Part shown: piece after piece, positions 1 through 32,000 of the stretch
How the letters are laid out: each line of letters starts with the position of its first letter
How positions within the stretch are numbered: position 1 is the first letter of the stretch
Source: Acaryochloris marina S15
Lineage (GTDB): Bacteria; Cyanobacteriota; Cyanobacteriia; Thermosynechococcales; Thermosynechococcaceae
Assembly: GCF_018336915.1 (NCBI RefSeq)
Contig: NZ_CP064923.1
Span: forward strand, 3,870,001-3,902,000
Direction: 5' to 3'
DNA length: 32,000 nt
The notes under the pieces: generated by a model
Databases searched by the model: none
What the model was told of the DNA's origin: nothing
What the model saw: the letters and a program-made list of their open reading frames with translations, nothing else
Translations under genes and position numbers: made by a program

Positions 1-107
1 TCGTTTAAATTAACCCAATCTGGTAAAAATATTGAATTGATTAGCACTTGGATGCCTAGCTTTTGGCGGTTGTGATATTCGCTATCCACCTGACAGATGA
101 CTGAGGC

Positions 108-1304
108 TCACTCAGGTAGAACTAAATCAAGGACTCGCAATAGGTTGAGTCCCATGATTTTACTAATCTCCCCAGTGGTAAATCCCTCTTCCTGCAATGC
201 TTCAGTGATTAAAGGCAAACCTGTAACATCAAAGGGTGAGCGCACTGCCCCATCAAAGTCAGACCCCAAACCGACATAGTCCACGCCTACCAGATCAGCA
301 ACATAACGGATGGCATGGGCAATAGACGATGCATCATTCCCACAAATTGCCGTTGGCCAATATCCAATCCCAATCACACCGCCCGTCTTTGCAATTGCCT
401 GAATTTGTTGATCAGAGAGGTTGCGCAAGTTATCGCAGGTTCCTTTCACTCCTGTATGAGAAACCACCACGGGCTGGTTACTCAGGGCAACAACTTCATC
501 AATGACTTGTGCAGAAGAATGAGCTAAATCTAACAGCAGATGTTGATCTTGGGCTTTTACAACGACCTGGCGTCCTAAACGGGTTAGACCCCCTTTTTGC
601 AGGCCATGGGCAGAGCCACCCACTTTAGTATCAAAAAAATGAGCCAGTCCTAACATCCTAAATCCAGCGTCGTAAAGGCGATCTATATTTTCTAATCGAC
701 CTTGTAAGGCATGAGCTCCCTCTAGTCCTAAAAGACCTGCGGTTAATTGGGGCTGCTGTTTTCGATCTTGAAGAAAAGACTTTAGGTCAGCTTGATTGTT
801 TAAAAGTCGAAACTGTTGTTGAGATTCAGCCAGGTTATGGAGCTTTTCCGCTTGATACAACGCTCTTTGTAATAGGCTGTTCCAAGTCGATAACGGCCAA
901 CGTTGAACAAGGGCTAGCTTCCAGATGTCATCAGATCGATGATCGTTATTCTCCAGCTTGAGATTAGTCGGCACTTTGGTGACAACGGTAAAGACTTGCA
1001 AAGCCACATTGGCATCCTGCAATCGTGGTAAATCAACATGCCCATACCGATGTTTCTGACTTAAATCCCGATGCCATAACAAAGAATCTGCATGAAAATC
1101 AGCAATCCACAATCCCTGATGAATCTGGCTCACTGAGTCTCCCACAGGGTAGGGTGGCCGTTGTAACACAGGGTTAAATCGCTGATCGATGAGGATGGGT
1201 AATTGAGCAAAGACGAGGGACACTGCGATGATTGCAAGTCCAATCAATCCCAATATGCTCCATCGACGTTTGCACCACCTAGAATCTCGTTTGCGTTTAG
1301 ACAT
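108..1304 (-). CDS. Membrane-anchored dipeptidase, peptidase family M19 (renal-dipeptidase-like)
   Basis: ORF 108..1343. A basic N-terminus and one TM helix are followed by M19-like motifs (FHADSL, VVVSHTG, GIGYWP, GLGSDFDG). The ORF-track start at 1343 is TTG; the first in-frame ATG (MSKRKRDS...) at 1304 is preferred. Confidence 0.8.
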   Translation of the reverse strand: MSKRKRDSRWCKRRWSILGLIGLAIIAVSLVFAQLPILIDQRFNPVLQRPPYPVGDSVSQIHQGLWIADFHADSLLWHRDLSQKHRYGHVDLPRLQDANVALQVFTVVTKVPTNLKLENNDHRSDDIWKLALVQRWPLSTWNSLLQRALYQAEKLHNLAESQQQFRLLNNQADLKSFLQDRKQQPQLTAGLLGLEGAHALQGRLENIDRLYDAGFRMLGLAHFFDTKVGGSAHGLQKGGLTRLGRQVVVKAQDQHLLLDLAHSSAQVIDEVVALSNQPVVVSHTGVKGTCDNLRNLSDQQIQAIAKTGGVIGIGYWPTAICGNDASSIAHAIRYVADLVGVDYVGLGSDFDGAVRSPFDVTGLPLITEALQEEGFTTGEISKIMGLNLLRVLDLVLPE

Positions 1305-1386
1305 TGTCAAAATGTTGACGAATGTTCTCCATGGTACTGGCAAGCACTAGGATTTATTCATCGACACCATAGGTTGCGTTGAACTG

Positions 1387-1872
1387 ATGAATCGGGGTCG
1401 CATTACTGTTTCTATCCTGATAATTAGCCTACTCACTGCTGGAGGGATGGCAATACAACTATTCCGGCAGCATCGTCAAAGCTATGTCCTAACCTTAGCG
1501 ACAGCAAGTCGATCCGGTGAATACTATAAATTTGGTCAAGCACTAGCAACGGTTGTCGCTCGCCATCATCCTCAGATCCGGATTAACGTCATTCATACAG
1601 AAGGCTCAGCGCAAAATCTGGAATTCATCGAATCAGGGGCAGCCCAGTTAGCCCTAATCCAGGGAGATTCATCGATCCAATCATCGGCGCAGGCTATGAC
1701 GTTACTTTTCCCTGAGACAGCTCATGTCCTAGTCAATAGACAGGCTAGCATCGAAACGATGGCAGATTTGCAAGGGAAAGCAGTTGCTTTGCCTCCCAAA
1801 GGGAGTGGTGCTTATCAATTATTTATGCCGATTGCCCAGCATTATGGCTTAAACCTACATTCAGCAGGCTAG
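1387..1872 (+). pseudogene. Truncated TAXI-family TRAP-transporter solute receptor (N-terminal half only)
   Basis: The 161-aa ORF has an N-terminal TM/signal segment and TAXI-like sequence (LTLATASRSGEYYKFGQALA...HTEGSAQNLEFIESGAAQLALIQGD). Full-length TAXI receptors are about 320 aa. The frame stops exactly where the transposase-like remnant begins, and no TRAP permease gene is adjacent. Confidence 0.65.
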
Positions 1873-2054
1873 CTAGCAGAGCAGATAATATTTTTTACAG
1901 CCCTTCCCAAGGAACGGCAAGATAAGTTGCTGCCTGCTGTTGAGCTTGATGAATGTAGGTTGAGTACTTCTGGCAAGCCCATTTGCATCATCATGTGGAG
2001 CAGGAGTACTACATCATCAATACGCTCAGTCGTAACGGTTAGTTGATCTGCCAT
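1869..2054 (-). mobile_element. Remnant of an IS4/IS1634-group transposase gene (N-terminal ~35 codons only)
   Basis: The first ~35 aa (MADQLTVTTERIDDVVLLLHMMMQMGLPEVLN) resemble the conserved N-terminus (..ER.DD.PLL....MGL...L) of cyanobacterial IS4-group DDE transposases, recalled from memory. The rest of the 61-aa ORF is unrelated low-complexity sequence and no DDE domain follows. Confidence 0.45.
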
Positions 2055-2288
2055 GACACAGTCCTAGCTTGATTGCTAGATGAGCATACGCTGATTATCT
2101 TTATGCGATTTGATTACGCGAACGTCAAGAGTCAACATTAATTAAAAAATCAACGAATTAGAAGCTCTCATTGATAAAGCCACCTGATAGACATGAGGTG
2201 AGCTTGACATTGTTTACTAGGTAAATGCAGGCTTAGAATATTCTATTTTTTCTTTGCAAGAAGTGATAAAAGCGGACTGGGTTAAGAT

Positions 2289-2332
2289 AAGGGCATGATA
2301 ATGTAGTATTTATACTACATTATCATGCCCTT
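2289..2332. repeat. 44-bp near-perfect palindrome (21-bp arms, 2-nt centre) 37 bp upstream of the nucleotidyltransferase cassette
   Basis: AAGGGCATGATAATGTAGTAT-TT-ATACTACATTATCATGCCCTT read directly from the sequence. It is followed by a T-rich tract (TTCCAATTTATTTT). Confidence 0.9.
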
Positions 2333-2368
2333 TCCAATTTATTTTAGAAAACTTGGAAACTACAACTC

Positions 2369-3304
2369 ATGAAACCCCATTTGATTGTGCCGGTGGGTAC
2401 CCAAGTGGTCAGCCGGGTCGATGTTAATACTGAGTCCGGTGTCTGTTTAGCAGGAGCTGTAGGCAAGATTGTTAGAACACCCACCGATAACTCCCATTCC
2501 TATGAGATTGAACTGCCCGATGGCCGCTGTTTACATTTACAGCGGCACCAGTTTAGCCTGCGCAAACAGTATCAAATCCAAGGGCTTCCCGACTTTTTAG
2601 CAGACTACAACTTGCAAGATTACGTGATTTATCGCTGTGTTGTCGGTTCGCGGGCCTATGGCTTGGATGATCAGTATTCAGATTGCGATCGCAGGGGCAT
2701 TTACCTCCCCCCAGCCCCCTTGCATTGGTCCCTGTATGGCATTCCCGAACAAATTGAAGATAAACCCGCTCAAGAATGCTATTGGGAGCTGCAGAAGTTT
2801 ATTGTTTTGGCCCTCAAAGCCAATCCCAATGTGCTGGAATGTCTCTATTCCCCCCTAATTGAAACAGCCACACCCCTAGCGCAAACGCTCCTGGACCAGC
2901 GGACGATGTTTTTATCCCGGTTGGTTTATCAAACCTACAATGGCTATGCCCTCTCCCAGTTCAAAAAAATGGAGCAGGACTTGCGGACCAAAGGCCACAT
3001 CCGTTGGAAACATGCCATGCATCTGATTCGGCTGCTGTTGTCTGGGATTACCGTCCTCAAGGAAGGGTTTGTCCCCGTGGATATGAGTGACTATCGCGAA
3101 AAACTGTTGGGGATAAAATACGAGCACTGGACTTGGTCCCAGGTGGATCAGTGGCGGCTACAGCTCCATCGGGAGTTTGAGCAAGCCTTTGCCCAAACCC
3201 AGCTACCAGAACGCCCCAATTATGAACAAGCCAACGCTTTTTTGATCGAAGCACGACAAAGCATGGTGCAAGACAAGGAGATCCAGTCATGGCAAATTCA
3301 ATGA
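2369..3304 (+). CDS. Pol-beta-superfamily nucleotidyltransferase (PF10127/RlaP-like) with an extra ~85-aa N-terminal beta-rich domain
   Basis: The 311-aa ORF carries the minimal NTase signature GSRAYGLDDQYSDCDRRG (G-S-x-x-Y-G ... SD-x-D) and a downstream LECLYSPLI helix shared with the third gene. Its stop overlaps the next gene's start (ATGA at 3301..3304). Confidence 0.75.
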   Translation: MKPHLIVPVGTQVVSRVDVNTESGVCLAGAVGKIVRTPTDNSHSYEIELPDGRCLHLQRHQFSLRKQYQIQGLPDFLADYNLQDYVIYRCVVGSRAYGLDDQYSDCDRRGIYLPPAPLHWSLYGIPEQIEDKPAQECYWELQKFIVLALKANPNVLECLYSPLIETATPLAQTLLDQRTMFLSRLVYQTYNGYALSQFKKMEQDLRTKGHIRWKHAMHLIRLLLSGITVLKEGFVPVDMSDYREKLLGIKYEHWTWSQVDQWRLQLHREFEQAFAQTQLPERPNYEQANAFLIEARQSMVQDKEIQSWQIQ

Positions 3305-3645
3305 TGGTAATTGCCCCCTATCGGTATGAAGAAATGTGGGTATTTGACGATCCGCAAGCGGGCTTGGTTCAAGAACCCTTTGTCAGCGGTATTCCCCAAA
3401 TGATCGATCGCTTAGTGATCGATATTCCAGAAGCTGACCAGGGATTTAAGCTGATTTTTGCTCAAACCCCTTTTCCGGGGTATCAGGCTCAGCTAGAGTG
3501 GCTGCGGCCAGAATTTGGTGGCCATTGGTATCGCTGGTCGGCAGAGAAGATGGATGGATGGCTCTGTCCAGCCCTGTTCAAATACTTTGCAGATGCACCG
3601 CCCCAGCTGTTTTGCCAAGCCGAGGCCAAATCCCATGATCTTTGA
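3289..3645 (+). CDS. Small conserved-looking protein of unknown function (Trp/aromatic-rich, no catalytic motif recognised)
   Basis: The 118-aa ORF is wedged between the two NTase genes and overlaps both. The start is either ATG 3289 or ATG 3301 (ATGA overlap with the upstream stop). Its stop at 3643..3645 lies 11 nt inside the next gene. Confidence 0.6.
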   Translation: MANSMMVIAPYRYEEMWVFDDPQAGLVQEPFVSGIPQMIDRLVIDIPEADQGFKLIFAQTPFPGYQAQLEWLRPEFGGHWYRWSAEKMDGWLCPALFKYFADAPPQLFCQAEAKSHDL

Positions 3646-4396
3646 TTTACCGCCTCAGCTTAAAGATGTCGTGGCACAACAGCCTTATCCCCTGCTGTTT
3701 GCCACCATTAGCGGTGCCCATTTGTATGGGTTTCCCTCTGCTGATTCAGACTATGACTTGCGAGGCGTTCATATCTTGCCCCTGAAGGAAGTGATGGGTC
3801 TACAGACAGGACCCGACACACGAGAAATCTCTGCCGATCAGGAGGGTATCGAGCTGGATCTGGTGACTCACGATGTCAAGAAATTTATGGGGTTGCTGCT
3901 AAAGCGAAATGGCTATGTGCTGGAGCAGCTCTACTCTCCACTGATTGTAGCGTCGTCTCCTGAGCATGATGCATTGAAAGAGATCGCAACCCGATGCATC
4001 ACTCGGCACCATAGTCATCACTACCTGGGATTTGCCCAGACCCAATGGCGACTCTTTACCAAAGAATCCCCAGCCCGAGTCAAGCCCCTGCTCTATGTCT
4101 TTCGGGTGCTACTAACAGGAATTCATCTGATGCAAACGGGCGAAATTGAAGCCAATCTCAGGCATTTGAACGAGAAATTTCAATTGCCTTATATTCCCGA
4201 TTTAATCGCCCAAAAATCATTTGGTCCAGAACAAGCCGTGATTAAAGAGACTGATCAGGGGTTCTACCACCAAGAATATAGTCGTCTTTTACAGTGCCTA
4301 GAAAATGCTAGCCAGTCCAGCATCCTCCCAGACAGCCCCTCTGCTGCAGCTGACCTCCATGATCTGTTGGTCAACATTCGGCTGGCTGCTTGTTGA
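3635..4396 (+). CDS. Pol-beta-superfamily nucleotidyltransferase (PF10127/RlaP-like), paralog of 2369..3304
   Basis: NTase signature GAHLYGFPSADSDYDLRG plus LEQLYSPLI. The ORF-track start at 3515 lies inside the previous gene; the in-frame ATG at 3635 (MIFDLPPQL...) gives a 253-aa protein beginning just before the NTase fold. Confidence 0.75.
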   Translation: MIFDLPPQLKDVVAQQPYPLLFATISGAHLYGFPSADSDYDLRGVHILPLKEVMGLQTGPDTREISADQEGIELDLVTHDVKKFMGLLLKRNGYVLEQLYSPLIVASSPEHDALKEIATRCITRHHSHHYLGFAQTQWRLFTKESPARVKPLLYVFRVLLTGIHLMQTGEIEANLRHLNEKFQLPYIPDLIAQKSFGPEQAVIKETDQGFYHQEYSRLLQCLENASQSSILPDSPSAAADLHDLLVNIRLAAC

Positions 4397-7300
4397 GGTG
4401 GGTTTTAACACAGTTAATTAGCTCTGGCGTCGAGAACCCTTTATTCAAATAATCGTTGGCCCCTAAGCGTTCTGCCTCTTTTCCCCATTCTTCAGAGAGT
4501 CGAGACGACACGACCAAAATCGGCATTTCCATATCGGACTGCCGACAGCGGTCAATTAACGTGAACCCATCCATATTGGGCATTTCTACGTCGGTAATCA
4601 TCATATCTGGCACGCCGTTGGCCTGCAGCCATTGCCAGGCCTCTAGGCCATCGCTGCAGGTAAAGGTCGCAAATCCGTAGGTATTCAGGCTGCTCTCCAA
4701 CCGCCGACGCATCAGGGCAGCATCATCCACCACCAAAATGGTTTGGACGTCCTGAGCCACTGGGGTACTGGGTTGTTCCTGAACTTTGCTGGTTTGGGGC
4801 TGTTGTTGAGCCAAAGACCGAGCAAGTTCCAGGGGATCTAAAATACTCAGCAACTGACCATCGGCTTGTAAACTTACCCCCATGAGGGCTGGTGGACTGA
4901 TGAGGGGATGGGGCAGAGGTTGAATGAGAAGTTCTTCTTGGCCCAACAAATCATCCGCAATTAACCAAACATCACTGTTGTCTAGCAGGGAGATGCGAAC
5001 ACAAATAGCCGTGTCCGACACTTGGGTTGATTCATGCCAAAATGCTGCCAACCCATAGCCCGGTGCAGAGCCTTCCTTCAGGGAGAGCTGCCAGGTTAGA
5101 TCACTGTCTTTTGGCGGCTGCAGTTGGTTCGCACTCGCCAAGAGGGTTTCCCGAATGTCATCTGTGGGTACCGCCACCGTCCGTTCCCCGACTTTGAGTA
5201 GGACACAAGGGACTAATAGCTGCGGAGCAGGAATTTCAATAATAAAAGTGGTGCCTTGTCCCAACTGGGTATCTAGCAGTAACCGGCCACCAATATTGGT
5301 AATTTGATTGGCAACCACATCCATGCCGACGCCTCGACCCGAGACTTCGCTAACGGAGCTGCGGGAGCTGAAACCGGGCTGGCAGAGCACAGCAATAATG
5401 TCGGCGGGCGTGTTGGTTTGGGTTAGGGGAAAGCCCCGCTCTTGGGCAATCTGACTAACTTTCTGACCATCAATCCCTTGACCATCGTCTTGCAGCAATA
5501 GCCGATATAAATTTCCTCGCCGCTCTAGGGTCATTTGAATGGTGGCCTGCACTGGCTTGCCGCGCTCTAGTCGCTCATCCATCGTCTCGATGCCATGGTC
5601 ATAGGCATTGCGGAGTAAGTGGAGCAAGGCCGGTTCGAGTTGTTGGACGACCCCTGCATCCAGTTCGACTTGCTCACCTTTAATGTCTAAACGGGCGGGC
5701 TTATCGTAGCGATTGGTCAAGTCTCGCAGGATGGCTCGGGCCCGGAGGGTGAGATTACTAAAGGGAACCAGGCGACTGGTTTCAATACCATCTTTGAGCT
5801 GAGTAATGTTGCGACTGAGCTGCCCCAAATTGCTGACGGTGTGTTGAGTAGTGCCTTCTAGCTCTGCCCCTAGCTCTGCCATCCGCAAGATATTTTCTAA
5901 GAGGCGATTAATGGTGGTGTAACCCTGGCGGTAACGTTCCATCGAGACGCCACTGTCAGAATCTTGCACGTCACTGATATCGCGCAACAAAGCATAGTCA
6001 TCCTGGAGTTGTCGGAGTCTAGAAATATATTCTGCGCTTTCTTGAGTAAGGGCCGTCAGTTGGGACAGTTGGGATTGGAGGGTTGAAGACTCATTAAAGG
6101 TTGACCGTGCCGTCAGCAGGGTCTCGACCACTTGTTGAGAGGATTGATTGAGTCGGCTTAAAGGAACCGGAATTTTGATTTCCCGCTTTGTGGGAGCCGG
6201 AGCTGCAGGAGCCGTAGATGGCTTAGCGCTAGGGAATAGGCCAGGCTGGGAGGATGACTCAACAGAGTCCGCTACAGCGGCGGGCAGATCTGGCAGATCG
6301 CCGGTGCCTAAATCTAGGTCGATGAGGTCATCGAAGTCCATGTCATCGGCTTCTGCCAAAAACTCATCGGACAAATCAGCCATATCATCTAGATCGGCCA
6401 TGTCATCCAGATCGGCTGCCTCAGATTGATCTTCAGCAATGGCACCAGAGAGGACAGATTCAGCAGGGGTCATTGCTGCCAGATCCAAGTCCATCTCATC
6501 GAAACTTAGATCAATATCCCCATCCAAGTCATCAAAGCTGAGATCTGCATCGAGATCGATATCTACATCTAGGTCATCAAAGCTAGTGTCAACCGCCCCT
6601 GGAGATACTGCTTCAGCTTCCTGAGCGGGGGAGGGGACTTGAATCGGTTCTTCTGGCAGTGATGTGATTAGCGTGTCGAACCGCTCTTGTTGGTCAGGGG
6701 TTAACTGACCACTTTGCTTAGCACAGTGCTTGAGTAAATCAAAGTACACCGGCCATTGCTGACGCCATACATCAGTCAATGGAAACTGCTGGAGCTGAGA
6801 GGCACTCTCTATCAGCTTGGACCAATCCTCTGCCAATTGGAGATCCTGACCAATTTGTTGGAGCTGGCTCAACATTTGCTGGGCCTTGGTCAAGGCTGGG
6901 GAGGAAACCTGGGGGGTATTCAGCTGATTGACAGCCATTTCTAGTTCTAAAATGACTAGATCGAAACCTTGTTCTGCAAATTCCTGATGAACTTGGGTCA
7001 ACTCATCCCAGTTGGGCAGATAGTTCAGCTGAATCTGCTCATGCAGGGTTTTGATGCGGTCAACCGTCGGAGTGACTGCAGTTTGGGCTTCGGGGCCCGA
7101 TAGCTGCAAACAACTCCCCAGAAGTTCACCTGCTTCTAGGAGCATGCGATGCAAGACCCCATCTTCTAGGGGAGGTGCTTCTTCTAAATAACGCAAATCA
7201 GAGAGCAGGTCCTCTAGGACCATGGCAGCATGGAGAACCGCATCGGCCCCTACCGTGACCGCACTCCCTTTAATCGTGTGGATAGCCCGATAGATATTCT

Positions 7301-7556
7301 GGATATCTGCAACCCAGGAGGCTGGATTGAGGGATTGAGAGAGCTGAAAATAGGACCGCAGATGCTCTTGACTGTCAATCTCGAACATGGCCTGCAGTTC
7401 TTTCTGCAGCTCAGCTTCAGGATCGCTGATTGCAGGATTGACGGGGGACGAATAGGAGAAGTCGGGGTCAGTCATCATCTCGGTAGGACGAAAAAGGTCG
7501 GTTTTATGGAGCGGTGGTTCGGTGAATCCAGTCCCCCTGTTAAGACTCAGCCGCAA
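4371..7556 (-). CDS. Hybrid CheA-like histidine kinase (Hpt - acidic linker - dimerisation/HATPase - CheW-like - C-terminal receiver); PilL/HmpE/PixL class
   Basis: Hpt motif HTIKGSAVTVGA, HATPase region (LLHLLRNAYDHGIE...GRGVGMDVV), a CheW-like domain and a C-terminal REC (ILVVDDAALMRR...DVEMPNMDG...). The true start may be the ATGATG at 7478 (MMTDPDF...), which would remove the 17-bp overlap with the upstream MCP. Confidence 0.9.
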   Translation of the reverse strand: MRLSLNRGTGFTEPPLHKTDLFRPTEMMTDPDFSYSSPVNPAISDPEAELQKELQAMFEIDSQEHLRSYFQLSQSLNPASWVADIQNIYRAIHTIKGSAVTVGADAVLHAAMVLEDLLSDLRYLEEAPPLEDGVLHRMLLEAGELLGSCLQLSGPEAQTAVTPTVDRIKTLHEQIQLNYLPNWDELTQVHQEFAEQGFDLVILELEMAVNQLNTPQVSSPALTKAQQMLSQLQQIGQDLQLAEDWSKLIESASQLQQFPLTDVWRQQWPVYFDLLKHCAKQSGQLTPDQQERFDTLITSLPEEPIQVPSPAQEAEAVSPGAVDTSFDDLDVDIDLDADLSFDDLDGDIDLSFDEMDLDLAAMTPAESVLSGAIAEDQSEAADLDDMADLDDMADLSDEFLAEADDMDFDDLIDLDLGTGDLPDLPAAVADSVESSSQPGLFPSAKPSTAPAAPAPTKREIKIPVPLSRLNQSSQQVVETLLTARSTFNESSTLQSQLSQLTALTQESAEYISRLRQLQDDYALLRDISDVQDSDSGVSMERYRQGYTTINRLLENILRMAELGAELEGTTQHTVSNLGQLSRNITQLKDGIETSRLVPFSNLTLRARAILRDLTNRYDKPARLDIKGEQVELDAGVVQQLEPALLHLLRNAYDHGIETMDERLERGKPVQATIQMTLERRGNLYRLLLQDDGQGIDGQKVSQIAQERGFPLTQTNTPADIIAVLCQPGFSSRSSVSEVSGRGVGMDVVANQITNIGGRLLLDTQLGQGTTFIIEIPAPQLLVPCVLLKVGERTVAVPTDDIRETLLASANQLQPPKDSDLTWQLSLKEGSAPGYGLAAFWHESTQVSDTAICVRISLLDNSDVWLIADDLLGQEELLIQPLPHPLISPPALMGVSLQADGQLLSILDPLELARSLAQQQPQTSKVQEQPSTPVAQDVQTILVVDDAALMRRRLESSLNTYGFATFTCSDGLEAWQWLQANGVPDMMITDVEMPNMDGFTLIDRCRQSDMEMPILVVSSRLSEEWGKEAERLGANDYLNKGFSTPELINCVKTHLNKQPAEC

Positions 7557-9495
7557 CGGCTAAGGGAATATTGGCTGATTTCAGGTCAGGATCAGATAGA
7601 CTATCTTCGGCCATCGTCTTGAGCTGGAAGAATTCCACCATATTGGCGAGGTTATGGGCTAACTCTCCCATGGAAGCCGCCTGCTCTTGGGTAATGTTGG
7701 CTTGGGAGGCTGAATCTTCCGCTTCGCGGGCAATGGTTTGAGTGGCGATGAGTGTACTTTGCACCGCCTCAAAAATGTCGTCATTGGCTTGGCGGACCTC
7801 CTGTCCTGCTAAGGCGACTTGGTCAGTAGCAGCCTGCATATTGGTAAAGGCTTGTCGGGATTTACCCACCTCATCCGTAAACTTATTCACGAGCTGGTTG
7901 ATATCGCCCACATCCTGAGTAAGACCTGATGTTACGGTCTGAATTTGATCCGTTCGTTGCTGGAGCTGAGCTAGGGTCTGGTTGGTTTCAGCGGCCAAGT
8001 CATTGACTTGGCGAGAGATGGTGTCAAATTCTTTGGCAATACTGGCAAATTGGGTGGGGTCTTTTTCTTTTAAGGCCCGAGTGGAAAGCATAGAAGCATT
8101 CAAGGCCAAAACGCGAGTCAGAGAGGCGACACGTTTTTGATCTTTAGAGAACTGGGCGGCCAGATCCACAAATTCATTCAAGAGCTGGGTTCGTTTCACG
8201 ATCTGTTCGGTGCCCTCTTCCAGGGTGGAAATTCCCTGCACCATCGCGTTCATTTCCTGCTGACCGGTTTCAACGGCGGCTTTGGCTAGGTCCAGGGCGT
8301 TCTCGGTGGTGGTGGCTTGCTCCCGAGAATTGGTCGTTAGGGTGTTGACGTTTTCCATGAGCGATCGCACATCCGTAACGGACTGTGTTTGGCTTTGGGC
8401 CCGCTCATTGGTCTCAACTGCTAAGGTTTCTAGCTGTTCCGTATTATTCGAAATTTCGCTAGCAGTGGTAGAAACCACCAACATAATCCGGTGCAAAGAT
8501 TCAATTAGACGATTGAGGGTATCTGAGATCAGACCAGTGGCGCGGTCGTTGACCTGAGCTTCAATGGTCAAGTCTCCATATTCAATGGCTGAAACCACAT
8601 CCAAAATATGACCCACATCTTCTTGGAACAGCTCGCTCTCCGCTAAAATGGCTTGTTCTTGGGTAGACCGTTGTTCCAGCTGAGCTTCTAATTGCTGGTT
8701 CACCATTTGTAGATCCACTTTTGATGATTCCAAAGCAGCTTGAGATCGCTTCCGTTCTCGGATATACCCCTGAACCGCTAGAAAGACGATGTACCAAGTC
8801 AGTGCCGACACGGCCAAACTAACGAGCGCAAAGGACAAAGACCAAGTCAATCGTTGCCGATAAATACCCAACTGGGTCTGCACGTTGTTCTTAACCGTTT
8901 GCAACGTCCCCTGAATCCCATCGTTGTAGATTTTTTTCTGAGCTTCATACTCAGGACCCAGGAGTAACTTTAGGGCTTCGGGGGCTTTTTGCTGACGGAC
9001 TAACGCAAAGGCCTGTGTTTCGAAGTCCACTAACTTTTTGTTGGCTTCATCTGTTTGCCCAGGGTTCGATTGCTCGGCAACGGGGACCTGATCCAATAGG
9101 CTGCCAATGGCGATATCTAGCTGGGGTACATATTCGTTGTATCGATCTTCCCATCGCGTATTGCCGGTACTTGCTCCCATCCGTGCCGACATGGTCAGCA
9201 CTTCGTCCAAATGCACAATGGAGCCACTCAACTCTTGCAGTTCAAACTCTTTAGCAATTGTTGTTTCTAGCCCCTGATTAATCCGCCAGATATTCCAAGC
9301 AGAGGTACCTGTGAGGGCCAAACTGACTAAAACAGATGCTGAAATGGTACCAACTAAGTAATTCTGTAAGCGCTGTTGCACGCGCTGAAGCCAAGAGCCC
9401 TGATCATTTTCCTCTATGGAAACCGCTGAAGATTCAACCTGCTCGATAGGAGCATCTTCAGATAGGGGAGAAAGGGATGGGCCAGTCATCATCAT
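7540..9495 (-). CDS. Methyl-accepting chemotaxis protein (two TM helices flanking a ~190-aa periplasmic sensor, HAMP-like segment, MA signalling domain); PilJ/HmpD-like
   Basis: The 651-aa ORF has a conserved signalling hairpin region (LALNASMLSTRA) and a HAMP-like VNDRATGLISDTLNRLIESL. It is a paralog of the adjacent MCP. Confidence 0.9.
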   Translation of the reverse strand: MMMTGPSLSPLSEDAPIEQVESSAVSIEENDQGSWLQRVQQRLQNYLVGTISASVLVSLALTGTSAWNIWRINQGLETTIAKEFELQELSGSIVHLDEVLTMSARMGASTGNTRWEDRYNEYVPQLDIAIGSLLDQVPVAEQSNPGQTDEANKKLVDFETQAFALVRQQKAPEALKLLLGPEYEAQKKIYNDGIQGTLQTVKNNVQTQLGIYRQRLTWSLSFALVSLAVSALTWYIVFLAVQGYIRERKRSQAALESSKVDLQMVNQQLEAQLEQRSTQEQAILAESELFQEDVGHILDVVSAIEYGDLTIEAQVNDRATGLISDTLNRLIESLHRIMLVVSTTASEISNNTEQLETLAVETNERAQSQTQSVTDVRSLMENVNTLTTNSREQATTTENALDLAKAAVETGQQEMNAMVQGISTLEEGTEQIVKRTQLLNEFVDLAAQFSKDQKRVASLTRVLALNASMLSTRALKEKDPTQFASIAKEFDTISRQVNDLAAETNQTLAQLQQRTDQIQTVTSGLTQDVGDINQLVNKFTDEVGKSRQAFTNMQAATDQVALAGQEVRQANDDIFEAVQSTLIATQTIAREAEDSASQANITQEQAASMGELAHNLANMVEFFQLKTMAEDSLSDPDLKSANIPLAVAAES

Positions 9496-9544
9496 GTGTA
9501 CCTAGTGTCAGTGGACCAAATAATTGGGAATGGATGTCGGGAAT

Positions 9545-12013
9545 CTAAACTGCAAGTGCTGACTCGGATGAGGTGGATTCTTCAGGTTCTTCAGCAGAAA
9601 TAGAGTCTTCGGATTGTTCAGCAAGAATAGAGTCTTCGGATACGGAATCTGACGTTAACTCCTCAGATTCTCCTGCAGGAATGAACGATTCGGATGACTC
9701 AGGAAGTAGAGTTTCCTCAGATTCCTCAGCAAGCGTGAATTCGTCGAATTGCCCCATAGGAACAGATTCTTCAGATTCCAATCCAGGAGTGAATTCTTCA
9801 GAGTCTATAGCAGGAAATAGTGCCTCGGATTCTGCAGCAGGAGTGAACGCTTCAACCTCCGCAACAGGAGTGAGTTCTTCAGTTTGCCCAACAGGAACAG
9901 ATTCTTCGGATTCTTCAGTAGAAACAGATTCTTCGAATTGTTCAGCCGTCGTGAATTCCTCGGATTCCAATGCAGAAGTTAACTCTTCGAATTGGGCCTC
10001 AGAAGTGAATGCTTCCGATTCCGCGATCGGACTTAATTCTTCAAATGGTTCATCAGCCGTGAATTCTTCTGATTCCGCAATCGGTCTTAATTCTTCGGAT
10101 GGTTCATCGGCCGTAAATTCCTCAGGTTGCGGAGAGGGAGACGTTTGTAGAATGGTGAAATCTTCCTCTTCTGGCAGAGTGAAGACTTGAACTTTCCCTA
10201 ACAAGTCATCGGAAAGCAGGTTCATGGCATCTGCTAACTGTTGCGCATCATCCGACTGGCTCGCAATTTGAGTCGAGAGTTGGGCAATCGCCTCCATGGT
10301 CATTGCCGTTTGTTCCGAGGTCTGAACAATATCTTCACTGGTCTTGGCCACTGTTTCACCGGACTCTACCGCTTGCCCCGTCACCTCCTGCACCTCTTGG
10401 AACACAGATTGGGTATGTCGAACCCCTTGGGTAAAGTCATCCACCACGCCGCCTAGACGTTGCACATCGGCATCCACATCGGCCACAACACGGTGAATTT
10501 GGGCGCTTCGTTGTTCTAGAGAACCGAGTCCGTCGTTAGTTTTTTGAGCGAGTTGGCTCACCTGGTTGGCGATGGATTCAAATTCTTGAGCCACTTGAGC
10601 AAACCTCTTAGGATCGGATTGTTCCGAGGCTCTTGCTGCCACCAACGCTGCATTCAAAGCCAACATCTGAGTTTGTTCAGCAATGTCTCCTTGGTCCTGC
10701 ACAAATTGATCGGTCAAACCCACGAATTCCCCTAGGGTTTTCATCTGCTGCACGATGCGATCGCTACCCTGTTGCAGTACATCAATTTCTTCACCCAAAG
10801 AGCCAATCTCAACTTGACCTTGAGCCACAGCAGTATTGAGGGTCACCAAAGACCGATTGGTCGTCGCCAATTGCTGAGCAGCGTTGGTGGCAAAGGAGCG
10901 AACGTCATTGATCAAGCCCAATACCTGCATCACTTCTTGGGATTGCTGATCAGTGTTCCGGGCCACAACCTCGGAAATATCTTTTTGGCGGGTACTGCTA
11001 GCCGAAACTTGGCGGGACGTTGCCGAAACCTGGGTGAGAATACTGCCGAGCTCTTCAATTAAGCGGTTGAGGGTATCTGCAATTAAGCCGGTGGCTCGAT
11101 CATTCACCGTTGCTTGGATAGTAAAGTCTCCCTCTTCGACGTTGGCAACCACATCCAGTAGCTCAATAATGTCTCCTTGCAATTGGTCATTATCCTGGCG
11201 GGCCTCTTCTTCCTGCTGCTTCCGAGAATCGATCTCTTCCTGGAGTTGGCTATTCAAAACCAATTGATCGAGCTGGGATTGATTAATCTTGTCCTGGGAG
11301 TCTTGTTTATCTCGGACGTAGTCACGGACGGCAACTAAAACCAAAATCCAGCCTGCCAACAGGATGGGGAAAGCCACCAAGCCGGCAAAACCAATGGAAT
11401 TTTTGAGTTGGTTTTGAGAAGTCTCTAGCTGTTGGTCAATAAAGATCTCAATGCGTTTCGTGACCTGTCGATTGCCTTCTGTATATTGGGCTTTAAGGAG
11501 TTCGTATTCTTCCCCTGCCAGTAGTTTTTGTGCATCTTCCGCCTTGTTAGCCTTGACCAGTCCAAACGCCTGCTCTTCCAGTTCAATCAGCCGTTTGTTG
11601 GCTGCATCCGTTTTACTCGCATCGGCCCGGATGTCCTCAGTAACATTGTCAAAGGTTTGAGCGATGGCTTGATCCAATAAAGGAACATGTTGCTCGTAGC
11701 GTTGTAGCCATACCAAATCCCCCGTGCTAGCGGCCATGCGCGCCGACATGGTGAGCACTTCATCGAAATAGGTAATTTCCCCAGTATGCTTTTGCAGCTT
11801 AAGTTCGCGTTCAGCAATCTGTTCTAGGTTGCGTGAACTATTCCAGATACTAACCCCACAGCCTGCTGTCACTAATAGGCTAGTGGCAACAGATATGGAA
11901 AGGGTTGCCACTAAGTTCTTTCTAACAAACTGTTTAGCGTGGTGTAAGGGAGAGTAATACTGGATCGAGAAGGCTTGATCCGAGATGCTGGGCTGAAGTT
12001 GATCAGAGTTCAT
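9545..12013 (-). CDS. Methyl-accepting chemotaxis protein with a 192-aa acidic tandem-repeat C-terminal tail; PilJ/HmpD-like
   Basis: The 822-aa ORF has the same architecture as 7540..9495 (DEVLTMSARMAASTG sensor motif, VNDRATGLIADTLNRLIEEL, MLALNAALVAARA). It also carries a C-terminal EEFT-repeat extension. Confidence 0.9.
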   Translation of the reverse strand: MNSDQLQPSISDQAFSIQYYSPLHHAKQFVRKNLVATLSISVATSLLVTAGCGVSIWNSSRNLEQIAERELKLQKHTGEITYFDEVLTMSARMAASTGDLVWLQRYEQHVPLLDQAIAQTFDNVTEDIRADASKTDAANKRLIELEEQAFGLVKANKAEDAQKLLAGEEYELLKAQYTEGNRQVTKRIEIFIDQQLETSQNQLKNSIGFAGLVAFPILLAGWILVLVAVRDYVRDKQDSQDKINQSQLDQLVLNSQLQEEIDSRKQQEEEARQDNDQLQGDIIELLDVVANVEEGDFTIQATVNDRATGLIADTLNRLIEELGSILTQVSATSRQVSASSTRQKDISEVVARNTDQQSQEVMQVLGLINDVRSFATNAAQQLATTNRSLVTLNTAVAQGQVEIGSLGEEIDVLQQGSDRIVQQMKTLGEFVGLTDQFVQDQGDIAEQTQMLALNAALVAARASEQSDPKRFAQVAQEFESIANQVSQLAQKTNDGLGSLEQRSAQIHRVVADVDADVQRLGGVVDDFTQGVRHTQSVFQEVQEVTGQAVESGETVAKTSEDIVQTSEQTAMTMEAIAQLSTQIASQSDDAQQLADAMNLLSDDLLGKVQVFTLPEEEDFTILQTSPSPQPEEFTADEPSEELRPIAESEEFTADEPFEELSPIAESEAFTSEAQFEELTSALESEEFTTAEQFEESVSTEESEESVPVGQTEELTPVAEVEAFTPAAESEALFPAIDSEEFTPGLESEESVPMGQFDEFTLAEESEETLLPESSESFIPAGESEELTSDSVSEDSILAEQSEDSISAEEPEESTSSESALAV
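9584..10123 (-). repeat. About 10 degenerate 54-bp (18-codon) tandem repeats inside the MCP coding region
   Basis: Protein units are EEFTADEPSEELRPIAES / EEFTADEPFEELSPIAES / EAFTSEAQFEELTSALES / EEFTTAEQFEESVSTEES / EESVPVGQTEELTPVAEV / EAFTPAAESEALFPAIDS / EEFTPGLESEESVPMGQFD / EFTLAEESEETLLPESS / ESFIPAGESEELTSDSVS / EDSILAEQSEDSISAEEP. The DNA shows recurring gaattcttc(a/g)gattc strings. Confidence 0.85.
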
Positions 12014-12124
12014 AAGCGCAAACTGATTACAGTACGTGAAAGGCCATCAAATAAGACAGCACAATCTGTCTTTTGGGTGTATCGGGAATCCACATTAGAA
12101 AAATTTTGGGCTAAGAAACGCCCC

Positions 12125-12595
12125 CTAACCTTGAGGATGCCACAAGTCTGAGGGAAACCAACCAGACTGGAATAGAACCTTGGAGTCCGTGTCTGGAGGG
12201 TGGAGCGCTTGCGTGGTTAGAACGGTTGGAGGGAGTTCTTCTTTGCTGGCACTGCCGAGGGCCTTATCAACAATAATTCCCATATTGGCTAACCTTTCTG
12301 CTTCATGACTTAACTGAAGTACGGTGACGGTTTCGCGCAGGGTGTTTTCTGTTGTCTGCAACACTTGATGAGCTGAGGTCAAGGGAATAATTTGACTGTT
12401 GTGATGAGTAACGCCGACCAATGGAGATTGATAAAAAGGCAGATCTAGAATTCTAGATCTTTGAACTCTAAAAATTTCAGCGACCCAACGGGCGGGGAAA
12501 ACCAACACCCATGAACCAACCTGAGTGAGGATGTACCTCTCTTTAATGGAAGTCGAAGAGTAGACGATGGGTTCGGTTGTTGCGGTAGCTGACAT
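12125..12595 (-). CDS. CheW-like coupling protein (PilI/HmpC/PixI class)
   Basis: The 156-aa single CheW-like domain sits between the CheY and MCP genes in the same operon. Confidence 0.85.
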   Translation of the reverse strand: MSATATTEPIVYSSTSIKERYILTQVGSWVLVFPARWVAEIFRVQRSRILDLPFYQSPLVGVTHHNSQIIPLTSAHQVLQTTENTLRETVTVLQLSHEAERLANMGIIVDKALGSASKEELPPTVLTTQALHPPDTDSKVLFQSGWFPSDLWHPQG

Positions 12596-12606
12596 CTATA
12601 CCTCCA

Positions 12607-12969
12607 TTACGAACTAACGCGCTGTAAGATTTCTTCAATCGTTTCGTTGGTGACAGGCTTGGTGAGATAATCATTAGCCCCAGCCCGCTTAATGCCATAG
12701 TTCACTTCTAATGGCGTTTTCTTACTGGAACAGAACACCACATATTGGTCGGCAGTCGGGGGGTTAAGCCGGAGAGAACGAAGAAATTTGTAGCCGTCCT
12801 GTCCAGGCATGACAACGTCCAGAAAAACGAGGTTGTAGTTTCCCGTCTCAATTCGAGGTAGGGCATTCTCAGTGCCATCACATTCATCCACTTCATGGCC
12901 TAGATTTTGCAACATTGTGACCAATGCCAATCGATCTACAGAACTGTCATCAATGACTAATAAACGCAT
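12607..12969 (-). CDS. Single-domain CheY-like response regulator (PilH/HmpB/PixH class)
   Basis: The 120-aa receiver has MRLLVIDDS, phospho-acceptor context LVFLDVVMPGQDG, and conserved K in DYLTKPV. Confidence 0.9.
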   Translation of the reverse strand: MRLLVIDDSSVDRLALVTMLQNLGHEVDECDGTENALPRIETGNYNLVFLDVVMPGQDGYKFLRSLRLNPPTADQYVVFCSSKKTPLEVNYGIKRAGANDYLTKPVTNETIEEILQRVSS

Positions 12970-13027
12970 CTTCCTAACTCCAAAAAACTTGCTTAGTTAA
13001 TAACTCGCTGGGTAAAGTGGTGTGTTC

Positions 13028-14209
13028 TTAAGCGCCCACGATCATAGATGGACCAAAGACTAATGCATAGATCAATTCCTGCAATTGCAGTTGGAACTGA
13101 TTGATTTCTGTCGATGCCAAGGGTTTCGTCAAGAATTCGCAACCACTCCATTGGGCCCGCCATTTATTAGATAGCTTTTGTTCCCCCGTTAAAATGACCA
13201 GCGGAATTGCCGCTAAACTAGGCTGTTGCCGAATTTCCTTCACTAATTCGAAACCCGTAATTCCGGGCATATTGATATCAATAAAAACAATACCAGGCTT
13301 GACTTGAGCGATTTGTTGTAGGGCGATTTCAGCTTGTTGACAAACTTCAACCTGGTAACCAAGGGCTCCCACCAGACTGTGAAATTGCTTCAGCACTAAA
13401 GGTGAGTCATCGATAATCATCACCTTAGTGGATTGAGTCTGTGGCAAGGGCTTTAGGTGCAGCAACTCTGCCCGCACCCATTTGGCAAATAGTCTGGCAA
13501 CTTCTAGGGGATCTTTCGCCAGACCAATGGCAATCTTATTGAGGGGGCGCTGGTGCTGAACCACTTTTTCAATCCACTGTCTTTGGGATTGAGGTAAGTT
13601 TGCGGCTTCCAGGACCTGAGGATCTAGCACAGGCAACATCTGCATCGAAGGGATAATAGGTCGTAACTGTTGCCATAAGACTTGGCGTTTCTGAGCTTCA
13701 TCCAACAGCCCAGCCATCGAAAAACCAGGGACTGGAATAAGGTCTCGCAGTTGCGTACTGGGGATGAACGACGCTTCGCCAGCACCAAAGGTTAAAAACG
13801 CGTCGAAGTCATTGAGTATTTTCAATCGCAACGCTTGTTGAATCTGTTCTGGCGTAATCCCCAGCTGCAACATATGCTCATACATGGCATGGGCAGTAAT
13901 CTTCTGCTCTTTGAGGGCAGACTGCCAACGGGCGACATGGGGCTTGAGAGAGTCCTGTCGAGTCTGCAAAATATAGCGTTTTGCAGTCTGTAGGAGTTCA
14001 CGACTATTCCAAGGGCGATAGCCGGAGTAGCTAATGGTTCCTGCATCCGTAATGCCCAGATAGCCGAAGGTATTCTCTTTCCGATTCGCCAAGCGGGAAA
14101 ACTGTATCTTCCAATGTCCGTCACTGTGAACAAGTGCGGGATCTAGTAATTTCGTTGGCAGTTCTTGGGACTGAAAAGAAAATTGCTGAGTTTGTTCTAA
14201 AGTCTGCAT
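13028..14209 (-). CDS. PatA-type response regulator (N-terminal PATAN-like domain plus C-terminal receiver; PilG/HmpA/PixG class)
   Basis: In the 393-aa ORF the C-terminal ~120 aa is a receiver (VMIIDDSPLV...FIDINMPGITG...FLTKPL) and the long N-terminal domain is typical of cyanobacterial PatA-subfamily regulators. It is the first gene of the operon. Confidence 0.8.
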   Translation of the reverse strand: MQTLEQTQQFSFQSQELPTKLLDPALVHSDGHWKIQFSRLANRKENTFGYLGITDAGTISYSGYRPWNSRELLQTAKRYILQTRQDSLKPHVARWQSALKEQKITAHAMYEHMLQLGITPEQIQQALRLKILNDFDAFLTFGAGEASFIPSTQLRDLIPVPGFSMAGLLDEAQKRQVLWQQLRPIIPSMQMLPVLDPQVLEAANLPQSQRQWIEKVVQHQRPLNKIAIGLAKDPLEVARLFAKWVRAELLHLKPLPQTQSTKVMIIDDSPLVLKQFHSLVGALGYQVEVCQQAEIALQQIAQVKPGIVFIDINMPGITGFELVKEIRQQPSLAAIPLVILTGEQKLSNKWRAQWSGCEFLTKPLASTEINQFQLQLQELIYALVFGPSMIVGA

Positions 14210-14618
14210 TTTAGTGGTTCTGCAACAAGATCATTGACAACCAAAAGATCTTGGATGAAATCACTCTTTAAGTTGAAATCAACCCTCAACTTAGAGAATG
14301 TTCTTCTGAGAATCTATTGCCTGTAGCTCATCCTTACAGCCCTAGTGTTCCCCAATTAACCCATATTTCTGGCAGGAAGAAATTCTCTGTTTCGAAATAG
14401 GACTCTTTTGGATTGTTGATGTGAGTCAATCCCCCTACTTCCCCCAGTTAGCGCTAGTCTATTGAAGTAATGACCTCATTAAGCTTTAGTGGCTGAATAA
14501 TAGACTGATTTTGAAAGCTTTTCACCTTATGTACCCAGAAATAGCTCATAAGAGATGGAAAGAATCTAACCCAGCTTATTAGCCAAAATGATGGAACTTT
14601 TAGAGAAATTCCTAGCAT

Positions 14619-16379
14619 TTAGAGACTTTTCACGCATTCCTTAAAGGTTATTCTCCTCCATTGGGTATCATTCTGGCAATCACAGGAGACTTCTAATATC
14701 CGTAAGCCGCTTTCTGGCAAGGGTTTTAAGGCTTGTTGCAAGTGTGCCCAAGACTCAATCCGTTCCCACGCAACCTGATAAGTTGCTGCTAGATGCTCAA
14801 AATCTATCTGTTGGGGGGTACGGAAAAATTGCTCAAATGGGGGTTCAAATGCTGAGATCGGTAGCATTTGAAAAATACCCCCGCCACCGTTGTTAACAAG
14901 AATAATCGTCAAATGGCCTTGCCAGTGGTTTCGCAACAAAAAGCCGTTGGTGTCATGGAGCAACGCTAAATCCCCTGTCAACAGGACACTACTTTTTTGA
15001 CGATGGGACATCCCTAGAGCTGTAGATAAGGTGCCATCAATACCGTTGGCCCCCCGATTGAAGTAGGGCTGCATATGCAGGGACCCCGGCTGCCAAAAAG
15101 ATTCCATGTCTCGAACTGGCATACTATTGGCAATAAATAATGGGGTGTTGGGGGGAAGGACTTGAGAGAGTAACCAGGCGATTTTACTTTCTGTCAGCTC
15201 TGCTTGTGTCTGCATGGTTTGATTGATCAGCGTTCGTACAGATTGATCGACGCTTAACCAAGATTTTGCATATTCCGTGGGCTGCTGGAAGTTTTCTTTC
15301 TTGAATGCTGGGATAGATGCGATTAACCCTTCCACAGAAACGCGCACAGGAATAGAGAGACCATGCAGTGGATCCACATTGTGATCAGTGGCGTCTATGC
15401 TCCAGGTTTGGGAACGACCCTGGGTAAGCCATGTCCTCAAGACTTTACTAGTCGGTAATTCTCCGATGCAAATCACTTGTTGCGGTCGGAACTGATTGGC
15501 AACGGTCTGGTTGCGCAATAACAAGTCATAGGTTGAAATGAGCAAAGAATTACAGTCTGCCCAATTGCGCAGGGGGGATAGACCTTCCGCTAACACAGGC
15601 CAACCTAGTGTTTGAGCGAGTTGGGCGATTGCTACACAGTATTGTTCTGGATCGTTGGGTTGGGCTGGCCCTGCAATGATAATGCCGCGATCGCAGCTGA
15701 GCCATTTGTGCAAATAGGTGTTGATGGTCTGAAGATTGAGCGAAGTCTGAATAGAGGGCAAGGGGTGGGCAGCAGAAAAAAATTGATCAACGTCAAAGTT
15801 TTCAGATAGACTTTCCGTCTCAGGGTCAGAGATCGGGGCCAGCGGATCCCGAAAAGGAACATTTAGATGAACAGGACCGGGGACGGGCCACTGTGATTGC
15901 TCCCAGGCATAAAGGCAAGTTTGTCGTAAATAGGCCAGCAGGTCAGGATTTGAGCTGGGTAACGCTAACTCGACTTGCCACCGCGGGTACTGGCCGTAGA
16001 GCTTGACTTGATCAATGGCTTGCCCGGCATGACAGTGGCGTAATTCTGGGGGTCGATCCGCCGTGAGCAGCAGTAACGGCACCCGGCTAGCTTCTGCTTC
16101 AATCACGGCTGGATAGAAATTGGCCCCGGCGGTCCCAGAGGTGCACACTAATACGACAGGTAAGCCTGAACGACGGGCAATCCCTAATCCAAAAAAAGCT
16201 GCTGAACGTTCATCTAGTACTGGAATGGCTTCAATTTTAGGATGTTGGGCAAAGGCAATGGCTAAAGGCCCTGACCGTGACCCAGGACAAATGATGGCAG
16301 TCGTTAACCCCAATCGACTGAGGGTTTCCGCGATAATCGATGACCACAACATATTGACATTGCGAAAATCTAGGGTCAT
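14619..16379 (-). CDS. menD: 2-succinyl-5-enolpyruvyl-6-hydroxy-3-cyclohexene-1-carboxylate (SEPHCHC) synthase
   Basis: The 586-aa ThDP enzyme has a MenD-typical N-terminus (NMLWSSIIAETLSRLGL...ICPGSRSGPLA...LDERSAAFFGLG...TSGTAGANFYPAVIEA) and lies directly downstream of menF. Confidence 0.9.
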   Translation of the reverse strand: MTLDFRNVNMLWSSIIAETLSRLGLTTAIICPGSRSGPLAIAFAQHPKIEAIPVLDERSAAFFGLGIARRSGLPVVLVCTSGTAGANFYPAVIEAEASRVPLLLLTADRPPELRHCHAGQAIDQVKLYGQYPRWQVELALPSSNPDLLAYLRQTCLYAWEQSQWPVPGPVHLNVPFRDPLAPISDPETESLSENFDVDQFFSAAHPLPSIQTSLNLQTINTYLHKWLSCDRGIIIAGPAQPNDPEQYCVAIAQLAQTLGWPVLAEGLSPLRNWADCNSLLISTYDLLLRNQTVANQFRPQQVICIGELPTSKVLRTWLTQGRSQTWSIDATDHNVDPLHGLSIPVRVSVEGLIASIPAFKKENFQQPTEYAKSWLSVDQSVRTLINQTMQTQAELTESKIAWLLSQVLPPNTPLFIANSMPVRDMESFWQPGSLHMQPYFNRGANGIDGTLSTALGMSHRQKSSVLLTGDLALLHDTNGFLLRNHWQGHLTIILVNNGGGGIFQMLPISAFEPPFEQFFRTPQQIDFEHLAATYQVAWERIESWAHLQQALKPLPESGLRILEVSCDCQNDTQWRRITFKECVKSL

Positions 16380-16481
16380 CGTCCTCGCGTCACAAACGTT
16401 TGATTTAAATGGAAGGGGCTGTTGGGTTGGCGGGAAGGAATGGACGGTAGCCGCTTTTTCTCCCGAGCACAGGGTATCTCC

Positions 16482-17897
16482 TTACAACAGTGCATCGAGT
16501 AGAGTATGGAGTTTGAGCTGAATTTCGGCCAGTTCTCGTTGGGGGTCAGAGCCAGCTACAATTCCTGCCCCGGCATAGAGCCGGGCTTGGGAGCCGTTTA
16601 TCAACGCTGAACGAATGCCTACTGTAAATTCACCATTCCCTTGATAATCAATCCACCCTAAAGGTGCTGCATATAGATGGCGTTCAAAGGTTTCTTGGTG
16701 GTGAATTTGCTGTTGAGCGACTTCTCGTGGCATTCCTGCTACAGCAGGTGTTGGATGTAATGCTGCCAAAATTTCCAGTAGATGCAGATGTTGAGGGACT
16801 TCAGCAGTGATTAGGGTACGCAAATGTTGAATATTGGGGAGCTGGAGCAGATGAGGCAAAGAGGTGACTTGGGGGGTAATGCCCAATTCCCAGAGGCTAT
16901 CACGAATAAAGTCTAGGACCACTCGATGTTCATGGCCATCTTTTTTACTGCTGAGGAGTTGATTCCCTAAGATCTGATCGTCTTCATGGGAAAGTCCCCG
17001 AGGCGCTGATCCGGCCAAAGCGTCCGTAACGAGGTGGTGATCATGTAATTCAATCAGTCGTTCAGGGCTAGCGCCAATAAAGCTCTGGCCTTGACCATTA
17101 CTAACGGCAAAGACATAACATTCTGGATAGCGTTCCCGGAGTGTCCCCAAGGCATGGCATAAATCCAGTGGTTGAGGTGTTTTGACATCTAATGTGTGGG
17201 CTAAGACCAGCTTTTGCAGTTTGTTGGCCTTAATAAGGCCTAAGGTATCGGCTACCGCTGTTGTGAAAGCGTCTGCATTGGTTAATTGGGGATAGGTAAA
17301 TTGGGAGGGTTGTGATCGCGGTGAAGGACAGCGACGAGGGGTTTGCAGTAGCTGCCAACGTTCCCAAATGCTCCGAGCCAAAGGTTCTAAAGCGGTTTCC
17401 GAATCAATAACAGCGTTAGCAACCAGTACTGCTTGGTCCTGAACACAAGCGACTTGCCAGCGGGGGAGGAAAACGGAAGCGGCAGGAAAAAACGCCTGTT
17501 CTTGATTCGTGCGATCAAAAAAGGTAAAACTGCAGAAAAAATGAGGTCCCGCAAAGGGAAGATGGAGGGCACCCGCGGAGACGGTATCCACCAAAGAAGT
17601 ACAGATAAAGTGTTGGGCCTGGGTAAACCGTTGAGTACCATCGATTTGTAAATGGAGTAACGGTTCCGTTGCTGCGATCGCAGTTCGTTGCGACTGCTTT
17701 TCCCAATAAAAATGAGGATGGTCTGCCTGTTGCAGCAAGTCTAGGGCAGCCAATGGGTCTAACTTGGGTAGTTCCAAAGAAAGACTGACAACCTGGGCAT
17801 GTTCCTTTTCAAGGGCGATTGTACGACAGGAAGCGAGAAACTCGTGGAGTGACTTGCGGTCCTGAAATAAATTGGCAGAAGAGGAAGTTACTGTCAT
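16482..17897 (-). CDS. menF: Isochorismate synthase
   Basis: Chorismate-binding C-terminal motifs are present (LHPTPAVAGMP, GEFTVGIRSA, LYAGAGIVAGSDP). The ORF extends to 17960, but the internal ATG at 17897 (MTVTSSS...) is the more likely start. Confidence 0.9.
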   Translation of the reverse strand: MTVTSSSANLFQDRKSLHEFLASCRTIALEKEHAQVVSLSLELPKLDPLAALDLLQQADHPHFYWEKQSQRTAIAATEPLLHLQIDGTQRFTQAQHFICTSLVDTVSAGALHLPFAGPHFFCSFTFFDRTNQEQAFFPAASVFLPRWQVACVQDQAVLVANAVIDSETALEPLARSIWERWQLLQTPRRCPSPRSQPSQFTYPQLTNADAFTTAVADTLGLIKANKLQKLVLAHTLDVKTPQPLDLCHALGTLRERYPECYVFAVSNGQGQSFIGASPERLIELHDHHLVTDALAGSAPRGLSHEDDQILGNQLLSSKKDGHEHRVVLDFIRDSLWELGITPQVTSLPHLLQLPNIQHLRTLITAEVPQHLHLLEILAALHPTPAVAGMPREVAQQQIHHQETFERHLYAAPLGWIDYQGNGEFTVGIRSALINGSQARLYAGAGIVAGSDPQRELAEIQLKLHTLLDALL

Positions 17898-18124
17898 GAA
17901 ATCGAGGATAGCAAGGTGGGCCGCCGGGAGTGCAGATGACCTCCAATGTAAAGGACACAATCTGGCTGTAGCATTACCGCTACGTCCGGCCAGACTTCGT
18001 ACCTAATATTCCATCTAACCATTGAAAGGGGCAACCCGTGCGGTTCACCGCCCCCTTGTTCACAAATGCTTAGAAAGTGCCAATCCTGTACCCTAAACTT
18101 AATGAAGGCCATTGCAATTTTTCT

Positions 18125-19015
18125 ATGACCACCCAAACCCTCCCGACTCATAAGCTGTGGTTCGCTGCCCTAAAGCCCCCCATGTATAGTGTGGCCGTGA
18201 TACCGATTTGGGTAGGATCTGCGATCGCATGGTCAGAACAACAGCAATTAAATATCCCCATCTTTTGGACGTTCCTCAGCGCCGCCATCTTAATTATTGC
18301 CTGGCTCAATCTCACGAACGATGTCTTTGATGCCGACACCGGAATTGACGTGAACAAGGCCCATTCCCTGGTGAATTTAACCGGCAATCAATCCCTGATT
18401 TTCTGGCTAGCGAATGGCTTTCTGGGCTTAGGCTGTCTAGGATTAGTTGCGATTGCCTGGTGGCAGCAAGATGTCACTGTATTGGCTCTAATCTTACTCA
18501 GCTGCTTCCTCGGCTACACCTACCAAGGCCCGCCGTTCCGCTTGGGATATCAAGGCTTAGGAGAACTGATTTGTTTTATTACCTTTGGCCCCCTTGCCGT
18601 TTTCGCAGCCTACTATAGCCAAACCCAGACCTGGTCAACTCGCCCTTTACCTGCCGCTATCATTATTGGCCTCACCACAAGCTTGATTCTGTTCTGCTCC
18701 CATTTCCACCAAATAGCAGATGATCTATCGGCAGGAAAGCGCTCCCCCATTGCTCGTCTAGGCACAGCTCGAGGCGCCCGATTATTGCCTTGGATCTGTG
18801 GGGGGATTTTTGGTCTGATTTTGATGTTTATGGTGTTCAAACTATTTGGCCATGGGGTTGTGTTGAGTTTCGTGAGTCTGCCCTTAGCCATCCATCTCTG
18901 TCGCCATGTTTGGCGCTATCACGATCAGCCTGACCTAGTTAAGGACTGTAAGTTTATCGCCGTAGGTCTACATTTTGTCAGTGGTCTTTTGTTAGGTATT
19001 GGTTTACTGGCTTAA
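18125..19015 (+). CDS. menA: 1,4-dihydroxy-2-naphthoate phytyltransferase (UbiA family)
   Basis: A polytopic membrane protein with the prenyltransferase motif NDVFDADTGID, divergent from menF-menD. The ORF-track start at 18077 is non-ATG; ATG at 18125 (MTTQTLPTHKLW...) is preferred. Confidence 0.85.
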   Translation: MTTQTLPTHKLWFAALKPPMYSVAVIPIWVGSAIAWSEQQQLNIPIFWTFLSAAILIIAWLNLTNDVFDADTGIDVNKAHSLVNLTGNQSLIFWLANGFLGLGCLGLVAIAWWQQDVTVLALILLSCFLGYTYQGPPFRLGYQGLGELICFITFGPLAVFAAYYSQTQTWSTRPLPAAIIIGLTTSLILFCSHFHQIADDLSAGKRSPIARLGTARGARLLPWICGGIFGLILMFMVFKLFGHGVVLSFVSLPLAIHLCRHVWRYHDQPDLVKDCKFIAVGLHFVSGLLLGIGLLA

Positions 19016-19338
19016 ACTATGCTGTTCTAGGCTTGAGGAACCTCGGCTTTGAGTCACCCGTTGTGATGAAGTAGAACTTATAAGAAGAGTACGGTTATGC
19101 CTCACCCTGCTTTAGCAAAAACCGAACATATTAATGCCATAAACTTGTTAGGGTAAAGTTACGCCAACCCTTCTATCTCAGGTGTTTTGACGCTTTCATC
19201 CTCAGATAAACAAAGAGCATGATCCTTCCTTGCCCCTAGACTGCGTGGTTGCCTGTTCTGGAAACCAACGGACTGACACCGATAGGTTGGTACCCAGTAT
19301 TTGTTGTTTTGTCTTGCTTGACCCTAGGAGTAACGCCA

Positions 19339-20325
19339 ATGCCTGCTGCGGATTACAAAGACTACTACCAAATTCTTGGGGTGAATAAATCTTCGAGTGA
19401 AGCAGAAATAAAACAGGTTTTTCGTAAACTGGCTCGAAAGTACCACCCGGATATGAATCCGGGAGATAAAGCTGCCGAGGCCAAATTCAAAGAAATCAGC
19501 GAAGCTTACGAAGTGCTGTCAGATTCAGATAAACGACGCAAATACGATCAGTATGGCCAATATTGGAATCAAGCCGGTGGACAGGCTGGAGGATTCGATG
19601 TTGACTTTGGACAATATGGCAGTTTTGACGACTTTATCAATGAGTTATTAGGGCGGTTTTCAGGTGGGTTTGGGGCAGGTAACTCATCGGCCAGTTCCAA
19701 AAACTATTCTTACCGTGGGGGTACATCCAGTACGCCAGGGTTTGGTGGGTTTCAAGACTTCGCAGGCTTCAACACCCCTAGTATTTCTGCAGATGCAGAA
19801 GCAGAATTAAAATTGACCTTTTCGGAAGCCTTAGAAGGCGTAGAAAAACGACTGACTATTGGCGGCACTGAGACCATCACCGTTCGGATACCGCCCGGTA
19901 CAAAGCCCGGTAGCCGGATTCGAGTCAAAGGTAAAGGGCAAGTGAACCCCATTAATCAATCCAGAGGGGATCTTTACCTCAAAGTCAAACTAGACTCCCA
20001 TCCTTTTTTCAAGTTTGACAAGGAGAATATTCTATGTACTCTACCCATTGCTCCAGATGAAGCTGTCTTGGGGGCCAAGGTTGATATTCCTACTCCGACC
20101 GGAACGGTCAGCATGAATATTCCTGCCGGTATCAAATCCGGACAATCCTTGCGTTTAAAAGGGAAGGGATGGCCGAGGGCTAAGGGGAGTGCCAGCGATC
20201 TAGTAGTCAAGATTCAAATCGTTCCCCCCCCTGATCTCAGTGCAGCCGAAAAAGACTTATATGAGAAACTTTCTAGCCTGCGGCAGTATGATCCCCGCTC
20301 AAATCTACCGGGAAAATCCCGTTAG
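19339..20325 (+). CDS. Class-B (CbpA-like) DnaJ co-chaperone: J domain, G/F region and DnaJ C-terminal domains, no zinc finger
   Basis: J domain DYYQILGV...KYHPDMNPGD (HPD motif), a G/F-rich linker, and no CxxCxGxG repeats. The ORF-track start at 19249 is TTG; ATG at 19339 is preceded by AGGAG (19326..19330). Confidence 0.85.
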   Translation: MPAADYKDYYQILGVNKSSSEAEIKQVFRKLARKYHPDMNPGDKAAEAKFKEISEAYEVLSDSDKRRKYDQYGQYWNQAGGQAGGFDVDFGQYGSFDDFINELLGRFSGGFGAGNSSASSKNYSYRGGTSSTPGFGGFQDFAGFNTPSISADAEAELKLTFSEALEGVEKRLTIGGTETITVRIPPGTKPGSRIRVKGKGQVNPINQSRGDLYLKVKLDSHPFFKFDKENILCTLPIAPDEAVLGAKVDIPTPTGTVSMNIPAGIKSGQSLRLKGKGWPRAKGSASDLVVKIQIVPPPDLSAAEKDLYEKLSSLRQYDPRSNLPGKSR

Positions 20326-20414
20326 TGAATAGAGAAATCTCTTGATTTCACCCATGCAACCCTCAACTTTCTGATAAAATATTACAAAAGTTAAGATTTG
20401 TAATTTACGACCTC

Positions 20415-21395
20415 ATGAATCTATTAATTGTCGGTGCTACAGGAACACTTGGCAGGCAAATTGCCCGTCGAGCCTTAGATGAGGGACATGAGGTCACTTG
20501 TTTAGTACGCGCACCTCGTGCTGCCACTTTTCTTAGGGAATGGGGAGCCTCTCTGATTAAAGGAGATGTACGGAATCCAGAAACCCTCAGATTGGCTATG
20601 GAAGGCCATACTGCCGTCATTGACGCCTCAACGGTTCGAGCCACAGATTCCATCGGTATTCGAGAAGTAGATTGGGATGGCAAGGTTGCATTAATTCAGG
20701 CTGCCAAAGCAGCCGGTATCCAGCGATTTGTCTTTTTCTCTATTTTGGGGGCAGAGAACTATCCGAATGTGCCCTTGATGGATATTAAAAACTGCACCGA
20801 GCTGTTTCTTAAAGAATCTGGCCTCAACTACACGATCCTACGGCCCTGTGGTTTTTTCCAAGGTCTCATTGGGCAATATGCTATTCCCATCCTAGAAGAC
20901 CAATCCGTTTGGGTGATGAATGAGGCGACCTCAACGGCCTACATGGATACTCAAGACATCGCTAAGTTTGCGGTGAATGCCCTCTCCCATCCTGAAACTG
21001 AAAACAAAACCTTTGATTTAGCTGGCCCTAAAGATTGGTCCCCTGAACAAATTGTGGCTCTTTGCGAGAATATTGCTAATCAGCCCGCCAAAGTCACACG
21101 GATGCCGATTGGCTTATTGCGGAGTGGGCAGAAAATAGCCCGTTTCTTCCAATGGAGCTGGAACATTGCCGATCGCTTAGCGTTTAGTGAAGTGGTTACG
21201 TCTCAGGCTCCAATTACCGTTCCGATGGCAGAGACCTGTAAGGTATTTGGAGTGGATGAATCTGAGATTGCTACTCTGGAAGCCTATATGCAAGAATATT
21301 TTGATCGTATTCTCAAGAAACTTAAGCAATTGGAATACGAAAAGAATCAAAAACAATCCCGCAAACGGAGCCCTTTCAAAACTCCCAGTTCCTAA
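20415..21395 (+). CDS. ycf39: Ycf39/HCF244-like atypical short-chain dehydrogenase (NmrA-like NAD(P)-binding; PSII assembly factor family)
   Basis: The N-terminus MNLLIVGATGTLGRQIARRALDEGHEVTCLVR...FLREWGA closely matches the Ycf39 N-terminus as I recall it. Length is 326 aa. Confidence 0.8.
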   Translation: MNLLIVGATGTLGRQIARRALDEGHEVTCLVRAPRAATFLREWGASLIKGDVRNPETLRLAMEGHTAVIDASTVRATDSIGIREVDWDGKVALIQAAKAAGIQRFVFFSILGAENYPNVPLMDIKNCTELFLKESGLNYTILRPCGFFQGLIGQYAIPILEDQSVWVMNEATSTAYMDTQDIAKFAVNALSHPETENKTFDLAGPKDWSPEQIVALCENIANQPAKVTRMPIGLLRSGQKIARFFQWSWNIADRLAFSEVVTSQAPITVPMAETCKVFGVDESEIATLEAYMQEYFDRILKKLKQLEYEKNQKQSRKRSPFKTPSS

Positions 21396-21409
21396 CGATA
21401 GGTTGAACC

Positions 21410-22333
21410 TTGAGCGTGCCGAAAGCTGGCATTATCTATAACGAACTCAAGCCGTTCGCGTGCCGAATTGCGACTGAACTCAAAGACAAGCTGCATGCTT
21501 GTGGTTGGCAAGTCTCTTTGGCTACAGGGGTGGGCGGCATTCTTGGATATTCTCGACCCGAGCATCCGATTTGTTTCTCAGCCATTGATGAGCTGGTGCC
21601 TAACGGATTTGATGAGGATATCAAATTTGCCATTGTCTTAGGTGGAGATGGCACTGTTTTGTCTGCCTCCAGACAACTGGCTCCCTGTAATGTGCCCATG
21701 CTGACGGTGAATACAGGACATATGGGGTTCTTGACGGAAACCTATGTCAATCAATTAGACGATGTTCTCGAGCTGTTGTTGCAAGGTCAGTTTTCCGTAG
21801 AAGAGCGCGCTACTCTGACGGTACAGGTAATTACGGACGGCAAAGTCCTCTGGGAAGCTCTGTCTCTCAATGAGATGTTGCTTCATAAAGAACCGCTAGC
21901 AGGGATGTGCCACTTTGAAATTGCCGTTGGCGAGCATGCAGTGGTTGATATTGCTTCGGATGGCCTGCTGGTATCTACCCCAACAGGCTCTACAGCTTAT
22001 GCGTTAGCTGCTGGTGGCCCTGTGATTGCGCCCGGTGTGCCGGTGATGCAGCTGATCCCGATTTGTCCCCACTCCCTGGCGTCGCGAGCATTGGTATTTG
22101 CAGATACAGAACCGTTAGAGGTCGTTCCGGCAAACAAACAGCAGCTAGTGCTGGAAGTAGACGGAAACGCCGGATGCTACATAGCACCCGGCGATCGCGT
22201 TCGCGTAATTAAGTCGCCCTATTCAGCTCGTTTTATCCGATTGGGATCTCCAGAGTTTTTCAAAATCCTGCGGGAAAAACTGGGTTGGGGGCTACCCCAC
22301 ATTGCTAAGCCAACATCAGTAGAGCTGCCTTAG
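21410..22333 (+). CDS. nadK: NAD(+) kinase
   Basis: GGDGT motif (VLGGDGTVL), [10 protein letters not shown] and [16 protein letters not shown] are present. The start codon is TTG at 21410 or GTG at 21416. Confidence 0.9.
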
Positions 22334-22533
22334 CTTTTCAAGGGTGCGCAGCTCCTAAGCTGATGCATATAAAGTCCAGGTGCATAGGCCTCAACGACCT
22401 CACCGGTCTTGGCATCAGTGATCATCAAATAATCGCATTCTATACACTGGGTGCGCATTAAATTATCAATATGGTGACGCTCTCCATGCTGGCTTCCACA
22501 GTTGGGGCAGCGAACTTTTTCTATGCGACTCAT
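22330..22533 (-). CDS. Small zinc-ribbon protein (CxxC ... CxxC), function unknown
   Basis: The 67-aa ORF has CPNCGS and CIECD pairs and an ATG start. It is convergent with nadK, with a 4-bp overlap. Confidence 0.5.
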
Positions 22534-22952
22534 AATTAAATACCTTTGTTAAAGAGAGAAGTGAGTGACCCAGTGACAGAAGCTAAAAAAAAGATTAAAA
22601 AAATGTGTTTAAATCTTAAGCTTGTTGACAATTTCGAACCCTTGATCCCCTCTTTTATAGCATCGACTTCTTAAAGGTGACTGAGATTTTTCAATGAATT
22701 TTATATTTGATCCCCGTTGGCGAAAACCATTTCTCAGAGGGAATACTTCTGTAAACTATTGAGCTTGAAGGTTGGGGATCATACAAAAAAGACTTTTTTT
22801 ACTTTGCTGACGGGATGATTAATTTTTTGTAAAAGCAGAATACCCGATCACAATTTCTGAGTTTGATAGATGCGTTAATAATATTCTCAAGAAAAATAAT
22901 CTATCAAAATACTTTATTGTTGTTATAGAAAGATCAACTAACGTCATCTTTT

Positions 22953-24833
22953 TTAAGCAGGATGAAAATAATCATAGATTTTCTGAGCGAGCTGAGGGCC
23001 AATCGTAGGGACGGCTCTTAATTGCTCTGGGCTAGCTTCCCGGATATAGTCAACAGACCGAAAAGCGGCTAGTAGTTCTTTTTGGCGGTGGTGACCGAGC
23101 CCTGGAATATCATCTAGCCGCGAGCGCCGCATTCGCTCTAATCGCTTTTGTCGATGGAAGCTGATGGCAAATCGGTGGGCTTCATCTCGTAAGCGACGAA
23201 TGAGCTGGACGCCAGGCTGTTCAGAGTCCGTCGGCAATGGCTGGCTTTCTCCAGGCTGAAAAATCTCTTCTCGTTGCTTGGCTAGGCTGATGATGTGTAG
23301 ATCTTCAACGACTTCAATTTCTGCTAAAGATCCTAAGACTGCTGATAACTGCCCTTTGCCTCCATCAATAACCACTAGATCAGGCCAGTCAGAGGTGCCC
23401 TGTCGAGGCTGTTCCGGGGATTCATGATACTGGCGAAAACGTCGATGTAAGACTTCCGCTAGGCTGGCAAAATCATCTGAGTGCCCTGCCCTGATATCGG
23501 GATTGCGAATTTTGTAGCGTCGGTAATGTTGTTTAGCGGGTAGACCGTCGATAAAGACCACCTGAGAGGCGACGGCATCAGACCCTTGGATATGAGAGAT
23601 GTCATAACATTCAATCCGATGGGGGAGGTCTGGAAGGTCTAAGAGATCGGCTAGGTCCTGGAGGGCATTGAGGGTGCGATCTCGACTCTTTTGGGTACGA
23701 GCTAACTCATATTGGGCATTGCGTTCGACCATTTCGATCAGTTCAGCTTTGATCTGCCGCTGGGGACAGGTGATGCTGACTTTGCGTTCCTTCCGCTGGC
23801 TGAGATAGCTCGCTAACAAGTCTGTTTCTGGCAACTCAGTTTGCACCAAAATCTCCAAGGGGAGTTCTACAGGGTCAGCGCTACCGTAATGGGCTTCTAG
23901 CACATGCTGCAAAATCATTCCCAGGGAGCCTGATTGGGCATCGGCCATAAACCCTAAACGGCCCACTAGGCGTCCGGACCGAATCTGAAAAAGCTGGACA
24001 CAGGCAATTTGATCGTCGGCAGCGAGGGCGATGGCATCTCGCGATACAGTGTCATCGGGCAAGGCAACTTTTTGATCAACCCCCAACCCCTGTAAGCCCT
24101 TAATCTGATCCCGCAGCCGCGCTGCCAGCTCAAAATTTAGATCTTCAGCGGCCTGCTCCATTTGCGGAGACAAGGTGTTGATCAGCTCAGTCGTGCGCCC
24201 CTGAAAAATCATCACAACCTTTTGCAGAATTTGGCGATAGGCTTCTGGCGTAATTAAGGCTTGGCAAACACCAGGACAGCGACCAATTTCATAATTGAGA
24301 CAGGGACGATCTTTGAACAGGGGCTTCCGCCGTTGTCGTAAGGGAAAAAGACGTTTGACCAACCGCAGGGTCTGACGAAGCTGCCACACATCAACATAGG
24401 GGCCATAGTATTTATCCTGTGCCTTTCCCAGCCTTCGTTTGCGGGTGATAAAGATGCGGGGATAGGTCTGGGACCAGGTCACACAGAGGTAAGGATATTT
24501 TTTGTCATCTTTAAGGAGAACATTAAAGTGAGGCTGATGTTGTTTGATCAGGTTGGCTTCTAGGGCCAAAGCCTCTGCTTCGGTATCCGTGACAATAAAC
24601 TCAATATCCACCACCTGATGAACCATCAGTTCAATGCGAGGAGGATGGTCTTGGATTTGTCGAAAATAGGAGCGGACACGATTTCTCAGCTTTTTGGACT
24701 TGCCGATATACAAGATGTCATCATTGGCATCTCGCATAAAATACACCCCCGGCTCGGGGGGGATCTCTTTAAGTCTGGCTTCTAATCGATCACGATCTTT
24801 GAGCAGGGTGGTTGTCGAAACGGCATCGGTCAC
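22953..24833 (-). CDS. uvrC: Excinuclease ABC subunit C
   Basis: The 626-aa ORF has an N-terminal GIY-YIG domain (GVYFMRD...[18 protein letters not shown]), a UVR domain, an endonuclease domain and a C-terminal (HhH)2. It uses a GTG start. Confidence 0.95.
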
Positions 24834-24883
24834 GGTTATGCGTCACTGTCCATAAAGCGATTCATATTTAGATCCTAAAGCCT

Positions 24884-24908
24884 ATCTCCATCCATTGAAG
24901 ATGGAGAT
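24884..24908 (-). terminator. Hairpin between glgA stop and uvrC start (possible glgA terminator)
   Basis: ATCTCCATC-CATTGAA-GATGGAGAT forms a 9-bp stem. Only a short TTT follows on the minus strand, so intrinsic-terminator status is weak. Confidence 0.3.
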
Positions 24909-24949
24909 GGGGGATCAAATTTTATGACTGATGCTACTGGCCTAATGGT

Positions 24950-26422
24950 TTAACAACGAACCATTTCATAGATATCTTGATACTGCTCTCCAGGACAGTT
25001 CCAGGAATAATCATGGGCCATGCCTTGCATCACTAGCTTTTGAAATTCTTTCGGATAATCCGTCCATAGACCAATGGCTCGATTCATCGCTGATTCCAAG
25101 GCATGGTTATCGGTCTGATAGAAAACATAGCCATTGCGCTCTTCGGGAGTCTTTTCTGGATCAAAATCGCGATCAAAGACGGTGTTCACTAGACCACCTA
25201 CCCCACGCACAATGGGAACAGTGCCGTACTGTAGGCCGATTACCTGGGTTAATCCACAGGGTTCATAGTTACTGGGGACCACAATCATATCTGCCCCAGC
25301 ATAAATGAGGTGGGCCAGTTCTTCGTTGAAACTGAGTTCGAGATGACAATCTGGGTTTGAGTTGAGGAAATTCTTCTCATGCCAAAACCAAGTATTAATC
25401 CCAGGTTCAGTGGCAGATCCTAAGAGAACGAATTGGGCATTTTGATTCAGAGCATGGTAGATGGCATGGTGAACTAAATGCATCCCTTTCTGTTCATCCA
25501 AGCGACCAATAAAGGCAATGAGGGGACGGTCTATATCCCGCAGTAGTAAACGCTCTCGCAGGGCTTTTTTATTGAGGGCTTTGCCGCTTAAATCATTGAC
25601 GGAATAAGAATGGGGGATATAGTCATCTTTCTCGGGGTTCCAGACATTGTAATCAATGCCGTTCAGAATACCGCTAAACTTGCTGTGGTGGATTTCTAGG
25701 GTATTTCCTAGCCCATATCCCACCGTTTCATGGCGAGCTTCCCAGGCATGATGGGGGGATACAGTATTCACGTAATTGGAATATACAATCCCACCTTTCA
25801 TGAGGTTTATAGCAAAGGGATTGAAATTATCTAAGAGTCGGTCAGAGTTGAAATAGTGGGATTCTCTGTTGAGTCCAGTTGCCGATAGTACGTTCGCTCC
25901 CGAAATTCCCTGATGCTTAAAGTTATGAATGGTATAAACTACACGCTGGCGCTCCATTCCATGATACTGATACACCTCGTAGAGCAACACTGGGATAAGA
26001 CCCGTTTGCCAGTCATGGCAGTGGATGATGTCGGGTCGCTTATTCGATCTGAGTAAGAATTCCAAGGCTGCCTTACTGAAAAAGGCAAAGCGCATATTGT
26101 CATCGGTCGCTCCGTAAAAATGCCCCCGATTGAAGAAATCATCACCTGAGTTGGGTTGAATGAAGAAGCACATTTGGCCATGGACCCAACCACAATAGAC
26201 ATTGCAATGAATCGCTCCGCCATACCAAGGAACGGATAAGTCTCGATAGGCTTCATGCAGGCCCCAAACGTGGTCGTAGCGCATGCAGTCGTACATTGGC
26301 AAGATGAGTTCAACGCAATGGCCTCGAACTTCGAGTTCTCGGCTAAGACCATAAACAACATCTCCGAGCCCACCGGCTTTGATTACTGGGGCACATTCAG
26401 AGGCAATCTGGACAATGTACAC
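24950..26422 (-). CDS. glgA: Glycogen synthase (ADP-glucose type, GlgA2-like)
   Basis: The 490-aa ORF has the N-terminal KAGGLGDV motif (ECAPVIKAGGLGDVVYGL) and a GT5/GT1 fold-like C-terminal half. It uses a GTG start. Confidence 0.95.
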   Translation of the reverse strand: MYIVQIASECAPVIKAGGLGDVVYGLSRELEVRGHCVELILPMYDCMRYDHVWGLHEAYRDLSVPWYGGAIHCNVYCGWVHGQMCFFIQPNSGDDFFNRGHFYGATDDNMRFAFFSKAALEFLLRSNKRPDIIHCHDWQTGLIPVLLYEVYQYHGMERQRVVYTIHNFKHQGISGANVLSATGLNRESHYFNSDRLLDNFNPFAINLMKGGIVYSNYVNTVSPHHAWEARHETVGYGLGNTLEIHHSKFSGILNGIDYNVWNPEKDDYIPHSYSVNDLSGKALNKKALRERLLLRDIDRPLIAFIGRLDEQKGMHLVHHAIYHALNQNAQFVLLGSATEPGINTWFWHEKNFLNSNPDCHLELSFNEELAHLIYAGADMIVVPSNYEPCGLTQVIGLQYGTVPIVRGVGGLVNTVFDRDFDPEKTPEERNGYVFYQTDNHALESAMNRAIGLWTDYPKEFQKLVMQGMAHDYSWNCPGEQYQDIYEMVRC

Positions 26423-26884
26423 AGTTACTCCTTGATTGAATAAATCTTTATAGAGAGAATATAAATAAAAGCTTAATTTACAAAAGTATATATTTATATT
26501 GCTCTTAAGTCAGTGGGAATTGCAAAAATCACTTCCACACTAGTGGGATGAAAAAGAGCTGGATCGGGTATCTATGTTCCTGCTCTGTCTCAGCACGAAT
26601 AATGCTTTATAGCTTTGAATAGCTGGGTGGTTGGGGTTGGATTGAGAAAATAAAATTTTCTTGAGTCATTGTTGCAAGTACCACAATAGATGTCCCCTTG
26701 CCCTCTCAACATGAACTTTATTGACGTAGCCCATAAAGATTATTGACAAGAGCTTTAGTAAATCTTCATACAAAGATTCACGATGCACCTTTGATACAGT
26801 ATCTTTCTACAAGGCACTCTTATTGCACTCATCAACATTCAGTTCAGACTGAAATATTATTTTTAGGGTTAAGGAGCATACAAA

Positions 26885-27145
26885 TTGTTCACACCAACTT
26901 TTCTTACGGTTGCCGTCCGCGCGGTTAATTGGACCCCAACAGTAGGTGTTGTAATGATTGCAGCCAATATTATGGCAATTGCGATCGCAAAGTACAGCAT
27001 TCAGTATCCCAATGTTGGCCCTAGCATGCCAGCATCCAGCTTGTTTGGTGGTTTTAGCTTCAATGCTGTGCTGGGGACCCAAGTTTTTGGTCATGTCTTA
27101 GGTGCTGGAGCGATTTTGGGACTCACCTACTTGGGTGTTCTTTAG
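26885..27145 (+). CDS. psaK: Photosystem I subunit PsaK
   Basis: The 86-aa two-helix protein ends in FGGFSFNAVLGTQVFGHVLGAGAILGLTYLGVL, matching the PsaK consensus. Its TTG start at 26885 is preceded by AAGGAG (26871..26876) at 8-nt spacing. Confidence 0.85.
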   Translation: MFTPTFLTVAVRAVNWTPTVGVVMIAANIMAIAIAKYSIQYPNVGPSMPASSLFGGFSFNAVLGTQVFGHVLGAGAILGLTYLGVL

Positions 27146-27191
27146 CGCTCTAGATAAAAAGTCTAGGGGTTACCTCAACTAAATTCGATAA

Positions 27192-27225
27192 AGCAGTCAG
27201 AGTCTCAGATCTCTGGCTGCTTTTA
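27192..27225 (+). terminator. Rho-independent terminator of psaK (overlaps the 3' end of the convergent TetR gene)
   Basis: AGCAGTCAGAG-tctcagat-CTCTGGCTGCT forms an 11-bp stem with one G.U pair, followed by TTTT. Confidence 0.6.
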
Positions 27226-27843
27226 TGTTGAGGGTTGGGCAAGAATTCCATTCAAGAATATATCTGCCAGGGTCTCGGCCATTTCTCTCTGAAACCCAGG
27301 GGAAGGATCTTCATCCATGAGGGTATCTTGGCTAAATCCGGAAATCATGAACATGCCTAAAAACACACGGGCCACAACCTGGGGATTGAGATCACGATAG
27401 GTTCCTCGCTCAATTCCAGTTTGAATAAAGGCTTCTACCACGTTGGTCATTTTAGAAATGATTTCAGCTTGGATTCGATCCCTGAGTTCAGGATGAAACT
27501 GAGCTTCCATAAAGCAAACTCGCATGAGGTCGGCCTGCTTTGGAAGTGTTAACATCCGCTCGCGCATCAGTTGGGCGATGGATCGATAGCTGCCCATTTC
27601 ACTTAAATGGGTGAGCAAGTCTGTGAGCATTTCACTCCAGCCTTGGGTGACCACTGCGACCAGGATGGCTTTTTTATTTTCAAAATGCCGAAACAGTGTA
27701 CCCTCAGCAATCCCAGCAGCTTCTGCCAATTGACGGGTTGTTGTTTTTTCAAATCCTTGACGGGCAAATAATCGTTGGGCTGCTTCTAAAATACGGTGGT
27801 TGATATCAGGGGGTGTGGCAGTAGAGCGGGTGGAAAGTTGCAT
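27223..27843 (-). CDS. TetR/AcrR-family transcriptional regulator
   Basis: An N-terminal HTH (ILEAAQRLFARQGFEKTTTRQLAEAAGIAEGTLFRHFENK) is followed by a helical C-terminal ligand domain. Length is 206 aa. Confidence 0.85.
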   Translation of the reverse strand: MQLSTRSTATPPDINHRILEAAQRLFARQGFEKTTTRQLAEAAGIAEGTLFRHFENKKAILVAVVTQGWSEMLTDLLTHLSEMGSYRSIAQLMRERMLTLPKQADLMRVCFMEAQFHPELRDRIQAEIISKMTNVVEAFIQTGIERGTYRDLNPQVVARVFLGMFMISGFSQDTLMDEDPSPGFQREMAETLADIFLNGILAQPST

Positions 27844-28042
27844 GATTCAGACCTGAAGCAGCTGATTAGCCTATATTGTCCAATGAATTTTGTAGAACGA
27901 CCGGAAGCATAGGTGTTTCTTTATGAAGGCAATTTCTGAATATAAATGTTTTGGATTCGAGAGCATGGAAAGGATTTGCGTTTAGAACTCTGGGGAATAC
28001 TGAGAAAGAACGTCTAAAAGCTAGATTTTGGGTTCACGGTTG

Positions 28043-28480
28043 ATGAATTTCCTAATCAAACCCTATGAGAGTGTTGGGCCAGTCAAGCTAGGAATGACTC
28101 CTAAGCAAGTTCGACGAGCCTTGAAGTGTTCACCGTCAACATTTGTGAACCCTGATTCCTTTGAAATTAGTGATCATTTTGGTGTGCTTGGGCTGAACAT
28201 CGGTTATCGTGCCCCCAATCACCGTTGCGATCGCATTCTTCTGTTTCTACCCGCAAACCCAATTTTCCAAAATCGCAGTTTACTGAAACGACTATCCATT
28301 GAGAAACTCAGTCAATGGATTAAGTCTATGGATGAGTCAACCATTATGACTGGAATTGAATGTGTATCCTTTCAATTTGGCTTTGCTCTGATTACACCCA
28401 GTTTCAAGCTTTTTAAACATAAGCGTCCCAAAGAAGTCCTCGTTTTTAAGAAAGGCTTTTACAACTATCTTCAAAAATAA
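28043..28480 (+). CDS. Hypothetical protein
   Basis: The ORF runs 28028..28480; ATG at 28043 (MNFLIKPYESVGPVKLGMTPKQV...) is preferred over the upstream TTG. No motif was recognised. Confidence 0.5.
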   Translation: MNFLIKPYESVGPVKLGMTPKQVRRALKCSPSTFVNPDSFEISDHFGVLGLNIGYRAPNHRCDRILLFLPANPIFQNRSLLKRLSIEKLSQWIKSMDESTIMTGIECVSFQFGFALITPSFKLFKHKRPKEVLVFKKGFYNYLQK

Positions 28481-28505
28481 CTAGTAGGTTTCAACTCATA
28501 CTTCA

Positions 28506-29711
28506 ATGGCAAAAAAGAAGAAAAAAGAGCCATCAGGCTGTGGATGTGGCAGTATTCCTATCTCCTTAATCTTGTTGATTTTAGGCGTTGGGGGTTGGTG
28601 GTTTAGCCAAGCAGAGAATCGACAGGTAGGTCGATATTTCCCTAAAGATACAACGGTTACCATTCCCGTTCTAAATCAGCCAATCACCCTCAATCCATCT
28701 TCGCCTTCCCCATCTCCTACCTCTAGCACTGTCCCCATTAAACCTGTCGAACCCCTGCCTACGCCAGAAGTGGTTGAAGTTGAAGTACCGAAAGAAATTG
28801 AATTTCCTAAGGCTTGGACTCAAAAGAAGATGAGGGGGATTTATCTGAGTCGGTATCAAGTCACCAATAACGCTTCTGAGGAAACTATTCGAGAGCGGGT
28901 GCGGTATTATCGCGCCCAAGGGTTCAACACGATTTTGCATGGAGTATGGGGCAATGCCTGTACCATGTATAAAAGTGAAGTGATGGCCCAACAGTTGGGG
29001 TTTCCTAGCTGCCCTAATCTGTTTCAAGATCAATGGCTAGACTGGTTAATCGACGAAGCCCATAAGCAAGATATGCAAGTGCATGCCTACTTTGAGAAAG
29101 GCATCAAAATTGATAAAAATAGCCCTGTTTATGAACGAGCTGTGGCTGAAAAGTGGCTGGTCCCCGGTGTAGATAAAACCTATAGCGGTATCGAGCATTA
29201 TGTCTTGGACGTGGACAACCCAAAAGTAGCAGACTTATTCACAGAGATCACGGTTGAGTTTGTGCAGAAATATCCCACCATTGATGCGGTGCAGTGGGAT
29301 GACTATTTGGGATACCATGCAGAACTGCCAGGCCAGGTAGACCGAACCGCCAGCCTGACGAAATTTTCTCAACGCATGATCAAAGAGATGAAACAAGCCA
29401 ACCCGAAGGTGAGTTTCGATCTTTGTCACCATAATCCTTACTGGTCCAAACGCTATTTTGCTGCAGATTGGAAGAACTGGGATGTGGATCGAGTCTTTGT
29501 CCAAGCCTATAACGAAGCTAATTTTGCCAAGGAATTAGAATACGCCCACGCCCAGGTTGGCATTGCCATTACAGACAACCAACTCCACCGATTACAAGGG
29601 CTGGTCGAGGACCCTAAGGTTAAAGGTATTCTAGTGTTTCCCCTATCCGGCAAACCTGAAAAAACGGCAGTAAAAGTTAAAGACCTGGTACTCAAGATAG
29701 ACAAGGGGTAA
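28506..29711 (+). CDS. Membrane-anchored glycoside-hydrolase-like protein (GHL10 / PF02638-like TIM barrel)
   Basis: The 401-aa ORF has a Lys-rich N-terminus, a TM anchor and a Pro/Ser/Thr-rich linker. The following domain resembles GHL10 proteins (RGIYLSRY..., FNTILHGVWGN, VHAYFEKG, VQWDDYLGY), assigned from memory of the family. Confidence 0.6.
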   Translation: MAKKKKKEPSGCGCGSIPISLILLILGVGGWWFSQAENRQVGRYFPKDTTVTIPVLNQPITLNPSSPSPSPTSSTVPIKPVEPLPTPEVVEVEVPKEIEFPKAWTQKKMRGIYLSRYQVTNNASEETIRERVRYYRAQGFNTILHGVWGNACTMYKSEVMAQQLGFPSCPNLFQDQWLDWLIDEAHKQDMQVHAYFEKGIKIDKNSPVYERAVAEKWLVPGVDKTYSGIEHYVLDVDNPKVADLFTEITVEFVQKYPTIDAVQWDDYLGYHAELPGQVDRTASLTKFSQRMIKEMKQANPKVSFDLCHHNPYWSKRYFAADWKNWDVDRVFVQAYNEANFAKELEYAHAQVGIAITDNQLHRLQGLVEDPKVKGILVFPLSGKPEKTAVKVKDLVLKIDKG

Positions 29712-30017
29712 ATGGCAGGCTTGAATGGGGGGTGATAGCCATTTCCACCAACAGCACTATCATTGCAACATCGGATTGAGTGATTCAAACGCTCGTAGTG
29801 GGACTGCGATCGCAAATACACTCAGAACCTTAATATCGAACCAAACACAATTAATAGGTGTAATATCGCTACCATGCTCCGCCAGCTACTCCTCTCAGCA
29901 GGCTAATGACAATACCCAGACTAACCTCTAGCAATCGGTTTAGAGAGGTCGCTTTCGAAAAAAGCTGTTGCACCTAAAATTTTGTTTACACCTAAAATCT
30001 CAGCATGGCTTAGAGAT

Positions 30018-30053
30018 AAAAAAAGACACCCCCTTCTGCCTCAAGAGAGTGTC
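30018..30053 (-). terminator. Rho-independent terminator of the psbE-like/psbF-like operon
   Basis: The minus-strand RNA GACACUCUCU-UGAGGCAGA-AGGGGGUGUC forms a 10-bp stem with two G.U pairs, followed by UUUUUUU. It lies 24 nt downstream of the stop codon. Confidence 0.7.
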
Positions 30054-30076
30054 AAGCTAGCGTCGTTTTGCCAATC

Positions 30077-30376
30077 TTATTCGCGTTGTAAGACTTCTTG
30101 GAGTTCTTGCAACGTCGGACCACCAAACAGTATTACGTTCCATACAACTGAAAACAAGATTGGCGCCAGCACCAAGGCGAGCCGCAGATCAAGTCCAGCA
30201 ATGACCGTTGGAGCAACTGCCTCATAGACATTCATTCGGTCAATAAACTGCATGGATGCAATTGCGCCGAGGAACCACACCAAGGGAACACCCAACGTGT
30301 GTACCGCTAACCATCGCACCGTATAGATGGGATATGTCCTTTCAGGAGGGCGCTGGAGTCGAGTTCTAGATGTCAT
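30077..30376 (-). CDS. psbF: Cytochrome b559 beta-subunit (PsbF)-like protein fused in frame to a PsbY-like transmembrane helix
   Basis: Residues 1-47 match PsbF ([33 protein letters not shown], heme His conserved). Canonical PsbF ends at this R, but here the frame continues for 52 aa with a second TM helix. AGGAG lies 9 nt upstream of the ATG. Confidence 0.75.
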
Positions 30377-30392
30377 ATCTAATGTCTCCTAA

Positions 30393-30662
30393 TTAGTTGG
30401 TGTCAAGGCTTGGACTAAGATTGCGGAATTCATCGATTTGCTGTTTGCCGGCATATCGATCCGTCACGATCTGAACCTGAGACTCAGACTGAGAAAAATA
30501 TTCATTAGGATGGGGCGTCCCAAAGACGTCATATGCTAGCCCAGTGCTGACAAAAAACCAGCCCGATATAAAAATAGCTGGAATATTGATGACATGGAGC
30601 TTCCAGAACGAAAAATCGGTAATTATCTCGCCAAATGGGCGCTCACCTGTTACACCGGCCAT
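30393..30662 (-). CDS. psbE: Cytochrome b559 alpha-subunit (PsbE)-like protein, divergent copy
   Basis: [51 protein letters not shown] matches PsbE, with the heme His conserved. The ORF starts at 30668, but AGGAG spacing favours the second ATG at 30662 ([10 protein letters not shown]). Confidence 0.85.
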
Positions 30663-30679
30663 AAGCATCTCCTAACTTA

Positions 30680-30744
30680 ATTGAGAATAATTCTTATTCA
30701 CAGCATCATTATTGCAAGTGATTATCAATAATGCAAGAGATAAT
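30680..30744. promoter_or_regulatory. Cluster of Fur-box-like A/T-rich motifs immediately upstream of the psbE-like gene
   Basis: ATTGAGAATAATTCTTATTC (30680..30699) contains the palindrome GAATAA-TTC-TTATTC. Direct repeats ATTGCAAGTGATTA (30711..30724) and AATGCAAGAGATAA (30730..30743) lie 19 bp apart. GATTATCAATAAT and GATAAT hexamers are also present. Confidence 0.4.
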
Positions 30745-30869
30745 TTCTGTTCTCATTAAGATATTCGATAAGTAAAAGCTATAACTGCCCAAGATCAAGC
30801 CATAGAAAGAGATGAGCAAGTCATCACTACCTGCCTATTTGCTGCCCTCTAATCGGCAATGATTTTTAT

Positions 30870-30888
30870 TTTTATTGAGAATTGTTGT
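30870..30888. promoter_or_regulatory. Second Fur-box-like site (TTTTATTGAGAATTGTTGT), ~200 bp upstream of fur
   Basis: It shares the 9-mer ATTGAGAAT (30874..30882) with the site at 30680..30688, in the same orientation and 194 bp apart. Confidence 0.4.
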
Positions 30889-31079
30889 AAATTTGGAGAC
30901 AGACTGAACTCCCATAAGCTCAGATGCGTTGTCCTTTTTCTACTGTTATGACTGGATATAGCGTTGACGTTCACTTGCAATGATTTTGTGGAAACATCAC
31001 AGCCATAACTAACAGCTGCCTTTATATACAGCCATCGATCTACCCAAGTCCAGAGGAAATTATCTAGTTAGGACGGTAC

Positions 31080-31526
31080 ATGTATACTTCCAGTTCGCTC
31101 AAAGCAGAATTAAATGAGAAAGGGTGGCGACTAACTCCTCAACGGGAAATCATCTTGACCGCCTTTCAAGAGTTACAGAAAGGGCAACATCTTAGCGCCG
31201 AAGATCTCTACGAGCTGTTATTACAACAAGGCAGCCCCATCAGCCTCTCAACCATTTATAGAAATACCAAACTCATGTCTCATATGGGGATTCTCCGAGA
31301 ACTAGAATTCGCTGAAGGGCATAAACATTATGAGCTGAACCAACCCTACCCGAATCATCATCATCATCTGATCTGTGTCAAATGTAATCAAACGATTGAG
31401 TTCAAAAGTGATTCAATCCTCAAAGTGGGGAAAACCAAAGCCAAGCAATCTGGTTTTCATCTCCTAGACTGTCAATTGACGATTCACGCCATTTGCCCAA
31501 CTTGCAAAAATGCAAAGGGACAGTGA
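31080..31526 (+). CDS. fur: Ferric uptake regulator (FurA-type Fur-family transcriptional regulator)
   Basis: The 148-aa ORF has LKAELNEKGWRLTPQRE, a winged-helix region, the HHHHLICVKCNQTIEF metal site and a C-terminal CPTC. It is very similar to cyanobacterial FurA/Sll0567 as recalled. Confidence 0.9.
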   Translation: MYTSSSLKAELNEKGWRLTPQREIILTAFQELQKGQHLSAEDLYELLLQQGSPISLSTIYRNTKLMSHMGILRELEFAEGHKHYELNQPYPNHHHHLICVKCNQTIEFKSDSILKVGKTKAKQSGFHLLDCQLTIHAICPTCKNAKGQ

Positions 31527-31550
31527 TCCACCCATCATGGTTGGGTCAGA

Positions 31551-31922
31551 TTATTTAATTTCTAGGGCTTCAGACCCACCTTCCTCTAGAGTTCTCAGGA
31601 GTATTCCCAGCTGATACCACACCAGCAGCCCACTGGATAGAATCACAAAGGAAGACATGGCAAACCCAACAGCCCAGGTCACCGCAAAAGTCGTTAAGGC
31701 TGAGCCCACAAAAATCCAGCTACAAAGACAGATACCTAGATAAGGCACAAATAGCCTGGGTTCATAAATATTCCGGAGTGGTTTATCGGATAGCCCCTCA
31801 GACCATTCTTGCGTCTTGCGTCTGATAGAAACTTCAAACGCTTTGCCACAAGCAAATCCGCCGAGAGCCGCAATGCCAACCAAAAAATATGGCGGAGCAG
31901 GAATTTCGAAAAGAAAGTGCAT
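31551..31922 (-). CDS. Hypothetical integral membrane protein (3-4 predicted TM helices)
   Basis: The 123-aa hydrophobic ORF is convergent with fur, with only 24 bp between the stop codons. Confidence 0.55.
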   Translation of the reverse strand: MHFLFEIPAPPYFLVGIAALGGFACGKAFEVSIRRKTQEWSEGLSDKPLRNIYEPRLFVPYLGICLCSWIFVGSALTTFAVTWAVGFAMSSFVILSSGLLVWYQLGILLRTLEEGGSEALEIK

Positions 31923-32000
31923 GCATTACACCCTATAGAGCAAACTGAGAAAATTCAGTAGTAAATATATCTATTCTGATTGAAACTCAATTTGTCGATA

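Follow-up and report, generated by a model that had tools for sequence, protein, structure and literature searches.

Three overlapping open reading frames on the plus strand lie between positions 2,369 and 4,396 of the window, the 32,000-nucleotide stretch of Acaryochloris marina S15 DNA under study (Table 1). The first and third frames (genes 1 and 3) code for a ‘long’ and a ‘short’ nucleotidyltransferase (NTase) of the RlaP family, and the frame between them (gene 2) codes for a protein of the DUF6717 family. An earlier note on this DNA, made from the sequence alone, had described the three same-strand overlapping frames, and the ORF coordinates bear this out; the 11-nt overlap that it placed between genes 2 and 3 (3635..3645) is exact. 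The junction between genes 1 and 2 requires some revision. The ATGA at 3301..3304 to which the note had assigned this junction is present, but gene 2 more likely starts at the ATG at 3289. Translated from there, its N-terminus reads MANSMMVI as compared to a consensus of MSNAMMVI in an alignment of 45 family members, and a Shine-Dalgarno-like AAGGAG lies 8 nt upstream. Based on this alignment and this site, the overlap between genes 1 and 2 is most likely 16 nt (3289..3304), a start that was already implied by the length of 118 aa that the earlier note gave for gene 2. A GAGG is found at 3622-3625, near the junction of genes 2 and 3.

Table 1. Features of the RlaP/DUF6717 locus of A. marina S15 (positions are those of the window).
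Feature	Position	Strand	Basis or remark
Inverted repeat (hairpin), 21+21 nt, perfect	2289..2332	+	37 nt upstream of gene 1; arms 100% complementary
Gene 1, ‘long’ RlaP-family nucleotidyltransferase, 311 aa	2369..3304	+	PF10127, E 1e-42
Gene 1 N-terminal extension, ~aa 1-84, beta-rich	2369..2620	+	Outside the Pfam match; conserved
Gene 1 NTase motif, G93-S94 ... D105-x-D107	2645..2689	+	Invariant in 41 and in 81 orthologs
Gene 1 third acidic residue, E140	2786-2788	+	Aligned with gene 3 D80
AAGGAG, Shine-Dalgarno-like site	3275..3280	+	8 nt before ATG 3289, within the gene 1 coding sequence; read from the sequence
Gene 2, DUF6717 protein, 118 aa	3289..3645	+	PF20475, E 1e-11; 16-nt overlap with gene 1, 11-nt overlap with gene 3
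Gene 3, ‘short’ RlaP-family nucleotidyltransferase, 253 aa from ATG 3635	3635..4396	+	PF10127, E 9e-54
Gene 3 NTase motif, G27 ... D39-x-D41	3713-3757	+	Conserved in 67 orthologs
Gene 3 third acidic residue, D80	3872-3874	+	Aligned with gene 1 E140
Convergent overlap of gene 3 3' end with 3' end of CheA-like hybrid kinase gene, 26 nt	4371..4396		ORF coordinates

Downstream, gene 3 converges on a minus-strand gene (4371..7556) for a CheA-like hybrid kinase with Hpt, HATPase_c, CheW, and Response_reg domains according to Pfam, and the same convergent overlap recurs in another A. marina locus (L005). The perfect inverted repeat upstream of gene 1 is present as a single copy in the window and has an RNA folding z-score of -6. 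It is retained in a further Acaryochloris locus (L007) despite changes on both arms, and is possibly a 5'-UTR or terminator structure. A scan of positions 1900-4600 against Rfam yielded no family match, only sub-threshold matches to generic hairpins at the upstream palindrome, and a scan for promoters and terminators yielded a number of sites not above chance expectation.

Genes 1 and 3 both matched PF10127 (RlaP) in a Pfam profile search, as the earlier note had expected, with scores of 147 bits (residues 85-293 of gene 1) and 183 bits (gene 3) relative to a gathering cut-off of 23. PHROG nucleotidyltransferase families also matched these genes. A search of NCBIfam with the products of genes 1 to 3 returned no matches, and searches of PDB sequences with single proteins and with profiles returned only plectin, the LBR Tudor domain, and a GST at E values of at least 0.15, none of which were significant. 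The products of genes 1 and 3 are 28% identical over 167 aa (E 1e-16) and share a helix (VLECLYSPLI in gene 1, VLEQLYSPLI in gene 3), in agreement with the earlier proposal that they are paralogs. The catalytic signature, comprising G[SG], DxD, and a third carboxylate, is intact in both. When orthologs are compared, residues G93, S94, D105, D107, and E140 of gene 1 and residues G27, D39, D41, and D80 of gene 3 are either invariant or conserved to at least 85%. Judged by these alignments, the two RlaP-family enzymes are sisters that diverged long ago. Gene 1 has orthologs of 64-74% identity in many cyanobacteria of other genera.

The AlphaFold2 model of gene 1 comprises an NTase domain (strands 86-140) followed by a helical domain (helices 141-306), both at a pLDDT of 85-95, and falls among two-domain NTases in Foldseek comparisons. 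The beta-rich N-terminal extension of gene 1 has a number of residues that are conserved among orthologs, including P8, G10, T11, G29, P38, D40, Y45, and R59. AlphaFold2 modeled this module, for which the earlier note had considered an SH3/Tudor-like fold, at low confidence (pLDDT 29-64), a Pfam search at E values up to 10 recovered nothing, and the best lead among PDB sequences, the LBR Tudor domain, was not significant (E 0.16). The module perhaps functions in substrate binding.

The gene 1–gene 3 pair is a conserved unit. The comparison covered 80 cyanobacterial loci that carry a gene-1 ortholog. A same-strand gene-3 ortholog follows downstream in 69 of them, or in 69 of the 72 with sufficient flanking DNA; among loci with at least 2.9 kb of downstream DNA, it was missing only from L027, L052, and L064. 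The gene-3 match begins within 200 nt of the end of the gene-1 match in 51 of the 69 pair loci, and several junctions feature a 4-nt overlap of the two ORFs. Clustering of the flanks around 80 pair loci identified no universally conserved neighbor, and synteny was found within a genus only. In other bacteria, single-chain fusions of 480-690 aa were identified in which a gene-1-type module is followed by a gene-3-type module. The N-terminal halves of these proteins score best with the gene-1 profile, their C-terminal halves score best with the gene-3 profile, and most of them also carry the N-terminal extension of the gene 1 type. Eight representatives among the best 150 matches are single chains, and fusions were found on several independent contigs and in sequence-diverse clusters, one of which includes a member of the Planctomycetota. 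Since the modules follow each other in the order of the genes, these single chains provide Rosetta-stone evidence for joint function. Together with the adjacency of the separate genes, they lend support to the earlier suggestion that genes 1 and 3 act together, which by this comparative evidence they very probably do.

The arrangement in strain S15 is nonetheless not found throughout the genus. In A. marina MBIC11017 and two metagenome-assembled genomes, three opposite-strand genes spanning 2.6 kb lie between gene 1 and gene 3. This indicates that tight translational coupling is strain-specific and that co-transcription of the two genes is not required. Accordingly, the earlier description of a coupled three-gene operon that codes for a stoichiometric complex stands for the overlaps in S15, but not for MBIC11017, where the cassette is split, nor for DUF6717, which is optional.

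Gene 2 is a typical member of DUF6717 (PF20475; 45.6 bits relative to a gathering cut-off of 27). It carries the WVFDD, EPF, and GWLCPAL motifs of the family with the invariant residues W17-V18-F19-D21, E29-P30-F31, and G90-W91-L92-C93-P94-A95-L96. A total of 3516 homologs were identified, with identities of ~60-70% across cyanobacteria, and gene 2 also matches proteins of cyanophage S-SRM01 and a Cellulophaga phage. The S-SRM01 gene is surrounded by hypothetical genes, and the only families assigned in its vicinity are DUF6267 and phrog_455. The AlphaFold2 model of gene 2 is mostly beta (pLDDT 85), and a Foldseek comparison of this model to the PDB yielded nothing better than an E value of 0.1. 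The matches included Rpb8-like barrels at E values worse than 0.1 and TM-scores below 0.5, and an OB fold is not claimed for DUF6717.

DUF6717 is absent from 64 of the 69 pair loci, from all eight clean fusion proteins, and from an Acaryochloris locus (L008). Rather, it is mostly encoded alone, as in Gloeothece and Nostoc HK-01 and in every one of the 61 loci with a GC content of at least 0.5, high-GC non-cyanobacterial contigs included. This distribution does not support the earlier view of gene 2 as an obligate stoichiometric adaptor, and would be expected if its position between the RlaP genes resulted from neutral gene shuffling, with a slot that is open to unrelated insertions and no functional tie between DUF6717 and RlaP. 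The same slot is occupied by a C69-like Ntn hydrolase in Coleofasciculus, by a coiled-coil protein in Pantanalinema, and by the three opposite-strand genes in A. marina. However, a gene-3 ortholog directly follows DUF6717 in 6 of 19 low-GC (cyanobacteria-like) metagenome loci and in Aerosakkonema, and the full trio was identified in three lineages (Acaryochloris, L095, and L084) with GC contents of 0.35 to 0.50. Such adjacency is far above chance for two specific genes in a genome of ~6000 genes, and gene 2 is translationally coupled on both sides in S15. A conserved small gene upstream of DUF6717 was common to L087 and L088/L089 only. We therefore consider neutral shuffling to be a serious contender, at somewhat less than even chances, and a facultative accessory role for DUF6717 to be plausible because the trio recurs in at least three lineages. 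The earlier note had made co-conservation of the three genes in other genomes a test of its proposal; the trio is not co-conserved, but the gene 1–gene 3 pair is.

Genes 1 and 3 might instead encode independent RlaP enzymes that are merely co-regulated and that differ in their RNA substrates or nucleotides, for example by acting in sequential addition without forming a complex. Both proteins have complete active sites, their divergence is old as indicated by their 28% identity, and the intervening genes of the three Acaryochloris loci described above are tolerated. Moreover, gene 3 follows DUF6717 in some lineages that have no gene 1 beside it, and cooperation between separate enzymes is known from the split CC-adding and A-adding tRNA nucleotidyltransferases. 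In contrast, single-chain fusions in the same order have been found in several sequence-diverse clusters, and the two genes are almost always adjacent, with very short gaps or overlaps between them. Fusion and tight adjacency are seen more typically in subunits than in enzymes that share only their regulation, which makes independent function unlikely in our view, albeit well worth considering.

A more far-reaching interpretation is that gene 1–DUF6717–gene 3 represents an ancestral cyanobacterial operon that would encode a three-component RNA-end repair machine. Here, an obligate RlaP heterodimer would have two differentiated active sites, DUF6717 would be an RNA-end or substrate-specificity factor for the short subunit, and the pair-only, DUF6717–gene 3, and fused forms would be derived. 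Labor might then be divided such that each paralog adds a different nucleotide, or such that one is catalytic while the other positions the RNA. If true, this would be a previously unrecognized RNA-end repair machine, with DUF6717 as a new factor that is also phage-borne. We consider this interpretation to be rather improbable.

RlaP owes its name to the occurrence of family members in genomes alongside RNA ligase or other repair genes, and the family is said to have been named by Burroughs and Aravind in 2016. No RNA-repair genes (RNA ligase, kinase, Thg1, RtcB, or Pnkp) were identified within the 32-kb window, and the association of genes 1 and 3 with repair comes wholly from orthologous loci, and from only about 1 in 7 of these. 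In that minority the link to RNA repair that the earlier note had named for the family holds. Two loci (L084 and L085) have the order gene 1–DUF6717–RNA ligase (PF09414)–gene 3, one (L047) has the order gene 1–PNK-like kinase–Thg1-like–gene 3, and two (L022 and L024) have the order gene 1–Thg1-like–gene 3. An AAA_33 kinase adjoins the pair in L041 and L042 and is encoded two genes downstream in L034 and L039. Pnkp is encoded two genes downstream of the pair in L067, where it is not followed by Hen1, and a gene-3 ortholog (P0284, 67% identity to gene 3) was identified in an operon of the order Hen1–x–gene-3 ortholog–x–Pnkp.

Biochemical data on RlaP have also become available, and the statement in the earlier note that the family lacks biochemical characterization is out of date. 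[quoted passage not shown] These characterized enzymes are single proteins encoded in RtcB operons and belong to another subgroup, and the substrate and product of the enzymes studied here may differ from theirs.

The earlier note had placed the cassette at an island-like junction and considered it a candidate for an accessory, defense, or toxin-like module. The truncated gene and the IS remnant that it saw directly upstream are both real. The former matches PF16868 (NMT1_3, a solute-binding protein) over profile positions 1-137 of 289, and the latter (~1849-1952) matches the IS1634 family and has a 100% identical copy on a plasmid of Acaryochloris sp. ‘Moss Beach’. Moreover, synteny among Acaryochloris strains breaks exactly at the start of gene 1, although only this upstream border is rearranged. 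Further observations that would fit an anti-phage or toxin-like module are the DUF6717 homologs in two phages, an Aerosakkonema locus in which DUF6717-RlaP is followed by a giant TIR-like/WD40 protein (domains assigned by eye), and the Foldseek comparison of the gene 1 model, in which Hailong HalB (9dbj, E 4e-4) ranks first among solved structures. Such a module might perform HalB-like signal synthesis or act as a tRNA-modifying NTase toxin, with DUF6717 as a sensor, antitoxin, or effector. However, the TM-scores of the closest solved folds (HalB and aminoglycoside NTases) are only 0.33-0.46, and HalB aligns with an rmsd of ~11 Å and 12-14% identity, which points to a generic KNTase-like fold. 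No HalA-type membrane effector or other effector-like gene (channel, nuclease, or HEPN) adjoins the cassette, which is flanked by the truncated solute-binding gene and IS fragment on one side and the CheA-like kinase gene on the other. None of the three proteins matched PADLOC-DB 2.0 at E values up to 1, in a database that dates from 2023 and may lack Hailong.

The composition and distribution of the cassette also argue against a defense or toxin-like module. Neighbors in the window are core genes (a taxis operon, Men genes, DnaJ, NadK, UvrC, and GlgA), and the GC content of the cassette (0.50) is native when compared to that of the downstream DNA (0.50-0.53), as is its HIP1 density. The HIP1 site GCGATCGC at 2685..2692 in gene 1, from which the earlier note had suggested long residence in the host, is real; the 32-kb window contains 10 such sites, and a single one within 2 kb is no more than the host average. 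Orthologs are found throughout Acaryochloris and are near-ubiquitous in filamentous cyanobacteria, where they occur in varied core contexts. They are ~65-70% identical across cyanobacteria, as vertical descent predicts, and their recurrent partners are repair enzymes rather than defense genes. Of the features that characterize genomic or defense islands, neither atypical composition nor variable presence among relatives was found for this cassette, and rearrangement with an IS fragment is limited to its upstream border. Collectively, these observations do not support defense, toxin, or accessory-island status, and we consider such a function to be very unlikely. Modification of small molecules in place of RNA (KNTase/ANT-type adenylylation of antibiotics or metabolites) is the least probable interpretation and can hardly apply, since the Foldseek matches of the gene 1 model to ANT(4') and AAD(9) (E ~2e-3 to 1e-2) are limited to a shared fold, the Pfam family is RlaP and not ANT, the characterized RlaPs label RNA only, and the neighbors of orthologs are RNA-end enzymes.

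The locus thus has the appearance of an RNA-repair enzyme made of two parts, and not of a defense or toxin island. We consider it reasonably likely that the long and short proteins form one heteromeric RNA-repair enzyme of the RlaP type, a family of RNA 3'-terminal nucleotidyltransferases that extend damaged RNA ends, with an active site in each half and with DUF6717 as a facultative accessory. The long subunit would contribute the additional N-terminal beta-rich module, and the short subunit would consist of a minimal NTase and helical domain. The locus would provide the end-healing step of RNA repair, after which the RNA end would be open to religation or reuse. DUF6717, although co-translated with the two enzymes here, would be a facultative accessory of the short subunit and not a core subunit.

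If correct, this interpretation would change the annotation of the locus from a possible defense island to an RNA-repair-type nucleotidyltransferase pair. The biochemistry of RlaP was first described in late 2025 and concerns single-gene Pseudomonas enzymes only, whereas the paired long/short branch is large and well conserved. Its fusion into single chains in other phyla suggests a heteromeric enzyme with two active sites, and such a paired enzyme could explain how the correct nucleotide is restored without a template, or how addition is limited to one or two nucleotides. For DUF6717, a family of more than 3500 proteins with a cyanophage member and no solved relative of its fold, the hypothesized tie to the short RlaP subunit would represent a first lead.

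Among known systems, genes 1 and 3 are close to other RlaP members, which include PfRlaP, PaRlaP, and T4 NrdC.11. The Pfam family is the same, as are the GS...DxD motif with its third carboxylate and the domain order, in which an NTase domain at the N-terminus is followed by a helical domain; RNA ligases and repair genes also accompany orthologs of genes 1 and 3. The characterized enzymes differ in being encoded by single genes in RtcB-RtcA operons, whereas the enzymes described here are encoded as an adjacent pair of paralogs that is fused elsewhere, with an extra ~84-aa N-terminal module in gene 1 and no ligase in this window. Pnkp/Hen1 and Thg1-like/PNK repair operons contain or adjoin orthologs of genes 1 and 3, but the S15 pair, like most cyanobacterial pair loci, is detached from the kinase, phosphatase, ligase, methyltransferase, and Thg1 genes of those operons.

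More distant comparisons can be made to other NTases. The split CC-adding and A-adding tRNA nucleotidyltransferases of Synechocystis, Deinococcus, and Aquifex are two related template-independent NTases that act on one RNA 3' end, and, like the RlaP pair, they are found in cyanobacteria. They belong to the class II PolyA_pol family (PF01743) and not to RlaP, and to our knowledge their genes are neither adjacent nor fused. Hailong HalB (9dbj and 9dbh) combines an NTase and a helical domain as in the gene 1 model, at the low structural similarity given above, but the HalA-like partner gene and the defense context of Hailong are absent from the S15 cassette. Kanamycin nucleotidyltransferase/ANT(4') (1kny, E ~3e-3) belongs to the same two-domain fold class, and while its substrates are small molecules, it functions as a dimer and thereby provides a precedent for a two-protomer enzyme.

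The preferred reading of the locus is a two-subunit, RlaP-type RNA 3'-end nucleotidyltransferase (NTase), presumably a heteromer acting on RNA, with a co-translated DUF6717 protein that is probably accessory. Scanning a single genome from each species recovered 80 loci with close orthologs of gene 1 (the long RlaP paralog), all of them cyanobacterial. An ortholog of gene 3 (the short RlaP paralog) was encoded downstream on the same strand in 69 of these; the gap between the two matches was at most 200 nt in 51 of the 69, and several junctions were 4-nt ORF overlaps. Eight of the 11 loci without a downstream gene 3 ortholog have at most 1.1 kb of downstream DNA, and only L027, L052, and L064 lack the ortholog with at least 2.9 kb available. 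Among the 80 loci, DUF6717 (gene 2) was found between genes 1 and 3 only in Acaryochloris (L004-L007 and L009). What is conserved elsewhere is the pair of genes 1 and 3, not the three-gene cassette of the earlier note. The arrangement differs even among Acaryochloris genomes: genes 1 and 2 are followed by 2.6 kb with three opposite-strand genes and then gene 3 in A. marina MBIC11017 and in one MAG, and another Acaryochloris locus (L008) has this insertion too but no gene 2 at all. The inserted genes encode a 389-aa protein whose C-terminus resembles, by eye, a response-regulator receiver, a second protein of 206 aa, and a small one that looks membrane-associated. In Coleofasciculus, a gene for a C69-like hydrolase with an N-terminal Cys (~311 aa) separates the RlaP genes, sometimes together with an uncharacterized 200-aa gene.

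Features of the cassette and of homologous loci (L-numbers), with coordinates in the window or in the respective locus
Feature	Locus	Coordinates	Strand	Assignment
Truncated NMT1_3 gene, IS1634-family fragment	window	1387-2054		
Plasmid-identical stretch	window	1854-1952		
Palindrome	window	2289-2332		
Gene 1 ORF	window	2369-3304	plus	PF10127 RlaP, E 1e-42, residues 85-293 (Pfam)
HIP1 site	window	2685-2692		
Gene 2 ORF	window	3289-3645	plus	PF20475 DUF6717, E 1e-11 (Pfam)
Gene 3 ORF	window	3635-4396	plus	PF10127 RlaP, E 9e-54 (Pfam)
Gene 3/kinase gene overlap	window	4371-4396	convergent	
Three inserted genes	L005 (MBIC11017); L007; L008	6933-9914; 6945-9760; 6915-9491	opposite	separating gene 3 from gene 2 (or gene 1)
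C69-like hydrolase insertion	L026, L034, L036, L037, L039, L040, L052	~7080-8030 in most		
DUF6717 then gene 3 ortholog	L092 (fragment), L094, L095, L102, L108, L164			
1248-aa protein	L087 (Aerosakkonema)	6567-10313		
Phage DUF6717 gene	L170 (Synechococcus phage S-SRM01, MW015081.1)	5959-6432		Pfam and structural match

As had been proposed from the sequence, genes 1 and 3 encode NTase paralogs, both assigned to RlaP in Pfam. The products are 28% identical across 167 aa (E 1e-16) and are old paralogs. The pol-beta NTase signature is kept in gene 1 (G93, S94, D105, D107, and E140) and in gene 3 (G27, D39, D41, and D80); these residues vary little or not at all across 81 gene 1 orthologs and 67 gene 3 orthologs, so neither paralog resembles an inactivated enzyme. 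Gene 1 begins with ~84 extra residues that are conserved among its orthologs, had no match in Pfam, and were modeled by AlphaFold2 with low confidence. The cassette has a single HIP1 site, which falls on the codons (gat tgc gat cgc) for the D105-C-D107-R catalytic motif in gene 1. A Cys-rich CPCC domain (PF14206) is found at the N-terminus of several gene 3 orthologs (P0258, P0262, P0263, P0265, P0274, P0284, and P0308).

An exhaustive HMMER search of 1.84 billion representative proteins with gene 1 returned 6159 relatives, and among the best 150 of these, eight proteins of 483-687 aa matched in at least two stretches. When these were scored with profiles of gene 1 orthologs, gene 3 orthologs, and DUF6717, the gene 1 profile scored best in the N-terminal half (316 bits in P0368, N-terminal module included) and the gene 3 profile in the C-terminal half (271 bits in P0368); no DUF6717 segment was detected in any of the eight. 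The fusions form several clusters more than 50% apart in sequence, occur on multiple independent contigs, and include a Planctomycetota member in one cluster. By inspection of the sequences, both NTase motifs are kept in the fused chains, and the module order is the gene order in the window. These Rosetta-stone fusions, taken with the near-universal adjacency, are the strongest available evidence that the products of genes 1 and 3 function as a single unit.

The 11-nt overlap of genes 2 and 3 is exactly as first described. The ATGA at 3301-3304, earlier taken as the gene 1/gene 2 junction, is present but is less likely to be the start of gene 2 than the ATG at 3289: an alignment of 45 family members opens at the latter (MANSMMVI versus consensus MSNAMMVI) and AAGGAG precedes it at 3275-3280, so that the overlap is more likely 16 nt. 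The gene 2 product shares 99% identity with a protein from Acaryochloris sp. 'Moss Beach'. In the window, gene 3 overlaps the convergent gene of a CheA-like hybrid kinase by 26 nt at the 3' ends, with no terminator between the two genes; this overlap recurs in MBIC11017. Gene 1 is preceded, at a distance of 37 nt, by a perfect 21+21-nt palindrome predicted to form a strong hairpin (z = -6). A palindrome is kept at the equivalent place in L007 with changes on both arms; the one in the window matched no Rfam family and is a candidate terminator, 5'-UTR element, or operator.

The upstream border of the cassette is genuinely rearranged. The first half only of a solute-binding protein gene is followed by a transposase fragment, ~99 bp upstream are 100% identical to a 'Moss Beach' plasmid stretch, and synteny among Acaryochloris breaks exactly at the start of gene 1, with downstream synteny with the taxis operon kept. 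The cassette itself is vertically inherited, GC (0.50) and the frequency of HIP1 sites (10 in 32 kb) match the host, and the remaining genes of the window belong to the core chromosome (CheA/MCP taxis operon, MenD, MenF, MenA, DnaJ, NAD kinase, UvrC, and glycogen synthase).

DUF6717 is a family of 3516 matches, with ~60-70% identity among cyanobacterial members. Most members are not linked to RlaP, and DUF6717 is a recurrent, though facultative, neighbor, specifically of the short paralog. Of 80 DUF6717 loci from metagenomes, 61 have GC of at least 0.5 and are probably non-cyanobacterial, and no RlaP lies nearby in any of these; a gene 3 ortholog lay directly downstream in six of the 19 low-GC loci, of which L095 (GC 0.35) encodes the full trio. 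DUF6717 precedes gene 3 in Aerosakkonema and stands alone in two Gloeothece genomes, Nostoc HK-01, and another metagenomic lineage. This distribution fits an ancestral trio with differential loss and fits repeated recruitment likewise. In Aerosakkonema, the two genes are followed by one for a 1248-aa protein in which, by eye, the N-terminus is TIR-like and WD40-like repeats are numerous. In low-GC, cyanobacteria-like loci (L002, L087, L090, L092, L094, and L099; including Nostoc sp. HK-01 and Aerosakkonema), DUF6717 adjoins divergently oriented genes whose domain composition (DinB_2+FGE-sulfatase, GATase_4, and Methyltransf_33) is as expected for EgtB/C/D of ergothioneine synthesis, which is probably synteny only. 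The AlphaFold2 model of gene 2 is mostly beta (pLDDT 85) and had no convincing relative in the PDB. It matched an uncharacterized S-SRM01 protein (E 1e-8, TM 0.82), itself DUF6717 (Pfam, 32 bits), and, by fold, a protein of Cellulophaga phage phi17:2. The S-SRM01 gene lies among hypothetical genes, two genes past a DUF6267/phrog_455 gene.

No neighbor is common to the flanks of all 80 loci, but the gene 1/gene 3 cluster has repeatedly acquired RNA-end enzymes. In L022, L024, and L047 the two genes flank one for a Thg1-like 3'-5' polymerase (PF04446 + PF14413). The pair in L047 also encloses a PNK-like AAA_33 kinase gene; such a kinase adjoins the pair in L041 and L042, and in L034 and L039 it is encoded two genes further downstream, as is a Pnkp (kinase-phosphatase-ligase) in L067. 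A metagenomic lineage found from DUF6717 has the order gene 1, DUF6717, RNA ligase (PF09414/PF21189), gene 3. The RlaP of one Hen1-x-RlaP-x-Pnkp operon is a gene 3 ortholog, at 67% identity, and bears a CPCC domain at its N-terminus. Such associations with RNA-repair enzymes gave RlaP its name. The view that RlaP lacked biochemistry is outdated by a December 2025 preprint on two Pseudomonas RlaPs, which prefer Mn2+ and extend the 3'-OH ends of RNA, but not DNA or protein, by one or two NMPs; a cleaved-tRNA mimic was the favored substrate, and aminoacylation of tRNA missing a nucleotide was partly restorable (bioRxiv 10.64898/2025.12.29.696909).

The proposal of a defence module was not supported; PADLOC matched none of the three proteins. 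Among solved structures, Hailong HalB ranked best against the gene 1 model, followed by aminoglycoside NTases, at low TM-scores (0.33-0.46) that indicate a shared two-domain NTase fold only. The literature covered, the family-naming paper excepted, yielded no description of a paired or fused RlaP; the locus belongs to this known family as such a variant.

Follow-up and report, generated by a model that had tools for sequence, protein, structure and literature searches.

The locus studied here raises the question of why Acaryochloris marina S15 should carry a second pair of genes for the two subunits of cytochrome b559, with the beta-subunit gene running on into a PsbY-like helix, and whether such a pair serves photosystem II (PSII), some other process or none. 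In the window, that is, the whole 32,000-nucleotide stretch of DNA that was analysed, a preliminary description had proposed a two-gene operon with its own ribosome binding sites and a strong terminator, and this was borne out. The operon lies on the minus strand and consists of psbE' (30393..30662), whose product is a paralog of the cytochrome b559 alpha subunit, and a psbF::psbY-like gene for a 99-aa protein (30077..30376). Counted from the first in-frame ATG (30668), the psbE' open reading frame spans 30393..30668 and encodes 91 aa; translation is likely to start at ATG 30662, giving an 89-aa product beginning MAGVTGERP, since the Shine-Dalgarno sequence AGGAG (30669..30673, minus strand) was read 6 nt upstream of ATG 30662 but abuts ATG 30668, and NCBI annotates 89 aa in the strain. 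The psbE' stop codon occupies 30395..30393, and 2 nt past it lies a second AGGAG (30386..30390, minus strand), 9 nt before the fusion-gene ATG at 30376. The fusion gene ends with a stop codon at 30077..30079 (minus strand) and is followed by an intrinsic terminator (30015..30053, minus strand), whose stem-loop (30053..30025; 11-bp stem with five G-C pairs, 7-nt loop) is succeeded by TTTTTTT. No psbL, psbJ or stand-alone psbY was found within the 32-kb window, in agreement with the earlier observation that psbL and psbJ are absent beside the pair.

The first 47 residues of the 99-aa protein had been recognised as PsbF. This domain (aa 1-47; 30236..30376, minus strand) matched TIGR01333 (cytochrome b559 beta) with 68.2 bits over aa 13-47, above the curated cut-off of 61.15 and thus at equivalog level. 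His26 of the fusion corresponds to the heme-ligating His24 in T. elongatus numbering and is kept together with the Arg equivalent to R19 (TVRWLAVH); both residues are invariant among 33 family members. Two beta substitutions, F16Y and F32W (T. elongatus numbering), are also family-invariant, position 32 always being Trp. The usual PsbF is a single-helix protein of ~39-46 aa that ends in ...QFIQR and is followed by psbL and psbJ, whereas the fusion has 99 aa and two helices, the frame remaining open past the PsbF end into a second hydrophobic helix (34 residues), as originally noted. The halves are joined by 13 residues (aa 48-60; 30197..30235, minus strand), predicted to form a lumenal loop; across the fusion family, neither the sequence nor the length (10-17 aa) of this linker is constant. 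An AF2 model of the fusion placed helices at residues 17-45 and 64-98 with moderate confidence (pLDDT 70, pTM 0.40); a Foldseek search of the PDB with this model returned no matches. The predicted two-helix topology is compatible with the PsbY site beside b559; the N-terminus is basic, as is the C-terminus in most members.

The C-terminal domain (aa 61-99; 30080..30196, minus strand) contains the second transmembrane helix and had been likened to PsbY. It matched PsbY models only, below their cut-offs (Pfam PF06298, 18.8-20.8 against 24; NCBIfam NF009711, 22.6-24.8 bits against 48). Alignment of the family C-terminal halves with PsbY using hhalign gave 97.8% probability (E 1.2e-12, 41/41 columns), and the PsbY model was matched by all 21 family C-terminal halves examined, which matched no other family. 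In the PDB, a profile of these halves found PsbY chains, the deposited fusion chain, one sub-threshold antibody chain and weaker chains; among 1.84 billion representatives, its only matches were the fusion family, PsbY of picocyanobacteria and a single spurious repeat protein. The P-x6-W spacing noted in the original likeness is conserved (P72...W79), W79 being invariant in the fusion family. At the level of sequence, these comparisons confirm the C-terminal half as homologous to PsbY, though divergent. With PsbY (Ycf32, ~40 aa, single helix) it shares the full-length profile match, P-x6-W, an N-terminal (I/L)D-x-R and, in most members, an amphipathic basic C-terminal tail. It differs in having no gene of its own and in carrying the invariant S-x2-W-x4-F-G-x-P-T-x2-E, including a family-specific FG(K/G)PT motif, where PsbY has A-x2-W-x4-I-G-x-A-A. 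PsbY abuts b559 at the PSII exterior, and its conserved Trp has been discussed as functionally relevant (PMC4823308). No stand-alone psbY was found in the Acaryochloris locus sequences examined.

The alpha subunit, PsbE', was assigned by its match to TIGR01332 (cytochrome b559 alpha; 117.9 bits, cut-off 93.95, equivalog level), by sequence comparison and by a clade test. Heme His23 and Arg8 are kept, the His being invariant in 30 paralogs, so that the claimed conservation of both heme-ligating His residues holds for PsbE' and the PsbF domain and across the family alignments. A 16-residue lumenal segment is nearly invariant, and positions 40-56 are almost identical to canonical PsbE. Relative to canonical PsbE, the window protein carries S16D, R18S, Y19F, V21K, I22L, T26N, L30I and A33S. 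When 142 canonical and 30 paralog sequences were compared, Arg18, which contacts a heme propionate, was invariant in all canonical PsbE; it is Ser in the window PsbE', and position 18 across the paralogs is Ser in 17, Glu in 10 and Lys, Gly and Gln in one each. The same set of heme-pocket substitutions was also observed in a picocyanobacterial lineage, where the psbE at the canonical position has lost the heme-ligand His, with Gln in its place.

The fusion architecture was found in ~40 protein clusters and 10 species-level genomes, including Acaryochloris, Okeania, Trichodesmium, Leptolyngbyaceae and marine MAGs, and psbE' adjoins the fusion gene in the loci inspected. Two Acaryochloris strains, S15 and 'Moss Beach', have exactly the fusion protein of this window. 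The dN/dS of the extension was 0.07-0.30, and both halves are under purifying selection. A sequencing error at the read-through, which the preliminary description had flagged, is ruled out because the same open frame recurs in ~40 independently assembled clusters under purifying selection. The fused pair is an old conserved family of several cyanobacterial lineages and is not peculiar to A. marina S15. The suggestion that the fusion arose through loss of a stop codon found no support, as no unfused intermediate was found and psbY does not lie beside psbF in canonical operons. Two loci with matches past PsbF residue 47 (L011 and L019) were considered as intermediates and rejected; L011 is an ordinary psbEFLJ operon.

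The pair had been proposed to be a paralogous b559 module, with a canonical psbEFLJ elsewhere. A canonical rubA-ycf48-psbE-psbF(44 aa)-psbL-psbJ cluster is indeed present in four Acaryochloris sequences (AP026075.1, CP071717.1, AFEJ02000001.1 and MBIC11017 CP000828.1), confirming by gene content and sequence that psbE' and the fusion are a paralog pair and not a replacement for the canonical genes. The variant pair shares with canonical b559 the equivalog-level subunits, the bis-His residues, alpha-R8, beta-R19, the lumenal alpha segment and an alpha gene that closely precedes the beta gene. It differs in lying away from rubA-ycf48, in being without psbL and psbJ, in the C-terminal PsbY-like helix of its beta subunit, and in fixed changes (alpha S16D, loss of R18, Y19F, I22L, T26N, L30I and A33S; beta F16Y and F32W). 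Databases already list the protein under the name 'cytochrome b559 subunit beta' or 'Photosystem II protein Y', and it has even been deposited in PDB 7YMI; therefore the gene is not new, and it is the recognition of its architecture that is. These pipeline names mask the fusion, and no description of the fusion, of the psbE/psbF paralogs or under the locus tags was found in the searchable literature.

The two genes also differ from the canonical b559 genes, which rank among the most expressed, in being silent under the same conditions. In RNA-seq data of strain MBIC11017 under standard, micro-oxic and hyperoxic regimes, the pair had 20-47 reads (AM1_1129, 20/20/20; AM1_1130, 47/21/33), against 34,459/11,070/17,313 for canonical psbE AM1_2630 (PMC5295598). 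This fits the earlier view of the module as condition-specific. A 2012 abstract by Kiss et al. is said to report that the pair was likewise not induced by UV-B, high light, far-red light or DBMIB. In Acaryochloris only (the window, L001 and L002), a divergently transcribed Fur-family regulator (31080..31526, plus strand) lies beside the operon. Also conserved within Acaryochloris only are AT-rich inverted repeats upstream of psbE' (30685..30732, minus strand), candidate Fur-box-like elements with the sequences ATTATTG-N11-CAATAAT (30732..30708) and GAATAA-GAA-TTATTC (30699..30685). A search for an upstream motif or Fur box common to the lineages found none that exceeded chance: the best 8-mer was present in 4/7 independent groups (uncorrected p ~0.03), and 7-mers were at chance level.

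Taken together, we consider it probable, though by no means assured, that the pair encodes a conserved, conditionally expressed variant of b559 with a tethered PsbY, which is swapped into some PSII or PSII assembly complexes. Under the inducing condition, the pair would replace canonical PsbE, PsbF and PsbY in a fraction of these complexes, with PsbL and PsbJ supplied by the canonical operon. The predicted hairpin, with both termini cytoplasmic, would bring the PsbY-like helix to the position of free PsbY next to b559; because of the tether, occupancy by this helix would be obligatory and 1:1. The changes around the heme (alpha R18 to S/E, S16D, Y19F and T26N; beta F16Y and F32W) are predicted to give an intermediate or low midpoint potential, because alpha-18 and beta-32 are sites where engineered mutations abolish the high-potential form. 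[quoted passage not shown] This redox prediction is extrapolated from point mutants; an altered potential would in turn alter side-path or photoprotective electron transfer. From the gene neighbourhood, our best guess at the trigger is iron or metal limitation, on account of the Fur-family neighbour in Acaryochloris and because, elsewhere, the cluster includes genes for heme oxygenase and IsiA/Pcb-like proteins. The docking surface appears to be retained, judging from the lumenal segment 40-56 of PsbE', which supports a place in PSII.

Around the pair there is a larger conserved neighbourhood, which was invisible from the window. Genes for a ~197-aa secreted protein, which had no relative in Pfam, NCBIfam or the PDB, and for a TPR protein lie near the pair in 8/14 fusion-bearing sequences examined, sometimes with a heme oxygenase or CP43-like gene; the heme oxygenase is immediately downstream of the fusion in three loci (L006, L007 and L008), and in another (L094) an Fe-SOD gene lies ~1 kb upstream of the pair. 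As the conserved partners are not known PSII subunits, they could indicate a role outside PSII. In that case PsbE' together with the fusion would make up a membrane cytochrome of their own, with bis-His heme b, that works alongside the ~197-aa and TPR proteins and sometimes heme oxygenase; the handling of heme or iron and superoxide/oxygen redox chemistry are examples of what it might do. The Fur-family neighbour and the absence of psbL and psbJ from the operon are consistent with such a cytochrome, as are the oxygen-reductase and superoxide activities that a review lists as having been discussed for b559 of low and intermediate potential (PMC4823308). Even so, we regard it as rather unlikely: there is hardly any change in the lumenal segment of PsbE' or in the PsbF helix, which is hard to explain without a PSII (D2) docking environment, PsbY is known solely as a PSII subunit, and CP43-like genes adjoin the pair in two unrelated lineages.

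The same partners could instead be assembly factors, TPR proteins with signal peptides being a common class of photosystem assembly factor. The pair would then be a b559 of assembly or repair, present transiently in the D2 pre-complex and either exchanged later or marking a specialised non-oxygen-evolving PSII population. The canonical operon likewise adjoins the assembly factors rubA and ycf48, and PSII assembly needs b559 from its first step, formation of the D2 module (PMC12661325). However, the pair is silent in growing cells, which constantly assemble and repair PSII, and it stayed flat under micro-oxia while expression of the rogue D1 gene psbA1 (AM1_0448) increased from 40 to 251 (PMC5295598); a dedicated assembly-stage b559 accordingly seems improbable.

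A plainer reading, that Acaryochloris PSII uses the 99-aa protein as its ordinary PsbF, would follow from the deposition of this protein as chain F of PDB 7YMI/7YMM and from the expression table for MBIC11017, in which AM1_1129 is the sole gene labelled PsbF (PMC5295598). We give this very little credence. MBIC11017 has a canonical 44-aa PsbF right after the highly expressed psbE AM1_2630, and the fusion transcript is at the detection floor. Furthermore, the 7YMI paper describes no density at the PsbY position, which counts against the fusion because purification could not strip off a helix that is covalently bound, and the model in that paper, at 3.3-3.6 A, was obtained from T. vulcanus chains by mutating them to match the annotation of A. 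marina. The fusion sequence in chain F of both entries is thus probably misassigned, taken over from annotation, and the record would need correction there and in the table, whose 'psbF' label refers to the fusion gene only. An earlier proposal of an alpha-alpha b559 in A. marina reportedly rested on a low 'psbF' transcript level; a simpler explanation of that level is that the canonical 44-aa psbF had been left unmeasured. Finally, a functionless decaying duplicate, read-through artefact or sequencing error, for which only the near-zero expression in the one strain examined could speak, is effectively refuted by the open frame shared among independent assemblies, the low dN/dS of the extension, the invariant residues in both domains, the ribosome binding sites and terminator, and the conserved partner genes.

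Returning to the variant b559 of PSII, its interest lies in the roles of b559, its redox forms and PsbY, which are still debated (PMC12661325, PMC4709441, PMC4823308) and which the variant makes testable. Evolution appears to have kept a b559 that alters residues tied by mutagenesis to the high-potential form, with PsbY locked onto the beta subunit; its expression condition and midpoint potential would directly test the proposed photoprotective and PsbY-dependent functions. More tentatively, and with considerable doubt, the pair may be the core of an unrecognised conditional cluster. Besides the variant b559, this cluster would include the ~197-aa protein and a TPR protein with a signal anchor, joined in some lineages by heme oxygenase and an antenna of the IsiA/Pcb type, and it would build either a distinct form of PSII, in which b559 is re-tuned and locked to PsbY, or a heme-protein complex of its own. 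If true, this would, with the recurrence of the substitutions in picocyanobacteria, point to a second natural 'state' of b559 and bear on its long-debated function.

Several known proteins resemble the fusion in part. The NCBIfam models of a 'cytochrome b559 subunit beta, long form' (NF002717 and NF002720) describe a PsbF of ~97-98 aa, similar in length, but with the PsbF domain C-terminal (profile positions 55-95) and the extension N-terminal, the opposite order; the fusion scored 53.8 against a cut-off of 153 and 47.8 against 127, respectively. PsbF2 of Synechococcus sp. PCC 7335 is likewise a second psbF copy outside psbEFLJ, but it is unfused and goes back to a recent duplication, with 75% identity to PsbF1; it lies in a psbO-nblA-psbV operon without a paired psbE and was found in PSII by MS (PMC8689208). 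This FaRLiP 'psbF2' was therefore rejected as a relative of the fusion, being an unrelated unfused duplicate. The plant PsbY polyprotein (PsbY-1/PsbY-2) also holds PsbY within a larger two-helix precursor (PMC4823308); it is a PsbY-PsbY tandem cleaved into two ~5-kDa products, whereas the fusion partner here is PsbF.

The pair of psbE' and fusion genes forms a compact two-gene unit on the minus strand of the window, between 30015 and 30673. The mechanical ORF of psbE' starts at the first ATG (30668; 91 aa), with the next ATG at 30662 (89 aa). The Shine-Dalgarno sequence AGGAG (30673..30669, minus strand) abuts ATG 30668 and lies 6 nt before ATG 30662; this position, together with the canonical MAGxTGERP N-terminus, indicates that the real product is almost certainly the 89-aa MAGVTGERP... 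protein starting at 30662, and 89 aa is also the length in the NCBI annotation of S15. The 99-aa fusion ORF (30376..30077, minus strand) is preceded by a second AGGAG and begins 16 bases past the psbE' stop, and a stem-loop with a T-run (30053..30015, minus strand) is located 3' of it. The preliminary description had reported an operon with its own ribosome binding sites and terminator and without psbL and psbJ. Both features were found, as were all of the peptide strings it quoted, and psbL, psbJ and a stand-alone psbY were absent from the whole window.

Comparison with the NCBIfam equivalog models gave 117.9 bits for psbE' (89/91 aa) against cytochrome b559 alpha (cut-off 93.95) and 68.2 bits for fusion residues 13-47 against the beta model (cut-off 61.15). 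The only models matched by the C-terminal half of the fusion were those of PsbY, and its scores did not reach the curated cut-offs (18.8-20.8 bits in Pfam, where 24 is required; 22.6-24.8 bits in NCBIfam, where 48 is required), so independent tests of PsbY homology were made. In the PDB, a search with the single sequence matched Synechocystis PsbY at E = 6e-4 with the P-x6-W spacing aligned. Each of the 21 non-redundant C-terminal halves of the family matched PsbY alone among the family models (best E = 7.9e-7), their profile retrieved PsbY chains from the PDB (E 1.4e-5, 3.5e-5, 1.6e-3 and 7.9e-3), and profile-profile comparison with PsbY gave a probability of 97.8% (E = 1.2e-12, 41/41 columns). 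An exhaustive search of 1.84 billion representatives gave significant hits only to the representative of the fusion family itself, to three PsbY proteins of picocyanobacteria and to one repeat protein, judged spurious. On these sequence comparisons the extension is a genuine, divergent PsbY homolog; as it fell below the membership cut-offs, we name it PsbY-like and not PsbY.

The pair is a paralog of the canonical b559. The canonical Acaryochloris PsbE, identical to chain E of the A. marina PSII structure 7YMI, sits in a rubA-ycf48-psbE-psbF(44 aa)-psbL-psbJ cluster. This cluster, which had been presumed to lie elsewhere, was found in four Acaryochloris records (AP026075.1, CP071717.1, AFEJ02000001.1 and the MBIC11017 chromosome, CP000828.1), and one Leptolyngbyaceae MAG also contains both locus types, fusion (L008) and canonical (L041). 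A survey of other cyanobacteria, as suggested in the preliminary description, identified ten loci with the fusion in one-genome-per-species data, the carriers including A. marina MBIC11017, an Acaryochloris MAG, Trichodesmium sp. MAG_R03, a Leptolyngbyaceae MAG and several marine MAGs; it is present in Okeania too.

Comparison of 142 canonical with 30 paralogous PsbE sequences (T. elongatus numbering) revealed six substitutions fixed in the paralogs (S16D, Y19F, I22L, T26N, L30I and A33S), most of which also carry V21K. Arg18, otherwise invariant, is lost in the paralogs, being replaced by Ser in 17 (the window protein among them), by Glu in 10 and by Lys in 1, and the heme ligand His23, Arg8 and lumenal segment positions 40-56 are retained. 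All of 33 family members carry F16Y and F32W in the PsbF domain, and neither change occurs in the canonical set. Alpha-Arg8, alpha-Arg18 and beta-Arg19 contact the heme propionates; the T. elongatus mutants R18S-alpha and F32Y-beta convert the high-potential to an intermediate form, and the low-potential form predominates in PSII cores of Synechocystis R7E-alpha and R17L-beta (PMC4709441). Since R18 and F32 both control redox form in mutants and are altered naturally here, two known control positions have changed, and at one of them the window pair carries the same substitution as was engineered (R18S-alpha). The heme-pocket substitutions would be predicted to lower the midpoint potential.

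In a neighbour-joining tree the PsbE' sequences formed one group (56% bootstrap), and PsbE' together with a second odd class was split from canonical PsbE with 96% support, which is consistent with a single origin of the PsbE' paralogs as far as an alignment of 56 residues allows. The second class, a picocyanobacterial PsbE group (P0130-P0133) in which the heme ligand His23 is replaced by Gln (…FWIIQIVALPAIFISGF…), has several paralog-type substitutions in common with PsbE' and comprises five distinct sequences from several sources. In the marine picocyanobacterium locus L098 (QCGB01000002.1; 4001-4249 and 4255-4392), a Gln-class psbE occupies the canonical rubA-ycf48-psbE-psbF-psbL-psbJ position, and the PsbF there keeps its His and has the paralog-type Trp32.

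The operon is closely followed, on the other strand, by the gene for a 401-aa GHL10-family (glycosyl hydrolase-like 10) protein (28506..29711), which has a hydrophobic segment at its N-terminus and a linker rich in Pro and Ser; the gene adjoins the operon in A. marina MBIC11017 also and is absent beside other fusion loci. A Fur-family regulator gene (31080..31526) is divergent from psbE', and between the two are AT-rich inverted repeats, ATTATTG-N11-CAATAAT and GAATAA-GAA-TTATTC (30732..30685). The Fur-family gene adjoins the pair, and the arrangement with the repeats is conserved, in Acaryochloris only; the repeats could equally be the operator of the regulator itself. Upstream comparison found no motif common across lineages beyond chance. 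The remaining flanking genes in the window are housekeeping genes, among them glgA, uvrC and one of the TetR family.

Two further genes join the pair in 8 of the 14 fusion-bearing sequences that were compared (L001, L003, L004, L006, L007, L008, L091 and L094; conserved neighbourhood at L008 6402-8595 and L001 1213-4132). One encodes a protein of ~197-204 aa that carries a signal peptide, in which two Cys and one His are invariant and for which no relative was found in Pfam, NCBIfam or PDB. The other encodes a TPR protein of ~235-247 aa whose N-terminal part includes a hydrophobic segment; in L094 it is shortened to an ORF of 116 aa. Both partner genes are located past the Fur gene in A. marina, and are thus expected just after position 32000 in the window's genome. 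A heme oxygenase gene is inserted directly 3' of the fusion in L006, L007 and L008, and in both L008 and L094 the cluster is bordered by Crp-family regulators. A CP43-like IsiA/Pcb-family gene adjoins the cluster in two unrelated lineages, L008 and A. marina MBIC11017 (PcbA1); PcbA1 was not one of the Pcb subunits observed in 7YMI (7YMI paper). Judged by gene neighbourhood only, our best guess for the trigger of the pair is iron limitation.

We conclude with high confidence that the pair encodes a paralogous, conserved form of cytochrome b559 in which the beta subunit carries a fused PsbY homolog. The fusion has a basic N-terminus and, in most family members, a basic C-terminus, which would predict a hairpin with both ends cytoplasmic. 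In PSII structures the PsbF C-terminus and the PsbY N-terminus are lumenal, and the predicted hairpin would agree with both orientations. An AlphaFold2 model from the family alignment showed long helices at residues 17-45 and 64-98, with moderate confidence (pLDDT 70, pTM 0.40), and the 13-17-residue loop could plausibly bridge them. PsbY is located against b559 at the PSII periphery (PMC4823308); tethering would make its occupancy obligatory. Retention of the alpha lumenal segment argues that the pair would still dock in a PSII-like environment, with PsbL and PsbJ supplied by the canonical operon. A role away from PSII, alongside the secreted protein, the TPR protein and heme oxygenase, is a less likely alternative. 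A sequencing error, raised in the preliminary description, is excluded by the occurrence of the same architecture in ~40 clusters (95-107 aa), by invariant residues in both halves (including Y15-T19, R21, H26, W34, P72, S76, W79, F84, P87 and E91) and by a dN/dS of 0.07-0.30 for the linker and PsbY-like part, near the value of the PsbF part; the fusion is not unique to this genome, and an identical protein occurs in two Acaryochloris strains, 'Moss Beach' and A. marina S15.

The genes already had annotations, and transcript levels of the A. marina pair have been published. In MBIC11017 RNA-seq data (control / micro-oxic / hyperoxic; PMC5295598), values were 47 / 21 / 33 for PsbE' (AM1_1130), 20 / 20 / 20 for the fusion (AM1_1129; the sole entry labelled 'PsbF'), 34,459 / 11,070 / 17,313 for canonical PsbE (AM1_2630) and 40 / 251 / 25 for rogue D1 (psbA1, AM1_0448). 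The rogue D1 gene responds to micro-oxia and the pair does not, indicating that the two are not co-regulated there. Kiss et al. in 2012 are said to have found that 'psbE1' and 'psbF' stayed low under UV-B, high light, far-red light and DBMIB. Full-text literature searches (fusion, psbE/psbF paralogs, locus tags) returned no description of the fusion architecture, the family or the cluster, and the finding is of clear interest to PSII specialists.

In the PDB entries 7YMI and 7YMM, chain F was deposited with the sequence of the 99-aa fusion under the name 'Photosystem II protein Y', and chain E with that of canonical PsbE. For the core model, T. vulcanus chains were mutated to match the sequences of A. 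marina, and PsbY density was not seen (7YMI paper). Because the canonical 44-aa psbF of MBIC11017 (L103 1461-1595, CP000828.1) lies right after the highly expressed psbE, the fusion is silent, and a covalently attached helix cannot dissociate to account for the missing density, chain F is probably misassigned. A separate set of metagenome-derived proteins (P0041-P0053; 85-173 aa) combines PsbF and PsbL Pfam domains, some with the PsbE lumenal domain also; these are apparent psbF-psbL read-throughs, which may have arisen as artefacts of gene calling, come from organelles or represent further real fusions.
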